Shown here: piece after piece, positions 1-64,000 of the stretch
Layout of the letters: each line of letters opens with the position of its first letter
How positions within the stretch are numbered: position 1 is the stretch's first letter
Sequence record: SRR31156797_1568
Reading direction: 5' to 3' (one strand)
DNA length: 64,000 bases
Position numbers and translations under genes: made by a program
The notes under the pieces: generated by a model
What the model was told of the DNA's origin: nothing
The model's database searches: none
Seen by the model: only the letters and a program-made list of their open reading frames with translations

Positions 1-67
1 GTAGACGCAAGGGACTTAAAATCCCTCGGAGCCTAGCTCTGTGCCGGTTCAAGTCCGGCTTCGGGCA
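1..67 (+). tRNA. tRNA-Leu(TAA), 5' end truncated by window
   Basis: Anticodon arm AGGGA-CT-TAA-AA-TCCCT, long variable arm, T-loop GGTTCAAGTCC, acceptor 3' strand TTCGGGC-A. Confidence 0.95.
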
Positions 68-101
68 CTTATAAGTTATTATTAATTAATAACTATATCT
101 G

Positions 102-132
102 AAAGACTAGTGTTTAAGCACTGGTCTTTTTT
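102..132 (+). terminator. Intrinsic terminator after tRNA-Leu
   Basis: AAAGACTAGTG-tttaag-CACTGGTCTTT followed by a T run. Confidence 0.7.
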
Positions 133-206
133 CGTGGTATATTTAATCCTAAAGGATGTTCTTATATATGCGCTATCGTCTGGCGATAAGTTTGGTGATA
201 CATAAC

Positions 207-239
207 AAAAGCCCCATCTGCAATAGATGAGGCTTTTTT
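207..239. terminator. Bidirectional intrinsic terminator
   Basis: AAAAGCCCCATCT-gcaat-AGATGAGGCTTTTTT. Confidence 0.75.
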
Positions 240-309
240 GTTGGGTAACCTCTGTTACATAGAGGAGGTAGCACAGGTTAGGTGAATTCCTGTGAAGCAG
301 ACTTTTTTA

Positions 310-714
310 TTATTTAACTACGAACCACACGTTTTTTACTTTGTGTCCGGTAGTATCTCCCGGTTTGTTATCTTTAAACCAGTAGTACAGAGGCATACCC
401 ATATAAGTTACCTGATATTCGCCGCCTTTTCTCATGGTCAGGCCGAGTTTGCCGCCCATGTTGTCAAAGCTGTATCTGTCTTCGACTGTAAGTGGTGGCC
501 ATTTTTTTGCGCAAGCGCCGTAGCAGCTGCTTGTGTCAGTTGAATCTTTTGCAAATGTGTAGAGTGTCATACCGTTACTGCCGGTAAGGATATTACCGAA
601 TTCGCTGGTGTGTCTCTTTTTGACATACTCTGTGTCAGCCGCCTGTGCAGCGGAAAACATTCCGATAGTGAGTGCGAGTGCTAAGACAAGTTTGATGAAA
701 TTTGATTTTCTCAT
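310..714 (-). CDS. Secreted repeat protein (COG4315 / Y-X4-D type)
   Basis: Signal peptide; motifs GMTLYTFAKD, CYGACAKKWPP, QVTYMGMPLYYW..D..PGD..G...W; RBS AGGAGG. Confidence 0.85.
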   Translation of the reverse strand: MRKSNFIKLVLALALTIGMFSAAQAADTEYVKKRHTSEFGNILTGSNGMTLYTFAKDSTDTSSCYGACAKKWPPLTVEDRYSFDNMGGKLGLTMRKGGEYQVTYMGMPLYYWFKDNKPGDTTGHKVKNVWFVVK

Positions 715-745
715 TTAGATCCTCCTAAGTATTGTTACTAATACA

Positions 746-771
746 TACGCAGGAGGTTTGAAATCGGATTA
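746..771 (-). promoter_or_regulatory. Putative ECF sigma promoter TAATCC-N16-CGTA
   Basis: Minus strand TAATCC gatttcaaacctcctg CGTA; matching motif at 1452-1477. Confidence 0.65.
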
Positions 772-789
772 AAAAAACCTTATATTTTT

Positions 790-1428
790 TTAAGAACCCA
801 TGACTTTTATTCCGGTAGGTGACGGGCTGCCGCCTGAAGGTTCGATTGTGATGCCGTATGAGTCGTATTCTGAAAAAGGTCGTGGTGAGGTGATCTGCAT
901 ATTAGCAGTCCCCTGAGAGACCATAAATATTCCGCCGCTGGTTCTTTTTCCGTCTTTGATAAGCCAGAGCTGATAAGTTTTGCTGCTGTCCAGCTTCTCT
1001 AAACCCTGTACACTCAACATTGCCGTTCTTTCATCTTCGATGATGAGGGCTCCTTTGGCTCCCATAGCGGCATCTGTGCCTGCCATAGTGATTCTGGTGT
1101 CGTGGTTTCCTATAAACATATATAAGCCTAAAAGCAGAACTATACCTGCATAGGCTAGTTTTTGCAAAGGCGCATCGGGGAAGATAAAAGAGAGTATTTT
1201 CTCTTTAAGTGACGGTTTTTCTATCTCATGCATAATGTTGTCGAGGATGCCGTCAGGCGCCTGAAGGTTTAGTGAGTCGATTGAGCCTACGGTTTTATCA
1301 TACTGGCTCAGTTCATCTGCAAGCTCAGGATGGGCAAGGATATATTGTCTGACCTCTTCGTGTTCTTTTTCATCAAGTGCTCCCATTGCATAAAGCGGGA
1401 GAAGTTCTTTTATCTCTTCATGGCTCAT
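790..1428 (-). CDS. Anti-sigma factor, RskA family
   Basis: N-terminal ELLPLYAMGAL, one TM helix, YQLWLI and ITIEP.GGS..PTG motifs; adjacent to ECF sigma. Confidence 0.9.
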   Translation of the reverse strand: MSHEEIKELLPLYAMGALDEKEHEEVRQYILAHPELADELSQYDKTVGSIDSLNLQAPDGILDNIMHEIEKPSLKEKILSFIFPDAPLQKLAYAGIVLLLGLYMFIGNHDTRITMAGTDAAMGAKGALIIEDERTAMLSVQGLEKLDSSKTYQLWLIKDGKRTSGGIFMVSQGTANMQITSPRPFSEYDSYGITIEPSGGSPSPTGIKVMGS

Positions 1429-1451
1429 TTGAAACCGTCCTTAAATATATA

Positions 1452-1477
1452 TACGAATAATTCTGCAGTTCAGATTA
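1452..1477 (-). promoter_or_regulatory. Putative ECF sigma promoter TAATCT-N16-CGTA
   Basis: Minus strand TAATCT gaactgcagaattatt CGTA upstream of the anti-sigma gene. Confidence 0.55.
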
Positions 1478-2011
1478 TTCAAGGAGTTCTTTAAGTTTTA
1501 TAATTCCCAGCCTCATTCTGGACTTTACTGTCCCCAGAGGAAGGTTGGTCTTTTCAGATATTTCGCTCTGGCTTAGACCGGAGTAGTATGCAAGGAGTAT
1601 CATCTCTCTCTGATTATCGGGGAGCTTGTCCAGCGCTTTTCTTACCGAAGCTGAGTTCTCATTTTCTATCGCAGACTGCTCTGGTGTATTATCTGATGGT
1701 ATATTGTTAAGTAGCAGGTCAAGGTCGTCCCCTGCGGCTTCGGGGCGTTTTTTTCTAAGGGAGTCGATAGCTGTGTTTCTTGCTATTTTTGCTATCCATG
1801 TGCGCAAACTTGAGAGTGATTCGTCGAAGTTTTTGATGTTATTCCATATTTTGAGAAATACTTCCTGTGTTATCTCAGCAGAGTCAGCTTCGCTTTCAGT
1901 AATTGAATATGCGATTGTATAGGTGTAATTACCGTAAAGAGCGTAAAGCTCCCGCATCGCATCCTTATCAGAATTTTTTAGCCTGATAGTCAATTGCTGA
2001 ACATTTGTCAT
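1475..2011 (-). CDS. ECF RNA polymerase sigma factor (SigK-like)
   Basis: Region 2 (QEVFLKIW, TWIAKIARNTAID) and region 4 (LPLGTVKSRMRLG). Confidence 0.92.
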   Translation of the reverse strand: MTNVQQLTIRLKNSDKDAMRELYALYGNYTYTIAYSITESEADSAEITQEVFLKIWNNIKNFDESLSSLRTWIAKIARNTAIDSLRKKRPEAAGDDLDLLLNNIPSDNTPEQSAIENENSASVRKALDKLPDNQREMILLAYYSGLSQSEISEKTNLPLGTVKSRMRLGIIKLKELLE

Positions 2012-2272
2012 ATTGAAGGATAAACAGAAAACAAATTGAAGTAAACATTTATGATGTGAATAGTAGGAATTATCCCATAGTTAAACTTGTGATCAGTATT
2101 TATATGTATAAATGCTTTATTTATTAAGGTAAATAAATTACTATTAAATATGTAATAATGTGTCGCTATGATTAATTAATATCTGTTAGAACAGTAATCA
2201 GATAAGGCTAAATAATAATATTTATAAACTATTACATAAATATTGAAAAAACTTAATTAAAAATGTGTATAA

Positions 2273-4153
2273 GTGATTATGGCTAGAAATGAGTTTTCTA
2301 AAAAGAAATTTAGCATCGCTACTTTGCTGGTAGCAGTTCTTGTTCTCTTCTCGATCATAGGGACATTCACAATGATCTTTTTGTCGAGGAGCTACTCGGA
2401 GTCTGCACTTCATTCGTTGGCAAACGATATAATTAAGAGAACTGTTTACGACTCAACTGAACATGTTAGCACAATTATCAAACCAGCAGTGAGTGCAGTC
2501 GGTGTTCTTGAATCTCAAATCCCAGAAGCAGCCGCTATCATCAATGATAAAAAGAAAAATGATTCTATTGTTCACTCTATGATCAAAACTCTTCAGGATC
2601 AGAAGGGTGTCTATACTATATATTATGCCAATGAGCTTGGTGAGTTTTTCCTCGTTGGTAAAAGGCAGAGGTTCGAAGACGATAAAAAAGTCTACTATTT
2701 TCATAAAAGAATTACTGTTCGAGATGGCGTGAGGCGAGTGACTGAAACATGGTATGACGACTTCGGAGAGCTGGATACAGTCGTTTTAGGGAACGATATA
2801 TATAATCCGAAAGTGAGACCTTGGTATAATAAAGCTAAAGTTAGCGGAACTAAAATATGGACAGATCCTTACATCTTTTTTATTACGAAACTTCCAGGCA
2901 TAACCTATGCAAAACCTATTTACTATAATGGAGTTTTCTCCGGAGTGGTAGCCTCAGACCTTGAGATTAATACTATTTCAAAGTTTATGATGGACAGTGT
3001 TTTTACTAAGAATACAAGTATCTTCGCAGTCGATAACAGCAACCATGTGATAGCTCACTCTAATTTTATAAATAGATATGCAGACAAGTTAGTCTTAAAA
3101 GATAAGATTCCGGATATCTCCAGCTTCGAAGACGGAGTGATGAAAGAGATGGTCTGGCGTTATATCCCCGATGTTGAGTCAGTTGTTACCGACTTAAAGG
3201 TAGATCGTAATCGCTATAAGAGCATGATAATACCTATTAATGTGTATGGTTTAAACCTTAAATTAGGTATGTACACGCCGGCAAATGACTATCTTCAGCC
3301 TCTGAATGAGAGATATAGGGCATTATTCATTTTGGCAGTTATTCTTTTGATGATTGTCGTTATTGTAAGCAGATACATCTCTCGTCAGCTAGCAAAGCCG
3401 TTTAAGGAACTTAGCGAAGCGACTGAGCGGGCTAAGGATCTTGATTTTGATAAGCAGATAAATATTCATACCGGCTTTAAGGAAGTCTCACTTACACAGA
3501 ATAATTTTAACGAAATGCTTGAGTCACTTAAGAATTATCAGTCGGCTAACGAACTCCTTTCAGAGACACTTCATAATGCTCATATAGACACACTATACAG
3601 GCTTGCGATGGCTGCGGAGCATAAAGACCAATACACCTATGATCACCTCAAAAGAGTTAGTGATATCTCGGTACATATTGCTGATGTGCTTGGTATGTCT
3701 AATCGTGACATGGAGCTTATAAGGCACGCCAGCGCTATGCACGATGTGGGCAAGCTTGGCATACCGGATAACATACTTATGAAGCCGGGGAAGCTTACTG
3801 TGGACGAGTTTGATGTTATCAAGACGCATTCTCTTCTGGGGAGCAAAATCCTTGAAAACCCTAGCTCGGAAGAGATGCACGCTTCTCAGGTTATCGCACT
3901 TTCCCATCATGAAAAGTGGGACGGCAGCGGTTATCCGCAAAAGCTATCCTGCGAAGATATCCCTCTTAACGGGCGGATTGTAGCACTCGCAGATGTGACA
4001 GATGCTCTGCTTTCCAAGAGACCTTATAAGGAACCTTTCACATTTGATCACACCATGGAAATTATAGAATTTGAGCGTGGTAAACACTTCGACCCAGAGC
4101 TTGTTGACCTTGTTTTAGAGAATAAAAAAACAATTCATAAGCTTGTTATTTAA
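2273..4153 (+). CDS. Cache/HAMP sensor HD-GYP c-di-GMP phosphodiesterase
   Basis: Two TM segments, YNPKVRPWY Cache motif, HAMP, HDVGK and HHEKWDGSGYP. Start may be ATG 2279. Confidence 0.9.
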   Translation: MIMARNEFSKKKFSIATLLVAVLVLFSIIGTFTMIFLSRSYSESALHSLANDIIKRTVYDSTEHVSTIIKPAVSAVGVLESQIPEAAAIINDKKKNDSIVHSMIKTLQDQKGVYTIYYANELGEFFLVGKRQRFEDDKKVYYFHKRITVRDGVRRVTETWYDDFGELDTVVLGNDIYNPKVRPWYNKAKVSGTKIWTDPYIFFITKLPGITYAKPIYYNGVFSGVVASDLEINTISKFMMDSVFTKNTSIFAVDNSNHVIAHSNFINRYADKLVLKDKIPDISSFEDGVMKEMVWRYIPDVESVVTDLKVDRNRYKSMIIPINVYGLNLKLGMYTPANDYLQPLNERYRALFILAVILLMIVVIVSRYISRQLAKPFKELSEATERAKDLDFDKQINIHTGFKEVSLTQNNFNEMLESLKNYQSANELLSETLHNAHIDTLYRLAMAAEHKDQYTYDHLKRVSDISVHIADVLGMSNRDMELIRHASAMHDVGKLGIPDNILMKPGKLTVDEFDVIKTHSLLGSKILENPSSEEMHASQVIALSHHEKWDGSGYPQKLSCEDIPLNGRIVALADVTDALLSKRPYKEPFTFDHTMEIIEFERGKHFDPELVDLVLENKKTIHKLVI

Positions 4154-5504
4154 CCGGTAGCATTATCTCAACAGTTAAACCTTTTTCGTTATATGCATAT
4201 ACTGAACCGTTATGCGCATCGAAAACGGCTTTCGCTATGGCAAGCCCCAGACCTGTTCCGCCTGTTTTCCTGTCTCTGTCATCTTCGACCCTGTAGAATG
4301 GGGTGAAAATATCATTGAGTTGACTCTCTTCTACTCCAGAACCGTCATCAGATATTTTTATAGTGATTTTTTCACTGTCTTCATAAACCTTTATGTCAAT
4401 TTTGCTTTCAGCGTATTTGATTGCGTTTCTGACGATATTCTCCACACCGCTGAAAAGAAGGTCTTTGTTTCCGTTGATCTCTCCTGCGACTTCTCCGCTT
4501 AGGCTAAGTCTTTTGCCACTTTCAACAGCTTCGAAACCGTCATCACTTGCTATCTGATTTAAAATATCATTTATATCGACCGAGTCGAAAGGAACATTGT
4601 GCGAATCTCTTATTCTTGATATTTCAAGGAGTTTGCCAATCATTTCGTTGAGCCTTTCTGATTCTATCTCGATCCTGTTTAGAGCATACGAGGCATCTTC
4701 TCCGGCTTTCGCTCTGGCTAGCTCAAGAGAGAGCCTGAGCCTTGTGAGAGGTGAGCGTAGCTCGTGGGATATATTCCTGAGCATAACTTCCTGGTTACCT
4801 CTGGTTTTTTCAAGTCTGTTAGCCATCCTGTCAAAGTCATTAGCCAGCTTACCTATTGCGTCGCAACTGTTGATTTTGTCGTAAACCCTCACAGAGAAAT
4901 CACCGTCTGCAATCCTCTGTGATGCACTGCTTATCGTTAAGAGAGGTTTGCGGAAGATTCTGACAATTATCAGGCTCACAATGCTCGACAGCAGGAAGAC
5001 ATACACCATAACTCTGAGGTGCTTATGAACGATAACTCTAAGGTACTGTGGCTTAAATTCATCCATTGGGTAGCTGATGATCTTCTTATCCGCAGCAGAA
5101 AATACAAGTATAGGTCCTGTTTTGGACTTGTCCTCATTTTTATCTTTGACGAAGACAATCTTACCGCCGTGGAGTTGGCTGATCAGATCCAGACTCTCCT
5201 CCGGATACTCTTTACCGTTTATCTCTGATGAATTTTCATCAAAGATATAGATTTCTCTTCCTAAAAGCTCCTCCGCCTTGGCTGAAAGCTCCTCTATTCT
5301 TCTATAGTCACCATCTTTAATACTTTTCCCAAGTTCACGGTGTACATCTTTAGAGATGTCCTGCAGAGCCATGCCGTAGAATGTGTGTCTGTGGTGTTGA
5401 TCACCAAATATTATAAATGAGATTGGAATAGCAGAAAATAGTACGGTGGCTGCCCATATAGTAAGGAATATTTTTACGAATAGGTTATTAAAAAACATTT
5501 TCAC
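4146..5504 (-). CDS. Sensor histidine kinase, CpxA-like
   Basis: HAMP, SHELRSPL H-box, NAIKY, DDGSG, GGTGLGLAI. Confidence 0.9.
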   Translation of the reverse strand: MKMFFNNLFVKIFLTIWAATVLFSAIPISFIIFGDQHHRHTFYGMALQDISKDVHRELGKSIKDGDYRRIEELSAKAEELLGREIYIFDENSSEINGKEYPEESLDLISQLHGGKIVFVKDKNEDKSKTGPILVFSAADKKIISYPMDEFKPQYLRVIVHKHLRVMVYVFLLSSIVSLIIVRIFRKPLLTISSASQRIADGDFSVRVYDKINSCDAIGKLANDFDRMANRLEKTRGNQEVMLRNISHELRSPLTRLRLSLELARAKAGEDASYALNRIEIESERLNEMIGKLLEISRIRDSHNVPFDSVDINDILNQIASDDGFEAVESGKRLSLSGEVAGEINGNKDLLFSGVENIVRNAIKYAESKIDIKVYEDSEKITIKISDDGSGVEESQLNDIFTPFYRVEDDRDRKTGGTGLGLAIAKAVFDAHNGSVYAYNEKGLTVEIMLPVK

Positions 5505-6193
5505 TTGTCAGTCTCCGGTATGAGCTGATATCCAGCACCGCGTATACTTTTTATTATGTCAGGGTCAGATGCTTTTTTGCGTATGTTGCTGACGTGGACA
5601 TCTATGCTTCTGTCGAAAGAGCTCAGCTCTCTGCCCAGAACATCCTCAGCTATCTCATCTCTGGTGACAGCTCTGCCTCTGTTGCTTATTAGCATAGCTA
5701 AAATGTTGAATTCCACAACTGTCAGCCTTAAATCCTCACCTTTATAAGATGCTGTGAGCCTGCTGTTGTCCAGTTCAAAATTTCCGGTATTGATAATTGC
5801 AGGGAGGTCTGATGATTCTTTGGTAGTATTTGATCTGCGGAGTATCGCTTTTATGCGTGCCAGCAGCTCTCTCGGGTTGTAAGGTTTCGGGAGATAGTCG
5901 TCAGCTCCCATTTCAAGCCCGAGTATTTTTTCGATGTCGTCACCTTTGGCGGTGAGCATGAGAACTGGTGTGGTCTTGGTTGAGCGTATCTGCTTTAAAA
6001 CTTCAAATCCGTCCATACCGGGCAGCATAACGTCTAATATTATTAGGTCATATGTGTTAGATGCAGCTATATCTGCGCCTTCAGAACCGTTATGCACAGC
6101 CTGAATACTGTACCCCTCAGTCTCAAGGTATTCATTGAGCAGTTCGCAAAGTTCGACATCGTCATCAATGACAAGTATATTATAATCTTTCAT
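5501..6193 (-). CDS. OmpR-family response regulator, CpxR-like
   Basis: Receiver domain (DDD, LDVMLP, KPYNPREL) plus winged helix (DRSIDVHVSNIRKK, IRGAGY). Confidence 0.92.
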   Translation of the reverse strand: MKDYNILVIDDDVELCELLNEYLETEGYSIQAVHNGSEGADIAASNTYDLIILDVMLPGMDGFEVLKQIRSTKTTPVLMLTAKGDDIEKILGLEMGADDYLPKPYNPRELLARIKAILRRSNTTKESSDLPAIINTGNFELDNSRLTASYKGEDLRLTVVEFNILAMLISNRGRAVTRDEIAEDVLGRELSSFDRSIDVHVSNIRKKASDPDIIKSIRGAGYQLIPETDK

Positions 6194-6351
6194 AATAAGG
6201 ATAATATATAAAAAAGAAAATAAATGCCCGTTAATTTCTGCAAAGATTCACACGGTATATTTACAAAACTTAACACTTCTGGGATATACTTAAAAAGCAA
6301 TTTTCATTAAATGCAGGTATCTTGATAGTCATTAAGTAAATGGAGTTTTTT

Positions 6352-7779
6352 ATGTTTTATAGAAACTTGCTGGTTGTTTTTGTCGCTGTTGTTTTTATCA
6401 GCGGTTGCGGACAGACAGCTAAGATAAGCAGGGAGAAGATAGATAATGGTCTGAAACTTCCTGCATCCTTCACGCTTAGCGGCAGTGCTGAATCAGCCGA
6501 GGGTAGATGGTGGGAAGTGTTCCGGATTGCTGAGCTTAACACTCTCATGAACAGTATGATGGATAACAATAACCAGATACTCGGATCTTACGACGGGCTG
6601 AGAGCTTTACAGTCTGTCCTTAACATTAGTGAAGCGGATAAAATGCCTAGTGTTACAGCGGGGGCGAGTGCTGGTGAGAAATATAGCACAGACAGCCGAG
6701 GCGACCGTGAGTGGAATGACAGCTATGAGCTTTCTCTCACTGCATCCTACGAAGCAGACATATGGGGGCGGATCAAAGCCGGCGCAGAGTCTGACAGGAT
6801 GTCACTCCTTTCAAGTAAATATAGTCTGGAATCATTATATATGACCCTCACTGCGGAGCTTGCGGAGAGATATTTCATTTATAAATCACTCGGCACAGTT
6901 CTCAGGATACAGAAAGAGATGCTTATTCTCAGGCAGAAACAGCTCGACACTATTGAGATGATGTATGCGGCTGGTGTCGGCAGTTTAGACACTATATATG
7001 TAAAACAGACAGCGATAGCCAATCTAATCGAGAGCATCACCGAGACAATAGAATCTATGAAAAATGCGAAGTATCAGATAGCGAAACTTATAGGCGAGCC
7101 TGATGTTAGCAAGGTGGATATTTCTGAGCACTATGAGCTTAGGGTTCCTGTCCTGCCTAGTGTTATCCCTTCTGAGATAGCTGAGAAGAGACCAGACATC
7201 AGAGCGGCTTACGCTGACGTTTTAAAGGTGAATAGTGATCTTGCGGAAGCTATGGCAAACAGATATCCGAAGCTCAGCTTCTCTGCATCGGCGGCATATT
7301 CAAGTGCTGATTTTGATAGGCTTTTCTCTATAGATAATTTCATAATAAATCTTGTCGCAAACCTTACTGCGCCACTGTTCGATGCCGGCAAGCTTGAAAA
7401 CAAACAGAAACAGCAGGAACACCTCCTTAAAAAAGAGATTTATGATTATTACGACGCTGTCCTTACTGCGCTTAACGAAGTCAGGGTCTCACTAAATGAT
7501 AATGTGCAAAACGGAAAGGCTCTGGAGCTCAACCATGAGAAAGTTGGGATAGAAGAGAAGAGGCTGAAGGTCGCTAACATGAAATATGAGATGGGCATAG
7601 AGGATTACTCAAGTGTGATGGATTATAAGCTTAGCCTGCTTTCAGCATGGGTTAGCGAGGTTAATGCAAAGAGAACTCTGATAAGTTCCAGAATAGAGCT
7701 GGCACGTGTTGCCGGAGGAAGCTGGACTGGTGATATAGTAAAAGCCGGACTGGCAAAAGATTCGCAGGAGAAAAATTAA
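6352..7779 (+). CDS. Outer membrane efflux lipoprotein (NodT/OprM family)
   Basis: Lipobox FISGC, SYEADIWG, RPDIRAA, PLFDAG; RBS GGAG supports ATG 6352. Confidence 0.9.
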   Translation: MFYRNLLVVFVAVVFISGCGQTAKISREKIDNGLKLPASFTLSGSAESAEGRWWEVFRIAELNTLMNSMMDNNNQILGSYDGLRALQSVLNISEADKMPSVTAGASAGEKYSTDSRGDREWNDSYELSLTASYEADIWGRIKAGAESDRMSLLSSKYSLESLYMTLTAELAERYFIYKSLGTVLRIQKEMLILRQKQLDTIEMMYAAGVGSLDTIYVKQTAIANLIESITETIESMKNAKYQIAKLIGEPDVSKVDISEHYELRVPVLPSVIPSEIAEKRPDIRAAYADVLKVNSDLAEAMANRYPKLSFSASAAYSSADFDRLFSIDNFIINLVANLTAPLFDAGKLENKQKQQEHLLKKEIYDYYDAVLTALNEVRVSLNDNVQNGKALELNHEKVGIEEKRLKVANMKYEMGIEDYSSVMDYKLSLLSAWVSEVNAKRTLISSRIELARVAGGSWTGDIVKAGLAKDSQEKN

Positions 7780-8972
7780 TGAGAACGATAATAAAGATTG
7801 TAATACCGGTTTTAATATTATTTGTAGCCTTTGGTATTTTTAAGTTACAGATGTCTAATAAACCAGAACCGAAGAAAATGGCTAGGAAAAAAATCATACC
7901 TATCGTTCAGACTATCCCTGCTGAAAGTGTAAGCGATTATGTTTATAAAGTTGCCGGCTACGGAAAAGTTGAGGCGGCAGGCTCTGTTACTATAGTTTCA
8001 GAGACCGCAGGTAAGGTTATCTGGGTTAGTGATAAGATGAAAAAGGGCGGCATGTTCAAAAAGAATGAGTGGCTCTATCGTATAGATGATGCTGACTATG
8101 TAGCAGCTGTTGACTCCGCTATAGCAAAGCTTAAAAGCGCAGAATACGACTTGCAGAAGATACAGGAAGAGGCAGATATATCGAAGAAAGAGTGGGAGAT
8201 ATGGAACGAGACCTCAGACGTTAAAAAGTCTGCCAGCCCGCTGGTAAATTACGAACCGCAGTTAGCATCAGCGAAAGCAGCGGTTAAATCTGCTGAATCC
8301 GCAGTGATGATAGCGAAATCAGACCTTGCTAAGGTTGTATATAAAGCACCTTTCGCATCGATAGTTACAGATGAATCCATAGACCACGGAAAGATCATCC
8401 GCACAGGTGAATCCGCAGGAACACTGGTCCGCACTGACAGATACGAGATTTATCTCCCTCTGGCGGCTAAGGATAGTGTCAAACTTAACTTTTCAGAAAA
8501 AATAGATGAGGCATCAAAAGGGTATATAGAGCTTACTGAAGGGGCAGAATCATGGAAGTGGGATGTTTACGCTGAGCGTGTGCTGCCTTCTGCTGATACT
8601 GCTACGGGGATGCTCCAGGCTGTTCTTGTAGTTGATAATCCTTTCGATACAAAAGACGGCGAAAGACCTGTACTCCCTATAGGTGCAAGTGTTAAAGCTT
8701 CACTCAGTGCAGGCGCAACTTCAGAAGCTATCCGTATCCCAGATCAGGCAGTGAGAGAGGGTGGTGTTGTTTGGGTTGTGTCGCAGGGTAAGCTCCAGAT
8801 AAGGGATGTTAAGCTGCTTGAAAAACGTGAAGAATTTGCTTATCTGAGCGGCGGGCTTCTCGAAGGTGAAAAGATAATAATATCCGACATGGAGGGTGTT
8901 CTGGATGGAATGCCTGTAAATCTCGGACAAAATAAAAAAATGGGTAAAGGTCAGCCAGGGGGTGCGAAGTGA
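7779..8972 (+). CDS. RND efflux periplasmic adaptor (MFP)
   Basis: N-terminal TM anchor, lipoyl/hairpin pattern, KAPF motif; lies between OMF and RND genes. Confidence 0.9.
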   Translation: MRTIIKIVIPVLILFVAFGIFKLQMSNKPEPKKMARKKIIPIVQTIPAESVSDYVYKVAGYGKVEAAGSVTIVSETAGKVIWVSDKMKKGGMFKKNEWLYRIDDADYVAAVDSAIAKLKSAEYDLQKIQEEADISKKEWEIWNETSDVKKSASPLVNYEPQLASAKAAVKSAESAVMIAKSDLAKVVYKAPFASIVTDESIDHGKIIRTGESAGTLVRTDRYEIYLPLAAKDSVKLNFSEKIDEASKGYIELTEGAESWKWDVYAERVLPSADTATGMLQAVLVVDNPFDTKDGERPVLPIGASVKASLSAGATSEAIRIPDQAVREGGVVWVVSQGKLQIRDVKLLEKREEFAYLSGGLLEGEKIIISDMEGVLDGMPVNLGQNKKMGKGQPGGAK

Positions 8973-11900
8973 GCAGCCCTAGAGGACCAATCGCCTGGAT
9001 AACAAACAATCATGTGGCGGCTAATCTGCTTATGCTTGTGCTTATTCTGGGCGGTCTTGCAACCTTTACATCTATGAAGACTGAGGTCTTCCCCAGTATC
9101 GAGGTTGATGCAGTCAGTGTTTCTGTTGCATATTCCGGTGCGACACCTTCTGAGGTTGTTGAGGGTGTTATTCTTGTGGTGGAAGATGCAGTTAGCTCAC
9201 TTGAGTGGACTGACAAGGTTACTGCTGTTGCCAGAGAAGGGAGCGGTTCTGTAACTGTTGAGCTTGTAGAGGGGACAGATCGTCAGCAGGCTTATCAGGA
9301 TATTAAGGCAGAGATAGACAGGATTACAACCTTCCCTGATGAGGCGGAGGATCCCGTTGTTTCTCTGGCAAGCAGGAAGAGGTCTGTTGTTGATATCACT
9401 GTATATGGTGAGATGCCGGACCTTGAGCTCAGACATTATGCAGAGAATTTCCGTCAGGAACTGCTTAATAATGATGGAATAACTCTCGTTGAATACGCAT
9501 ACGGCGTAAAAGATAGAGAGATAAGGATAAAAATTCCCGAACGTCAGCTTAGGAAATACGGACTGACGCTTTCAACCGTCGCAAGTAAAATCAGCGATGC
9601 ATCGGTAGACCTTCCAGTCGGTTCACTCGACAGGAATGCAGGCGAGCTTGTTCTTCGTATGAAGGATAAAAGATACTATGCGAAAGACTATGCAGATATA
9701 CCTATCGTTACCGGAGACGGTTCCGGTGCGGTTTTGCTCGGTGATATAGCAGAGATTGTAGAAGGCTTCGAAGACGTAGACATGATAGAGACTTTTAATG
9801 GTCATAAAGGCTTAACTCTCAGAGTTTACCGTGTTGGTGATCAGACCCCGAATAGTATTTCTGCGGCTGTCACTGAGAGTCTTGACAGTTATAAGCTGAA
9901 AGTGCCTGATACAGTTAATATCTCCGTTTGGGATGATGATTCAGAACTTCTCGCTAGCCGTCTCGACCTGCTTAAGCGTAACGCTCTTTTAGGTCTCGCA
10001 CTTGTGCTTGTTATCCTTGCTGTTTTCCTTGAGTTCAGGCTGGCGGTATGGGTTGCCATGGGTATACCTATCTCGTTTTGCGGTGCGATAATGCTCCTTC
10101 CTCATCTCGGCGTATCGATAAACATGATCAGTTCATTTGCATTCATTCTGGCGCTTGGTATCGTTGTGGACGACGCTATTGTTGTCGGCGAAAATATACA
10201 CGCCCACAGGATGATGGGAAAGTCGAAATATAGGGCTGCTGTAGATGGTACACATGAAGTTTTAGGAGCTGTAACCTTTTCTGTGTTAACAACAATTACA
10301 GCTTTTGTTCCTCTCCTTTTTCTTGAGGGACCGATGCGGCTTATCATGGGTGTTATACCTTTTGTCGTTATCTCAGTTCTCATCATATCACTTGTTGAGT
10401 CATTTTTTATCCTTCCTGCGCACCTTAACGGGAAAGAGAAACCTGATGGTGATGAGAGTAAGTTTAAGCGTCCGTCTTTCGGCATAAGGAAGAAGATCAG
10501 AGGCGCACTCGACTATTATATAAACAATGTATACGGCAGAACAATGAAGTATATTATTAACTATAGATACGTCACAATCGCAGTTTTTGTAGCCATGATG
10601 TTGATCACTTTCGGCTATATCAAATCTGGAAATATGAAATTTACTTTCATGCCTAAGGTCGAGAGAGACACAATCAGAGCGACTATCACAATGCCTTCAG
10701 GCGTTAACGTTGAAAAACTGAGCAAAGTCATCGAACTTATTGAAAAGAAAGCTAAAATGGTCGATAAGAAACTTCAGGAAGAGAAGAGCTTTGACAAATC
10801 ATATATTGATTTCGTTATATCTGGTAATAAATCCAATTCGAGCGGACGTGTTAATATCGCTCTGCTCCCGTCTGAAGAGAGGAATATTTCAACCACTGAG
10901 TTTAAAAACAGACTTAGAAAGGCTGTGGGTAACGTGCCGGGCGTGGATTCTCTAATCTATTCATCAAGCGGACTAAGATTTGGCGATAACCTTGATATAC
11001 GTTACGCCCACACAGATCAAGAGGTGCTCACAAAAGTTGCTGATGAGATGAAAGCTAAGCTTGGAACCTATGCAGATGTAAACGATATAAGCGACACTTT
11101 CGAGACAGGTAAATCTGAGCTGAAGTTTAAAGTTAATGACCTTGGAAGACAGTATGGTCTTACTAACAATGAGATAGGGCGTCAGGTCAGAGCTGCATTT
11201 AAAGGAACTACAGCACTTAAATTTCAGCGTGGACTTGATGAAGTCACTGTCAGAGTCGAGTATCCTGATAATGAAAAGAGTGGACTTGATAACCTGATGG
11301 ATATGTATATTAAGACATCAAGCGGGAAGGAGTTTCCTTTCTATATGGTGGCTGAACACGAGTATGGCAGAGGACTTGCGAGTATAAAGAGAACGAACAG
11401 GAAGCAGGTTGTGAACGTTACTGCATCAGCAGACGGCAGTGCAAACCCTGCTGAGATTATGTCTGATTTGACAGCTAGCTTTTTGCCCGACCAGACGGCT
11501 AAATACAGCGGTCTTACGTGGCGATTCGAAGGTGAGGAAGAGAGGAAGCAAGAAGCTCTTGGCGGTATAATTGGCTTTCTGCCTATAGCTCTGCTCATTA
11601 TGTATGCTCTTCTTGCGATACCTTTCAGAAGCTACGTTCAGCCGATTATTGTATTGATATCAATACCTTTCGGTTTAGCTGGTGCTGTGTGGGGACATAT
11701 GCTTTTCGGTATGAATCTCTCTATGATGTCTGTTTTTGGTATGGTCGCTGTCGCTGGTGTTGTTGTAAACGACTCACTTGTTCTGGTAGATTTTATCAAT
11801 AAGTATGTTAAGGCAGGTCAGGTAGATGTCGCTACGGTTATTGAAGCGGGTAAGAGGCGTTTCAGACCTATCCTTATGACATCGCTTACTACATTTTTTG

Positions 11901-12061
11901 GTCTTATGCCGATGATGATGGAGACATCCACACAGGCTAAGTTTCTTGTGCCTATGGCCGTATCTCTGGCATTCGGTGTATTATTTACAACGTTTGTAGC
12001 GCTCATTCTTGTGCCGTGTATCTACATGACAATTGAGGATGTGAAGAATATATACAGATAA
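8969..12061 (+). CDS. RND efflux permease (AcrB family)
   Basis: 1030 aa; GIVVDDAIVVGEN and RFRPILMTSLTT. Confidence 0.95.
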   Translation: MSSPRGPIAWITNNHVAANLLMLVLILGGLATFTSMKTEVFPSIEVDAVSVSVAYSGATPSEVVEGVILVVEDAVSSLEWTDKVTAVAREGSGSVTVELVEGTDRQQAYQDIKAEIDRITTFPDEAEDPVVSLASRKRSVVDITVYGEMPDLELRHYAENFRQELLNNDGITLVEYAYGVKDREIRIKIPERQLRKYGLTLSTVASKISDASVDLPVGSLDRNAGELVLRMKDKRYYAKDYADIPIVTGDGSGAVLLGDIAEIVEGFEDVDMIETFNGHKGLTLRVYRVGDQTPNSISAAVTESLDSYKLKVPDTVNISVWDDDSELLASRLDLLKRNALLGLALVLVILAVFLEFRLAVWVAMGIPISFCGAIMLLPHLGVSINMISSFAFILALGIVVDDAIVVGENIHAHRMMGKSKYRAAVDGTHEVLGAVTFSVLTTITAFVPLLFLEGPMRLIMGVIPFVVISVLIISLVESFFILPAHLNGKEKPDGDESKFKRPSFGIRKKIRGALDYYINNVYGRTMKYIINYRYVTIAVFVAMMLITFGYIKSGNMKFTFMPKVERDTIRATITMPSGVNVEKLSKVIELIEKKAKMVDKKLQEEKSFDKSYIDFVISGNKSNSSGRVNIALLPSEERNISTTEFKNRLRKAVGNVPGVDSLIYSSSGLRFGDNLDIRYAHTDQEVLTKVADEMKAKLGTYADVNDISDTFETGKSELKFKVNDLGRQYGLTNNEIGRQVRAAFKGTTALKFQRGLDEVTVRVEYPDNEKSGLDNLMDMYIKTSSGKEFPFYMVAEHEYGRGLASIKRTNRKQVVNVTASADGSANPAEIMSDLTASFLPDQTAKYSGLTWRFEGEEERKQEALGGIIGFLPIALLIMYALLAIPFRSYVQPIIVLISIPFGLAGAVWGHMLFGMNLSMMSVFGMVAVAGVVVNDSLVLVDFINKYVKAGQVDVATVIEAGKRRFRPILMTSLTTFFGLMPMMMETSTQAKFLVPMAVSLAFGVLFTTFVALILVPCIYMTIEDVKNIYR

Positions 12062-12062
12062 T

Positions 12063-12088
12063 AAAAAAGGGGAGCTTTTGCTCCCCTT
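12063..12088. terminator. Terminator between convergent RND and lysA
   Basis: AAAAAAGGGGAGC-tttt-GCTCCCCTT. Confidence 0.8.
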
Positions 12089-12170
12089 GTAATTTATATC
12101 AGTCGAATGTAATGAGACGTAAAGCGTGGAAGTAAATTATACTTTCACAGCCTTGTGTCTATGCAGAAGA

Positions 12171-13409
12171 TCATATCTTCAATGTAGCGAAGAGATCGTC
12201 ATAAGTCTCTGCTCTTCTTATCATTACAGCAGTTTTATCTTCCTTAAGCAGAAGCTCAGCGGAGCGGAGTTTACCGTTATAGTTGAATCCCATTGAGTGT
12301 CCGTGTGCCCCTGTGTCGTGGATAACAACTATATCGCCTGTTTCTATCTCAGGTAATTGCCTGTCCACAGCGAACTTGTCACAGTTTTCGCAGAGTGAGC
12401 CGACAACGTCATAAGTTTTATCAGCCTTAGCATTCTCTTTACCCATCACTGTCACATGGTGATATGAGCCGTACATTCCCGGTCTCATGAGGTTTGCCAT
12501 GCATCCGTCAACGCCGATGTACTCTTTATATGTACTTTTTGAGTGTATAGCCTCTGTCACGAGGTAGCCGTAAGGACCAGTAACCATACGTCCGCACTCG
12601 AAGTATATTTCAGGTTTAAGCCCTTGTGAACCGAGTATTTCATCATATTTAACTTTAATTTTTTCGCCGAGCTCTTCGAGATTGACCTCATCCTGTTCAG
12701 GCTTGTAAGGGATACCTATACCGCCGCCGAGGTTGATGAAATCGAGTGTGATACCAACGTCTTTAGCGATCTTAGCAGCCATCTCAAAGAGGAGGACAGC
12801 AGTTTCAACGAAGTAGTCAACATTAAGCTCATTTGATGCGACCATAGTGTGCATACCAAATTTCTTAACGCCTTTATCTTTCATTATTTTATAAGCTTCA
12901 AACATCTGCTCGGTTGTGAGTCCGTATTTTGCATCCTCAGGATTACCGATGATGTCGTTACCGCCTTTAAGTGGTCCGGGGTTATACCTGAAGCAGATAG
13001 TCTCAGGGAGACCTGCGCATTTCTCAAGATATTCGATGTGAGTGATATCGTCCAGATTAATGACAGCTTTCTGATCCATAGCCTTCTGGTATTCATATTC
13101 TGGTGTTTCGTTTGAGGTGAACATGATATCGTCACCGCTTACGCCCACCATATCGCATATGTGAAGCTCAGCCATAGAGCTACAGTCAGCGCCGAAGCCT
13201 TCATCGACAAGAAGCTTGAGTATAGAAGGATTCGGAAGAGCCTTAACCGCATAATAATTCTTGAAATTCGGTGCCCACTCGAAAGCTTTTTTAAACCTTC
13301 TGGCGTTCTCAACTATAGCCTTTTCATCGTAAATGTGGAAAGGCGTAGGGAATTTCTCTATGATTTTTTCTATTTGTTCTTTTGTAAATGGTACATTTTT
13401 ATCTGACAT
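12171..13409 (-). CDS. lysA: Diaminopimelate decarboxylase
   Basis: YAVKA PLP lysine, NLGGG, ECGR, GSLCENCD, DTGAHGHSMGFNYN. Confidence 0.92.
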   Translation of the reverse strand: MSDKNVPFTKEQIEKIIEKFPTPFHIYDEKAIVENARRFKKAFEWAPNFKNYYAVKALPNPSILKLLVDEGFGADCSSMAELHICDMVGVSGDDIMFTSNETPEYEYQKAMDQKAVINLDDITHIEYLEKCAGLPETICFRYNPGPLKGGNDIIGNPEDAKYGLTTEQMFEAYKIMKDKGVKKFGMHTMVASNELNVDYFVETAVLLFEMAAKIAKDVGITLDFINLGGGIGIPYKPEQDEVNLEELGEKIKVKYDEILGSQGLKPEIYFECGRMVTGPYGYLVTEAIHSKSTYKEYIGVDGCMANLMRPGMYGSYHHVTVMGKENAKADKTYDVVGSLCENCDKFAVDRQLPEIETGDIVVIHDTGAHGHSMGFNYNGKLRSAELLLKEDKTAVMIRRAETYDDLFATLKI

Positions 13410-13559
13410 ATTTGTATCCTATCTTATTGTTTTAAAAGTCGATATAATTAACATAATATTAAGACTTTTTCAATACTATTCTAATCTGGGTAAAATATAG
13501 CTATTGTAATTATTCTGAAATATGGGAAAATATAACTAGTTAAATTTTCGGGGATAAAT

Positions 13560-15458
13560 ATGGACGCCGTATACATTAATGTGATGTGGGTGCTCATAGG
13601 CAGTTTCCTTGTTGCATTGATGCAGGCAGGCTTTGCCTGCTTGGAAACCGGCTTTGTGCGCTCTAAAAACAATGTCAATGTTGCGGTAAAAAATCTCATG
13701 GACTTTTGCATAAGCGCCACGGCATTTACTATCCTTGGCTACAGCATTATGTTCGGTGAGTCTTTTTACGGCATTATTGGCGAAATAAAACTTGTCAGAA
13801 TAGCTGAGCTTTCAATGGAGGAGATCTCCTTCTACGTCTTTCAGCTCATGTTCGCTGGTACTGCTGCCACTATCATCTCTGGTGCTGTTGCTGAGCGCAT
13901 GAAATTCTCTGGTTATATCATTGTTACAATTGCACTTTCTTTAATAATTTATCCTGTTTGCGGACATTGGGTTTGGGCATATGCTGCTGATGGTTCTGCG
14001 TCAGGCTGGCTTGCTAAGTTCGGTTTTATAGATTTTGCTGGTTCTACAGTGGTTCACAGTGTTGCCGGCTGGTGCGCTTTGGCGGCTGTTATGATAATAG
14101 GACCGAGGCTAGGTCGTTTCGGAAAGGATGGCAGACCTATTGATGGTCAGAATCTACCTGTTGCTGTTCTTGGTGTTTTCCTTTTATGGATAGGCTTTTA
14201 CGGGTTTAATGGCGGTAGTACATTAGAGTTTAATGACAAGGTTCCTATAATCATAGTTAACACTACTCTCGCTGGTGCTGCCGGCGGAATCTCAGCTATG
14301 ATATATAGCTGGTATAAAAACAAGATTCCAAAAGTCGAGCATATAATAAACGGCTCTGTGGCGGGGCTTGTCGCTATTTGTGCCGGGTGTAATCTCTTTG
14401 ATGTTTTGGGGAGCTTTACAGTTGGATTTGTTGCAGGATTGATCTGTGTTTGGAGTATGTATTTAATGGAGCGCAGAGAGATTGATGACGTTATAGGAGC
14501 TGTTCCTGCGCACCTTGTAGCTGGGATGTGGGGCACATTTGCAATCGCATTTTTTGCTCCGATAGAATCTTTTCCTGTCGCTTTAAACAGATTTGAGCAG
14601 TTTGGAATTCAGATCATCGGAGTTGTAGCAATCGGAGTTTACTCCTTTACTGTTATTTACTTAGGTATGAAAGCTATCGGCTTTATATTCGAATTCAGAG
14701 TATCTAAAGATGATGAGAGGTTAGGACTTAATATCTCTGAGCATGGGGCATCTACAAGCCTCATTGAGCTTATAAGCCAGATGAATCTTCAGGCTAGAAG
14801 CGGTGACTTTTCTAAATATGTTGAAATAGAGCCTGAGACCGAAGCTGGGCATATCGCAACTTTCTATAACTCCGTACTTGATAAGTTCCACATGGAGTCT
14901 GAGCGTAGACAGAAGGCTATGGACAAGCTCTTTAGAATGGCGAACTATGATGTTCTCACTAACCTTGTAAACCGCAGATACTTCTATGATCTTGCGGATA
15001 AATCTTTGAGCAGAACGAAGAGAAGCGGTAAAAAACTTGGGCTATTTTATCTCGATCTTGATGGATTTAAGAAAGTTAACGATACCCTTGGGCATGAGGC
15101 TGGTGATGAACTGCTTACTCTTGTCGCTGAGAGAGGGCTGAGTATCCTGCGCGAGTCTGATGTTTTCGGGCGTGTGGGCGGTGATGAATTCTGTATCATC
15201 GTTGAAAATTTTGAATCAGAGAAGGATCTTACGCTTCTCGCTAAGAAGGTTATTAAAACACTATCTGAAACCTATTCTCTGAAAGCTGCAAAGGCTAACA
15301 TAGGCGTTTCTATAGGTATCGCTGTTTACGACGGCTCTATAGGTCGCAATATGACTCCTGATGATCTTGTGAAAATGGCTGATAAGGCTATGTATAAGAT
15401 AAAGACAGGCTCTAAAGGTGATTTCGCATTTTATGACTCCGAAGACGTCAAAAAATAG
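13560..15458 (+). CDS. Ammonium transporter (Amt)-GGDEF fusion
   Basis: Amt motifs MQAGF..LETG, DFAGSTVVH, GPRLGRF, GFNGGS, HLVAG; C-terminal DLDGFK..ND..GH..GD and GGDEF. Confidence 0.92.
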   Translation: MDAVYINVMWVLIGSFLVALMQAGFACLETGFVRSKNNVNVAVKNLMDFCISATAFTILGYSIMFGESFYGIIGEIKLVRIAELSMEEISFYVFQLMFAGTAATIISGAVAERMKFSGYIIVTIALSLIIYPVCGHWVWAYAADGSASGWLAKFGFIDFAGSTVVHSVAGWCALAAVMIIGPRLGRFGKDGRPIDGQNLPVAVLGVFLLWIGFYGFNGGSTLEFNDKVPIIIVNTTLAGAAGGISAMIYSWYKNKIPKVEHIINGSVAGLVAICAGCNLFDVLGSFTVGFVAGLICVWSMYLMERREIDDVIGAVPAHLVAGMWGTFAIAFFAPIESFPVALNRFEQFGIQIIGVVAIGVYSFTVIYLGMKAIGFIFEFRVSKDDERLGLNISEHGASTSLIELISQMNLQARSGDFSKYVEIEPETEAGHIATFYNSVLDKFHMESERRQKAMDKLFRMANYDVLTNLVNRRYFYDLADKSLSRTKRSGKKLGLFYLDLDGFKKVNDTLGHEAGDELLTLVAERGLSILRESDVFGRVGGDEFCIIVENFESEKDLTLLAKKVIKTLSETYSLKAAKANIGVSIGIAVYDGSIGRNMTPDDLVKMADKAMYKIKTGSKGDFAFYDSEDVKK

Positions 15459-15480
15459 TCAATCCGTGCTATAATTACTC

Positions 15481-16587
15481 ATGTTTAAAAGAATTCTAGT
15501 TTCCAGACAGAACAGATTTATGCTGATGCTTGTGCTGTCGGTAAATGTAATGATGTTTGCCAGTGCCAGTATCTTTTATGTTCTGGAGCATGAAAAACTT
15601 AATTCATTCTTTGAGGCTGTGTGGTGGTCGATAGTGACCATCTCTACGGTGGGCTATGGAGATATTGTCCCTGCCAGTCCGGCTGGGAAGATGCTTGGCG
15701 TGGCTGTTATAGGTTCAGGATTTCTTATGCTAAGCATGACCACTGCACTTGCATCCAGTATCCTCATATCAAGAAAGCTTAAACAGGAGAGAGGCTTGAG
15801 CGAAGTTACATTTAAAAACCACACAATACTCTGCGGTTGGAACAAAACCTCAGAAAGCGTACTGGACGAGCTATACCGCAGTAACGATGACCTCTCGGTT
15901 GTACTCATAAACACACTGCCTGAAGAGGAGATAGAAGAGATTCTGTTCAACAATAAATCACGCAGGATACAGTTTGTGCGAGGTGATTTTCTCAGTGAGC
16001 ATATCCTCGACAGAGCGAATGTCTCTAGGGCGGCTGTGGTCATAATTACTCCTGATGGCGATGATGGTGTGGATGATAAAACGGTTCTTGCGGGGTATAC
16101 GATCAGAGCGATCAACCAGAAGGCTAAAATATTTGCACATATAAAGAATCACGAATCTGTCCAGCACCTTAAGAAAGCTAATGTTGACGATTATGTACTA
16201 TCTGATTCAAATGTGAGCTTTATGCTTGGGCATATGGTGACAGACCCAGGTGTACCACAATCATTACGCATGCTCCTTGGTGGTGATGGCGGGCACGGGG
16301 TCAGCAGAGTGAAGGTTCCGAATGAGTTTATTGGTAAGCCTTTCATCGAGCTATTAATGCATCTTCGGAAGCGTGGCTTGACCGCTATTGGACTTATGAG
16401 GGAGACAGAGAGCCTCAGCCTCAAAAATGTTCTTTCTGAAAATGACTCTTATCTGGATGAGTTTATTGCTATGAAGTTTAAAAAAGCTGGAAAAGTGATA
16501 AAGGACTCCAGCAAAACAGAGATTAAGCTTAATCCTTCCGACAGTGAACTGATTGAAAAAGAGACATATGCAATAGTGATGAGATGA
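15481..16587 (+). CDS. Potassium channel protein with RCK domain
   Basis: Selectivity filter TVGYGD between two TM helices; C-terminal TrkA-N/RCK-like region. Confidence 0.9.
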   Translation: MFKRILVSRQNRFMLMLVLSVNVMMFASASIFYVLEHEKLNSFFEAVWWSIVTISTVGYGDIVPASPAGKMLGVAVIGSGFLMLSMTTALASSILISRKLKQERGLSEVTFKNHTILCGWNKTSESVLDELYRSNDDLSVVLINTLPEEEIEEILFNNKSRRIQFVRGDFLSEHILDRANVSRAAVVIITPDGDDGVDDKTVLAGYTIRAINQKAKIFAHIKNHESVQHLKKANVDDYVLSDSNVSFMLGHMVTDPGVPQSLRMLLGGDGGHGVSRVKVPNEFIGKPFIELLMHLRKRGLTAIGLMRETESLSLKNVLSENDSYLDEFIAMKFKKAGKVIKDSSKTEIKLNPSDSELIEKETYAIVMR

Positions 16588-17090
16588 ACATGAATTCAGA
16601 TATTATAAAGAGATCACCCCTTTTTAAAAATGTTTCAGATGGTACAGTATCTAAACTTGCTAATTGTGTAAGGGAGTTATCATACTCTGAGGGGTATAAC
16701 ATTATTAGAGACGGTGAGAAAGGGTGTTGCCTCTACCTTTTAAAGAGCGGTACTGTTTCTGTATCAAAAAAGCTTACTATGCTTGAAGACAGCGAACTTG
16801 ATGTTATGGATAAAGAACTTAAGCACTTTAGCGCTGATCAGAATGCATTTTTTGGTGAAATGGTGATAGCTAGCGGGGAAGATATTCGTTCTGCGACAGT
16901 AACTTCTGTTACTGACTGTGTGATACTGGAACTGAGCAGTGAAGATATAAATAAGGTACTTGCTGAGGATCCGGTGTCTGCTTCAAGTTTTTATAAGAAT
17001 CTCACTATTATGCTCTCTGATAGGCTTAGGAAGTCAAATATGGACGTACTAAAACTAACAACAGCACTCAGCTTAGCCTTGGACGAATGA
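16584..17090 (+). CDS. Stand-alone cyclic nucleotide-binding domain protein
   Basis: PLF, IIRDGE..LYLLKSG.V, FFGEM, RSATV; no HTH. Confidence 0.85.
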   Translation: MNMNSDIIKRSPLFKNVSDGTVSKLANCVRELSYSEGYNIIRDGEKGCCLYLLKSGTVSVSKKLTMLEDSELDVMDKELKHFSADQNAFFGEMVIASGEDIRSATVTSVTDCVILELSSEDINKVLAEDPVSASSFYKNLTIMLSDRLRKSNMDVLKLTTALSLALDE

Positions 17091-17091
17091 T

Positions 17092-18000
17092 TTAGTAAAA
17101 AGTAACTTTATTTTTACCTGTGTTCTTAGATTCATACATCGCACAGTCAGCTCTTTTAATGAGAGAATTGATGTCGTCAGACTCGTTTATCTTAGCGCAA
17201 CCTATTGACACCGTGACAGAAATATCCTTACCTTCTATGTTGATCCAGCTTTTCTCCGTGAACTGTCTAAGCCTTTCGCCTACAACTCTGGTGGCTTTAT
17301 CAGTAAGGTTTGGTGAAATTACAATAAATTCCTCACCACCCCATCTACAGGCGATATCCATGGATCTGAGTGCACCTACAAAGGTTTTTGATACCATCTG
17401 GAGGACCTTGTCACCCTCATCATGGCCGTATGTATCGTTTACTTCTTTGAAGTTGTCTATATCGATGAAGAATATGGTAAAAGGTATCTTTAGCTCACGC
17501 CATTCATTAATTCTTCTTTCAAGGCTTATCTGCCCGTATTTGCGATTACCTATATTCGTGAGTGGGTCGGTATAAGCTTCTTCTTTAAGCTTTTCCAGCT
17601 CACAAATCAGCTCGCCGTGAGTATTTTTTGATAGATCGTAGAACATCTCAACTGCACCAATAATTTCGCCGTTGTCAGATGCTATGGGAGCCACACGTGT
17701 AAAAACATGAACCCTGTGTCCTGATTTATGATGCAGGAAAATAGCCTTTTCTTTTGTCTGATTTTTGTTAACAGCGTCTGATAACGGACAGTTATTTAAG
17801 CAAAGCTCATTTCCACTGTCATCAATGTGCCTAAGGATATTGTCTGAACAGCTCTTGCCTATGACATCATCTCTGCTGTAACCTGTAATTATCTCAGCAG
17901 CTCTGTTCCAATAAGTAATAACTCTTTCCTTATCAACATAATAAATGCCTTCGGAAAGATTCTCCAAAATATTTTGATAAACTTTTTCAGTAACAATCAT
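17092..18000 (-). CDS. PAS-domain diguanylate cyclase
   Basis: PAS (YWNRAAEIITGY) plus RWGGEEF. Confidence 0.92.
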   Translation of the reverse strand: MIVTEKVYQNILENLSEGIYYVDKERVITYWNRAAEIITGYSRDDVIGKSCSDNILRHIDDSGNELCLNNCPLSDAVNKNQTKEKAIFLHHKSGHRVHVFTRVAPIASDNGEIIGAVEMFYDLSKNTHGELICELEKLKEEAYTDPLTNIGNRKYGQISLERRINEWRELKIPFTIFFIDIDNFKEVNDTYGHDEGDKVLQMVSKTFVGALRSMDIACRWGGEEFIVISPNLTDKATRVVGERLRQFTEKSWINIEGKDISVTVSIGCAKINESDDINSLIKRADCAMYESKNTGKNKVTFY

Positions 18001-18363
18001 ACCTGCTCACCTTTACTATAGAATTAAGATTAACATACTTTAGTAGCTATTTAAAGAGTATAATTTTAGTCTTATTGTAAAATATTCATAGGTATGGTTA
18101 AATTTTAATTTTTGCATATTTATTTGTGATGAAATCAAGGATGGTATTGCGTAAAATACTTATGGTGTAAACTATTTTCTGTTTGGTCTTATATATGTAC
18201 ACTTAAGAACATATTTGGGGGCTTTTGTTGATTTTATCTATATTAGAACTATACACGATGTTAAATACTTATAAATTGTCTGCAATATCATCTAATTATG
18301 TTGTTAAAGCCCTAAACATACTCTATACTCAATATTATTAAACTTATTAGATAATTATTTAAA

Positions 18364-20202
18364 ATGAACAACAAATTTTTTCTTACAGTTTTCTTTATTT
18401 TTACTATATCCATTTTACAGGTGGTGAATCTTAACGCCTATCCAATGAAAGTTTATGACTCTAAGGATAGCTTTGATCTTGGGGTATCTGTGGAGTATTT
18501 AGAAGATGTAGAGTCTGAATTCAGCCTCAGAGATGTCATACATATGGACACAGAAAATAAATTTACGACATCAGCTACCCTTCCTCTTAATTTTGGCTAT
18601 TCAAAAAGCACTTATTGGGTGAAATTTTCAGTTTTTGGTCAGACAGTATCTAAATCTGGTTGGGTTTTAGATATCCCTTATGCACCACTTGATTTTGTAA
18701 CTCTTTACGCACCTAACGGTTCCGGCGGTTTTAACAGGCTGCAGAGTGGTGATAGGGTTTATATGAGAGATAAGCCGGTTGAGTTTAGAAATCCTGTGTT
18801 TAATCTTGGCGATAACCTTATACCTTACAGTTACTACTACTTAAAAGTATCATCAGGCGGATCAGTTAATTTACCTATATTCCTTTGGACAGGGGCAGGT
18901 TTTACAGAGTATGTTAATATATCTCAGACAGGGATGGGTGTTTATTACGGAATCATGATCGCGCTTCTTTTATATAATATTTTTCTCTTTTTATACGTCA
19001 GAGATAAGGACTTTTTTCTCTGCTCTATGGTTATACTCACACACGCATTGACTCAGGGGATATATAGCGGTATGGCTACACTTTTTATCTGGCCAGACTG
19101 GATATGGTGGGCTAATAATAGTTTACCGATATCATCTGTTGTTATGTTCATGTGTATTGCTGTTTTTACTAAATCTTTCCTAAATCTTAAGAAACTAGCT
19201 CCTAAGCTTAATGTTCTTATGAAAGGTTTTATCGCTTTTTATATTTGTCAGCTTATTGGCTATTTTATTATAGGCTACCGGATGACTAGTGTTATAGCTA
19301 TATATTCCAGCATCCTTCTGATACTGAGTGTTTTCATTACAGGAATGGTGGTTTACTCGAGAGGATATAAGGCGGCGAGGTTCCTGCTTGTCGGCTGGAC
19401 TGCGTTTCTTATCGGGCTAGCGCTTCTTCTGCTAAAACTTATTGGTATTTTGCCTCACGTTTTTATCACAGAGTATTCTGTACAGATAGGTTTTACATTC
19501 ACTGCAGTTTTCTTATCCTTTGCGCTTACAGACAGGGTTAGCATTCTACGCAGAGATAAAGAGGCAGCGCAGCAGGTATTGCTTGATAAGCTTAAAGAAT
19601 CAGAACAGATGAAAAGTACCTTCCTTGATGAAGCAGAGAGGCTTGTTGAGAGGCGTACAAAAGAGCTTGAGGGAGCTAATCAGAAGCTTACTGAGCTTGC
19701 ATCGGTCGATGTGCTTACGGGGCTATATAATAGAAGAGTTTTTAACGAAACCATCGATATGGAGTTTAATAGGGCTAAGCGTTCTGGGCAGGTGGTTTCT
19801 CTTGTTCTTATAGATATAGATTTTTTTAAGAATTATAACGATTATTACGGTCATATTGAGGGTGATAACTGCCTTAAAAAAATGGCCGATATATTTAAGT
19901 ATTCAATTAACAGATCAACAGATATTCTCTCTAGATACGGTGGCGAAGAGTTCGCTCTGATACTTAGCGGCACGGGTACTCACGGGGCAGAAAAGATAGC
20001 AGAAGACATAAGATATACTGTAGAGGAAGCTGAAATTCCACACAAGATGTCACCTTTAGGTCATGTTACAATTAGCTGTGGAGTCGTTAGCAGTATCCCG
20101 GTAATGAATGAAAGAATAGAAGATTTTATAAACAAGGCAGACCAGGCTCTTTACAAAGCAAAAAATGCTGGCAGAAATAAAGTAGCAATAAGCGGTTACT
20201 GA
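18364..20202 (+). CDS. 7TMR-DISM diguanylate cyclase
   Basis: Periplasmic LNFGYS..YWV region, about 7 TM helices, RYGGEEF. Confidence 0.9.
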   Translation: MNNKFFLTVFFIFTISILQVVNLNAYPMKVYDSKDSFDLGVSVEYLEDVESEFSLRDVIHMDTENKFTTSATLPLNFGYSKSTYWVKFSVFGQTVSKSGWVLDIPYAPLDFVTLYAPNGSGGFNRLQSGDRVYMRDKPVEFRNPVFNLGDNLIPYSYYYLKVSSGGSVNLPIFLWTGAGFTEYVNISQTGMGVYYGIMIALLLYNIFLFLYVRDKDFFLCSMVILTHALTQGIYSGMATLFIWPDWIWWANNSLPISSVVMFMCIAVFTKSFLNLKKLAPKLNVLMKGFIAFYICQLIGYFIIGYRMTSVIAIYSSILLILSVFITGMVVYSRGYKAARFLLVGWTAFLIGLALLLLKLIGILPHVFITEYSVQIGFTFTAVFLSFALTDRVSILRRDKEAAQQVLLDKLKESEQMKSTFLDEAERLVERRTKELEGANQKLTELASVDVLTGLYNRRVFNETIDMEFNRAKRSGQVVSLVLIDIDFFKNYNDYYGHIEGDNCLKKMADIFKYSINRSTDILSRYGGEEFALILSGTGTHGAEKIAEDIRYTVEEAEIPHKMSPLGHVTISCGVVSSIPVMNERIEDFINKADQALYKAKNAGRNKVAISGY

Positions 20203-20239
20203 TTGTCATTAAGCGGCACTTCTGACATAATTTCAAATT

Positions 20240-21085
20240 ATGAAAATTAAAAACGAATTATTCAATCTGGTACATATTATCCTAGGAGCAGCACTTGTTG
20301 GTGCTGGTGTTAGCTTTTTTATCCTTCCTGTAGAGATAGCAACAGGCGGAACACCTGGTATAGCAATTCTCCTTCATCATCTTACAAGTCTACCTACAGG
20401 TTTTCTTGTAATAGCTGTGAATGTTCCATTATACATCGCAGGGATAAAGATGCTCGGAAAAGGATTCGCTATCAGAACCACAATAGCAATCTTTCTGATG
20501 TCTGTTTTTATTGACCTGTTCGGTCATCTTGATTTTGTCAAGCAGATAACCGAAAGCACCATGTTAGCAACACTTTACGGTGGAATATTAATAGGTGGTG
20601 GCGTAGGACTGATACTGAAAGGTAACGCTTCTGCGGGCGGTTCAACTATCGTTGCGAGACTTATTTCATCAAGAACAAGCTTAACTTCAGGTCAGGTCAT
20701 AATGTTCATCGACCTTATCATTATTATATCATCAGGCTTTATCTTTAACGATATAGAAAAAGCGCTATGGAGTTTAATATCTATCTATGTGACTGGTAAA
20801 ATTATAGATATGGTTCTTAGTGGAGCCTCTACATCCAGAGTTGTACACATAGCTACTGAAAAAGCTCCTGAGTTGAGCGAGCAGCTAATGGCTCAGCTCC
20901 ACTTACAGGGAAGTATAATGAAAGGGACTGGACTGCATTCTGATGAGGATAAGACTATTATCTTTCTCGTTGTTGAATCGAGGCGTTTAGGTGTTCTTCG
21001 CACACTGATAAAAGAGATAGATCCTAAAGCATTTATGGTTGTTATGGAGGCGAGGGAGCTTCAAGGAAGAGGGCACGGAGCGTAG
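20240..21085 (+). CDS. YitT family membrane protein
   Basis: GG..GIA, NVPL, ASAGGS, C-terminal IDPKAF. Confidence 0.85.
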   Translation: MKIKNELFNLVHIILGAALVGAGVSFFILPVEIATGGTPGIAILLHHLTSLPTGFLVIAVNVPLYIAGIKMLGKGFAIRTTIAIFLMSVFIDLFGHLDFVKQITESTMLATLYGGILIGGGVGLILKGNASAGGSTIVARLISSRTSLTSGQVIMFIDLIIIISSGFIFNDIEKALWSLISIYVTGKIIDMVLSGASTSRVVHIATEKAPELSEQLMAQLHLQGSIMKGTGLHSDEDKTIIFLVVESRRLGVLRTLIKEIDPKAFMVVMEARELQGRGHGA

Positions 21086-21133
21086 AGTCTTGCATGTGCA
21101 TGCATTCATATAAGCTCTGAGTGCATGTTAAAA

Positions 21134-21207
21134 CGCCCCCGGCATGACTTGAACATGCGACCTCTGGATTAGGAATCCATCGCTCTATCCACCTGAGCTA
21201 CGGGGGC
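21134..21207 (-). tRNA. tRNA-Arg(CCT)
   Basis: Minus strand GCCCCCGTAGCTCAG...TGGA-TT-CCT-AA-TCCA...GTTCAAGTC...GGGGGC-G. Confidence 0.93.
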
Positions 21208-21333
21208 TGGATAGAAATGATTACTTACTTGGTGCATTTTTGTCAAGTTTTATCTGATTTTGTCATTTCAATATTTATTAGTATTGTGGTCAGGAAAGTT
21301 TTATGACAAAATTAATATGTTATTATTATTTAG

Positions 21334-22473
21334 GTGTTAGTCTTGGTCAAAAGTATACTTTACAACAAATATTTAATTAGGAGTAGCAGCCCTGATAAGT
21401 TGTGTGATGAAGATATGCGTCGTTTATCTCTCATCTATATAGGCTTATCAATAGCTCTCATTCTAGTCTTAGTTATGGGGATAATCGCCTTTTATCAAGG
21501 TAAACCTCTTCTCGGTACTATAGATATGCTGATAGCATTTTTCATATCAATGATCACTATAAACCAGTATTACAGAGGAAAGCTTGATTTCACAGTGAAC
21601 ATTACCGCTGCTATTAACGGTATTTTCTTCTTCTGGTTATTTGTATATGGTGGTGTGGATCACACTGCATTTGTGTGGTATTACACTTTTCCTCTATTCT
21701 CTGGCTTTTTGTTAGGGTTAAAGAAAGGTACAATATATTCACTTTTTCTAGGTTTTTCTGCAATTGTATACTTTATATTTGACAGTTACTTCCCTAACTT
21801 AGCCCAATACTCTCTGAGCTTTAAGCTTAGATTTATCCCTTCGTACTTTGTGCTTGTTATATTTTCATATATGGCTGAAAATCTTCGCGCAAGAGCGAGC
21901 AGAGACCTTAAGGAAGCTAACGAAAATCTGGAAATTAGAGTGCGGGAGAGAACTGCTGAGCTTATTGCAAAAAATAACGAGTTAGCTTTTGCCTCCGCAA
22001 CCGATGCTTTAACAGGCATCAAAAATCGTATGAAGCTTGATGAAATCTTAGATTATGAGCTCAATAGAGCGCAGAGATACAGTGGAGATCTGTCTATTAT
22101 ACTAATAGATATTGATTTCTTTAAGGAAGTTAATGACGTCTATGGACACCTTGCCGGCGATGATGTTCTGAGAAGATTTGCAAATATTATTTCCGAACAC
22201 GTGCGTGATACGGATACCGTTGGTCGTTGGGGTGGCGAAGAGTTTATGGTTATATGTCCTTCAACAAATAGTGATAAAGCGATGGCAATCTCTGAAAAGC
22301 TTAGGGAGATAATTTCAGCAGAGAAATTCCCAATAGTCGGACCTATAACGGCTAGTTTTGGTGTGACAACATACATCAATGATGATAACCTTAACACAAT
22401 AGTTAAGAGAGCTGACAATGGGCTTTATTTAGCGAAAGAAAGACGTGACAGTTGCCGTTTCAGTGCCGAATAA
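21334..22473 (+). CDS. Membrane-bound diguanylate cyclase
   Basis: About 6 TM helices, coiled coil, RWGGEEF; start uncertain. Confidence 0.9.
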   Translation: MLVLVKSILYNKYLIRSSSPDKLCDEDMRRLSLIYIGLSIALILVLVMGIIAFYQGKPLLGTIDMLIAFFISMITINQYYRGKLDFTVNITAAINGIFFFWLFVYGGVDHTAFVWYYTFPLFSGFLLGLKKGTIYSLFLGFSAIVYFIFDSYFPNLAQYSLSFKLRFIPSYFVLVIFSYMAENLRARASRDLKEANENLEIRVRERTAELIAKNNELAFASATDALTGIKNRMKLDEILDYELNRAQRYSGDLSIILIDIDFFKEVNDVYGHLAGDDVLRRFANIISEHVRDTDTVGRWGGEEFMVICPSTNSDKAMAISEKLREIISAEKFPIVGPITASFGVTTYINDDNLNTIVKRADNGLYLAKERRDSCRFSAE

Positions 22474-22494
22474 GATATCTGATTAGGTGTTCAT

Positions 22495-23181
22495 GTGATA
22501 TATCCGTATTTCCTCTTATGTAACAATATTAGTGTAAAACCTGTAGTTAAGCTTGAGGGCTGCCCTCTGCATATCACTCTTGATGAGAACATGGCTAAGG
22601 AAGCAGTAAGCATGAGTGGAGAGTCTGAGAGAATCAATGACTGGTTTGGTAAGATAATATCTGATTCCGGATGTAGCTGGGCTGTTGGCGCTTATCTTGA
22701 GAATAGGGAGAGCATACTTGCTCAATACCCTCATATGTCAGAAGAAAAAAGATATTTTCATCTAGGTGTTGATATATGCGCTCCAGCAGGAACCCCTATC
22801 TTTACTCCACTTGATTCCGAAGTTTTTGAGACTGGGTATGAAGAAGGAGAGGGTAATTATGGTGGCTATGTTATTCTCAGGCACACAATTGATTCTCATG
22901 AGCCTTTTTATACTATGTATGGACATATGAAAAGGAGCACATTTCCTGATGTTGGCGCAAAGCTTAAAGCTGGTGATAAAATAGCTGAGATCGGTGATTT
23001 GCATGAAAACGGCGGATGGAACCATCACACCCATATTCAGGTCATTACCGAGAAAGGTCGTGAGCTTGGTTACTTTTTTAAAGGTTATTGCAATGAGGGG
23101 ATGTTGAAGGAAATTGAATCGATATGTCCGAACCCTGTGCCGTTATTAACTGGTGTCTTAACAGAAACAGTGTATAAGTGA
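22495..23181 (+). CDS. M23 family metallopeptidase
   Basis: HLGVD, YGH, HTHIQ motifs; no clear signal peptide. Confidence 0.85.
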   Translation: MIYPYFLLCNNISVKPVVKLEGCPLHITLDENMAKEAVSMSGESERINDWFGKIISDSGCSWAVGAYLENRESILAQYPHMSEEKRYFHLGVDICAPAGTPIFTPLDSEVFETGYEEGEGNYGGYVILRHTIDSHEPFYTMYGHMKRSTFPDVGAKLKAGDKIAEIGDLHENGGWNHHTHIQVITEKGRELGYFFKGYCNEGMLKEIESICPNPVPLLTGVLTETVYK

Positions 23182-23194
23182 ATATGTGTACATG

Positions 23195-24103
23195 TTATCC
23201 TTTAGCTCGGGATATCACATTTCTACCTTTTTGTTTTGATATATATAGAGCGTCATCAGCTGCTTTTAAAAGCTCACAAGAAGTCTCGTAATATTTTGAA
23301 TCAGCAATACCTATGCTTATTGTTACTTTTGCTTCTATTTTCCCATCTGAAATAAGTGAGTTTTCTATGTGAACCCTAAGTCTTTCTGCCACAGTGCTTA
23401 CCTGCTCCATATCTTGATTAATGAAGAGGCAGATAAACTCTTCTCCGCCGAATCTAGCTAGAAAGTCTTCCGTCCTAAGTTTATCTTTGCAGAGTTTCAC
23501 TATTTTCTGAAGTACAACGTCTCCGAACTGGTGCCCATGCTCATCATTAATCATTTTAAAATGGTCAAGATCGAACATCATAAGACCTAATGACGACTGC
23601 TCTCTCTTATGCCTGTTAAATTCTTCCAGCAATCTATGTTCAAATGTACGCCTGTTGTATACTCCGGTGAGCCCGTCTATGTAGCTGAGTTCTTTAAGGT
23701 GTTTTTCAAGTACAGCATTTTCTGTAACGTCATGAACATTGATCATAAGCCCTTCAATTTCACCGTTTTCAGCTTTAATAGGAATAAGGTAGCAACTCTG
23801 CTGCATATAATCGAAAAGGGTAGAATAGGTTCCAGTGAGCTCGAAAGGGAAAAGGTAGCTGTGGAGCTTTGATGAGAGCATGACCATGTTTCCAAAAGTA
23901 AATACAGATTTAGTACCCCTTTTGAAGCTGGATCTATCTTCCAGCTCAGGATAAAGCTCGAAGATGTTCTTACCGACTGCTGATTCGGCTGATATTCCGC
24001 TGTTTAGAGCCATCCAGTTATTCCACTCCTGGATATTAAGCTCGTTGTCAAGCAGTACGATCCCTAAGTTGATTGAATCTAAAACAAGTGAACAGTTATT
24101 CAT
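23195..24103 (-). CDS. PAS-domain diguanylate cyclase
   Basis: PAS (WNNWM) plus RFGGEEF. Confidence 0.92.
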   Translation of the reverse strand: MNNCSLVLDSINLGIVLLDNELNIQEWNNWMALNSGISAESAVGKNIFELYPELEDRSSFKRGTKSVFTFGNMVMLSSKLHSYLFPFELTGTYSTLFDYMQQSCYLIPIKAENGEIEGLMINVHDVTENAVLEKHLKELSYIDGLTGVYNRRTFEHRLLEEFNRHKREQSSLGLMMFDLDHFKMINDEHGHQFGDVVLQKIVKLCKDKLRTEDFLARFGGEEFICLFINQDMEQVSTVAERLRVHIENSLISDGKIEAKVTISIGIADSKYYETSCELLKAADDALYISKQKGRNVISRAKG

Positions 24104-24738
24104 TCATAGCTCTCAAATAGCTCATGAAGAGCCTTTTTTAATGGTTCAGCAGACTTTTGGGAATTAACAAGGAAAAGAAAGCCTTCGACACTCTTCTCAC
24201 TGAGAGTAAAGCTTGTTTCTAGCATAATAGCAAAATCATTTTCGTCAAATTTATTGGTTAGAAGTTTATCTTCAAAATTATAGTTAATCATAGTTCTAGG
24301 AGGAGTATAAGTTACTGATGTTTTAAGAAGATCAAATATCTTACTCACACACGCCCCAATGAGAATATTGCCGACCTCTGAGAGAACCTCTCTTTCAATA
24401 TCGATAACCAGCTCATCTGTTCCGCTCCCGCAGTCTATGTGAAAAAGGGATATAAACTCTTTCTCTGTACCGTATGGGAATATCAGGTAAGCGTGACCAC
24501 CGGCAGCACCCTTAAAGTATTGCTCTACAATGTTAAATCTTTCGAGGTTGTTAGTATTTTTTGCGATAAATGCAGGGAGTTCTGAAACTTTTATTGTTTC
24601 CAGTTTAGGAAAGCTGAGCTCAACAGAAATGTCAATTATCTCAGCAAGCTCTGCCGCAGCCTGTCCAAAGGCTATATTCATAAGCTCCTGAAGAGCATCA
24701 ATTTCTTCTTCATTAAAAAAGTGCATGTTATCACTCAT
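24100..24738 (-). CDS. CheC-family phosphatase
   Basis: Two E-x-x-N sites (ELMN, EVGN). Confidence 0.85.
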   Translation of the reverse strand: MSDNMHFFNEEEIDALQELMNIAFGQAAAELAEIIDISVELSFPKLETIKVSELPAFIAKNTNNLERFNIVEQYFKGAAGGHAYLIFPYGTEKEFISLFHIDCGSGTDELVIDIEREVLSEVGNILIGACVSKIFDLLKTSVTYTPPRTMINYNFEDKLLTNKFDENDFAIMLETSFTLSEKSVEGFLFLVNSQKSAEPLKKALHELFESYE

Positions 24739-24742
24739 AGAG

Positions 24743-25117
24743 TTAACCTTTGTTCACAATGTAAGTTTGAAGCTCTTTCACTGCATTGCCAATAGTTTCT
24801 TTTGTTGGCGGTTTCTTAATGAACTTAGTTGCACCGAGGGACATAATTTTATCGTATGTATTTTTTTGTATATCAGCAGTGAGGACGTATACAATAGCTT
24901 TTTCATCGATTTGCATAAGCTTTTCAAGAGCTTCAACACCATCCATCACAGGCATGGTGAGGTCTAAGAATACGAGGTCTGGTTGGTATTCTGGATAAAT
25001 ATCAACACATTCCTGCCCATTCTTCCCCTCTCTGTATTCTATCTCAACATCACTTGGTAAACTTTTAATCAGAAATTTCCTGGCTATTGTGGAGTCGTCA
25101 ACAATAAGGATCTTCAT
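24743..25117 (-). CDS. Single-domain response regulator (CheY-like)
   Basis: VDDS, LDLTMP, TAD, KP. Confidence 0.9.
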   Translation of the reverse strand: MKILIVDDSTIARKFLIKSLPSDVEIEYREGKNGQECVDIYPEYQPDLVFLDLTMPVMDGVEALEKLMQIDEKAIVYVLTADIQKNTYDKIMSLGATKFIKKPPTKETIGNAVKELQTYIVNKG

Positions 25118-25308
25118 TAATCCGCCCCTAATAATACGATATGTCGGTAATAATAATATTATGTAACTGAACTATCAAGTAGTATCTACAGTATGTAATA
25201 TGAGTATACCTTTTTTTTTCGATGACATCCACCACCATTTCTGCTATAAAAAAGCTCCCAAAAAGTTTTCAAATTTAGAAATAATTAAGATAAAAAAAGG
25301 TGCTTTTT

Positions 25309-25542
25309 ATGAAAGTCAAAGTTTTTGTTAAGCTTAAGGATGGAGTTCTCGACCCGCAGGGGCAGACGATCCTCGGCTCCATCGTCAGGATGGGTTATGA
25401 TTTCGCTACTGAAGTTCGTGTTGGAAAATTCTTCGAAATCGAAGTAAACGACAAATCTTGTGAAAAAGAGCTGGAAAAAATCGCCGGCGATCTTCTTGCG
25501 AACCCAATTATCGAAGAATATTCTATCGAATTTGCGGAATAA
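25309..25542 (+). CDS. purS: Phosphoribosylformylglycinamidine synthase subunit PurS
   Basis: LDPQG, VRVGK, LLANPIIEEY. Confidence 0.95.
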   Translation: MKVKVFVKLKDGVLDPQGQTILGSIVRMGYDFATEVRVGKFFEIEVNDKSCEKELEKIAGDLLANPIIEEYSIEFAE

Positions 25543-25545
25543 TCT

Positions 25546-26244
25546 ATGAAAGCTGGCGTAGTTGTTTTTCCCGGATCAAACTGTGACCACGACTGCTATC
25601 ACGTGCTTAAGCATGTGCTTGGCGTAGAAACAGTTTTCTTATGGCATAAAGATACAGACCTTCAAGGTGTTGATCTTGTGGTATTTCCCGGAGGCTTTTC
25701 ATATGGAGACTATCTCCGCTGTGGTGCGATAGCTAAATTCTCTCCAATTGTTAGCGAAGTTGTTAATTTCGCAAATAACGGCGGTAAAGTTCTCGGCATC
25801 TGTAACGGGTTTCAGGTTCTCACAGAGACAGGGCTCCTTCCTGGTGCTCTTATGAGAAACCGTGATCTTAAATTCATCTGTAAATATACAAACCTCAGAG
25901 TTGATAATTCAGATACACCATTCAGCAGAATGTACGCTGCCGGAGAGGTTATAAACGTCCCTGTCGCTCATATGGACGGTAACTACTTCATCGATCCTGA
26001 TGGACTTCAGAAACTTGAAGAGAATAACCAGATAGTTTTCCGTTACTGTGATAACAACGGCGAATGTAACGAAGAGACAAACATAAACGGCTCACTGAAT
26101 AATATTGCAGGTATCGTTAACGAGGCTGGAAATGTCCTCGGGATGATGCCGCACCCTGAGCGTTGTGCTGAGGGCGTTATGGAGACTAGAGACGGATATT
26201 TCCTTTTCGAGTCGATAATCAAAGCTATTGGAGGTGCCGCATGA
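25546..26244 (+). CDS. purQ: FGAM synthase glutaminase subunit
   Basis: [32 protein letters not shown]. Confidence 0.97.
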
Positions 26245-28469
26245 GCGTATACGATAAGTTCGGCTATCCAGAGGTAACCTTCCCGATAGCGAAAGAGATG
26301 GGACTCTCAGAGGCTGAGTTCGAAGATGTGCAGAGACTCATCGGCAGAATGCCTAACTACATCGAGCTTGGTATCATCTCATCCATGTATTCTGAGCACT
26401 GCTCATATAAATCAAGCCGTGTTCACCTCGCTAAATTCCCTACTGAGGCTCCTTGGGTTGTTCAGGGACCTGGTGAGAATGCCGGCGTTATCTCCGTTGA
26501 CGACGAAGGAACTTGCGTCTGCTTTAAAGTTGAGTCGCACAACCACCCGTCATTCATCGAACCTTTTCAGGGGGCGGCGACAGGCGTGGGCGGTATCCTG
26601 AGAGACGTTTTCACCATGGGTGCAAGACCTGTTGCGGCGATGAATTCACTCAGATTTGGTAAATTAGATAATCCGAAAAACAGATATATATTCGAAGGTG
26701 TAGTTGAAGGTATCTCCCACTATGGTAACTGCTTCGGCGTACCTACAATTGGTGGCGAGGTTTACTACAACTCATGCTACGACGGCAACCCGCTGGTTAA
26801 CGCATTTGCACTCGGCGTTGTGAAGAAGGACAAAATCTTCCTCGCAAAGGCTGAAGGTAAGGGCAACCCTGTGATCTATGTCGGTGCTAAAACCGGACGT
26901 GATGGTATCCACGGTGCTACTATGGCATCTGCTGAGTTCGATGAGAATAGCGAAGCGAAACGCCCTAACGTTCAGATAGGTGATCCGTTCAAAGAGAAAC
27001 TTCTCCTTGAGGCTTGCTTAGAGCTTATGAAGACTGACTACATCGTCGGTATTCAGGATATGGGTGCGGCTGGTCTTACGTCTTCATCATTTGAGATGGC
27101 TTCCAAGTCAGGCTCAGGTGTGAGGCTCGACCTCGACAATGTACCTGTTCGTGAAAATAGTATGACACCTTACGAAATCATGCTTTCCGAGTCGCAGGAG
27201 CGTATGCTCATGGTGGCGAAGAAGGGCTATGAGGACAAGGTTAAAGAGATATTTGAGAAGTGGGATCTTGACGCTTCTGTTATCGGTGAGGTTACTGATG
27301 ACGGATACGTTAGACTCACATGGGAAGGCGAGGAAGTAGCGGCACTTGAGGCGGCTCCACTCGCTGATGAAGCTCCTAAGTATGAGCGTCCATATTCCAG
27401 ACCTGAATCTCAGGATGCGCTTCAGAAGCCTGTAGAGGTTGATGAGCCGAGGGATATGCAGGAAATTCTTGAGAGACTTCTAAGTAACCCTACTATCGCA
27501 TCAAAGCGCTGGGTTTACGAGCAGTACGACCATATGGTTCGTGTCGGTACTGTACAGCTTCCGGGTAGTGACGCATCTCTCATCAGAATAAACGAATCTG
27601 ATACCGGCGTTGCCATGTCTGCTGACTGTAACAGCAGATACTGCTACCTTAACCCTTTTGAGGGTGGTAAGGCGGCTATCGCTGAGTCAGCCAGAAACGT
27701 TGCTGTTTCCGGTGCTAGACCACGTGCTTTTACTAACTGTCTTAACTTCGGTAACCCTGAGAAAGAGGGCATCATGTGGCAGTTCGCTACAGCACTTGAG
27801 GGTATCTGTGAGGCGGCTAAAGCGCTTGAGACACCTGTTGTCAGTGGTAATGTATCGCTTTATAACGAGACAGAAGGGACACCTATCCACCCGACACCGA
27901 CAATCGTCATGGTGGGTGTGATAGATGACGTTAATAAAAGAATCGGCTCTTACCTTAAAGATGTCGGAAGCCAGCTATACCTCCTCGGCGAGAACGACGG
28001 ACACATTGGCGGTTCTGAATATCTTGCATATATTCATGGTAAAGAGCTTGGTGATGCTCCGGCGGTTGATCTCGACCGTGAGAAAGCTATTATCGATTTC
28101 ATGTGTGAGGCGGCTGACGAAAAGCTGATCAGCTCTGCTCATGACGTTTCCGACGGCGGACTCGCTGTGGCGATAGCTGAGATGACTTTTAACGGAAATC
28201 TAGGTGTTGATGTAAATCTTCAGGACGATATCAGAGCTGATAAGCTCCTCTTTGGTGAAAACCACGGAAGAGTTGTCCTTGAGGTCTCAAACGTTAATGC
28301 TGCAAATGTAGAAAAACTAGCCAACCAGAAAGGGCTTCCTATCACACGCATAGGTCGCACTACTAGTGAAAGTATTGATATATCAGCAGGTAAGAGAAAA
28401 CTCATTAACATGCCTGTGAAAGATGCACGCTCCATTTGGAGTGACAGCATCGGGGAAATAATGAAATGA
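26241..28469 (+). CDS. purL: FGAM synthase subunit PurL
   Basis: [31 protein letters not shown]. Confidence 0.97.
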
Positions 28470-29830
28470 TGGATAAATTCCATGAAGAGTGTGGCGTAGC
28501 AGGAGTTTACGCTAACGATGACGCAGCGAACCTTGTTTACCTCTCTCTCTATGCTCTCCAGCACAGAGGTCAGGAGGGTGCGGGTATCTCTGTGAGTGAC
28601 AGAAGTGAAATATTAACTGAGAAAGGTATGGGGCTTGTCGCTGATATCTTTACACCTGAAAAACTTGAAAAACTTTCGGGTGATATAGCTATCGGACATA
28701 ACAGATACTCCACCACCGGTGTTTCTCAGCTTCAGAATACTCAGCCGATCACAGCGACTATCAACGCCGGTCAGATATCTCTGGCGCATAACGGTAACAT
28801 TGTGAACGCTGACGATATAAAGCAGGAACTAGTCAGGAAAGGGGCGATCTTCGGCTCCAGCTCTGATTCAGAAGTTGTTGTGCACCTTATCGCAAAAAGT
28901 GAAAAAGACGGTCTTATGGACTCTATCGCCCACGCTCTAACACAGCTTAAGGGTGCTTTTTCTCTGCTTGTAATGACAAATGATAAACTTATTGGTGTGC
29001 GTGACCCTATGGGGATGCGCCCGCTTGTACTTGGTAAGCTTAAGAATGGATATATCCTCGTTTCTGAGAGCTGTGCTCTTGACCTTATCGAGGCGACAAT
29101 GGTTCGTGAGATTGAGCCGGGTGAAATGGTCATCATCGATGATAACGGTATAAAATCGATCTTTCCTTTTGAGAAAACTAAGCCTAGATCTTGTGTTTTT
29201 GAACACATATATTTTGCAAGACCAGATTCTTACATCTTTGGCAACTCTGTTTATAACGTGCGTAAGCGGATGGGATATAAGCTTGCTGAAGAGGACGATG
29301 TTGAGGCTGATGTGGTTATCCCTGTTCCTGATTCCGGCGTGGTTGCTACCCTCGGTTATGCTGAGGCGAGCGGTATTCCATTCCAGATGGGGCTGATGAG
29401 AAACCACTATGTCGGAAGGACATTTATAGAGCCTAGCCAGTCTATCAGACACTTCGGGGTTAAGATCAAGCTTAATGCTGTTCGTGACGTGATAGAGGGC
29501 AAAAAGGTTGTTGTTGTTGACGATTCTATCGTTAGGGGAACAACAAGCCGTAAGATAGTTAAGATGCTTCGTGAAGCTGGGGCGAAAGAGGTGCACATGC
29601 GCATAAGCAGCCCTCCTACAGCGTTCCCATGTTTTTACGGAATTGATACACCAACAAGGAAAGAACTGATCGCCTCCACACATACAGTGGAAGAGATTCA
29701 GAAGTATATAACAGCAGATAGCTTAAACTATCTGAGCATTGATGGGCTGATGGATTGTGTCGGCAGTACTGATTACTGTCACGCCTGTTTTGACGGCGAC
29801 TATCCAACTATGCACCACAATGGTGACTAG
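28466..29830 (+). CDS. purF: Amidophosphoribosyltransferase
   Basis: [28 protein letters not shown], Fe-S cysteines (CHAC). Confidence 0.97.
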
Positions 29831-29839
29831 GAGTTATTG

Positions 29840-30202
29840 ATGAGTGATGTGATTGTTGTCAGGATGTTCGGTAGCAGCATGGAGTTTGTTTCAGGCTGAA
29901 GCCCTTCTTATTTCCCTTCAGGTTGTGGGGTAAAAGATGATCCTTACGAAGAAATCTCTTACAAAACCGATGCCATTCTCAGCGCTGAGTATGGTAAGGA
30001 CAGTGTGGATTTCAAATATATCGATGTGTCTTCTCCGGAGATACTTGAGTATATCAATGATGTTACCAATATTGTTGAAGGCAGGCTGCCGTTTCCGTAT
30101 ATATCGCTTAATGACAAGCCTTTATGCTGGGGGCTTATGGAACCTGCTGAGATAACTGAAAAGATCAAAGAGAAACTTGAGGGTAGGTCTGAGGCGTCAT
30201 AA
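29840..30202 (+). CDS. Putative selenoprotein, thioredoxin-like fold (YuzD/DUF1462-like), 120 aa, in-frame TGA at 29897-29899
   Basis: RBS AGGAG 6 nt before ATG; frame open to TAA 30202 except one TGA; SECIS-like hairpin at 29906-29937; PFPYISLNDK cis-Pro-like loop. Confidence 0.75.
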
Positions 30203-30280
30203 ATCGATATTGGTTTGGCAAATAACAGTTTGTTGAGGTATAATTAGCTAATTATCCCTTATTATTAATAGTGTGGTGCT

Positions 30281-31396
30281 ATGGTGACTAAAACTGAATT
30301 TGCCTCTGCGGAGCGTGCTCCGTACGATCAGGTATTGTCGCATTATCAATATTTTGCGTGCAATCCTGTGCTGAATGATTTAATGGCTAAACTAGATCAG
30401 TATGTCGTCGTTTTGAACGTCAACAGAGAGATTATCTTTGCGAATAAATCTTTTCTTGATGATTTTGGTATAGCCAGTATTAACGATGCATTATGCAAAA
30501 GAGTTGGGGAACTTCTCGACTGTCGCTTTGCATGGAAGGTCGCAGGCTGCGGAACATCTAATTTCTGCAGAGAGTGCGGGGCTGTTCGGTCTATGCTTGA
30601 TAGCCAACTACATAATGTTGATAATATTCAGGAATGTATAATCCTCACCAAAAATTCCGGCTCTATTGAGCTCGGTGTCTCCAGTAAAAGAATTGAAATA
30701 GAAGGAGAGAAATTTACTATTTTCTCCATCACTAATCTTTCAGAAAACAGACAACTTAATAATATTGAAAATATCCTCTACCATGATGTCTCAAATCTCG
30801 CTAGCAGTGTTTACTCTATGGTTCAGCTTCTTAATGATAAACGGATTACAGATAAAGAGAAAATACACTCACAGCTTCGTAGAAGTTCTGAGGAGCTTTT
30901 GAACGAGCTTAACTCTCATAAAATGCTGGCAACAATGGAGAAGGGCGAACTTGATGCCGAATTCGAATCCTACAGCTCTCTCGATATTTTAAACAATGCA
31001 ATTAATTTCGTTGAGAAGATACACTCCTCAAGAGGTAATTTGATTTGCCTGCATTACGGAAGCAGTGAGTTTGAAATTAAGACAGACATTCACCTGTTAA
31101 ACAGAGTGCTCGTCAATATGCTTACAAACGCTCTGGAAGCATCTGTTTTCGGTGCTAAGGTAACAATAGGGTGTGAAATAGCAGAAGAGGGAAAAGTGCT
31201 TTGGGTGCATAACTCTGGTTATATCGAGCCGGAAGTTCAGGCTAAAATATTTCGCAAAATATTCAGCACTAAGAAAAATGGAACAGGGTACGGAACCCAG
31301 AGTATCCGTATAATTACTGAGAGATATCTCGGTGGTAGGGTTGATTTTGAGACGAGTAAAGAGTCCGGAACGACATTTAAAGTTTATCTAAAATAA
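30281..31396 (+). CDS. Cytoplasmic histidine kinase with Cys-rich PAS-like domain
   Basis: YHDVSN H-box, NMLTNALEA, FSTK..GTGYG; N-terminal C...GCGT..FC.ECG. Confidence 0.85.
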   Translation: MVTKTEFASAERAPYDQVLSHYQYFACNPVLNDLMAKLDQYVVVLNVNREIIFANKSFLDDFGIASINDALCKRVGELLDCRFAWKVAGCGTSNFCRECGAVRSMLDSQLHNVDNIQECIILTKNSGSIELGVSSKRIEIEGEKFTIFSITNLSENRQLNNIENILYHDVSNLASSVYSMVQLLNDKRITDKEKIHSQLRRSSEELLNELNSHKMLATMEKGELDAEFESYSSLDILNNAINFVEKIHSSRGNLICLHYGSSEFEIKTDIHLLNRVLVNMLTNALEASVFGAKVTIGCEIAEEGKVLWVHNSGYIEPEVQAKIFRKIFSTKKNGTGYGTQSIRIITERYLGGRVDFETSKESGTTFKVYLK

Positions 31397-31517
31397 AAGC
31401 TCCCCTTTTTCAAGAGGAGCCTTAGTTATTTAGTCAATAAGCCGAACATCGTCAGGCGATAAACTAGTTCTGTTAAGTTTATTTCATCACTTGGTGATAT
31501 GCCTGTCTGCTAGCTTA

Positions 31518-33419
31518 CTATTCGTAGTATTCAGCGTATCTGTTATTGATCTGGATCTGAGCTTTCTTTTTCATACTAAGGACATAGCTTTCTACAGCCT
31601 GATTAGATTTAGCACCGAGCAGTGTAGATCTAATCTGCTCTCTGGCAGTGTCCTCAATAGCTGTAACATCAGGCTTAGATATCTCTTTCACCTGTACCAG
31701 AAATATCTTGTTGCCTACAGTGTAAATATCCTGAATGAACTTTCCAGCCTCAGATTTGAATATATCAGTCATAAGTCGCTGATTCATACCGAGTCCGTTA
31801 ATAGGCTCAGTTCTTTTGAACTTAGGTGTTGTTGTGTATGACTTTTTAAGAAGGTTAGCCGCCTCATCCATAGTTGTGAGTGCTGCGCCTTCTTTAGCTT
31901 TTGCCTGTGCCATTTCAAGAGATTTTGCTTTAACAAAATGCGCTGTAACCTGCTCCTTGATATCCTCAAGCTCAGGAATGTATGATGCGTATTTTTCAGT
32001 CATTTCAAAGATCATCTTCTGCTCACCGATTTCAAATACTTGTGAAACTTCAGATTTACCTAGTTTCATAAGTTTTTCAGCTATAGCTGTCTGACCTATA
32101 ACCGGTACAACATCGCCGACAGCAGTGAGACCTTTTGCCTCAGTTGTAGCTAGCTTAGTCTCAGAAAGCTGGTTGTAAGCGGTAATGTTTGACTTACTTA
32201 CGATATCTTTATATGTTTCGAAAACGTATGTTCTGAAAGAAGATTTAGACTTCTGCTCTTTTATGTTAGCAGCGATCTGTTCTTTAACATCCTCAAGTAC
32301 AGGATTCTTTTCAGCGATATACTCGTTTACTTTAATGATGTGAAAGCCGAACTGAGTTTTAACAACTTCAGATATTTCGCCAGGTTTAGTTTCGAATGCA
32401 GCTTTTTCAAACTCAGGAACCATCTGACCTTTTGTGAAAAAGCCGAGTTCTCCGCCGTTTTGAGCTGTTCCGTCTGAGGAGTGCTTCTTAGCCATTGCCG
32501 CGAAATCAGCGCCACCTGCGATCTGGTCTCTGACTGTTTTAGCTTTCTTATACATATCATTAGCTGCCATATCGTCTTCCCAGTTATCAACTTTGAAAAG
32601 GATGTGAGCTGCGCTAACTTTTTCGGCCTCTTTGAAGCTCTCTTTATTTTGTATAAAGAAGTTTTCTATTTCGCTTTCAGTCGCCTGAAAGTTACCTTTA
32701 TATGTATTAGGGTCGAAAGTGACGTATTTGAAGTCAGCTTTTTCAGGAATCCTGTAAGCTTCTTTCTGCTCTTCATAAAAAGCATTAAGCGCTTCGTCGG
32801 ATATCTCAACTTTGCCAACAAAGTCGTCTGCGGCAAGCTCTAGGAAGCTGATAGTAGCCTCTGTATTCTGGTATGTGTACTCCAGCTCAACTTCTTTATC
32901 GCTAACAGCTACACCGTTTCTGATAAGGTCTTCCATCTTTTTGAGTGTGATGTCTCTTCTTATACTATCTTCGAAAATCTGTGGTGTGAGTCTATTTCTG
33001 CTGAGAAGCTGAACATATCTCTGCTGGTCGAATTTACCATCAGTCTGAAAAGCTTGAACGCCCTGAATATTAGCAGCTACTTCTGCATCAGAAGCAGGTA
33101 TGCCAAGCCTGTGGGCTTCCTCTCTTAGGAGAGTTTCGTTTATAAGGTTTTCCATAACTGTTTTCTCAAGAGTGTTACCTTTGAGAACGTCGTCAATGTT
33201 GTTACCAAATAGTTGCCTGAATTGGTTTCGTGTGGTTTCAACCTTATTCCTGAATTCCTGATCGGAAATGATGATACCGTTAACCTTTGCAGAATATAGC
33301 TGTTCCTGAGCCTTGTCTCCAACGCCCCAAACAAAGAATATTGTACCTACAAAAGCTGCGATAATGAACCAGAGGGAGAATGTGATAAGTTTCTTTTTAT
33401 TTCTCAAGCTAGATATCAT
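31518..33419 (-). CDS. ppiD: PpiD/SurA-family peptidyl-prolyl isomerase
   Basis: N-terminal TM, SurA-N region, parvulin motifs (HIL, GGELG.F, MVPEFE, VKTQFGFHII); ATG 33419 follows RBS GAGGT. Confidence 0.85.
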   Translation of the reverse strand: MISSLRNKKKLITFSLWFIIAAFVGTIFFVWGVGDKAQEQLYSAKVNGIIISDQEFRNKVETTRNQFRQLFGNNIDDVLKGNTLEKTVMENLINETLLREEAHRLGIPASDAEVAANIQGVQAFQTDGKFDQQRYVQLLSRNRLTPQIFEDSIRRDITLKKMEDLIRNGVAVSDKEVELEYTYQNTEATISFLELAADDFVGKVEISDEALNAFYEEQKEAYRIPEKADFKYVTFDPNTYKGNFQATESEIENFFIQNKESFKEAEKVSAAHILFKVDNWEDDMAANDMYKKAKTVRDQIAGGADFAAMAKKHSSDGTAQNGGELGFFTKGQMVPEFEKAAFETKPGEISEVVKTQFGFHIIKVNEYIAEKNPVLEDVKEQIAANIKEQKSKSSFRTYVFETYKDIVSKSNITAYNQLSETKLATTEAKGLTAVGDVVPVIGQTAIAEKLMKLGKSEVSQVFEIGEQKMIFEMTEKYASYIPELEDIKEQVTAHFVKAKSLEMAQAKAKEGAALTTMDEAANLLKKSYTTTPKFKRTEPINGLGMNQRLMTDIFKSEAGKFIQDIYTVGNKIFLVQVKEISKPDVTAIEDTAREQIRSTLLGAKSNQAVESYVLSMKKKAQIQINNRYAEYYE

Positions 33420-33445
33420 AATGAAATACCTCGAGTGATTTAAAA

Positions 33446-33549
33446 GACCCGACAGGGTGACTCCGGCACACAAATAATCCTACTACCGTTGCTTCCTTCC
33501 GGACCTGGCGGGGTTCGCGGGATATCCGTTGCAGAGGCCCCATCGGGCC
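33446..33549 (-). ncRNA. ffs: Small bacterial SRP RNA (4.5S)
   Basis: Minus strand CCAGGTCCGGAAGGAAGCAACGG domain IV inside a long hairpin with paired ends. Confidence 0.95.
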
Positions 33550-33582
33550 ATTCTTAAAAGTTTTTGTCAAAACAACAAAAAG

Positions 33583-33671
33583 CGGAGAAGGAGGGATTCG
33601 AACCCTCGGTACGCGTAAACGTACACACACTTTCCAGGCGTGCTCCTTAAACCTGACTCGGACACCTCTCC
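33583..33671 (-). tRNA. tRNA-Ser(GGA)
   Basis: GGAGAGG...CACGC-CT-GGA-AA-GTGTG, long variable arm, GGTTCGAATCC. Confidence 0.95.
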
Positions 33672-33822
33672 AGAAAGGAATCAAGTTTATATCAGCCTTT
33701 TAGCTTTCTGTCAACACTATAACATATATTTTCAAGCAATTATGTGATCATTTTTGCTCATAGCTATACATATCATACTTTTAGAATAATTATAATAACT
33801 TACTATCAAATAGGAGGACAAA

Positions 33823-33972
33823 ATGTATTCAAAAAGAGAGACCACATTGCAGACGTGCTTATCGGATGAGGAGAAGGACAAGGTTCTTTCGCTCGCAGAT
33901 GAAGAGGGTATATCAGTATCCGCATTCATACGCAGAGCCGTAAGGCGTGATTTAAAAACCAGACAGAGTTAG
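33823..33972 (+). CDS. Small ribbon-helix-helix (CopG-like) protein, 49 aa, not in ORF track
   Basis: RBS AGGAGG; MYSKRETTLQTCLSDEEKDKVLSLADEEGISVSAFIRRAVRRDLKTRQS. Confidence 0.7.
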   Translation: MYSKRETTLQTCLSDEEKDKVLSLADEEGISVSAFIRRAVRRDLKTRQS

Positions 33973-33986
33973 GTGAGGGTAAAACC

Positions 33987-34388
33987 TCACCTTTTAACTA
34001 TTGTCGCTTTTTTATCTGTCTTAGGAATTTTTATAAAAGTGTTGGCTGGTGCACCGGCCTTCTCTTGAACTTCGACAGTCACCTTATCTTTGTCAGAAAT
34101 ATTAATTATCTCAAGCCCGCACCCTTTGCAGGTGTCTTTCCCTGCGTATACAAGAAGGAGTGAGTTTTTAGTGAAGTCGAACCCGCTCACAGGGTTATTA
34201 AGCTTTATCGCCCTTGCCGATACAAAGCGATCGTATTCAGCTTTAGAGTTTACGATTGTAGCGTATGAGAGAGGCTTGCCGAATTCTTTCCCTGTGTGGA
34301 TAATAGAATAGTTAAAGCCGCCACCGCCACATGCGCACGCAGTTAATAGTAGTGAGCTCATTGCTATAATTAATGTCAACTTTTTCAT
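33987..34388 (-). CDS. Lipoprotein, PrcB C-terminal-like
   Basis: Lipobox LTAC; DFTK..LL.V.AG and FIKIPK resemble PrcB_C. Confidence 0.6.
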   Translation of the reverse strand: MKKLTLIIAMSSLLLTACACGGGGFNYSIIHTGKEFGKPLSYATIVNSKAEYDRFVSARAIKLNNPVSGFDFTKNSLLLVYAGKDTCKGCGLEIINISDKDKVTVEVQEKAGAPANTFIKIPKTDKKATIVKR

Positions 34389-34488
34389 AGATCACCATTC
34401 CCGTTATTTTTACCAGTAAAAAAATATAACATAAAAAGTCCCTTTATGATAACATATGTATAATTAAAAATCATTTGAGAGGATACCT

Positions 34489-36009
34489 ATGTCCAAACTA
34501 TTAAAAGTCCTTCTGGCAGTTGTTTTCGCATGCTCTATGAGTGTTCAGGCTCTTGCGGCAGAATCACTTGTTTCAAGAATTATAGGCGGCACAGCTGCTT
34601 CAAGTGGAGAGTTTCCATTTCAGGCTGGTATGATAATTGACAATGGCGGAGGCTCTTACAGCTTCTTCTGTGGCGGAACAATACTCAGCAGCACATGGAT
34701 TGTGACAGCTGCTCACTGTTTTGATGACTACAACCCTACTCATGTTCTTACGGGTACAAATCTTAATAATCCGATTGACCCTGCTAACCTTACGGCAGTT
34801 AGTCAGGTTATAAAGCATAGCGGTTACGATTCAACAAGCCCAACAGACTTTAATAACGACATAGCGTTAGTTCAGCTTGCTACACCTATTTCAACTACGC
34901 CAATAGATTTCTTTTCGACATCAACAACTCCTTACTATACAGACAGCACACTCGCTACTGTAACTGGCTGGGGAGACACAGACAGCTCTGCAACTGATGT
35001 TTACCCTGATGAGCTAATGAAGGTTAATGTACCTGTTGTCAGCTCCGCAACTTGCGTAAGTGCTTATGACAGTACAAAAGTTACAGATAATATGATATGT
35101 GCCGGCTACTCATCCGGTGGCTATGATTCATGTCAGGGTGACAGCGGAGGTCCTCTTTTCGTACAGAACAACGACGGTACAGAGAGCCTTATAGGTATAG
35201 TTAGCTGGGGTACAGGTTGTGCTCAGCCTAATTATTACGGCGTTTATACTAAAGTTCAGAACTACATAAGCTGGATTGAGACAAACACAGGTGTGACATT
35301 TAACACTAGCGGCTCAGTAACTGGCGGTTCAAGTAGTTCTACTAATGAGACCTTTACAAACAGCTCTGTAGCAACAACAGCTATAGATGCTAATCCAACA
35401 TATGATGTAGACACATCAACAATCACAAGCTTTAGTGGATCATTTAGCGATTCAGGTACTGTTGAGTTTAACGGCTATGCTATTGGTGGTCAGATATCTG
35501 ATTTCACTATTTCTAACAGTGCTGAAACTCTTGATCTCCTTTACACAACAAAAGCTAAGATAGACCTGGATATAGACACAGACGGTGATAAGGACGTTGC
35601 ACTTGTTATCCAGTACCCTGATGGCGATGCAGATGACTACTACCTAATCAGGTGCTCTGGTGGTATAGGAAATCCTGCAACCTGTTCAGCGGAGGAGAAT
35701 GTTACTTACAACTCAGCCGGCAAATGGGCAATGATATACCTTGATAATAACGATATTAACGATACCAACCAGTATGGTATAACTTCTGATGCCAAAGCTT
35801 TTGGTGACGATACAATCGAGACTACTGTCTATCTCGCAAGAGATTATACTACAGACGATCTTATAAGTGCTCTCACTGGAGGCGGCGGCGGTTGCTCTGC
35901 TGGTAACGGTGTGGCTTACGGTCTAACTGTTCTTATATTCTTCTGTGTGGTTTACCTCATGAGAAGAAAGATGCTAAGCAATATAAAAGAGAATCAGGAA
36001 AATAGATAA
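34489..36009 (+). CDS. Secreted trypsin-like (S1A) serine protease with C-terminal sorting signal
   Basis: Signal peptide, R|IIGG, TAAHC, NDIAL, DSCQGDSGGP; C-terminal GGGGGCSAG + TM + RRK. Confidence 0.92.
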   Translation: MSKLLKVLLAVVFACSMSVQALAAESLVSRIIGGTAASSGEFPFQAGMIIDNGGGSYSFFCGGTILSSTWIVTAAHCFDDYNPTHVLTGTNLNNPIDPANLTAVSQVIKHSGYDSTSPTDFNNDIALVQLATPISTTPIDFFSTSTTPYYTDSTLATVTGWGDTDSSATDVYPDELMKVNVPVVSSATCVSAYDSTKVTDNMICAGYSSGGYDSCQGDSGGPLFVQNNDGTESLIGIVSWGTGCAQPNYYGVYTKVQNYISWIETNTGVTFNTSGSVTGGSSSSTNETFTNSSVATTAIDANPTYDVDTSTITSFSGSFSDSGTVEFNGYAIGGQISDFTISNSAETLDLLYTTKAKIDLDIDTDGDKDVALVIQYPDGDADDYYLIRCSGGIGNPATCSAEENVTYNSAGKWAMIYLDNNDINDTNQYGITSDAKAFGDDTIETTVYLARDYTTDDLISALTGGGGGCSAGNGVAYGLTVLIFFCVVYLMRRKMLSNIKENQENR

Positions 36010-36035
36010 AATATTTTTGAAATGTAAATAATCGT

Positions 36036-36062
36036 AAAGGGGGGCTTCGGCTCCCCTTTTTT
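36036..36062 (+). terminator. Intrinsic terminator
   Basis: AAAGGGGGGC-TTCG-GCTCCCCTTTTTT. Confidence 0.85.
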
Positions 36063-36174
36063 GTTTGCAAGTATAGATGTTGTTGCACTATATTTAAAAG
36101 AAGGCATCAGTTATGGCTTATAGAGCTAAAGATGCAGGTGCACAAAAAAAGATCACTGTATTGTGATAGAAAAT

Positions 36175-36200
36175 GAACTATTAGGTGGAACAACTATCTA
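36175..36200 (+). promoter_or_regulatory. Putative sigmaE-type promoter
   Basis: GAACTA-N16-TCTA upstream of the rpoE RBS. Confidence 0.6.
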
Positions 36201-36223
36201 TGCTACATAAGAGCGGAGGAGAC

Positions 36224-36799
36224 GTGAAAGATTCTGCGATAATTGAGAAAGTACTTTCCGGTGATAACCAGTCCTTCGAGATGCTGATACTGAAATATCA
36301 GTCTAGGCTGTTTGCTACTGTTCTTAACGTGGTTAAGAATAGAGAGCTTGCAGAGGATATCACACAAGAAGCATATATGAAGGGTTTCAACAAACTTGAC
36401 ACCCTAAAAAATCACGATCAGTTTTACCCTTGGCTGAAGAGGATAGCACTTAACTTAGCGCTGAACCACTTCGAAAGGGCGAAAAGGGTTGTAGATGTCG
36501 AGAGCGAAGAGGACGAGACAAGCTATTTCGAGCGTATACCAGACGGTGAAAGCCCGGAAGAACTTGTTGTTAAAGACGAACTTAAAAGGTATGTGCGTAA
36601 CTTTGTAGAGGCGCTGCCGGATAAGCTTAGAGTAGTCGTAGTCCTCAGAGAGATCGAAGACATGAGCTATGAAGAGATAGCCGAGCTTATGAACATACCT
36701 ATAGGTACTGTGCGAAGCAGGCTTTTTAACGCAAGACAAGTTATGAAAGACAGATTAATAAATCAGGGGTTAGTAGATGGACTGTACAAAATTTCATGA
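36224..36799 (+). CDS. rpoE: ECF sigma factor RpoE/AlgU-like
   Basis: Regions 2 and 4 (GTVRSRLFNAR); GTG 36224 after GGAGGA; followed by anti-sigma, MucB-like and DegP genes. Confidence 0.85.
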   Translation: MKDSAIIEKVLSGDNQSFEMLILKYQSRLFATVLNVVKNRELAEDITQEAYMKGFNKLDTLKNHDQFYPWLKRIALNLALNHFERAKRVVDVESEEDETSYFERIPDGESPEELVVKDELKRYVRNFVEALPDKLRVVVVLREIEDMSYEEIAELMNIPIGTVRSRLFNARQVMKDRLINQGLVDGLYKIS

Positions 36800-37217
36800 G
36801 ATGATATCACTTTACATTGATGAAGAGACGAGCAGCGTTCAGTCGCAGGCTCTGGAGAAGCATGTCGAGACATGTTCGGATTGTAAAATATCCCTCGCCA
36901 GCCAGCTTAAACTGCGTGATATGGTTCGTGAATCCTATGTGAAGACCGTTGATATTGATCTTTCATCGTCCATCATGTCAAAGATCAGTGCCCCTGCACC
37001 AGTCTCCAAAAAGCCTTCTAATATGAAGAAGGTGTCCATGTTTATAGCTGCCGCTGCTGCGGTTTGTGTTCTTGCTATGGCCGCTCTGATGAGTCTTCAT
37101 GTCGATAACAATACTGTCGCTGGAAACGAAAAACTGGAAGAATATGTGATAGAGCATGTCGGCTCCGGTGCTTCCGATTTCAACGGCAAACTGGAAGCGG
37201 TGAACATAGAAAAATGA
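36777..37217 (+). CDS. Zinc-binding (H-x3-C-x2-C) anti-sigma factor
   Basis: HVETCSDC, one TM helix. Confidence 0.85.
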   Translation: MDCTKFHEMISLYIDEETSSVQSQALEKHVETCSDCKISLASQLKLRDMVRESYVKTVDIDLSSSIMSKISAPAPVSKKPSNMKKVSMFIAAAAAVCVLAMAALMSLHVDNNTVAGNEKLEEYVIEHVGSGASDFNGKLEAVNIEK

Positions 37218-37930
37218 AAAAACTGATTCTGCTTTTCTGTCTGGCTTTCGCTTATACAGGTTACGGAGCAGAGCAGGTCTACTTCAAGATCGCTGTAAAC
37301 GAGAATGACTATTCGACATTTCTCACAGACAGAATAAGTACCCGAAAATCAACCCTGCAATATCTAGCGACAAGGATGCGCCAGCCTTCTTTTCATCCCG
37401 AGCTTCTCAACCGAACCTATTATGAGGTTAAAGAGAGCAGGGGGATCAAGTATTTCGAAAAGAATGTTGTCCAGTATGACGTTATCCCTGTTTATAACGA
37501 TAGGTTCAGGCATGTTCTTATGGTTGATGAGGTTGAGGGTGTTGTGATAAGGAAAGAGGTTTACGACATAAATGGTAAGCTTGTTTTCGCTTTCACCAGC
37601 CTTGAACGCACAGCGGAAGATACAGCGCCGGAACTTAAAAAGACTGCAGCCGAGCCTATTGTAGACGCCTTTAAAGGCTATTATGTAATGGGTGAAAGAA
37701 AGCTTAAAGACGGTACAAAGCATATAAGCTTTAGTGATGGACTTAACAGATTTTCTGTTTTCAGAAAGAAGATTCAGACTGAACTTTCTGACCAAAAGAG
37801 AATCTTATACGGAAACTATGTAATGAGAAAGAGTATTGGGAAAGAGCTTTTTACAGTGGTTGGTACGCTCCCTTTTAAGGAGATGGAGCTGCTGATAGAA
37901 AACATTGTTAAGCTGGAGGAGAAGAAATGA
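37214..37930 (+). CDS. MucB/RseB-like periplasmic protein
   Basis: Signal peptide; FSDGL..FSVF and TVVG.LP motifs; operon context. Confidence 0.75.
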   Translation: MKKLILLFCLAFAYTGYGAEQVYFKIAVNENDYSTFLTDRISTRKSTLQYLATRMRQPSFHPELLNRTYYEVKESRGIKYFEKNVVQYDVIPVYNDRFRHVLMVDEVEGVVIRKEVYDINGKLVFAFTSLERTAEDTAPELKKTAAEPIVDAFKGYYVMGERKLKDGTKHISFSDGLNRFSVFRKKIQTELSDQKRILYGNYVMRKSIGKELFTVVGTLPFKEMELLIENIVKLEEKK

Positions 37931-39285
37931 AAAGGCTTACGACATTAGTAATTATGATTTTTTGTGTTTCATTGACCAGTGCATTTGCTGGCGGTCCGGA
38001 TAGTTTTTCCGGAGTATATAAAAAGACAAAAGACGCAGTGGTGAACATCTCCACAACAAAAATGGTTACAAGAAGATCGCAGTCACCTGAGGATCTGTTT
38101 AAGAAATTTTTCGGTGATAACTTCCCGGGAATGCCTGAGCAGAATCAGGGCGGTCAGAAGAGAGAATATAAGACAAGCTCGCTCGGTTCTGGGTTTATCC
38201 TTGACGAGAGCGGACTTATCGTAACAAACAACCACGTAATTCAAGATGCTGACGAGATTATCGTTAAACTGAATGACGAGCATAAATTTGATGCAAAAGT
38301 GATCGGTCGTGATCCGCTCACAGACCTTGCACTCATAAAGATAGATCCTGAGAATATAAGGCTTAAAACACTCCCGCTCGGCGACTCAGACGAAACCGAG
38401 ATCGGTGACTGGGTTGTCGCTATTGGTAATCCGCTAGGGCTTGAGTGGACCATTACAGCGGGTATAGTCAGTGCGAAAGGTCGTGAGATCGGAAGCGGTC
38501 CATATGACAACTTCCTCCAGACTGATGCCTCCATTAACCCGGGTAACTCAGGCGGTCCGCTGATCAATATGGACGGTGAGGTTGTGGCTATTAACACAGC
38601 TATCATTCCGTCAGGTCAGGGGCTAGGTTTCGCTGTACCTGTAAACATGCTGAAGGAACTCCTCCCTAAGCTTAAGACTGGCTCTGTTAAGCGTGGCTGG
38701 CTCGGTGTTATGGTTCAGCCTATCGACGAGAAGCTAGCTAAAGGTTTCGGTCTGAAAGAGGCGAAAGGCGCACTTATCGCTGACGTTTCCAAAGGTCAGC
38801 CGGCTGAGAAAGCTGGCGTGAAAGCTGGTGATGTTGTTCTTAAAATTGATGGTAAAGATATAGAAGACTCGAGAGAGCTTGTGAATAAAATCGGGCGTAT
38901 GTCACCTGGAGAGACAATCACTCTTACTGTCCTGAGAGGCAAAAAGATGAAAACTATTAAGGTGAAGCTCGGCGAGAGAAAAGATGGATCAGTAAAGAGT
39001 GAACCAACTGTTGATCTGCCTGTCGTAGTAGAGAGCCTGACAACTGATGAGCTCGAGCAGCTCGGCATAACAGGCGGTGTTAAGGTTACTGGTGTAGAAG
39101 GTGACTCTAACGCATATGGTGCAGGGCTTAGAAGAGGCATGGTGATCGTATCTGTGAACCATGAGCAGGTGAATGATTCATTCGCTTTCGCTTCTAAGTA
39201 CGGCACAGTTAAGAAGGGCGATGTTGTGGTTCTTCAGGTTTATCTGAGGGGCAAAACAAACTTTATCGCTTTTGACAAAGACTAA
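37927..39285 (+). CDS. degP: DegP/DegQ (HtrA) serine endoprotease
   Basis: TNNHV, DLAL, QTDASINPGNSGGPL, two PDZ domains. Confidence 0.92.
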   Translation: MKRLTTLVIMIFCVSLTSAFAGGPDSFSGVYKKTKDAVVNISTTKMVTRRSQSPEDLFKKFFGDNFPGMPEQNQGGQKREYKTSSLGSGFILDESGLIVTNNHVIQDADEIIVKLNDEHKFDAKVIGRDPLTDLALIKIDPENIRLKTLPLGDSDETEIGDWVVAIGNPLGLEWTITAGIVSAKGREIGSGPYDNFLQTDASINPGNSGGPLINMDGEVVAINTAIIPSGQGLGFAVPVNMLKELLPKLKTGSVKRGWLGVMVQPIDEKLAKGFGLKEAKGALIADVSKGQPAEKAGVKAGDVVLKIDGKDIEDSRELVNKIGRMSPGETITLTVLRGKKMKTIKVKLGERKDGSVKSEPTVDLPVVVESLTTDELEQLGITGGVKVTGVEGDSNAYGAGLRRGMVIVSVNHEQVNDSFAFASKYGTVKKGDVVVLQVYLRGKTNFIAFDKD

Positions 39286-39330
39286 TAGTAAATGAAATAA
39301 AACTACAAACCCCTATGTAACTGTATGAGA

Positions 39331-39358
39331 AAAGCCCGCTGTAAAAGGTGGGCTTTTT
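39331..39358 (+). terminator. Terminator after degP; copy 1 of a 28-bp inverted repeat pair
   Basis: AAAGCCCGCT-gtaaa-AGGTGGGCTTTTT. Confidence 0.8.
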
Positions 39359-39363
39359 CCTTT

Positions 39364-40689
39364 TTATATGTCGTACTTTTCAAGTCTGTAAAGGAAGACG
39401 TGTCTCGGCATACAGAGGTATTTCGCCGCACGGCTTTTGTTCCCTTCGAATTTCGCCAATGTCTTTTTTATTATGGTTTTTTCAAGCTCTTCTATGTTTA
39501 GCTCATCATCCGGCAGATTCATATCTAGGCAGGAAACCATATCACTGCACATCTCAGCAGGGAGGAGCGAAATGTCTATCTCGCCTTTCCCTTTAAGGAT
39601 ACAAAGTCTGTAGACGGTATTTTCAAGCTCACGGATATTACCCGTCCAGTTGTGGTTAATCAGCTTTTGAAGTGCTTCCTCAGAGAAGGTTACTTTAGCT
39701 CCGTACTTAGCAGAGAACAGCTCTATCAGGTCTTTTATATCTTCACGCCTTTGAGCGAGAGACGGCACTTCCACAGGGAAAACGTTTAGCCTGTAGTATA
39801 GATCCTCACGGAAATCGCCAGCTTCTGTCATGCTTTTCAGATTACGGTTTGTGGCGGCTACTACCCGCACATCAACCTTAGCCGGAATAGCTGAGCCTAC
39901 AGGCTGTATCTCTGATTCCTGCAAAAACCTGAGCAGCTTAACCTGTATCGAAAGGGGAAGCTCACCGATCTCGTCAAGGAATAGTGTGCCCCCTTCCGCT
40001 TCGAGTATTTTCCCTTTATAGTCTTTATCAGCAGAAGTGAATGAGCCTTTCTTGTGCCCGAATAGCTCACTTTCGAATAGATTTTCAGGTATTGCAGCAC
40101 AGTTTATAGTTATAAATGGTTTCTCAGCCCTATTGCTATTGCTATGAATATATTTAGCTATCAGCTCTTTACCTGTTCCACTCTCGCCTAGGATAAGCAC
40201 AGGAGCATCTGTAGGTGATACCGTATCAGCAAGCTTCAGCATAGAGGTGAAGGCCTCACTGCTCCCAACAAGGTTAGGTGTAATAGAGGATTTTAAATAC
40301 TGCTTCATACGGCTGTTTTCCCTACGCATCATACTTATCTCAATAGCTTTCTGAACGGAATTCAACAGCTCTTCATTTTCGAACGGTTTTGTGAGATAGT
40401 CGTATGCGCCTCTTCGTATAGCTGCAACAGCGTCAGGGATATTTCCGTGTGCGGTGATAATTATCACAGGCATATCAGGGTAGAGCTTTGAGACGGTTTC
40501 AAAAACTTCGTTTCCGTCCATTCCCGGCATGCGTATATCTGTTATGAGTACATCATATCTCTTTTCGGATAGAAATTTCAGCCCTTCGAAACCGTTAGGT
40601 GCATGATCATTTTCGATATTTTCTGATGACAGAAACATACCCACCAGAGTTGCTAGTGAGGCATTGTCCTCAATTAAAAGTACGCTCAT
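39364..40689 (-). CDS. Sigma54-dependent response regulator (NtrC family)
   Basis: Receiver domain, GESGTGKE, ESELFGH, GSFTSA (GAFTGA variant), FLDEIGE, FREDLYYRL, Fis-type HTH. Confidence 0.93.
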   Translation of the reverse strand: MSVLLIEDNASLATLVGMFLSSENIENDHAPNGFEGLKFLSEKRYDVLITDIRMPGMDGNEVFETVSKLYPDMPVIIITAHGNIPDAVAAIRRGAYDYLTKPFENEELLNSVQKAIEISMMRRENSRMKQYLKSSITPNLVGSSEAFTSMLKLADTVSPTDAPVLILGESGTGKELIAKYIHSNSNRAEKPFITINCAAIPENLFESELFGHKKGSFTSADKDYKGKILEAEGGTLFLDEIGELPLSIQVKLLRFLQESEIQPVGSAIPAKVDVRVVAATNRNLKSMTEAGDFREDLYYRLNVFPVEVPSLAQRREDIKDLIELFSAKYGAKVTFSEEALQKLINHNWTGNIRELENTVYRLCILKGKGEIDISLLPAEMCSDMVSCLDMNLPDDELNIEELEKTIIKKTLAKFEGNKSRAAKYLCMPRHVFLYRLEKYDI

Positions 40690-41774
40690 TCATTCCCCCT
40701 GCTGATAACCATGCTGAATGTACAGCCGGTATGGTTGTTTCTGACTGTTAGGTTTCCGCCGTGCTGTCTGGCGATCTTCGATGCGAGTGGAAGACCAAGC
40801 CCTGTTCCATCTTTGTTAGTGGTGAAAAACGGATCGAATATCTTGTCGATAATCTCTTCCTCTATGCCGTGACCGTTATCGGTTATACTTAATATAATGT
40901 TAGAGTCTGAAACATCTACTGAGAGCTTTAACTCAGCATTGTCTATCTCTTTTGCAGCTTCTAGCCCGTTAATGATTATATTGAGGATAGCCTGTTTGAG
41001 AGAATTTTTGTCACCGGATATAAGCACGCCTTCTGATGCAGAAGTGTCATAGATGATTTTCACCCTGTGCTTCCTTGAGGCTAGGTTGATAAGCTCTTTC
41101 AGCTCTGATATGAATAGTGACAGTTCGAACTGGGATTTTTCGTCTGAGCCGAAGCGTGAGTATTGGAGGAAGTTAGTTATAAACTCATTAAGGTTATTGA
41201 TCTCTGTGCTGAGGATATCCATCACCTGATCATTCCCTTTTCCCGACCGGATGAGTGATATGCCTGATTTGATAGCGGCGAGTGGATTGCGTATCTCGTG
41301 TGCTATCCCCGCCGATAGCTGACCTATCTCTTTCAGCCTGTTGTCGTGGGCAACTTTTCTTTCAAGCTCAATCATCTCCCTTGAGACCTGCTCAACTTTT
41401 CTCTTTTCGCGTCTGAGCCTGTCGCTCAGTGCGCCAGCGAGTATGCCGACAGCGTAAACCATCGATACCTCAACGAGTGAAGGCATGATGTAATGAGGAA
41501 AATCCAGATTTATTATGTGTATGTAAGCGGATGGGCTGTATATAACAGTTAGGATTATCGAAAGTATCAGCCCGCCCCATATGCCGTATCTGTAGGCAGT
41601 GTAAATAACTATTATATAAAAAGCATAATAGTGAGAGATATGTACAACAGTGTGATGCCTAGGCACACCGTAGTGGAAATAAGTGACAATGAGGGTTGAT
41701 ATAACTATAACTGATATACTGAAAGTGTGATTTTTCAGGTCATATAGCCCCTTGATGTTCATTTTCTTGACCAC
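40686..41774 (-). CDS. Membrane sensor histidine kinase with His-rich TM region
   Basis: AHEIRNPL, DNGHG, GTGLGL; HYGVPRHH..VHISHYY. Confidence 0.9.
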   Translation of the reverse strand: MVKKMNIKGLYDLKNHTFSISVIVISTLIVTYFHYGVPRHHTVVHISHYYAFYIIVIYTAYRYGIWGGLILSIILTVIYSPSAYIHIINLDFPHYIMPSLVEVSMVYAVGILAGALSDRLRREKRKVEQVSREMIELERKVAHDNRLKEIGQLSAGIAHEIRNPLAAIKSGISLIRSGKGNDQVMDILSTEINNLNEFITNFLQYSRFGSDEKSQFELSLFISELKELINLASRKHRVKIIYDTSASEGVLISGDKNSLKQAILNIIINGLEAAKEIDNAELKLSVDVSDSNIILSITDNGHGIEEEIIDKIFDPFFTTNKDGTGLGLPLASKIARQHGGNLTVRNNHTGCTFSMVISRGNE

Positions 41775-42429
41775 AAATAAAACCGTCCTTCATCTCTATT
41801 ACCCTGTCAGCATAGGTTGTGTATTCTAATGCGTGCGTGACCATGACAACAGAGAGGCTGCTTGAATTTAATTCTTTTAATAATTCTATAATATCTTTAC
41901 CAGTTTTAATATCAAGACTTCCTGTTGGTTCATCTGCAAAAAGGTATTTCGGACTTTTTACCAGTGCGCGGGCTATAGAAACTCTCTGCTGTTCCCCTCC
42001 GGAGAGTTTGCCGGGGAGCCTGTTCTCTTTGCCTGAAAGCCCGACACGTTCTATGATCTCCATAGCCTGATGTTTAGTTCTCTTGCTCACAGGTGAAAGC
42101 CCAGAGAGATATGGGAGCAGAACATTCTCTAAAACGGTAAGATATGGCAACAGGTGAAATGACTGAAAAACAACAGAAAAATCATTCTGCCTTATCTTGT
42201 TAATCTCTCTTGAAGTAGCCGTTTCGAGGTTTAAACCTTCGTATACGATACTCCCTGAGTCTGGGCGTAAAAGGGTGCTCAGAATATTTAGGAGAGTGCT
42301 CTTACCGGAACCTGACCTGCCAACGATGCAGGTAAAGTCCCCTTTATTTATATCTATCGTCACACCCTTTAAAACGCTGGTAGTTGTTTCTGAAATGAAA
42401 GATTTTTTTATATCTATAGCTGATAGCAT
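41740..42429 (-). CDS. ABC transporter ATP-binding protein (LolD/MacB type)
   Basis: GRSGSGKST, LSGGEQQRV, ADEPTG, VTH. Confidence 0.93.
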   Translation of the reverse strand: MLSAIDIKKSFISETTTSVLKGVTIDINKGDFTCIVGRSGSGKSTLLNILSTLLRPDSGSIVYEGLNLETATSREINKIRQNDFSVVFQSFHLLPYLTVLENVLLPYLSGLSPVSKRTKHQAMEIIERVGLSGKENRLPGKLSGGEQQRVSIARALVKSPKYLFADEPTGSLDIKTGKDIIELLKELNSSSLSVVMVTHALEYTTYADRVIEMKDGFICGQENEHQGAI

Positions 42430-42439
42430 TTAATTCTCC

Positions 42440-43603
42440 TTAAATCTGACTGAAAACATCTGTCGGCTGAACCTTAGTAGCTTTAAGTGCTGGCACAGCA
42501 GAGGAAAGTACAGAGAGGACTCCGACAAAAAGTGCAGAGATGAGCATAAGCTCCGGACTGAAAACTATCTGTCCTGCACCCTCTATGTCTAATCTACTGA
42601 GGAGTTCTGAGCTGCTGAAATATCCTCCGATATAGCCAGTTATACCTGATGTAATGCCTATGAGCAGTGCTTCAAATCCAAAAATTATGAATATCTTGCT
42701 ACCGGAGTAGCCCACAGCTCTGAGGAGCCCGATCTCTTTTTTACGCTCATTAACAGCGGCTAGCATAAACATCGAAAGCATGAAGCATGCGATAACAAGG
42801 ATGACGCCGCTCACAAGGAGGACTAAGCGCTTAACATAGTTTATAGTGCTCATCCGCTGTTTGACGATATTCTGCAATGCATTAATATCTGTGTTAGGCA
42901 GTTTTGTCTGTATCTGGCTTACGATATCGTCGATGGGGCAACCGGAACAGAGAGCAGCAACCTCAATAAAATTGATCATGTCTTGTTTATTCGTGAGTGT
43001 CTGTAAGGTGTGCAAGTCAGCAAAGATCATGTTGTCGTCGTCTGTTCCAGTCTTATTAATAATGCCGGTTATGGTGATGTTACCGTTACCAATTTGGATA
43101 TTTGTGTGTGGAGTTATACCTAGTAGCTTTGCTGCCCGATTTCCTATGATAGCTTCTTCGGGCTTTGACGGCATTAACCCATCTACAGACCAATAGCTCT
43201 TGATACGCTTTTCTTGGCTCCAGATCACGCCTGTTACTGCCACAGGCTTATCGTTATACTTAGTCATGGTCACCAGTTTCGGTGCGACCGTACTTATATT
43301 CTCGTTATTTTTGATACTGTGTATCGTATCAACGGTCTCACTCTCTTTAAGGTATTTTACCTGATAGGAGAGATTACCCATTGAAAAACCACCATAGCTG
43401 ACGTTCAGAGATTCTGATTTCGGGTAAACAAGTATGTTAGCCCCGAACTGAGTCATCTTCTTCTCCAGCGAGTGACCGATGGTTTCAGAGACGTTATAGA
43501 GCATCACTACTGAGAGAATTCCAACTGTGAAAACAGCTACCAGTATGCTCGTACGCAGGAATTTTCTTTTAAGGTTCCTTATGGGTAATGTAAATATATT
43601 CAT
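42440..43603 (-). CDS. ABC permease (FtsX/MacB type) with CSGC motif
   Basis: ERKKEIGLLRAVG, 4 TM helices, periplasmic ALCSGCP. Confidence 0.88.
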   Translation of the reverse strand: MNIFTLPIRNLKRKFLRTSILVAVFTVGILSVVMLYNVSETIGHSLEKKMTQFGANILVYPKSESLNVSYGGFSMGNLSYQVKYLKESETVDTIHSIKNNENISTVAPKLVTMTKYNDKPVAVTGVIWSQEKRIKSYWSVDGLMPSKPEEAIIGNRAAKLLGITPHTNIQIGNGNITITGIINKTGTDDDNMIFADLHTLQTLTNKQDMINFIEVAALCSGCPIDDIVSQIQTKLPNTDINALQNIVKQRMSTINYVKRLVLLVSGVILVIACFMLSMFMLAAVNERKKEIGLLRAVGYSGSKIFIIFGFEALLIGITSGITGYIGGYFSSSELLSRLDIEGAGQIVFSPELMLISALFVGVLSVLSSAVPALKATKVQPTDVFSQI

Positions 43604-43613
43604 GTTTATCCCG

Positions 43614-44054
43614 TTAGAAGTATTTGTGGCCAGAAGCTATATCTTTCATAGTTATCTCTATATTGCTATCTGTAGGTTTTCTGTTTAGAGGCGAAGGGTT
43701 ACATCCGCCTTTAACAATATTTATTTTACTAGAGTGAAACCTCTGACCACAATTGTTGCAAATCATGAATTGACCATCTTGAGAATAGCCTTTCTTTTCA
43801 AGGTAGCAGACGTCACAAGCGTCGAAAGCGGCTCTGATTATTCCGTCTGAGGATTTCAGCAGAAAGAATTTTATCTCTTTCCCGCCTGAAGTCACTTTAT
43901 AATAGTGGGCCTGACCATCGCTTACCTCATTTATCGGGATCTGGAGTTTTCCGTTTTCCGGCACCAGCTTTGTGTATTTGTCTTTGACTCCGCCGCAAGC
44001 TGTTATGATAAAAATTGCGGTTATAAATAAAAATATCTTTGATACTGTTCTCAT
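43614..44054 (-). CDS. DUF2318-type Cys-rich (Fe-S/metal) lipoprotein
   Basis: Lipobox ITAC; DACDVC, CNNC, GGCNP. Confidence 0.85.
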   Translation of the reverse strand: MRTVSKIFLFITAIFIITACGGVKDKYTKLVPENGKLQIPINEVSDGQAHYYKVTSGGKEIKFFLLKSSDGIIRAAFDACDVCYLEKKGYSQDGQFMICNNCGQRFHSSKINIVKGGCNPSPLNRKPTDSNIEITMKDIASGHKYF

Positions 44055-44084
44055 ATTTTCCTCCGTATTACTTCTGTGGTATAC

Positions 44085-44099
44085 GCAATACGGATGCCA
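44085..44099 (-). promoter_or_regulatory. Sigma54 -24/-12 promoter
   Basis: Minus strand TGGCATCCGTATTGC (GG-N10-GC). Confidence 0.85.
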
Positions 44100-44150
44100 T
44101 TTTATAAGTTGTTTATAAATAAAGGATGTGTGTTTATAGATTTAAAAAAG

Positions 44151-44199
44151 TGGAGAATATTCTACAGCCCTGGATGGTGGCAGTGTAGAATATCCTACA
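44151..44199. promoter_or_regulatory. Tandem palindromic enhancer (UAS) sites
   Basis: TGGAGAATATTCTACA (44151-44166) and TGTAGAATATCCTACA (44184-44199); each is one mismatch from the palindrome TGTAGAATATTCTACA. Confidence 0.75.
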
Positions 44200-44225
44200 G
44201 TAGAAATCACCTGCATGTATAATAA

Positions 44226-44253
44226 AAAAAGCCCACCTTTTACAGCGGGCTTT
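44226..44253 (-). terminator. Terminator after pheT; copy 2 of the 28-bp inverted repeat pair
   Basis: Exact reverse complement of 39331-39358. Confidence 0.8.
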
Positions 44254-44274
44254 ATTAGTTATAATAGGTGTTAT

Positions 44275-46644
44275 TTAGCGCAATTGTGCGTTGTGCTCTT
44301 TTACGAGATTATCGATCATCTTCTGCAGAATCTCGTTAGTCTCTTCGTCTGTGAGTGTACGATCTGCGGCTGTGAAAAGCACTCTGAAAGTACGGCTCGC
44401 CTGTCCTTCATCAATACCTGTACCTGAGTATATATCAAAGAGGAAAGCGTCCTCTGCGAGCTTGCTTGTGGACTTGATAGTCTCGATAAGCTTCTCATTA
44501 GGCGTTGTGTTATCAACCACAACTGAGATGTCTTTGTATATTGACGGGAATTTACTGAAAGCCTCAAATTTGTATGAGAATGAAGCGTTAGCAACGAAGC
44601 TCTCCATGTCTATCTCGAAAAGTGTCACACGCTCACGAAGCTCTGCATCCCCCGCTGTGGAAGGGTGAAGCTCACCGATAAAGCCGATGTTTACTCCGTT
44701 AACGATAACGTCAGCAGACTTGCCGGGGTGTAGAAAAGCCTTTTCGTTTTTAATAAAAGTTGCTTCTATTTTATACTGTGAAAGTAAGTTTTCAAGAACA
44801 CCTTTAAGCATGAAGAAAGGCTCTGCTGAACCTTTTGCAGCCCAGCTCATAGGCCAGAATTCACCGGCTACAGCGCAAGCTAGCTTAAGCTTCTGCTCTG
44901 GGAGTTTGTCGTCAGACTTAACAAAGTTAGTGGCGAATTCGAAAAAGCGGCACTGCTTGATACCGTTGTTAAGGTTATACTTAATAGTTGAGAGAAGCCC
45001 GGGGAATACCTGAGTTCTCATAGTGTTCATATCTTCAGAGATAGGGTTCATAAGTTTTACAAACTTTGACTCGTCATCGAAAAGTTTGAGGAAATCATCC
45101 TTCATGAATGAGTAGTTCACAGCTTCATTAAAGCCCATAGTTTTAAGTTTCTGAGCGAGCACTTTACGAGTTTCAAGCTCTGGCGCCATAGGCATAGAAT
45201 CAGCATCGATCTTCGGCAGTGTCACAGGGATGTTGTCGTAGCCGTACATTCTAGCCACTTCCTCTGCGATGTCCTGACGAGTCTTGATATCGACTCTGTA
45301 TGATGGTGCAGTGATTGTGATGTCTGCGCCGTTGATAACCGGCTGTAAGTTTAACCCGGTTAAAATCTGGACAATCTGCTCGATGGAGACGTCAGTACCG
45401 AGGTAGCTGTTAATCCAGTCAGCATTAACTGTGAAAGTGTGTTCCGCAGGGTCGTTAAACTCTCCGAGAACACCTTTGCAAACCTTACCGCCGCAAAGTT
45501 CCTGAAGGAGATATGCAGCATATTCGCACATCTCTTTGGTGTTTACAGGGTCGATTCCTCTTTCGTATCTATAGGATGCATCTGTCTGCATGCCAAGTTT
45601 TCTCGCTGTCATACGTGTCTGTTTCGGCTCGAAGTAAGCACACTCAAGGAAGACGTCTTTAGTGTCATCAGATATTCCTGAGTGCTCTCCGCCCATAACA
45701 CCAGCTACGGCAAGGGATTTCTTTTCATCAGTGATAAGGAGCATAGAGTCGTTGAACTCACGCTCTTTCTCATCAAGAGTGAGAAGCTTTTCACCATTTT
45801 CAGCGTTTCGTATGATGATTTTGCCGTCGATCTCTTTCAGGTCGAAAGTGTGAAGCGGCTGACCATATTCGAAAAGTACATAGTTTGTAATATCTACGAC
45901 GTTGCTGATCGGGCGCACACCAACTGCACGGAGCCTGTTCTGCATCCAGAGTGGTGAAGGTTTGATCGTAACGTCTTTGATTATCCGTCCGAGGTAAGTT
46001 GGACATGCATCTTTATTCTTTATCTCGACTCCGCCGTAGTTGCTAGCTTCGTCGTCTGTTTCGTTGATAGTATATTCGTTTGTTTTTAGCTCACGGTTGT
46101 AAAGCGCTGCGATCTCACGGGCGTAGCCGATGATGCTCAGGCAGTCCGCACGGTTAGGTGTGATGCCGATTTCGAGCACTGTATCCGGCAGACCGAAAAG
46201 CTCATTTACAGGCATGCCAAGCTCAAGTGATTCGTCGAGGATCATAATACCGTCGTGGTCGTCAGAAAGTCCGATTTCATCCTCAGCGCAGATCATACCG
46301 AAGGACTCTAGTCCCCTGATCTTAGCTTTTTTGATTTTGAAATCTCCAGGAAGCAGAGCACCGACCTTAGCGAAGACAACTGTCTGACCAGCCGCAACAT
46401 TAGGTGCGCCACATACAACCTGATGTGTCTCTGTTCCGTCAAATACCTGACAGAGTGAGAGTTTGTCAGCGTCCGGGTGTTTCCCGCATTCGGTCACCTT
46501 GGCGACAACTACTTCATCTAAAGAGGCAAGCCTCTCTACTGCATCAACCTCAAGACCGCACATGGTGAGCTTTTCAGCTATATCGTTCGGGTCGAGGTCT
46601 GTTACGTCTACGAATTTATTTAACCAGTTAATACTTACTTTCAT
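44275..46644 (-). CDS. pheT: Phenylalanine-tRNA ligase beta subunit
   Basis: HPDADKL, VCGAPN, ITPNRADCLS, RYERG, EEVARMYGY. Confidence 0.97.
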   Translation of the reverse strand: MKVSINWLNKFVDVTDLDPNDIAEKLTMCGLEVDAVERLASLDEVVVAKVTECGKHPDADKLSLCQVFDGTETHQVVCGAPNVAAGQTVVFAKVGALLPGDFKIKKAKIRGLESFGMICAEDEIGLSDDHDGIMILDESLELGMPVNELFGLPDTVLEIGITPNRADCLSIIGYAREIAALYNRELKTNEYTINETDDEASNYGGVEIKNKDACPTYLGRIIKDVTIKPSPLWMQNRLRAVGVRPISNVVDITNYVLFEYGQPLHTFDLKEIDGKIIIRNAENGEKLLTLDEKEREFNDSMLLITDEKKSLAVAGVMGGEHSGISDDTKDVFLECAYFEPKQTRMTARKLGMQTDASYRYERGIDPVNTKEMCEYAAYLLQELCGGKVCKGVLGEFNDPAEHTFTVNADWINSYLGTDVSIEQIVQILTGLNLQPVINGADITITAPSYRVDIKTRQDIAEEVARMYGYDNIPVTLPKIDADSMPMAPELETRKVLAQKLKTMGFNEAVNYSFMKDDFLKLFDDESKFVKLMNPISEDMNTMRTQVFPGLLSTIKYNLNNGIKQCRFFEFATNFVKSDDKLPEQKLKLACAVAGEFWPMSWAAKGSAEPFFMLKGVLENLLSQYKIEATFIKNEKAFLHPGKSADVIVNGVNIGFIGELHPSTAGDAELRERVTLFEIDMESFVANASFSYKFEAFSKFPSIYKDISVVVDNTTPNEKLIETIKSTSKLAEDAFLFDIYSGTGIDEGQASRTFRVLFTAADRTLTDEETNEILQKMIDNLVKEHNAQLR

Positions 46645-46654
46645 GTTATACCCC

Positions 46655-47668
46655 TTAGAATTGCCTTAAGAATTTGAGGTTGTTCTCAAAGAACGAGCGA
46701 AGATCACCTATGCCGTATTTCAGCATTGCGATACGCTCAATCCCCATACCAAAGGCGAATCCTGAGTAAACGCCGGCATCATAGCCTGCGTGGCGGTAAA
46801 GCTCGTCGTTACACATACCGGAACCGAGAATCTCAAGCCAGCCAGTGCCGGAGCAGACTCTACAGCCTTTCTGACCACAGATTACACAACCCATATCAAC
46901 CTCTGCACTAGGCTCGGTAAAAGGGAAGAAACTAGGGCGGAAACGCACATTTACGTCGCTTCCGAACATTCTGTGGATGAAGGTAATGAGCGTACCTTTG
47001 AGGTCTGAGAAGGTTACGTTCTTATCAACGAGAAGCCCTTCAACCTGATGAAACATAGGTGTATGTGTGATGTCGTAGTCGCATCTGTACACTTTACCCG
47101 GTGCGATGATCTTTATTGGCGGAGTTTTAGTCTCCATCATCCTAGCCTGCACAGGGGATGTGTGTGTACGAAGGAGCACCTCATCTGAGAAGTAAAATGT
47201 ATCCTGCATATCACGGGCAGGGTGTTCCTGCGGAATGTTCAGCATTTCAAAGTTATATTTGTCGAGCTCGACCTCTGGACCGACTGCAACTTCGAATCCC
47301 ATAGATGTGAAAATGTCGCATATTTCATAGTAAACGGACATGATAGGGTGCTGTGAGCCGGTGTGCATCGGGAAGCCTTCCATTGTTATGTCGAGTGCTT
47401 CCTTCTCAAGCTTAGCGTCAAGCTCCGCCTTAGAGATGCTCGCCTCCTTCTCATTAAGAAGAGACTCAAAAGCATTTCTTAGTTCGCCTATTTTCATACC
47501 GAATTCTTTCTTCTGATCGTTTGGGACGTCTTTCAGCTGTTTGTTCATGCCGCTGATAAGACCTTTTTTACCCAGGTATTTTACCTTTATCTGGTAAAGT
47601 TCGTCTGAGGTTTTAGCAGATTCTATTTCCTGCTCGTAACCTTGGATACTGCTTACGTCTATTTCCAC
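46655..47668 (-). CDS. pheS: Phenylalanine-tRNA ligase alpha subunit
   Basis: HPARDMQDTF, LRTHTSPVQ, FPFTEPS, GFAFGMGIER; GTG 47668 after GGAG. Confidence 0.96.
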   Translation of the reverse strand: MEIDVSSIQGYEQEIESAKTSDELYQIKVKYLGKKGLISGMNKQLKDVPNDQKKEFGMKIGELRNAFESLLNEKEASISKAELDAKLEKEALDITMEGFPMHTGSQHPIMSVYYEICDIFTSMGFEVAVGPEVELDKYNFEMLNIPQEHPARDMQDTFYFSDEVLLRTHTSPVQARMMETKTPPIKIIAPGKVYRCDYDITHTPMFHQVEGLLVDKNVTFSDLKGTLITFIHRMFGSDVNVRFRPSFFPFTEPSAEVDMGCVICGQKGCRVCSGTGWLEILGSGMCNDELYRHAGYDAGVYSGFAFGMGIERIAMLKYGIGDLRSFFENNLKFLRQF

Positions 47669-47978
47669 GTGAAAACTCCGTCTGGTTTGATTTTCTGAAT
47701 ATAACGTTTTACTTGAATAGCCGGTGATATACAACAAGTAATTAAGATAATTAGAGTATTTGTAGGTGTTTTTAGGCTGTTTGTTTGGTTATGCTTAACA
47801 TGAGTAACGTATTTACTGTTTAATCGGCGTTTAGAAGAGAGTGGTGCTGAGATTTATGTCTGGTAGAAATCTGTTTTTCGTATGAGCATTAATGACTTGT
47901 TTGTATGTAAAGTTTGGTGTTTGATATCCTCCATATTTCCTACACAATTAAAACATAATTTCTATGCCTATCAATATG

Positions 47979-48005
47979 TTAAGTAATTGCTTATGCCTCC
48001 GATAT
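47979..48005 (+). promoter_or_regulatory. Possible sigma28 (FliA) promoter
   Basis: TTAAG-N14-TCCGATAT. Confidence 0.5.
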
Positions 48006-48041
48006 GTCATGCATGCAAAGAATGCTGACAAGGAGGTCGAC

Positions 48042-48473
48042 ATGAGTATATCGTCAATAGGTATGTCCTATTCGCAACTTCAGAGCACATCAGGGTTGAC
48101 CATCAAAGGCCAAGATAATGGTAACTCTGAAGAAAAATCTGATTCTTCCGTCAAGAATACCGGAAGCATGGATACCGTCTCACTAACAGAGGAAGCATCT
48201 CAGTCTTATGAAATAGGCGGAGATAGCGTCACAAAAGCAGAGTTTAATAAGTATGATACTGATGGTGACGGTGAAATCAGCAGTACGGAACAGGCAGCTT
48301 ATGAAGCTGATCAGGCGGATGCTGTTGAAGAAGAGGATGCTGACATGGCTCTTTTAGAAGCTATGGAAGAATCACAGGACGAAGATTCTGAAGAATCAGC
48401 AGCTATGTATTCCGCTTACGGAAATTTAAGTTTCAGAAGTGAATCTGGTTCAGCGATTAACGCAACAGCCTAG
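48042..48473 (+). CDS. Acidic EF-hand protein
   Basis: RBS AGGAGG before ATG 48042; canonical loop DTDGDGEISSTE. Confidence 0.75.
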   Translation: MSISSIGMSYSQLQSTSGLTIKGQDNGNSEEKSDSSVKNTGSMDTVSLTEEASQSYEIGGDSVTKAEFNKYDTDGDGEISSTEQAAYEADQADAVEEEDADMALLEAMEESQDEDSEESAAMYSAYGNLSFRSESGSAINATA

Positions 48474-48501
48474 TTAACTACCATTGACTTCGGCAAAGTT
48501 T

Positions 48502-48531
48502 AAAGGGGCAGCATGTGGCTACCCCTTTTTT
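48502..48531. terminator. Terminator between convergent genes
   Basis: AAAGGGGCAGC-atgtg-GCTACCCCTTTTTT. Confidence 0.75.
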
Positions 48532-48548
48532 ATTGTTTAGATTTATGA

Positions 48549-49799
48549 TTAATAGAATTTAAGCTCGTCTATCCAGAACATTACATTGTCTCTCAGATCG
48601 ACCTCGTTTAAGTCCTGAGGTAGAGAGAAGAATACGAGATCTATTAACTCAAAAGTGAATTCCTTATCCCCATGCTTAAAGTTACCAGCCTTTACGCCAG
48701 ACGGAACAAGTTCAGCAATTTTTATATCGTACTTGCGCCAATTTGTACCTACTGAGAATGGTCTAGCCCACTTCCCTCTGCTGTTAGGCTCACCTTCGAC
48801 ACCTGCATCAGCCATAAGGAACCCGGCAATTATCTCTTTGTTCGATTTTGCATAGAATGTTACTCCAGTGAAGCTGGAAACATCCCTAAGCACCTTATTC
48901 ACCATCACTGACCGAGGTATTCTTTTGTCAGCTTTAAGTCTGAGGCTCGCTTTTGTTCCGTTTGCACCAGTGTTGAAATCAGGAGTAACAAATCCTCCTG
49001 CAAAAAGAGCCTTACCTATTACCCAGCCCTTTTCTGTTCCATTTTCAAATGAGCCGAGTTCTTTTTCAGTTGAACGGATGTCATATTTATTAGTGATTTG
49101 AGAGCATTTATACTGTTTATTTATCACTCCCATAACCTTACTTGTAGCAACTTCTATAGCTTTTATATTAAAGATGCAGCTTCCACCAGCTTTGATCATG
49201 TCACCAGAAAGGAGGATTTCAGCCTTGAGAAGTTTTCCCACGAAAGATGCCTGATGAGGGTCTGTTAAACCGGAAAGCTCAAGCTTGTGCTCTTGCAGGA
49301 TAGCGGAGAGCCTTTCTCTTTCAACTACAACGTAATTGCCTGAGTTTGAGAGCCTGGCTTTAAGTTCAAGAAAGGATATATTCCCTGTGGTTTTATTGCT
49401 TCTCCCTTTTACATTAAGGTCTGAAACGATCATAGTCTTTTTAGGTATATACAATTTTAGGTTTTGTTTTGGGGTAAATGTTTGCGCACCCTGAATAATG
49501 ATTGTGTTTCCTCTGCGCTCTTTAACGTAGAATTCTTTCCCGGCGATTTTAGTTTTTGAACCATCTGTGAGATAGGTAATGTTCTGAACCTCTGCAGCTA
49601 AAACTCTTTCTATATCATTGCCGTGATAGTCGTCTATAGGTTGAACTATTAAAACCGTTTGTTCAGAGCTAGAGCTCACGACTGTTGCATTTAAAAACAT
49701 TGTCTGTGTAGGTGCTGATTTTTTCATCCCCATGTTTGTTCCAGCACATCCAAATAGTGAAATAGTCAGAAGAATTGTGATTAATGACCTAAATAACAT
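48549..49799 (-). CDS. Lipoprotein with CsgG/FlgO-like domain and C-terminal CBM11/CIA30-like domain
   Basis: Lipobox LFGC; VVERERL..IL.E..L..SGL...GKLL.A; C-terminal F.G..FYAK...W..Y.I...FWIDELKFY. Confidence 0.65.
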   Translation of the reverse strand: MLFRSLITILLTISLFGCAGTNMGMKKSAPTQTMFLNATVVSSSSEQTVLIVQPIDDYHGNDIERVLAAEVQNITYLTDGSKTKIAGKEFYVKERRGNTIIIQGAQTFTPKQNLKLYIPKKTMIVSDLNVKGRSNKTTGNISFLELKARLSNSGNYVVVERERLSAILQEHKLELSGLTDPHQASFVGKLLKAEILLSGDMIKAGGSCIFNIKAIEVATSKVMGVINKQYKCSQITNKYDIRSTEKELGSFENGTEKGWVIGKALFAGGFVTPDFNTGANGTKASLRLKADKRIPRSVMVNKVLRDVSSFTGVTFYAKSNKEIIAGFLMADAGVEGEPNSRGKWARPFSVGTNWRKYDIKIAELVPSGVKAGNFKHGDKEFTFELIDLVFFSLPQDLNEVDLRDNVMFWIDELKFY

Positions 49800-49937
49800 A
49801 ATAAACCTCTATTATTTAATAGGTTAAGCTTACACTGAAAGATTTAATGTGTACATGCGAATGTTATGCTTATAACTTTGGTCACAGTTAGCGACAGAAT
49901 GAAGCTATGAAATAAAATTAAGGTTATTACTGGAAAC

Positions 49938-49966
49938 AAAAAAGGCGACCCGTTAAGATCGCCTTT
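49938..49966 (-). terminator. Terminator after rplT
   Basis: Minus strand AAAGGCGATC-ttaacg-GGTCGCCTTTTTT. Confidence 0.8.
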
Positions 49967-49975
49967 AATGATAAT

Positions 49976-50323
49976 TTAGCCTTTAACCTGCTTGCAGAGT
50001 TGCTCGAACTCAGCAGGGTGATTGATAGCCATATCTGAGAGGATTTTTCTGTCCACTTCAATACCACTTTTCTTAAGGCCACCCATGAAAACACTGTAGC
50101 TAAGACCGTGTTGACGTACAGCTGCGTTGATACGGATGATCCACAGCTTTCTGTAATCACGCTTCTTTTGCTTTCTGCCCACATAGGCAGTTTCCAGAGA
50201 TCTTTCGACTTGCTCACGTGTCTTTTTATACACGTTGTTAATCTGACCTCTGTACCCCTTGGCTTTTTTCAGCCATTCCTTTCTTCTTCTGCGGGTTTTA
50301 TACCCACCTTTCGCTCTTGGCAT
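49976..50323 (-). CDS. rplT: 50S ribosomal protein L20
   Basis: [26 protein letters not shown]. Confidence 0.97.
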
Positions 50324-50341
50324 ATTCTTTCTCCTTCCTTG

Positions 50342-50539
50342 TTACGCGTACGGCATCATTTTTTTGATGTTCGCCGCGTCTTGACCTTGAAGGATGCTAG
50401 GGTGGCGCAGAGCGCGCTTGCGTTTAGTAGTCTTTGAGGTGAGGATGTGCCTCAGACCGCTTTTTTTCGCTTTTACTTTTCCGCTTCCAGTGATTTTAAA
50501 TCTCTTGGCGGAACCCTTATGGGTTTTCATTTTCGGCAT
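50342..50539 (-). CDS. rpmI: 50S ribosomal protein L35
   Basis: MPKMKTHKGSAKRFK..GSGK, HILTSK. Confidence 0.97.
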   Translation of the reverse strand: MPKMKTHKGSAKRFKITGSGKVKAKKSGLRHILTSKTTKRKRALRHPSILQGQDAANIKKMMPYA

Positions 50540-50556
50540 TCGAAAACTCCTTAAAA

Positions 50557-51114
50557 TTAGTTTCCAGCAGTATTAATAGGTGAAACCATCATAATCTGCT
50601 GGCGACCCTGCATCTCGGGTTTTTTATCGACGGTACCGAGACCCTCGATATCGTCTTTGATTCTATTCAGCAATTGCAAACCCATCTCTTGGAACATCAT
50701 TTCGCGTCCACGGTAGCGAAGGACAACCTTCACTTTATCACCGTTAGTGAGGAACTTTTTAACGTTCTTCATTTTGACTTCGTAATCGTGTTCTTCGATC
50801 TTAGGTCTGAATTTAACTTCCTTTGTGTCGACCTGATTCGCACGCTGTTTCTTGCGAGCTTCACGGTCCTTCTTGTTCTTTTCGAACTTGAACTTACTAT
50901 AGTCCATGATCCTACATACGGGCGGTTTTGCTGTTGGAGCGATCTCAACAAGGTCGAGCCCTGCCTGATCCGCTAGCGAGCGAGCTTCATCTATGCTGCA
51001 CACACCGTGCTGGCCACCATCTGCCAATATCAGCCTTACCTCATTATGAGGTATCTTTTCATTAATTCTCTCCTTATCCTCCTGGACAGGACGTACGAAT
51101 TTACCGCCTCTTAT
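50557..51114 (-). CDS. infC: Translation initiation factor IF-3 (non-canonical ATA start)
   Basis: RINEKI...VRLI, DLVEIAP..KPPVCRIMDY; GGAGGTGA followed by in-frame ATA at 51114. Confidence 0.93.
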   Translation of the reverse strand: MRGGKFVRPVQEDKERINEKIPHNEVRLILADGGQHGVCSIDEARSLADQAGLDLVEIAPTAKPPVCRIMDYSKFKFEKNKKDREARKKQRANQVDTKEVKFRPKIEEHDYEVKMKNVKKFLTNGDKVKVVLRYRGREMMFQEMGLQLLNRIKDDIEGLGTVDKKPEMQGRQQIMMVSPINTAGN

Positions 51115-51133
51115 AGGTCACCTCCAATAGTTC

Positions 51134-53047
51134 CTACTTCCAAAGTTCTAAAGTCTTATTTTTGTCAAGCTCTCTTAATACACCAATATAGGTAGAAAAA
51201 TCAAGCTCATTTTTATTCTCGCCGTCTCTTAATCGTATAGAAACGAGATTATTATCCATTTCATTCTGACCTATAATGATCATATGAGGTATTTTTTCCA
51301 TCTGTGCCTCACGGATCTTAAAGCCCATTTTTTCGTTACGAAGGTCAGAGTCAACCCTGAAACCTTCCGCCTTAAGCTTACGCTCGATCTCTTTACAGTA
51401 GTCAGCCTGAGCATCAGTTACGTTTATGATACGAACCTGCTTCGGTGCTATCCATACTGGGAAAGCGCCGGCGAAGTGCTCTGTGAGGATTCCGATGAAT
51501 CTGTCAACGGAGCCGAGGATAACTCTGTGGAGCATAACGGGTCTGTGCTTCTGTCCGTCCTCGCCTATATAGTTTAGGTCGAAACGCTCAGGGAGGTTAA
51601 AGTCCACCTGAATTGTAGCACACTGCCAGTAACGCCCGATAGCGTCCTTCAGTTTAATATCGATCTTAGGACCGTAGAAGGCACCGTCACCTTCATTAAT
51701 CTCGTACGGAAGGTCTTTGGTTCTGAGAGCTTCAAAGAGTGCCTCAGTTGCCTTGTCCCAGTTCTCGACATCGCCAATATATTTCTCAGGTCTTGTGGAG
51801 ACCTCAATCTCGTATTCAAACCCGAAGAGGTCAACAACATCATTTACGAAATCGATAATTCCGATAATTTCGTCGTTGAGCTGGCTCGGTGTACAGAAAA
51901 GGTGTGCATCGTCCTGTGTAAAAGCACGCACACGCATAAGCCCGTGAAGTGCACCGGACTGCTCATGTCTGTGAACATTACCAAGCTCGAAATATCGCTG
52001 TGGCAGGTCACGGTAGCTTCTTATATCAGACTTAAACACCATCATATGTGCAAGACAGTTCATCGGTTTAACGCCGAACTCTACATCGTCTATAGTTGTG
52101 AAATACATGTTTTCACGATAGTTGTCGTAGTGACCGGATTTCTTCCACATATCCTGCTTAAGGATAGCCGGGCCGAAAACTATGTCGTAGCCACGTTTTA
52201 TGTGCTCATGCTTCTCGAAAGTTTCGAGTACGTTACGGAGCGCACCGCCATTCGGAAGATAAATAGGGAAGCCTGCTCCGACTTCTTCATCAAACATGAA
52301 GAGCTTAAGCTGCTTACCAAGTTTCCTGTGGTCACGCTTTTCAGCCTCCTCAAGCATATGGAGGTGGTTGTCGAGGTCTTCCTTAGTCTGCCAGCTTGTA
52401 CCATAGATACGCTGGAGCATCTTATTTTTTTCATCGCCTCGCCAGTAAGCACCGGCTACGGAGAGAAGTTTATAATGTTTCAGCCTCTTAGTATTATCGA
52501 CGTGAGGTCCTCGGCAGAGGTCTGTGAAATCACCCTGCTCATAGAGCGAAACTTCATCGTCACCAATATCAGTAATCAGTTCAACCTTATACGGCTCATC
52601 AGCAAATTCCTTAAGTGCATCAGTCGATTTTACTTCTCTTCTGCTGATAGGGTTCGCCTCAGATGCGATCTTAGCCATCATTTTTTCGATAGCTTTCAGG
52701 TCGTCCGGAGTGAACTTCTTATCGCCCATGTCAAAGTCGTAGTAAAAACCGTCTTTGATAGTAGGTCCGATAGTTACTTTCGCTTCAGGGAAAAGCCTGA
52801 GCACAGCCTGAGCCATAAGGTGTGCTGTTGAGTGTCTGATAATATCAAGGGACTCAGGGTCCTTATCCGTTATGATCTTTATGGTATCGCCGTCCGTAAG
52901 TTCGGCGTAAATATCTTTAGGGGTTCCGTTAATTTCGCAAGCCAACGCTTTTTTAGCGAGACCTACACTTATCTGTTTTGCTACGTCATACGCTGTTGCG
53001 CCATCTTGAACATCCAGCTTGGCGCCGTCTGGAAGTAACACGTTCAT
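51134..53047 (-). CDS. thrS: Threonine-tRNA ligase
   Basis: RHSTAHL, DLCRGPH, RDHRKLG, KPMNC, GAFYGPK; ATG 53047 after GGGAG. Confidence 0.97.
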   Translation of the reverse strand: MNVLLPDGAKLDVQDGATAYDVAKQISVGLAKKALACEINGTPKDIYAELTDGDTIKIITDKDPESLDIIRHSTAHLMAQAVLRLFPEAKVTIGPTIKDGFYYDFDMGDKKFTPDDLKAIEKMMAKIASEANPISRREVKSTDALKEFADEPYKVELITDIGDDEVSLYEQGDFTDLCRGPHVDNTKRLKHYKLLSVAGAYWRGDEKNKMLQRIYGTSWQTKEDLDNHLHMLEEAEKRDHRKLGKQLKLFMFDEEVGAGFPIYLPNGGALRNVLETFEKHEHIKRGYDIVFGPAILKQDMWKKSGHYDNYRENMYFTTIDDVEFGVKPMNCLAHMMVFKSDIRSYRDLPQRYFELGNVHRHEQSGALHGLMRVRAFTQDDAHLFCTPSQLNDEIIGIIDFVNDVVDLFGFEYEIEVSTRPEKYIGDVENWDKATEALFEALRTKDLPYEINEGDGAFYGPKIDIKLKDAIGRYWQCATIQVDFNLPERFDLNYIGEDGQKHRPVMLHRVILGSVDRFIGILTEHFAGAFPVWIAPKQVRIINVTDAQADYCKEIERKLKAEGFRVDSDLRNEKMGFKIREAQMEKIPHMIIIGQNEMDNNLVSIRLRDGENKNELDFSTYIGVLRELDKNKTLELWK

Positions 53048-53202
53048 CTTCACGCTCCCAGTAAGATTTGGAACCATAAAATATACTGATGAACCCTTAG
53101 TTTGTCAAGGTTTATAGAGGTTTTGATATATGTTTTTTCTTATTTAATTTTAATGGTTTAGAAGGATGTGATAAAAAAATGCAAAAAAGATGAAAAACAT
53201 TC

Positions 53203-53231
53203 TTGACATCCCACTGATGTTAGTGTAATTT
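53203..53231 (+). promoter_or_regulatory. Sigma70 promoter of tRNA-Leu
   Basis: TTGACA-N17-TAATTT. Confidence 0.6.
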
Positions 53232-53245
53232 CTCATTCTGCTTCA

Positions 53246-53331
53246 GCCGAGGTGGTGGAACTGGTAGACACGCAGGACTAAGGATCCTGTGCGAGTCAAA
53301 TCGCGTGAGAGTTCAAGTCTCTCTCTCGGCA
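53246..53331 (+). tRNA. tRNA-Leu with anticodon AAG
   Basis: GCCGAGG acceptor; CAGGA-CT-AAG-GA-TCCTG anticodon arm; long variable arm; GTTCAAGTC; discriminator A. Confidence 0.92.
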
Positions 53332-53334
53332 TCC

Positions 53335-53376
53335 AAAAAGGACCCTGTTATCAACTATTTGGTGACAGGGTTTTTT
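53335..53376. terminator. Hairpin between tRNA and convergent integrase
   Basis: AAAAAGGACCCTGTTA...TGACAGGGTTTTTT. Confidence 0.7.
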
Positions 53377-54562
53377 CGTTTCTGACAGCATTCTGACAGA
53401 TTGGTTTTTCTGAGGAAAGAAATGCCCCGATTTTGGGCTGCTGAAACTCTACTGCTTTCACATACTTAGCGTATCTTGTTATGACTGTGCCAACGTTTTT
53501 GTGGCCCATACGCTCTGCTATGTGAGCAAGGTTATCACCCGCCAGAATTGACAGGCTTGCGTGAGTATGTCTGCACTGATAAATAATCCTAAAAGCTATG
53601 CCAAGCTTCTTTAGTGTTGGTTTCCAAACCTGACGCATTATATGTTCTGATGATTTCCACGGCTCTCCATATTGGTTGCAAAAGATGAACTCCGACTTCA
53701 GATAAGTATGCTGCTTCTGATCTCTCAGGGCTTGCATAGCTTCCTCTGTGAGCGGAACAGTTCTCTTTGATGCTTTCGTCTTTGGCGGACAAAGATTCCT
53801 GTCGCTAATTTGTTCTCTGATATTATAGCTCTGGAACATTTCATCAAAGTATTTCCATTTCATCGCCAGCACCTCACCTATCCGCATTCCAGTATGGAAA
53901 AGGACTATGAACATATTGTATGCCTTTCGGTTCTTCTTATGCAGGTGTGTTAGGATTGCATTTACCTCTGCCTGGTTGAACGGCTCGATGTCAGGTAGAT
54001 CAACTTTGAAGTTTTTGATTCTGCCTGTAATGTCTTCATTGATGTAGCCTTTTAAATAGGCGTACTCGAAGATACGACGGAGCGGAGTCATCCTGTCATT
54101 TACAGTCTTTTTACATAGGTCATCAAGTAATGAGTACCTGTAGCTCTCAATATCTTCTACTGCAATATTATTGACCATTACATCTCCAAAGCGTAATAGA
54201 AGCTGGTTGAGGTTAGACATATACTTTTTATATGTACCTTGTGACACCTCATCAGCCCTCAGTGATCTTTCTACAATCTCTTTCCACTCGTCTGCGACAT
54301 GTTCAAATGTGAGATAGAGCTTTACCTTTGATCCAAAACGAACACACTTTTTGGAGAGCGGAAACCACTCTGCGTACTCAAATGTGCCGCTTAGGAGCTC
54401 AACCTCAATTAACTTAGCTTGCCTTTCTGCATACTTTCGTCCCTTGATGTCATTTTTTACTGCTAAGTATTCACGACATCTTACATCCCTATAATAGAAG
54501 TCAAGGAACAGTTGATTCTTATCAGTCCGTACACGCACATCTTTAGTTTTAGTCTGTGCCAA
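53351..54562 (-). CDS. Tyrosine integrase with N-terminal arm-binding domain
   Basis: HTGMRIGE, PKT, YQCRHT, MGH, RY; N-terminal LDFYY..VRCREYL. Confidence 0.93.
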   Translation of the reverse strand: MAQTKTKDVRVRTDKNQLFLDFYYRDVRCREYLAVKNDIKGRKYAERQAKLIEVELLSGTFEYAEWFPLSKKCVRFGSKVKLYLTFEHVADEWKEIVERSLRADEVSQGTYKKYMSNLNQLLLRFGDVMVNNIAVEDIESYRYSLLDDLCKKTVNDRMTPLRRIFEYAYLKGYINEDITGRIKNFKVDLPDIEPFNQAEVNAILTHLHKKNRKAYNMFIVLFHTGMRIGEVLAMKWKYFDEMFQSYNIREQISDRNLCPPKTKASKRTVPLTEEAMQALRDQKQHTYLKSEFIFCNQYGEPWKSSEHIMRQVWKPTLKKLGIAFRIIYQCRHTHASLSILAGDNLAHIAERMGHKNVGTVITRYAKYVKAVEFQQPKIGAFLSSEKPICQNAVRNEKTLSPNS

Positions 54563-54596
54563 TTTTACCCTCCTATAGCTTCTATTATACTGTAAA

Positions 54597-54809
54597 TTAG
54601 AAAGAATTTCTTCTTATTCTTTCAAGAATTTTATGTTTTTTAAACTTTATTGCCGCCTGCTTAGTATCCCCGTACTTAATAAACTCTGAGGGGTGGAAGC
54701 GACCAGCAGATTTCCAGTTTTGAAGAGTCTTAACTGAAACTTTGAGTTTTTCTGAAAGCTCTTTGTATGTTAAAAGTTCTTCATTTATTGATTGAGTAAC
54801 ATTTTTCAT
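54597..54809 (-). CDS. Excisionase-like HTH protein
   Basis: LLTYKELSEKLKVSVKTLQNW; upstream of integrase; RBS GGAGG. Confidence 0.8.
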   Translation of the reverse strand: MKNVTQSINEELLTYKELSEKLKVSVKTLQNWKSAGRFHPSEFIKYGDTKQAAIKFKKHKILERIRRNSF

Positions 54810-55165
54810 TTTGTCCTCCGTTTATCCGATACAAAATGAGTACAACAGCTTTGTATTAATAAGTGTTGTTTTTGATACTTGCCTTAGATTAATTCTTTAA
54901 AATTTAGGCATCTTCATAAGAGGTAAGTGAGGGAAAATAAAGTAATATAGCTGGTTGTGAAATTCGATATCAATCGTACACTCAAGATATAAGCTCTCAT
55001 TTTCTTGATATAACTGTAAGATATCTCCGAAATGATATGCTCCTTCCAAGGAGAACTCCCCTACGAGTGATGGTTCTCGGTCAATTTATATTATCAATTT
55101 ATTGATCAAATTTAAATATAGCTTGTAGTCATTAGTGATTAAATAGCTATATTATCTACGCTTAT

Positions 55166-56200
55166 CTATTTAGCTATGAATTCCTTTACGTCATATAAAG
55201 TTGCTACTGTTTTAGATCCTCCTTTTTGGTATTTTATAGCAAAGCCATACTCGGCTTTATCGCCATGACTTACAAATTGGTATGGTTTGCTTTGCGAAGG
55301 AAAAGAATTCATATATTTAACACCTATTGTAGTTTTAGTCCTAAGCGGGATAGTTATAGAATCAGGTAGAATATTATTAACAATTGTCCCCTTGTAGTAA
55401 CCTGTAATGTTTTTAATAGTTATGAAATCTGTTGATTTGTTAGATAATTCTATACTGTTTAGCTTCCCATATGCTAACCCATGAATGTCCCAGTAGTGTG
55501 TTTTAAATATTAAAGTCGTGTCTTCTAGTGAAAAAAAATCAGGAATAGGTACAACATTGTAATCAGTGATTTGACTTATTAGAGTATCGGGATAATTTTT
55601 AAAATTCGTAGAGTAGTTAACATTAGATTTAGTTTTGAGTACATACTTATGAACGTATTTAGGGTATCTAGTTATTATATTAGGGTAATCTTTCAAAATT
55701 GTGATCTGGTTACAAAGAGAATCGACAATATTTTGTGGCAAGGAGTGAGTGTAATCAATACATTCCTTTTGAACATCTTTTACTTTAGAGTTAAAAGTAT
55801 CCAAGTTGCGCTGTTTCGTCATGATATAGTTATTTGCTAAGCTTGTATAGTTCGCTTCAAAATTAGCTTGTTTTGTAGATATTTTTTCTATCCAATCATT
55901 AATTGTTGAGTGACCCCTATTTATAAAAGGAACCCTGTTAGTTAAATACCCAGATACTGAGTAGCAAACTTTTGCAAATTCATTATTTTGATATTGATGC
56001 CCACGATTATAAATGAGGCAGGTTCCATCAATATACTCACCTGGGAATGTTTCTATAAGGGCTGAATTAATTATATCCTGTGTTTCTTTGTAGTTTATTT
56101 CGCCTTTTACAATTAATGTCGACTGATACCGTTTTGGGGTAGCGGAACAACCGAATGATGTAATAATAACTAGTAACATTAATAATTTAAGCATCTTCAT
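55166..56200 (-). CDS. Hypothetical lipoprotein
   Basis: ATG 56200 after GAGGT; lipobox SFGC; no recognisable domain. Confidence 0.7.
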   Translation of the reverse strand: MKMLKLLMLLVIITSFGCSATPKRYQSTLIVKGEINYKETQDIINSALIETFPGEYIDGTCLIYNRGHQYQNNEFAKVCYSVSGYLTNRVPFINRGHSTINDWIEKISTKQANFEANYTSLANNYIMTKQRNLDTFNSKVKDVQKECIDYTHSLPQNIVDSLCNQITILKDYPNIITRYPKYVHKYVLKTKSNVNYSTNFKNYPDTLISQITDYNVVPIPDFFSLEDTTLIFKTHYWDIHGLAYGKLNSIELSNKSTDFITIKNITGYYKGTIVNNILPDSITIPLRTKTTIGVKYMNSFPSQSKPYQFVSHGDKAEYGFAIKYQKGGSKTVATLYDVKEFIAK

Positions 56201-56390
56201 ATCTTTACACCTCGCAAATATTTTAATCATAATGAGCACATGATATAATCAACCATTATAAATATCAAGTATTTAGATGTATATCTTTATATATACACTA
56301 ATCTGCTTGTCATTTTTAACTATTTTTAAATGTGCAGTTTAGTATTTATATTTATTTGACAATAACTTATGCGTATATATACTCAGATAC

Positions 56391-56549
56391 ATGAAGCCTA
56401 AAAAACGCGAAATGATCCACATACGTCTGGACTCTGATAAACACAAACTCCTGAAGAAGTATTCTGTTAAAAACCACAGAAATGTTTCTGATACTGTTCG
56501 TATGCTCATCGATCAATGGATTGAGCAACAAGAATCTACCAAGTCCTGA
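56391..56549 (+). CDS. Small ribbon-helix-helix protein, 52 aa, probably leaderless; not in ORF track
   Basis: MKPKKREMIHIRLDSDKHKLLKKYSVKNHRNVSDTVRMLIDQWIEQQESTKS; TTGACA-N16-TATACT ends 7 nt before the ATG. Confidence 0.7.
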   Translation: MKPKKREMIHIRLDSDKHKLLKKYSVKNHRNVSDTVRMLIDQWIEQQESTKS

Positions 56550-56757
56550 TTTTCTATTTGTCTTTTGTGTTCTACTCCTTATTCTCAAATATTTACTTAT
56601 ATTAGCTATTTATCGCACATTTTATGCAATTAACTCTTGTATTTTATTTTGTATAATATACATTAGTAATATAGAGAATGATTGTGAGATTTATAGGCAA
56701 TTACGCCCCTTTTTTGCCTAGCTGTTGATATAGAAAAAAGATAAAGAGGAGATCAAT

Positions 56758-56925
56758 ATGTTAAAACTAATATCCGAAATTAGAGAGCTTGTACATAAGC
56801 CGTATTACAGACTTTCAATAGCTGAGCGGGCAAGACTTGGTTCTGTTATGATAATGTTTATTACGGTTTTTACTCTTGTTGCATGTGGACTGATTGAGCT
56901 GTCGGCTATACTTACTTACGGGTAG
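56758..56925 (+). CDS. Small single-TM protein, 55 aa; not in ORF track
   Basis: RBS AGAGGAG; MLKLISEIRELVHKPYYRLSIAERARLGSVMIMFITVFTLVACGLIELSAILTYG. Confidence 0.6.
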   Translation: MLKLISEIRELVHKPYYRLSIAERARLGSVMIMFITVFTLVACGLIELSAILTYG

Positions 56926-56927
56926 AT

Positions 56928-57440
56928 CTATTTGTCTTCTTCGTAAAACATTGCTTCATTGAATTTTTGCTGAATGTACCCGTGGGATATCTTTGTTTTA
57001 CGGTATTTGGCTATATACTCAGATATCTCACGCCAAGACAGCCCGTCTTCTATGTGCATCTTCTTGATCTCCTCAAAATATCTCTCTTTGACTAATTTGG
57101 CTTTCTTGCTGTCCTTCTTACCTCTACCGGCTTTGATGCGCTCTATGCGGAGCTTACGGAGCTTGTCCGCCTCTTCAAGGCTCAAAGTGTCCTTAGTAGC
57201 CTGAGCGGTCTCAATACGCTTCATTGCTCTAAGTGCAAGTAAATGCATAGCAAAATAAAATTCGCTCGCATTTTCCTTGTCAAATAGTGGCTTATTCTGT
57301 CTCGAATAGTCGGTTTGGAGCTTATAGGATTCAATTTTGACTTTTATAGGCAGTTTGGCATAATACTTCGTGAGGGATTCCGCTTCATTCTCTGTTATGC
57401 CAGTTATTTCGTGTATATATTCTAAATTATAATCGTACAT
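56928..57440 (-). CDS. Hypothetical DNA-binding protein (C-terminal HTH-like), possibly a mobilisation accessory protein
   Basis: Basic linker then GLSWREISEYI...ISHGYI. Confidence 0.6.
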   Translation of the reverse strand: MYDYNLEYIHEITGITENEAESLTKYYAKLPIKVKIESYKLQTDYSRQNKPLFDKENASEFYFAMHLLALRAMKRIETAQATKDTLSLEEADKLRKLRIERIKAGRGKKDSKKAKLVKERYFEEIKKMHIEDGLSWREISEYIAKYRKTKISHGYIQQKFNEAMFYEEDK

Positions 57441-57510
57441 CTACTTTCCTGTATTTCCTTGGTATATTATACAGTATTGCAAATTATTCGCTGAGGCGCT
57501 ATCATTTTGT

Positions 57511-58440
57511 ATGCGCGGCAGTATTATATATCAAGTTCAGACTATTTTCAAAGAGTCCGGCATCAACCGGATAGGCTCATCAAAACACACCGATAAAGAA
57601 GCCTTTAGAAATGGTACAGATGAAAAGGTGACATGGCATGACATAAGTCAGAATACTGGTATCTACTCATACTCAACGGCTGATGATTACCGTGAGATCT
57701 GGACATCAGCATTCAAATATGTGAAAGCTCATTTCGGAGTCAAAGATATTGAAGCTATAGAGGGAGAGCATCTTCAGGCGTTTTTACTGTCTAAGATTGA
57801 TGAAGAGGTAAAGCATGCGACCTTTATGCAATACGCAGCTGCCCTTGAGAAGCTTGCTGTGGCTTTGAATATGTATGCTGAGAAGCGTGAAACAGGCAAT
57901 AAGTATAGTTTCAGTGAGGATATAGATGTTGCCCGCAAAAAGGCTCACAAAGCACTTCAGCGATTCGATGGTGTTCGGTCATACGAAAACCCAGAGGGGC
58001 TGATTGAGAAACTAGAGGATCCCGTCTATAGGCTTATAGCATCAATTCAATATATTGGTGGCGCATGTATTGATGAGGTTTACGGCATCATGCCTGAATC
58101 TTTAAAAGGTGATAATCGTGTGTCTGTTAAAGGGAAGGGCGGTAAGGTCAGGGACATCAGGGTCAAAGCAGAAGATCACAAGCTTCTCTCTGAAATTCTT
58201 AAAAAAAATGGGCACTTCAAATTCGACAAAGGCAAATATCTTTATAATCTCAAAATAGCCGCAGAAGAGAGCAATCAGCAATATAATGCTTCACATGGCC
58301 TCCGCTGGAATTTCGCACAAAACCGCATGCAGGAAGTCCAGAAAGAAGGCAAAGTCCACGAGCAAGGCTTAGTCATTGTTAGTCAAGAAATGGGGCACGA
58401 ACGCGCCGATATTACTGAGCATTATTTGAAAGATAAGTAG
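57511..58440 (+). CDS. Tyrosine-recombinase-fold protein (integrase or relaxase-like)
   Basis: KGKGGK.R, HGLR, MGH.R..IT..Y; first catalytic Arg position reads Cys (GACIDE). Confidence 0.8.
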   Translation: MRGSIIYQVQTIFKESGINRIGSSKHTDKEAFRNGTDEKVTWHDISQNTGIYSYSTADDYREIWTSAFKYVKAHFGVKDIEAIEGEHLQAFLLSKIDEEVKHATFMQYAAALEKLAVALNMYAEKRETGNKYSFSEDIDVARKKAHKALQRFDGVRSYENPEGLIEKLEDPVYRLIASIQYIGGACIDEVYGIMPESLKGDNRVSVKGKGGKVRDIRVKAEDHKLLSEILKKNGHFKFDKGKYLYNLKIAAEESNQQYNASHGLRWNFAQNRMQEVQKEGKVHEQGLVIVSQEMGHERADITEHYLKDK

Positions 58441-58451
58441 TAATAAAGTAA

Positions 58452-59372
58452 TTACTCTTTACTGAATTGATACAAATCGCCATTGATAACAGATTGTAGG
58501 TACAGAAAATCAACCATTAAGCCAATTGTTTCATAATACTCATCACCATTATTCCAAATGCTTATTTGAGAACTAATTACCTCTTCTATTCTTTTTAATA
58601 GGTTAATACTTATTTCTATTAGATTAACAAGATATTGTTTTTTTGATGAAAATTTTTCAAAACCAACCGAAATGAAAAAACCTTTATTTAAATCATTGTG
58701 TGCCATTCTGGTTAGCGTATTATGTTTAAAGTGAATATAATCACTGGTAGTTTCGTATAGATTGACAAAGAATTCAGATTCAAAAAAATTATTTCTACTT
58801 CTTGCAATACTATATATAGGGTCTTTTAGCCTCTCCTTGTTCTGTTTGATAGTTTTCAAAACAGCTGCCGGTTTAAGACTTTTCCACCAATGTTTCATGT
58901 ATTCTTGTTTATCTTTATTGTCACTCTTATATTTGTCATAAAATTCCTCATCAGTTAATATCAGGTAAAGCAAGGTACTAGACTCAATAAATGGTCGAAG
59001 ACTTTGAAGTGATTGGTAGTCAAGGTTCGAGAATAACAAATGTCTTGTTGTTATAAGACAATGTAATGATTGCCTAAAAAGCAAAATAGCAGTCAATGTG
59101 TATTCTTGTTTATTATTTGTATTAAAACCGAGAGGTTTTGTTTTGCATTCTTCTGTGAGTTTTTGAAAATAAACAGAATTGTAAGCTACGCATAAGTTTA
59201 ATAAAAAATCATACGGCTTAAGCTCACCAACCTTGTTAAAACTATACATATCTAGATGACCGTTGTCACTCACGAAAATCTTTAGCTCTTGGAGTGTTAG
59301 GTTATTTTTAAATAACTTATGCGGAGCTATAGACGAAATCATGTTATTAAAATGTTTTTCAATTGATTCCAT
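58452..59372 (-). CDS. Hypothetical protein, DUF5677/HEPN-like
   Basis: AT-rich, helical; LRPFIE and LYETTSDYIH motifs. Confidence 0.5.
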   Translation of the reverse strand: MESIEKHFNNMISSIAPHKLFKNNLTLQELKIFVSDNGHLDMYSFNKVGELKPYDFLLNLCVAYNSVYFQKLTEECKTKPLGFNTNNKQEYTLTAILLFRQSLHCLITTRHLLFSNLDYQSLQSLRPFIESSTLLYLILTDEEFYDKYKSDNKDKQEYMKHWWKSLKPAAVLKTIKQNKERLKDPIYSIARSRNNFFESEFFVNLYETTSDYIHFKHNTLTRMAHNDLNKGFFISVGFEKFSSKKQYLVNLIEISINLLKRIEEVISSQISIWNNGDEYYETIGLMVDFLYLQSVINGDLYQFSKE

Positions 59373-59461
59373 ATAGAATTTATACTCTCCTGTTGAGTCA
59401 TATATTTAAATATACCTCGTAGCTGTCAGGCCGACAACATACCATTTGTGAGTAGTAATGG

Positions 59462-60001
59462 TTACAATCCATATTCGCAGGTGCTAATAATAGATCTAAG
59501 TACCCCTGCTGTCATTTTGCAATAACACTTATCAATGTATGATTTCTTTAAACCTTCCCCATAGTCTATACAAAGTACTTTCTTTTCATGTCTAGTATCT
59601 ACTGAAAAAGTAAGAGGATCTTGTTTATAAGTTAGCACTTTATTCATTCCATTGGTTATGAATGACCCTAGTACGGCTAAGAGGTTTACGGCATGGAGTG
59701 GTGTGAAGTCACCATTGTGAGAATTTTTCTTTAATGCATCGGCATGAATGAGACCAGCAAACACAGGTCTGACTCTAGTTTGAATAATTGCAATATCTAC
59801 GGGCTTGTAAAATTGCTTATCACACTCATAAATTTTTTTGTCATGAAAGCGGGCCCTGTCATGTATTTCAGCGTATATTTCATTGCAAATCTTTACGTGT
59901 CTTTCAGGGAAGGCGACAGTATCTTTCCCTGTTTGTATCATCTCTGTGTAGTTTTTGTAGTTCATTCCTCCGCTTGGCATAAACCAGTGTCCGGCTATCA
60001 T
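59462..60001 (-). CDS. Hypothetical protein
   Basis: 179-aa ORF with RBS GGAGG, tightly coupled to the upstream ORF. Confidence 0.65.
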   Translation of the reverse strand: MIAGHWFMPSGGMNYKNYTEMIQTGKDTVAFPERHVKICNEIYAEIHDRARFHDKKIYECDKQFYKPVDIAIIQTRVRPVFAGLIHADALKKNSHNGDFTPLHAVNLLAVLGSFITNGMNKVLTYKQDPLTFSVDTRHEKKVLCIDYGEGLKKSYIDKCYCKMTAGVLRSIISTCEYGL

Positions 60002-60002
60002 A

Positions 60003-60350
60003 CTAAACCTCCGTTGATATTTTTCTTATTATACTTGAAATTAATTTTTGATCCTCAAGATTCTTTTCAGGCTGTTTTTTTAGAAGCTCAGTGAGCTCTT
60101 GCTTTGTGAGTTTGTTTGAATTAAGCAGGTCGCTCAGAACGCCCGATAGATTTCTATTTTCATTTCTAAGCCAACTCAAAGAAGATTTTAGTTTGTCTGT
60201 CTTTGCTGAATACTTCTCAACTTTATTTTTCAGCTTATTCGATTTCTTGATCTCGTTATTAAGATCAATGCTGTAGATGCCTGCTGCCAAACCTGCAACA
60301 AGGCAAACAAAGAACAGAAATACAATTGCACCAGAAAGATATAGTATCAT
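60003..60350 (-). CDS. Hypothetical TM + coiled-coil protein
   Basis: N-terminal hydrophobic helix, K/N-rich coiled coil; RBS AAGGAG. Confidence 0.65.
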   Translation of the reverse strand: MILYLSGAIVFLFFVCLVAGLAAGIYSIDLNNEIKKSNKLKNKVEKYSAKTDKLKSSLSWLRNENRNLSGVLSDLLNSNKLTKQELTELLKKQPEKNLEDQKLISSIIRKISTEV

Positions 60351-60534
60351 TATTTATTCTCCTTTTATCAATGATTACTGTAAATTATAATAATGTATAG
60401 TATACATATTTTCAATAGTTATTTTTATATTAATTACTAAGATATTATATTATTTTATTATTAAAATCTAAACAGTTAATTTTAAAAGATTATAAGCCTT
60501 GACATGTGCTCTGGTATGTGGGTATTATTACGCA

Positions 60535-60730
60535 TTACACATACTATATCTTCGATTTATAGTTGTGAGCAGCTTGTTCTGCTTCCGTACTCTTTCGGTG
60601 CAAAAGAGAACACCCTTGCTCGTAGGCGGGTGGGGGCATCTTTTCATGTTTATGAGGGGATAAGAAGTGACGTGTCTTCTATAAAAAGCATGGTGGTACT
60701 CAACATCGTTACCCCACTGCGGGGCAAATA
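60535..60730 (+). ncRNA. Candidate structured RNA (tandem hairpins)
   Basis: TTGACA-N18-TATTAT upstream; six or more consecutive stem-loops with G-U pairs on the + strand. Confidence 0.35.
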
Positions 60731-60797
60731 AAAGCAGCAAATATTTCTTTTAACTCTCTTTTTGTTTTTGTTATATATACTAAAAAGGAGAGTTGAT

Positions 60798-61364
60798 ATG
60801 ATTATACAAGATAAATTGGAACACATAACGTCTTACCAAATAGGTTTCTTCTCAATGTGGTTTGCTGTTTTACAAGTATTCTTAAATGGAAACAACTTTG
60901 ACTATATAGAGGTACTTTACCTTTCAATATTTCCAGCAGATGACCCAAACAAAACTGTTTTTGTTTCAAAGTTATATTTCCAGCAATACATAACAGGATG
61001 CTTAATATGCCTGTTCATAAAAAATGGATACATCAATAAGGTTGGACATATTCTAACAAGATTATTAATTGAAATTTTTAAAGTTTTTTCTGGTTTTAAT
61101 ATTGTGTATCTTTTTGTATTTACAGTCTTAAATTTATACAAGGAACAAACAGCTCCGTTCTATTTGGTATTTCTTATTTTCTTATTTATCTTCGGTCCAG
61201 TTGGTTTATGTAGTATTGTAGATACACTCAATTCATTTAAATTTAAAAAACAAATGAATTTTATTAAAACAAATTTTCAATTTTTTTTTGAGTGCTTAAG
61301 TAATGCTTTAGAAGCAAATTGTCAGCAACTTGTTAATCAACTGATCAACATATATAAATTATAA
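60798..61364 (+). CDS. Hypothetical multi-pass membrane protein
   Basis: RBS AAGGAG before ATG 60798; about 4 hydrophobic segments. Confidence 0.65.
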   Translation: MIIQDKLEHITSYQIGFFSMWFAVLQVFLNGNNFDYIEVLYLSIFPADDPNKTVFVSKLYFQQYITGCLICLFIKNGYINKVGHILTRLLIEIFKVFSGFNIVYLFVFTVLNLYKEQTAPFYLVFLIFLFIFGPVGLCSIVDTLNSFKFKKQMNFIKTNFQFFFECLSNALEANCQQLVNQLINIYKL

Positions 61365-61465
61365 TCTCTCAATTTTTGTATTCGCTGCATTGTTCATATA
61401 GAGGCAAAGTACTTAAAGTAAATGATGTGTTTTCAGGATAGTAGTACTTCTATAAAAAAGAGAAA

Positions 61466-61587
61466 AATGTGGTGAGTCATTAGATATTTATGAGTATTTG
61501 AAGTAGAACTGCCACCAGGTAAGCATTGTTTGAACTTCTAAGGAGAGGCTTACTCGTTTCTAAAGATAAAAAATCATCCACCACATT
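61466..61587 (+). ncRNA. Candidate rod-like structured RNA
   Basis: Nested helices closed by AATGTGGTG/CACCACATT. Confidence 0.35.
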
Positions 61588-61641
61588 AATATATTTAAAG
61601 AAGCAAAAGAATTCTGGTTACCGGGGTTGTTCAATTAAAAT

Positions 61642-61688
61642 TGTCAAACTGCATATTGTTTGACATGTCTTAAACTTGCAAATATATT
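61642..61688 (+). promoter_or_regulatory. Sigma70 promoter with overlapping palindromic operator
   Basis: TTGACA(61660)-N17-TATATT; TGTCAAAC-N8-GTTTGACA overlaps the -35. Confidence 0.65.
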
Positions 61689-61736
61689 ATTATGAACAAT
61701 ATGGGTTACATAAATTATTTGGAAGTGAAGTCTTAA

Positions 61737-64000
61737 ATGGAAATAAACTTTTCAAGCATTAGAACACATGACGGTAGTAAAAATTCAGGTTTCGAAGAGT
61801 TAGTCTGTCAACTTGCCCACTTGCAAAAACCTGATAATGGAAAAACATTTATCAGAAAGGAAGGTGCTGGAGGAGATGCTGGTGTTGAATGCTACTGGCG
61901 CCTTGATGACGACTCGGAAATAGGCTGGCAAGTCAAATACTTTCCTGATGGGCTTAACTCTTCTAGATGGCAACAAATCGATGAATCATTTTCAACTGCA
62001 TTAGAAAAGCATCCTAATTTGAATCACTACGTCGTCTGTTTACCTTTAGACAAAGCAGACAGCAGAAAGACAGGAAGAGGCGGAAATACAGTAGTTTCTG
62101 TTGAGGATGAGTGGCTAAAGTACGTTCAAAAGTGGAAAAGTCAAGCTACAGCAAAAGGAAGAGAAGTAGATTTCTCATATTGGGGAAAACATGAACTCAC
62201 AGCTTTCCTTACGATTGATGACCCTTTGTACTCTGGTAGAGCATTGTACTGGTTTAATGAGCCATTTATTGGGGCAGACGTACTGAGAAACATTGCACAT
62301 AGATCTCAAATTAGTTTAGGAGATAGATACAGCCCTGAATTTCATATAGAACTACCAATTATCAGAAATTTTGATGGTTTATGTTTGAATTCTTCATGGT
62401 GGGAGCTTCTCAGTGAGAGAAAATCAGATTTAAAAAATGCGGGCTCAGGTGTCATCACCTTTTTAAATACTGAAAATAACGGTCAAGAAACATTATTAAA
62501 TAGTGAAAAGCTCAATAGTTTAAATAAGCAAATAAATACCATGGTAAACGAACTTGATAAAGGGATCACATGCAAAGATTTTCACAAGAGAATCTCTGGA
62601 ATAAGTTCTTTACTAGAGAGGCTTTCTAGGTTTTATGAAGAAGTCTATAATGAAGTATCTGACAAAATTGTCTGGTCTAAGATAAAAGATAAATCTAGAG
62701 CTGTTTTATATGATTTATCTAACGTACTAGATGGCTTAAAGTCTTTTTTCAAACAAGTAAATGTCATCTCGTCTCAGACAAAATCGGCTCTGTTGTATGG
62801 AGAAGCAGGAATAGGTAAATCGCACCTACTTTGCGACTTGAGTTTGTTCAGAAATAATAATGACATGCCTACAATATTTTTATTAGGTGCTCAATATCCT
62901 GGGGGCAATCCAACTAATTTTATAAAAGAATCATTAGATTTACAAAACTATAGAGACTCAGAGGTTTTAGGAGCCATAGATGCAGCAGGTGAAGCATCTG
63001 GAGGAAGAGCACTAATTGTTATTGATGCAATAAACGAGGGTATTCATCGGGATGACTGGCATGATCAAATAACAGGTTTTTTGTCTGACTTATCGCGATT
63101 TCCACACATTGCTGTTCTGTTTAGCTGCCGTAACACATATTTAAAATATATCCTTCCTGATAGTGCTGATGAAAATCAATTGCCACGTATAAAACATTAC
63201 GGTTTTAGAGGCCATGAGCACCGAGCTGCAGAAAAATACCTTTCTAAGCAAGGTCTATCTAAACCAAGCGCACCAATAATAGCGCCTGAATTTACTAACC
63301 CTCTCTTTTTGAAAATATGTTGCCGAGCACTTAAGCAAAATAACCAAACTTCATTCCCAAAAGGCTTGAGCTCAATTACTTCGTTATTTGATTTTTATGT
63401 TGATAGTATTGAGAGAGTTATATCAAAAAAGAAAAAGTTCAATCCACAAGAGAAAATCACTAAATCAACGCTTATAGAAGTAGCTTCAAAACTATTTCCA
63501 GATAACCTTGAAGGGCTACCTATCAGAGATGCAAGGAAACTAGTTAATAACAATGACCCTAATCCAAATAATGGTGACAGCCTGTTTGATATACTACTTG
63601 ATGAGGGCATTCTTTCTGAGGATGTATCGTATAAAGAAGGGCAAACTGGAAACCTTGTTATCAGATTCACTTATGAACGCTTTAGTGATTATTTTATCGC
63701 CCAAAAAGTAGTAGATGGAGTAGAAGATATTGACCTTGCTTTTTCTGATGGTGGAGTAATAAATAGACTGCTAAAAAACAATGGTTATTATCCTATCTCT
63801 GGGATATTTGAAGCATTATCAATTCTTATTGCTGAACGATTCAATAGAGAGTTAGAAGATCTTGTCCCTAATAGTATTGAAATCGATAAATGGCAATTAG
63901 ATCAGACTTTTCAAGACACTATTCTATGGAGAAGCTCAGACTCCTTTAGCCAAAGAACTCTTGAGATACTGAATAATCTAGATGGGAATTCATACAGTCA
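61737..64000 (+). CDS. Avs/AVAST-like anti-phage STAND NTPase with N-terminal PD-(D/E)XK (Mrr-like) nuclease; 3' truncated by window
   Basis: MEINFSSIR...FEELVCQL...GAGGDAGVE...GWQVKYF; in-frame Walker A GEAGIGKS (62799-62822) and Walker B LIVIDAINE (from 63012); later NPLFLKICC; no stop seen before the window edge. Confidence 0.8.
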   Translation, partial: MEINFSSIRTHDGSKNSGFEELVCQLAHLQKPDNGKTFIRKEGAGGDAGVECYWRLDDDSEIGWQVKYFPDGLNSSRWQQIDESFSTALEKHPNLNHYVVCLPLDKADSRKTGRGGNTVVSVEDEWLKYVQKWKSQATAKGREVDFSYWGKHELTAFLTIDDPLYSGRALYWFNEPFIGADVLRNIAHRSQISLGDRYSPEFHIELPIIRNFDGLCLNSSWWELLSERKSDLKNAGSGVITFLNTENNGQETLLNSEKLNSLNKQINTMVNELDKGITCKDFHKRISGISSLLERLSRFYEEVYNEVSDKIVWSKIKDKSRAVLYDLSNVLDGLKSFFKQVNVISSQTKSALLYGEAGIGKSHLLCDLSLFRNNNDMPTIFLLGAQYPGGNPTNFIKESLDLQNYRDSEVLGAIDAAGEASGGRALIVIDAINEGIHRDDWHDQITGFLSDLSRFPHIAVLFSCRNTYLKYILPDSADENQLPRIKHYGFRGHEHRAAEKYLSKQGLSKPSAPIIAPEFTNPLFLKICCRALKQNNQTSFPKGLSSITSLFDFYVDSIERVISKKKKFNPQEKITKSTLIEVASKLFPDNLEGLPIRDARKLVNNNDPNPNNGDSLFDILLDEGILSEDVSYKEGQTGNLVIRFTYERFSDYFIAQKVVDGVEDIDLAFSDGGVINRLLKNNGYYPISGIFEALSILIAERFNRELEDLVPNSIEIDKWQLDQTFQDTILWRSSDSFSQRTLEILNNLDGNSYS

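Follow-up and report, generated by a model that had tools for sequence, protein, structure and literature searches.

Enzymes of the thioredoxin fold carry a CxxC motif between strand β1 and helix α1, and YuzD carries CxxC in its N-terminal part. We know of no established function for DUF1462; the name 'disulfide oxidoreductase YuzD' is a label of the source annotation. The arsenic chaperone ArsD binds its ligand through its cysteines, and its structures (3kgk, 3mwh) join a thioredoxin-like fold to a flexible N-terminal segment that bears functional cysteines. Thioredoxin-fold selenoproteins of the UxxC, CxxU and UxxS types are listed in Table 1 of PMC13188914, a source that also states that Cys-containing orthologues exist for almost every selenoprotein. 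The candidate protein described here would share with the selenocysteine (Sec, U) thioredoxins and glutaredoxins its fold, a Sec placed after β1, a bSECIS element within the coding region and dependence on selA, selB, selC and selD, but its nearest Cys lies 9 residues from the Sec rather than 3. Its local U-x-x-S resembles the UxxS of several predicted families in Table 1 of PMC13188914. The main-text table of that 2026 inventory, with 119 prokaryotic selenoprotein families, contains neither this family nor any PF07315 selenoprotein, and the family would be an addition to it. Among the papers listed, we likewise found no report of the family under DUF1462/YuzD selenoproteins, purF-linked selenoproteins or selenoproteins of Deferribacter, Deferribacteres or Denitrovibrio.

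We analysed a window of 64,000 nucleotides, by which we mean the whole stretch of DNA, and we are confident that its positions 29840–30202 form one gene for a 120-residue thioredoxin-fold selenoprotein with Sec at residue 20, most likely a selenol/thiol oxidoreductase working through Sec20 and Cys29. A hidden selenoprotein gene had been proposed here from the bare sequence, and the proposal is now supported by the TGA, the N-terminus, the position of the hairpin and the Sec machinery of related genomes. The reading frame opens 9 nt past the purF stop behind an AGGAG sequence, as that proposal had stated, and a purine-rich stretch precedes the start codon in all 10 genome loci. It runs MSDVIVVRMFGSSMEFVSG-U-SPSYFPSGCGVKDD...RSEAS* and is interrupted once, at codon 20, where the single TGA had also been placed; the residues around Sec20 are ...MFGSSMEFVSG-U-SPSYFPSGCGVK. 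The standard ORF list does hold, as had been remarked, the last 65 residues alone. The gene lies directly downstream of purF in 13 of 13 related loci, in the order purL-purF-gene. The flanks of the 10 genome loci extend as far as purL, and in these tblastn detects it upstream of purF at 57–84% identity. The selenoprotein gene would be co-transcribed with purL and purF. Six other read-through frames in the window showed no Pfam domain spanning a TGA.

Table. Coordinates of the selenoprotein gene, its elements and its neighbours in the window
Feature	Position	Strand	Basis or remark
purL, 742 aa	26241..28469	+	ORF; opens the conserved gene order purL-purF-selenoprotein
purF, 454 aa, glutamine amidophosphoribosyltransferase with C-terminal CxxC tail	28466..29830	+	ORF; Pfam GATase_6/7 and Pribosyltran
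purF stop codon, TAG	29828..29830		
AGGAG ribosome-binding site	29829..29833	+	overlaps the purF stop; 6 nt before the ATG
Candidate selenoprotein gene, 120 codons and TAA; predicted thioredoxin fold, distant DUF1462/YuzD relative	29840..30202	+	translation, orthologue alignment, pN/pS, AlphaFold2 model; ATG at 29840
TGA at codon 20, in frame and interpreted as selenocysteine	29897..29899	+	same aligned codon in all orthologue DNA examined
SECIS-like hairpin	29904..29939	+	lowest-energy fold of the 45 nt that follow the UGA (window: -7.5 kcal/mol)
Hairpin lower stem, UCUU/AAGA	29906-29909 with 29934-29937		
Hairpin upper stem	29914-29919 with 29925-29930		positions 18-23 with 29-34 (U of UGA = 1)
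Hairpin loop, A24-G25-G26-U27-U28	29920-29924		20 nt after the TGA; GGU at 25-27
TGT codon for Cys29, the invariant putative partner of Sec20 (U-x8-C)	29924..29926	+	also in the 3' arm of the hairpin
65-aa GTG frame of the standard ORF list	30005-30202		

In the alignment the TGA stays at one and the same codon, in 10 of 10 genome loci as in 3 of 3 metagenome loci, and was kept in all 28 strong matches from a search of 68 genomes of the phylum. The set compared consisted of 27 distinct versions of an 84-nt segment together with L017 and L042, all of them with TGA, and neither TGY nor TGG was seen at the Sec codon in any DNA examined. An ATG lies 18–19 codons upstream of the TGA in each of the 10 genome loci (for L004 the start was taken as the ATG at 3001, not the first one picked automatically). 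Across the orthologues the common motif is FG[ST]S..F.SG-U-.PS.F..GCG, and 11 of 11 aligned sequences keep U20 as well as C29, which agrees with the U-x8-C spacing first read from the window. On this comparison the in-frame TGA most likely encodes selenocysteine.

The AlphaFold2 model of the protein (mean pLDDT 70.5) has the order β-α-β-α-β-β-α. Strand β1, residues 5–11, is part of the predicted sheet, and Sec20 is placed in the loop that follows it, in line with the initial expectation of a thioredoxin fold carrying its Sec after β1. Residues 15–32 of the Sec loop have pLDDT values below 50, so that the model does not establish proximity of Sec20 and Cys29. The best Foldseek match is 1xg8, the DUF1462 protein SA0798 of Staphylococcus aureus (E 6e-4, TM 0.57/0.62), which is also the best match in VIA-align (Z 10.6, rmsd 3.9, 102 of 108 residues), with thioredoxins next at Z 8.2–9.7. 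At the sequence level, the sole Pfam match is PF07315, which covers residues 44–109 with an E value of 0.002 and 18.9 bits, below its gathering cut-off of 25 bits. The same Pfam family was reached at E ≤ 0.1 by 11 of 11 family members (best 1.3e-5), and residues 37–113 of the family profile align with residues 29–108 of 1xg8 (E 0.0046). A distant likeness to YuzD/DUF1462, as first suspected, thus stands on the Pfam match and the top structure. The thioredoxin and glutaredoxin-type models PF00085, PF00462 and PF13192 gave no match at E ≤ 1, and NCBIfam release 20.0, searched with C in place of U, returned no family at the same threshold.

The candidate and DUF1462/YuzD are similar in size and in the order of their secondary structure elements, but the N-terminal 36–43 residues of the candidate, which comprise β1 and the Sec loop, are unaligned to the profile, its N-terminal part exceeds the corresponding segment of DUF1462 by about 8–18 residues, and it has Sec20 with the U-x8-C spacing. 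The family may point to the likely reactive segment of the DUF1462/YuzD fold.

In the mechanism that we favour, the UGA of codon 20 would be decoded as Sec by SelB and tRNA-Sec, directed by a hairpin beginning some 7 nt past the UGA, with its GGU loop 21–24 nt downstream. Sec20 and Cys29 would both lie in an extended flexible loop between β1 and helix α1, and the protein would most likely function as a selenol/thiol oxidoreductase that cycles via a Sec20–Cys29 selenenylsulfide, with U-x-x-S as its local motif. What the analysis shows is the conserved TGA, the coding constraint to either side of it, a conserved hairpin with covariation, the restriction to genomes that use Sec, and the fold; the actual insertion of Sec, the redox chemistry and the client are inferred. 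A different kind of selenoprotein, one that carries a metal, a metalloid or selenium and uses Sec20 and Cys29 to bind a ligand, an Fe-S cluster or selenium, is in our view unlikely. The predicted placement of both residues in a long, low-confidence loop and not at a CxxC helix cap would suit such a carrier, and the relatives belong to genera that we take to be metal- and metalloid-respiring. Both ArsD structures are also among the top ten Foldseek matches (ranks 4 and 8, E 0.013–0.018); this is, however, a weak structural match at 10–11% identity to a protein of unrelated sequence, whereas DUF1462 is the one Pfam match, and thioredoxins score equal to or above ArsD structurally. The carrier reading can further draw on PMC13188914, which states that metals take part in about 70% of the ligand interactions predicted for selenoprotein families. 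The gene nevertheless sits in a purine operon, and no ars, metal-transport or selenium-metabolism gene adjoins it in 13 of 13 loci.

Synteny only suggests a role of the proposed oxidoreductase around PurF, the enzyme encoded directly upstream, whose CxxC tail we read as an Fe-S ligand motif, as in Bacillus-type PurF. PurF or the purine pathway as its client is our leading guess, and a tentative one. The sequence-only reading had suggested that the protein possibly serves the Fe-S-containing PurF. The constant gene order is compatible with this, but Sec-negative relatives retain purF without the gene: in 5 of 5 that were examined, purF is followed by unrelated genes, with neither a selenoprotein gene nor a thioredoxin-like substitute downstream, and the CxxC tail is kept in the three PurF tails read from them. 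We consider it doubtful that a Sec-only family, with an atypical long U-x-x-S...C loop on a DUF1462 scaffold, acts as a dedicated redox partner of PurF. The Sec-only element of that reading rests on about 15 billion predicted proteins without a Cys version and on loss of the gene, not its conversion to Cys, where the Sec machinery is absent; if the whole were true, it would be the first direct link of selenium and de novo purine synthesis. The fixed place after purF leads to a testable hypothesis, namely that some step around purine synthesis depends on selenium in anaerobic Deferribacterota.

Neither Sec genes nor a tRNA-Sec are found within the window. The genome from which it derives probably contains them, judging from relatives with PurF up to 87% identical: 5 of 5 related genomes carry selA, selB, a tRNA-Sec (62–69 bits) and a selD with its own in-frame TGA. 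Across 68 genomes of the phylum, the selenoprotein gene occurs in 27 of the 29 that are selA-positive (in one of the 27, G021, the selA match is weak, E 1.9e-4) and in none of the 39 that are selA-negative; two genomes thus carry selA without the selenoprotein gene, and 39 carry neither. By these searches the family has been seen so far only in selenium-using Deferribacterota, and its all-or-nothing co-occurrence with selA in one phylum would make it a clean example of gene retention that depends on the Sec trait. The selD genes of the same lineage offer an internal control for the way Sec codons are marked in it. Like that of the candidate, their in-frame TGA precedes a short, G+C-rich stem, whose GGN loop lies 21–23 nt after the UGA in the four selD genes read (L013, with no frame of more than 300 residues, is left out of this set), although the protein and its function are unrelated to the candidate and the selD stem begins 4 nt nearer the UGA.

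The hairpin 3' of the TGA, with the UCUU/AAGA lower stem that the initial reading had described, was compared with the bSECIS rules quoted in PMC13188914, namely a loop of 3–9 nt with a G in its first two positions, an upper stem of 4–16 bp, a distance of 16–37 nt from the UGA, an energy of -7.5 kcal/mol or lower and a loop of the form N1-G-[G/U]-N-N2 in which N1 pairs with N2. By the rules as quoted there, the window hairpin falls within them as a borderline case, with an A-G-G-U-U loop, a spacing of 20 nt and an energy of -7.5 kcal/mol. Its stem contains one U.U mismatch, and under a rough version of the rules that we applied to the window, the candidate passes if one 1x1 mismatch is allowed and not otherwise. 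This version lets through 213 to 258 of the 2776 TGA triplets in the window (8–9%). A wider fold, 29890–29960, is not unusually stable (z +1.09) and has a different minimum-energy structure, and an Rfam search of the window at gathering thresholds found an SRP RNA and tRNAs and nothing at the hairpin. The window hairpin by itself is not beyond chance; it is the comparative evidence that exceeds chance.

Among the 27 distinct orthologue sequences, the hairpin is the minimum-energy structure in 24, its energy ranges from -7.5 to -18.5 kcal/mol in all 27, and the loop is AGGUU in 23; 15 of the 27 pass the rough rules strictly and 25 with one mismatch tolerated. Pair 18–34 is CG in 16 sequences, UA in 8 and UG in 3, and pair 22–30 is GC in 8, AU in 6, GU in one and unpaired in 12; L002 breaks two further pairs. 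The third base of the Cys29 codon and the first of codon 27 covary. In total, compensatory changes occur at 2 of the 6 pairs, and in the sets of 11 and 27 sequences the covariation score was reached by none of 500 shuffles, a control that overstates significance because the sequences share kinship. Pairing in the lower stem changes register between sequences and was therefore not counted as covariation. We regard the covariation support for the hairpin as modest, since the orthologues share ancestry and this stretch also encodes a conserved peptide, PSYFPxGCG, to which part of the nucleotide conservation may be owed.

Codon 20 is likewise TGA in a divergent paralogue (L019, P0024), though different residues follow. 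This paralogue lacks Cys29 and has C-x3-U instead, and at the corresponding place it forms a hairpin with a 7-bp stem (18–24/28–34) and a GUG loop. Its neighbours, RmuC, a methyltransferase, a cytochrome b5/DUF2231 protein and a MoCF domain protein, give no functional lead.

The presence of a SECIS-type hairpin even in this paralogue of different sequence speaks against a reading in which the UGA is passed without a Sec system, by near-cognate Trp or Cys insertion or by local recoding, and residue 20 is an ordinary amino acid. So does the distribution of the gene with selA, and TGA is an ordinary stop in the window, where it ends 9 of the 33 open frames of at least 250 codons; two of the orthologues themselves end in TGA. 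In favour of such readthrough stands one protein, P0017, the only full-length relative in the databases, which is written with W at the Sec site. P0017 is a metagenomic singleton from one contig of 1127 nt with a precomputed PF07315 label; it gave no informative match to solved structures and was not returned by our scan of metagenome loci. Its only other W falls at the position of its relatives' stop codon, and it is without the conserved W97, a pattern in the protein alone that fits a gene call under translation table 4, so that the W at the Sec site may be a translated TGA. A Trp at this position had been named beforehand as evidence against selenocysteine, and on paper P0017 supplies one, while all the DNA examined has TGA. 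Taken together, we judge readthrough without Sec very unlikely and hold to selenocysteine at residue 20.

Cys-containing orthologues were absent from 14 matches among 5.8 billion clusters, from 6 matches among 1.84 billion representatives and from the 68 genomes. The sequence-only reading had anticipated Cys or TGA at this codon in homologues; the TGA was found and the Cys never. This lack of Cys forms is unusual for bacterial selenoproteins and takes away the customary test by Cys/Sec pairs, and the family is beyond the reach of discovery methods based on such pairs.

Both sides of the TGA are, by their substitution patterns, under purifying selection in one frame. Over 12 sequences, the 12 codons that precede the TGA have a pN/pS of 0.19, the 16 that follow it have 0.23 and the remainder 0.33, compared with 1.5–3.9 in the shifted frames, and the N-terminal 19 codons, whose conservation had been held to be decisive, are conserved as protein. 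That the TGA is a true stop, leaving a decayed gene or a 19-codon leader with a separately initiated C-terminal protein, is scarcely credible: public gene calls do treat it so, and 13 of 14 cluster matches begin downstream of it, but the annotated starts differ among genomes (V31, M43, M46, L46 and others), so that there is no conserved internal start, the constrained codons 21–36 lie upstream of the annotated starts, β1 belongs to the predicted sheet, and a pseudogene would not retain the very same stop, free of any further lesion, across 27 genomes. All public protein records of the family that we encountered would accordingly be wrong, and the N-terminal truncation of those 13, which include the 76-aa RefSeq entry 'hypothetical protein Dacet_1984', makes the putative catalytic part of the protein invisible in databases.

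The open frame after purF reads as the sequence-only reading had described it: an ATG behind a ribosome-binding site, a single TGA, and a standard ORF list in which the gene is visible merely as a 65-aa GTG frame. The central claim of that reading, a hidden selenoprotein gene after purF, is upheld by a conserved TGA, selection on both flanks of it, a hairpin, and co-occurrence with selA; comparative sequence data make decoding of the TGA as selenocysteine (Sec) very probable. Reassignment of TGA is ruled out by its ordinary use as a stop, as it terminates 9 of the 33 window open frames of at least 250 codons and is the terminal stop in two orthologues of the candidate.

Features of the candidate locus, of the rest of the window and of the second copy in genome G031
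Feature	Position	Strand	Remark
Partial tRNA	1-67		window start
tRNA-Arg(CCT)	21134-21207	-	
purF stop TAG	29828-29830	+	open-frame listing
AGGAG ribosome-binding site	29829-29833	+	overlaps purF stop; sequence
ATG start of selenoprotein candidate	29840	+	9 nt after purF stop
TGA, codon 20	29897-29899	+	sole interruption of candidate frame; translation
GTG frame, 65 aa	30005-30202		standard ORF list
TAA end of candidate frame	30200-30202	+	120 codons from ATG
Histidine-kinase-like protein, 371 aa	30281-31396	+	HATPase_c, Cys-rich N-terminal part; gene downstream of candidate
Small SRP RNA	33447-33545	-	
tRNA-Ser(GGA)	33582-33671	-	
Sigma-54-dependent response regulator	39367-40815	-	Response_reg, Sigma54_activat, HTH_8
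tRNA-Leu(AAG)	53246-53331	+	
Divergent paralogue, 117 aa (P0024)	L019:368-718	-	second copy in genome G031

Searching 5.8 billion protein clusters returned 14 relatives; 13 of these are 68-86 aa gene calls whose starts lie past the TGA, at a residue that varies by genome, and in the other, P0002, the upstream part is read in another frame. RefSeq lists one orthologue as a "hypothetical protein" of 76 aa. In all ten genome loci, from Deferribacterales labelled Denitrovibrio, Seleniivibrio, Deferribacter and Calditerrivibrio, among others, the frame extends upstream across a TGA that occupies the equivalent codon of the alignment and on to an ATG 18-19 codons before it, with a purine-rich stretch ahead of the ATG. 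The three metagenome loci contain the same TGA-interrupted frame. Two metagenome contigs, L016 and L017, carry extra C, G and A residues in homopolymer runs that shift or lengthen the frame and look like sequencing error; the frame-shifted P0002 resembles them.

Across the phylum the gene is found in 27 of 68 genomes, and each of the 28 strong matches (E <= 5.9e-42) contains exactly one TGA. Genome G033 holds two copies on different contigs (L026 on C7 and L023 on C16, the latter following a purF), which may reflect strain heterogeneity in a metagenome-assembled genome. We surveyed the site in 27 distinct 84-nt versions together with the homopolymer-expanded L017 and a motif variant, L042 (G-U-GPSFSPAGCG). 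TGA stands at the site in every one, and TGT, TGC and TGG were not seen among them. Homologues had been expected to show either TGA or Cys at codon 20; TGA was present in all DNA compared and the Cys form did not appear. The family motif is FG[ST]S..F.SG-U-[SANG]PS.F..GCG, and the proposed U-x8-C pair, Sec20 and Cys29, is kept without exception across the 11 aligned proteins. Among 12 sequences, pN/pS was 0.19 over the 12 codons before the TGA, 0.23 over the 16 codons after it and 0.33 in the remainder of the gene, with values of 1.5-3.9 in the two shifted frames. By these ratios, purifying selection acts on a single reading frame both before and after the TGA, which speaks against a stop, a pseudogene or a downstream protein with its own start.

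Trp at the site, named in advance as a refuting observation, occurs in one protein and in none of the DNA compared, where TGG is absent. When 1.84 billion representatives were searched exhaustively with HMMER, only six proteins matched, four of them N-truncated calls (P0016, P0018, P0019 and P0021). The sole full-length relative among the database proteins is P0017 (125 aa, 44% identical), written ...TSG-W-SPSYFPTGC...; its source is one 1127-nt contig and it has no cluster mates. Its only other W stands where the stop codon of its relatives falls, and the conserved W97 is missing, a pattern that suggests a table-4 gene call on two TGA codons. The remaining match, P0020, is 4617 aa long and matches query residues 61-95 over 13 separate short stretches (E 6e-12); it may consist of repeats of a similar segment.

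No Sec genes or tRNA-Sec were found within the window. All five related genomes contain selA (E <= 1e-132), tRNA-Sec (62-69 bits), the SelB winged-helix domain and a selD carrying an in-frame TGA. Across the phylum, selA is present in 29 of 68 genomes. The gene and selA occur together in 27 genomes (G021 with a weak selA match, E 1.9e-4) and are both absent from 39; selA occurs without the gene in two (G023 and G068), and the gene without selA in none, counts to be read as a pattern and not a statistic, given the phylogenetic dependence among the genomes and the incompleteness of some. Neither a Cys version replacing the gene nor the gene without the Sec trait was found in the 68 genomes.

The hairpin that had been proposed after the TGA exists. 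Counting the U of UGA as 1, positions 18-23 pair with 29-34 around the loop A24-G25-G26-U27-U28, above a UCUU/AAGA lower stem. Its loop and its UGA-to-loop spacing of 20 nt fit the bSECIS consensus quoted in PMC13188914, which gives a loop N1-G-[G/U]-N-N2 with N1 paired to N2, a spacing of 16-37 nt and an energy limit of -7.5 kcal/mol. When folding begins immediately after the UGA, the window hairpin is the minimum-energy structure at -7.5 kcal/mol, with one U.U mismatch; a 71-nt window stretch is no more stable than its shuffles (z +1.09) and folds to a different structure. A rough version of the published rules is satisfied by 213-258 of the 2776 window TGA triplets (8-9%), and by the candidate TGA solely when one mismatch is tolerated. 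By itself the window hairpin is not beyond chance; the case rests on comparison across genomes.

In that comparison, 24 of the 27 distinct sequences adopt the hairpin as their minimum-energy structure when the 45 nt after UGA are folded, and energies over the 27 run from -7.5 to -18.5 kcal/mol. The loop is AGGUU in 23, AGGCU in three and GGGCU in one. Pair 18-34 is C-G in 16, U-A in eight and U-G in three, with G-U additionally in L042; pair 22-30 is G-C in eight, A-U in six, G-U in one and unpaired in 12. Codon 27 as Ala (GCA) goes with UGC for Cys29 in 8/9 sequences, and as Thr (ACA) with UGU in 6/6. The covariation score of the first 11 sequences was matched by none of 500 shuffles and slid controls were clearly worse, in a set of related sequences whose same region encodes a conserved peptide. 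As an internal control, selD of four related genomes (L011, L012, L014 and L015) is itself a selenoprotein gene (...KAAG-U-AAK...), with a short G+C-rich stem whose GGN loop lies 21-23 nt downstream of the UGA.

The paralogue in G031 served as an independent test; in the databases it is P0025, a 74-aa truncated call under the label Limisalsivibrio acetivorans. Its codon 20 is likewise TGA (...EECTSG-U-MPLPVAPVGG...). Downstream of the UGA both its residues and its bases differ from those of the main family, and a 7-bp stem (18-24/28-34) with a GUG loop occupies the same place as the main-family hairpin. The paralogue lacks Cys29, with a Cys four residues before Sec instead, and has RmuC and a methyltransferase as neighbours, not purF. 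Elsewhere in the window, the response regulator was rejected as a selenoprotein; the TGA of its extended frame precedes its start.

The AlphaFold2 model built from the 11-sequence alignment (mean pLDDT 70.5, pTM 0.61) predicts a thioredoxin fold in which a long loop (15-32; pLDDT below 50) separates beta1 (5-11) from alpha1, beta2, alpha2, beta3, beta4 and alpha3, bearing out the suggestion that Sec follows strand beta1. Among PDB structures 1xg8, a functionally uncharacterised DUF1462 protein, matches best (Foldseek E 6e-4; VIA-align Z 10.6, rmsd 3.9 over 102 residues), followed by thioredoxins (Z 8.2-9.7). DUF1462 is also the sole Pfam sequence match (residues 44-109), and 11 of 11 family members reach E <= 0.1; in a profile built from the family, residues 37-113 align to 1xg8 residues 29-108. 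The proposed YuzD/DUF1462 likeness holds for the fold, but the Pfam score of 18.9 bits lies below the 25-bit cut-off. With the N-terminal Sec-loop part unaligned and ~8-18 residues longer than in DUF1462, and no family matched in NCBIfam, the protein is a distant DUF1462 relative and not a member by Pfam's own test.

The feature is real; its function we infer. The recoding signal and the fold are shown, and the chemistry is most likely that of thioredoxin-fold selenoproteins: a selenolate at position 20 would act as nucleophile on a substrate disulfide or oxidised sulfur, the invariant Cys29 would resolve the intermediate, and a cellular reductant would reduce the resulting Sec20-Cys29 selenenylsulfide. 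Locally the motif is U-x-x-S, similar to the UxxS of several predicted families in Table 1 of PMC13188914. As the main functional rival to an oxidoreductase, the protein may bind metals or metalloids in the manner of ArsD, which is among the top ten Foldseek matches.

We regard the gene as a new family of selenoproteins that uses a thioredoxin-type scaffold and standard bacterial decoding. It is unusual in three respects: no Cys form was found, the Sec-to-Cys distance is long, and its place in the purine operon is fixed. We found no literature report of it. The 119 prokaryotic selenoprotein families and subfamilies tabulated in PMC13188914 include no PF07315 entry and no family with its motif; DUF1462, YuzD, Deferribacter and Denitrovibrio go unmentioned both in that text and in the BSepDB paper's main text. 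Denitrovibrio genomes are among those analysed for BSepDB, and that database may contain the gene under another name.

A service to PurF, raised by the sequence-only reading, has the gene order in its favour: purF lies directly upstream in 13/13 loci, purL precedes purF in the ten genome loci (PurL identity down to 57%), and the order purL-purF-gene is intact wherever the flank reaches far enough. The close spacing to purF and the overlapping ribosome-binding site were counted for the link as well. In five of five Sec-negative phylum genomes examined, purF is followed by unrelated genes, judged by eye from translations to be two secreted or membrane proteins, a formyltransferase-like frame, a convergent LysE-like frame and an antitoxin-like frame. 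The CxxC tail of PurF is kept in the three Sec-negative genomes read (L045, L046 and L048). PurF therefore has no general need of the candidate protein. PurF or the purine pathway is the leading guess for the client, at a fairly low probability. On the other side of the gene, the HATPase_c neighbour is kept downstream in 7/13 related loci (L001-L005, L016 and L017), within the covered flank of each.

Follow-up and report, generated by a model that had tools for sequence, protein, structure and literature searches.

A clade-wide tRNA-Leu(AAG) in Deferribacterota, a probable inosine-34 decoder of CUU and CUC

The tRNA-Leu(AAG) gene described here lies in the window, the whole 64,000-nucleotide stretch of DNA that was analysed. 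It represents a real, clade-wide leucine decoder of Deferribacterota in which G34 is exchanged for A34, a kind of decoding already known from Lactobacillales. We put the probability that this tRNA works by inosine-34 decoding of CUU and CUC at roughly 0.7. In the mechanism that we propose, the window gene would be the host's housekeeping tRNA-Leu(AAG), standing in for tRNA-Leu(GAG) as it seems to do in 35 of 68 Deferribacterota genomes; A34 would be deaminated to inosine by the TadA of the cell, and the resulting I34 tRNA would read CUU and CUC about equally. An inosine is favoured because the loop sequence fits a TadA target and because CUC is heavily used. We infer that the tRNA is transcribed, leucylated and edited. 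The evidence base in the relatives is a conserved gene that is exclusive with Leu(GAG) and has a loop of the known TadA target type; these genomes also contain Leu(UAG), a TadA-like gene that is intact and, in most cases, Arg(ACG).

The gene and its chromosomal setting

The features of the locus, in window positions, are the following.

51134..53077, minus strand: thrS, the divergent neighbour of the tRNA; an open reading frame that ties the tRNA to the host chromosome and gives the taxonomic position of the genome
53203..53231, plus strand: likely sigma-70-type promoter, TTGACA, 17 nt and TAATTT (a weak -10), from the sequence
53246..53331, plus strand: tRNA-Leu(AAG) gene, class II with a long variable arm (ARAGORN, Rfam RF00005, cloverleaf-like fold)
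53273..53289, plus strand: anticodon arm CAGGA-CT-AAG-GA-TCCTG, from the sequence
53337..53376, plus strand: predicted terminator-like hairpin that ends in a T run and shares sequence with the integrase gene at the 3' end of the latter (fold)
53351..54562, minus strand: tyrosine recombinase of 403 aa, an open reading frame with XerC/XerD-type matches below the cut-off

ARAGORN called tRNA-Leu(AAG) exactly at 53246-53331 on the plus strand, and the Rfam model RF00005 matches the gene over its full length with 51.3 bits against a threshold of 29. The intact cloverleaf with a CT-AAG-GA loop that had been described in the initial annotation is borne out by these exact, full-length calls. The predicted fold of 53246-53331 is cloverleaf-like, with an energy of -32.9 kcal/mol. 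The loop occupies 53278-53284, with the anticodon at 53280-53282 and A34 at 53280, and it is closed by C32 and A38, as in TadA substrates; the discriminator is A73 and CCA is not encoded. The sigma70-like promoter proposed in the same annotation holds in part. A perfect TTGACA is present at 53203-53208, and this hexamer is kept at most 60 nt upstream of 34 of the 36 AAG genes (window plus 35 genomes), as compared to 298 of 10500 random 60-mers, whereas the -10 element TAATTT, at a spacing of 17 nt, is weak and the pair is absent from the list returned by a consensus promoter scan. On the other side of the gene, the hairpin at 53337-53376 folds at -22.4 kcal/mol, a value (z -4.4) that 1 of 200 shuffles equalled, and a terminator scan did not list it. 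The window sequence is found in one DNA run, on a 72 kb contig that is identical to it over the whole tRNA; this run may be the source of the window and is not independent of it. The other RNA genes of the window all look ordinary: a tRNA truncated where the window begins (1-67), tRNA-Arg(CCT) (21134-21207), and an SRP RNA and tRNA-Ser(GGA) (33447-33545 and 33582-33671).

From its protein matches the window can be assigned to a Geovibrionaceae-like genome of the Deferribacterota. The best matches of its ThrRS, in the 9 of 64 parts of the collection that were scanned, are Seleniivibrio records with 78-79% identity, which are filed under Deferribacterota, Geovibrionaceae. The window clusters with four relatives (G025-G028) in trees of PheT and PheS, and the closest TadA homologues of one of these, G028, bear the names Denitrovibrio and Seleniivibrio. 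The arrangement of thrS and Leu(AAG) is also present in L001, and a divergent thrS also in G028 and G035.

The 3' end of the tRNA is abutted by an island of low GC content, with values of 0.31-0.36 in nine of ten kb bins starting at 54000. The tyrosine recombinase is a neighbour at the edge of this island and not part of the decoding system. Related integrases are located 3' of Leu(AAG) in four relatives (G021, G023, G034 and G036) and 3' of Leu(GAG) in a fifth (G043). Since an integrase and a low-GC island lie at the 3' end of the tRNA, and integrases are found likewise in relatives, the tRNA is a host gene that probably serves islands as a target. A search of the window for another att copy of this 3' end found none. 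On other contigs of DNA run X1, a tRNA-like 3' piece was seen beside the end of a related integrase.

Distribution and origin of the anticodon arm

Pattern searches were carried out over 68 genomes of the phylum (that of G001), for which no completeness is given. Leu(AAG) was found in 35 of them and Leu(GAG) in 31 (G003-G005, G039, G041 and G043-G068); no genome had both, and two (G040, G042) had neither. The search for Leu(GAG) was thus positive in 0/35 AAG genomes, all of them relatives of the window, and no match to AAG in the 31 GAG genomes had a paired stem. Leu(UAG) is present in all 35 AAG genomes, Leu(CAG) in 30 and Arg(ACG) in 33. The earlier suggestion that Leu(AAG) has replaced Leu(GAG) in this lineage is supported across the phylum by the 35 AAG and 31 GAG genomes without overlap, and relatives with GAG, CAG or TAG at this gene, which had been named as the sign of an error or a private mutation, did not occur.

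Control samples comprised 401 genomes of Bacillota (the phylum of G070), which seem to be without the AAG genomes of Lactobacillales, and 301 genomes of the phylum of G069. The AAG pattern matched two and five of these genomes, respectively, and ARAGORN confirmed one tRNA in each sample. These lone AAG tRNAs keep GAG-type loops, TT-AAG-GT and TT-AAG-GG. The two lone Leu(AAG) genes with a GAG-type arm are located at L427:1484-1566 (G225) and L431:1461-1544 (G495), and the TadA loop of G495 is an ordinary DPKGGA.

Some further occurrences of the gene were noted. One AAG genome, G002, which contains the Seleniivibrio woodruffii record L002, has two Leu(AAG) matches at contig ends (C1:42965-43033 and C26:55-140), one of them cut off; the two may reflect an assembly overlap or the duplication of an island. 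In G006 and G007 (L204, L205), whose genomes are small (1.3 Mb) and sit on long branches, Leu(AAG) is divergent and no Leu(CAG) was found; near pheT their CTA usage is high, at 0.19 of the Leu codons. Among 82 viral-contig loci (L344-L425) matching a general pattern, 77 were called tRNA-Leu(AAG) by ARAGORN; because C32 and A38 were demanded by the pattern, the type of loop is a selected one. Many of these loci are on contigs of more than 100 kb, among other tRNAs, and some may be host DNA. Two articles state that phages lack such tRNAs (10.64898/2026.05.15.725136; PMC8007984).

The CU-AAG-GA loop is present in all 36 AAG genes (window and 35 genomes), and 30 of the 36 have the exact arm CAGGA-CT-AAG-GA-TCCTG. 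As CUAAGGA, it fits in 36 of 36 genes the sequence YUAMGRA, the editing consensus of S. pyogenes TadA (10.1101/2023.09.19.555891). Over positions 30-40, Arg(ACG) and Leu(AAG) differ only at position 35 in 28 of 33 AAG genomes, and in the other five also at position 37. Part of this likeness may reflect a general type of arm, because the GA...TC loop context is common to Leu(UAG); the GAG-bearing class members carry the same Arg arm. The 17-base anticodon arm of the window has two differences (at 32 and 34) from Leu(CAG) of G008 and G016, five from Leu(TAG) and 11 from Leu(GAG), and with these distances a simple G34A change of Leu(GAG) is ruled out. Within the class, AAG, CAG and GAG genes resemble one another in the body of the tRNA, and their flanks are not conserved between the three, which makes the neighbourhood uninformative as a guide to the ancestor, so that a descent of Leu(AAG) from a copy of Leu(CAG) by C34A and U32C would be the parsimonious proposal.

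Codon use, TadA and the mode of decoding

In purS (25309-25542), CTT and CTC make up five of the six Leu codons, the count that had drawn attention to codon use and that proved correct. The Leu codons of the open reading frames left of 53300 are CTT (0.40), CTC (0.23), CTG (0.15), TTA (0.10), CTA (0.08) and TTG (0.04). CTT richness alone is not specific to Leu, since T-ending codons also lead other four-codon boxes of the window (CCT 0.53, GTT 0.45, GCT 0.44). CUC accounts for 331 of the 910 CUY codons in the window (36%), and for 0.50 of all Leu codons in RpoBC of G033. An engineered AAG tRNA with G37 remained unedited in E. coli and read U and C in a ratio of 87:13 (PMC11066159, section 3.1). 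Such poor reading of CUC by an unmodified AAG-G37 tRNA, together with the heavy use of CUC, favours I34 and would imply an enzyme unlike that of E. coli.

A comparison of 34 AAG with 25 GAG regions of at most 20 kb showed that, at equal GC3, AAG status goes with a change of +0.063 for CTT, +0.048 for CTC and -0.128 for TTA, with CTA unchanged; the rows are not phylogenetically independent and correspond to one or two independent contrasts. The codon shift of Lactobacillales is in the same direction, CUU and CUC up and UUA down (PMC13249217). Some genomes with GAG are no less rich in CTT: in the G055 family the fraction goes up to 0.27-0.43. A TrhP-like hydroxylase was found in all five genomes tested, for which reason Leu(UAG) could share in the reading of CUC; CmoB above the cut-off was found in none of the five. 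The TadA target motif YTAAGRA has observed/expected ratios, relative to synonymous shuffles of coding sequence, of 0.80 in AAG and 0.71 in GAG regions. As the two kinds of region are alike, avoidance of the editing motif in mRNA was rejected as evidence.

A TadA-like deaminase is widespread in the phylum: PF14437 matches with E <= 1e-30 in 67 of 68 genomes, and with E <= 2.5e-35 in all 35 AAG genomes. For six of six proteins tested the best NCBIfam family is TadA, five of them being just under the cut-off (136-149 bits vs 150). The best PDB match of the G025 protein is S. pyogenes TadA (E 9e-39), followed by the enzymes of B. subtilis, S. aureus, Aquifex and E. coli. In an alignment of 50 TadA proteins (25 from AAG genomes, 21 from GAG genomes, one from a genome with neither tRNA found and three from the outgroup), the H-x-E and PCxxC motifs are kept in all 25 proteins of AAG genomes, which are relatives of the window. 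These 25 also have the sequence EPKFGG in the loop corresponding to residues 104-109 of the S. aureus enzyme, where S. pyogenes TadA has NQKFGG. In S. aureus TadA, Asp104 binds the ribose of U33 and Lys106 the C32-A38 pair (PMC3711424; PMC10586758). The loop positions concerned are 108 and 111 in E. coli numbering and are also altered in TadA-derived base editors (PMC10586758). Among 59 background TadA proteins from two other phyla (60 loci, one of which was not extracted), residue 104 is D in 53 and residue 107 is F in four.

The EPKFGG-type loop is shared by 22 class members with GAG or with neither tRNA (F in 22, E in 21 and P in 16 of the 22). Because GAG-bearing relatives have it as well, the substrate loop is a lead and not a diagnostic marker of the AAG state. 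The TadA proteins of the GAG outgroup have an aromatic residue (Y, F, Y) at the F site, combined with D. No residue in the aligned TadA proteins separates AAG from GAG class members, and the search of this alignment for a single residue unique to AAG genomes yielded none; that TadA would have a broadened specificity is something we only infer. The Glu of an N-x-x-E sequence, three residues after a conserved Asn, is lost in 19 of the 25 AAG proteins and kept in 20 of the 22 class members with GAG or neither tRNA; this observation concerns the TadA of Geovibrionaceae-like genomes (L130-L149, L191, L192). A comparison of a relative's tadA stretch with the window's DNA run gave five short pieces, less than 90% alike, and no usable match.

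Other readings of the window gene differ in how seriously they have to be taken. The window apparently stems from a single metagenome of modest depth (~18), which could raise the thought of a sequencing or assembly error, or of a private mutation in a pseudogene, yet the same type of anticodon arm occurs in 35 other species; this conservation refutes error and private mutation alike, and we regard the chance that the gene is an artefact as negligible. It is also very improbable that the AAG gene is an accessory copy which was acquired with a phage or mobile element and supplements a normal Leu(GAG) at another site of the genome. The integrase directly at the 3' end of the tRNA, the 77 of 82 pattern-matching viral-contig loci with Leu(AAG), and the fact that the absence of Leu(GAG) is known from the relatives and not from the window's genome would fit such an origin. 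Against this, the gene is on the host side, divergent from thrS in the same way as in L001, G028 and G035, none of the 35 AAG genomes has Leu(GAG), the tRNA of the window is most like those of the nearest relatives in the protein tree, and the window-specific pattern matched 0 viral contigs. A phage source of the window tRNA was rejected: even its best viral Leu(AAG) counterparts deviate from it, either in the anticodon stem or in the body.

A more serious proposal, which we nevertheless consider unlikely, is that A34 stays unmodified or is only partly modified. The tRNA would then read CUU well, with CUC being decoded by superwobbling of A34 and by Leu(UAG) carrying a hydroxylated U34. This agrees with the lack of an AAG-specific TadA residue, with the retention of Leu(UAG) in 35/35 AAG genomes and with the TrhP-like enzyme in 5/5 tested genomes. 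In E. coli, native tRNAs can be replaced by unmodified ANN tRNAs at no severe cost (10.64898/2026.05.15.725136), TadA is reported to be non-essential in S. mutans (PMC12632869), and two of four A34 tRNAs of O. oeni are unedited (PMC8072771). However, the fixation of C32 and A38 in 36 of 36 genes would be left unexplained, the more so as lone G34A variants elsewhere keep a GAG-type loop; an unmodified AAG-G37 tRNA reads CUC poorly (PMC11066159), yet CUC is heavily used; and CmoB did not exceed the cut-off in any of the five genomes. Editing of A34 to inosine would agree better with the loop and with the codon use.

History and comparison with known systems

FastTree on PheT and PheS gave one main AAG clade (0.947), with G006 and G007 apart. 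The GAG genome G068 falls inside the main AAG clade with IQ-TREE on 32 rows and with FastTree on RpoBC, and outside in FastTree on the joined set. In AU tests of nine fixed trees with 20 rows and 2000 replicates, a number that the program calls few, and with long branches flagged, the three trees with all AAG genomes as one clade were rejected (p 0.045 or lower, with long-branch caveats). The tests favour a basal position of G006 and G007 with G068 nested, and a tree with G068 branching next was not rejected. The AAG/GAG state appears to have switched at least two or three times within one class, unlike the situation in Lactobacillales. An ancestral AAG state with reversals would explain the class-wide TadA loop; because the GAG genes in question have the old type of arm, they would be regained or retained genes and not back-mutations.

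For three species of Lactobacillales (S. pyogenes, S. mutans, O. oeni) there is proof that TadA edits tRNA-Leu to Leu(IAG) (10.1101/2023.09.19.555891 = PMC11472039; PMC13249217). The Deferribacterota system resembles that of Lactobacillales in its AAG anticodon, which is exclusive with Leu(GAG), in the retention of Leu(UAG), in a loop that fits YUAMGRA, and in the apparent direction of codon use, with CUU and CUC up and UUA down in AAG regions (adjusted for GC3, with rows that are not independent). Similar to S. pyogenes TadA, the Deferribacterota enzyme has K-F-G-G in this loop and lacks Asp at the position equivalent to E. coli D108. The differences are that the system occurs in another phylum, over a GC3 range of 0.22 to 0.60, with an editing step that is predicted; that no long C-terminal extension is evident in the TadA of Deferribacterota; and that the predicted pair of substrates differs only at position 35 in 28 of 33 Deferribacterota genomes, whereas the S. 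pyogenes pair differs at 35 and 37.

With the canonical system, in which TadA converts Arg(ACG) to Arg(ICG) (E. coli 1Z3A, S. aureus 2B3J, B. subtilis 7CPH), the one described here shares the enzyme family, the zinc motifs and the C32-A38 pair, which is contacted by Lys106 in S. aureus TadA (PMC3711424). In contrast to that system, Deferribacterota have a second predicted substrate with A35, and D104 and G107 of canonical TadA (S. aureus numbers) are replaced by E and F. Unmodified A34 tRNAs, such as the Thr and Ser tRNAs of O. oeni and engineered ANN tRNAs, also have A34 in a four-codon box; unlike in these, the loop of the Deferribacterota tRNA is invariably of a TadA-type sequence, and a G34 partner was not found.

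These elements can be joined into one scenario, which as a whole is doubtful. Deferribacteres would have built an inosine Leu decoder independently of the lactic acid bacteria by turning a Leu(CAG) copy into a near-mimic of tRNA-Arg(ACG), while the TadA loop (Glu for Asp, then Lys-Phe-Gly-Gly) would have converged on the S. pyogenes form as a specificity switch for A35. The AAG state would be ancestral to the class; on at least two later occasions an old-type Leu(GAG) would have been regained and the state thereby reversed, leaving GAG relatives with a TadA that is still broadened.

Bacterial Leu(AAG) has been described as nearly confined to Bacilli, with Mycoplasma and Prochlorococcus mentioned briefly (PMC13249217). 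The word 'Deferribacter' is absent from the main texts of PMC13249217, PMC11472039, PMC8007984, PMC8072771 and PMC6063277. No published description of Leu(AAG) or inosine in Deferribacterota was found; the tables of Rafels-Ybern 2018/2019 and GtRNAdb may already list such genes, and Fig. S1D of PMC13249217 may include further phyla. A whole clade of an unrelated phylum offers an independent replicate for two open questions on Leu(AAG): how TadA comes to accept a second tRNA, which is left open in PMC11472039, and whether an I34 in tRNA-Leu is what causes codons to be recoded. The presence of AAG and GAG lineages in one class, with near-identical TadA loops, could reveal which of the two, enzyme or tRNA, was the first to change.
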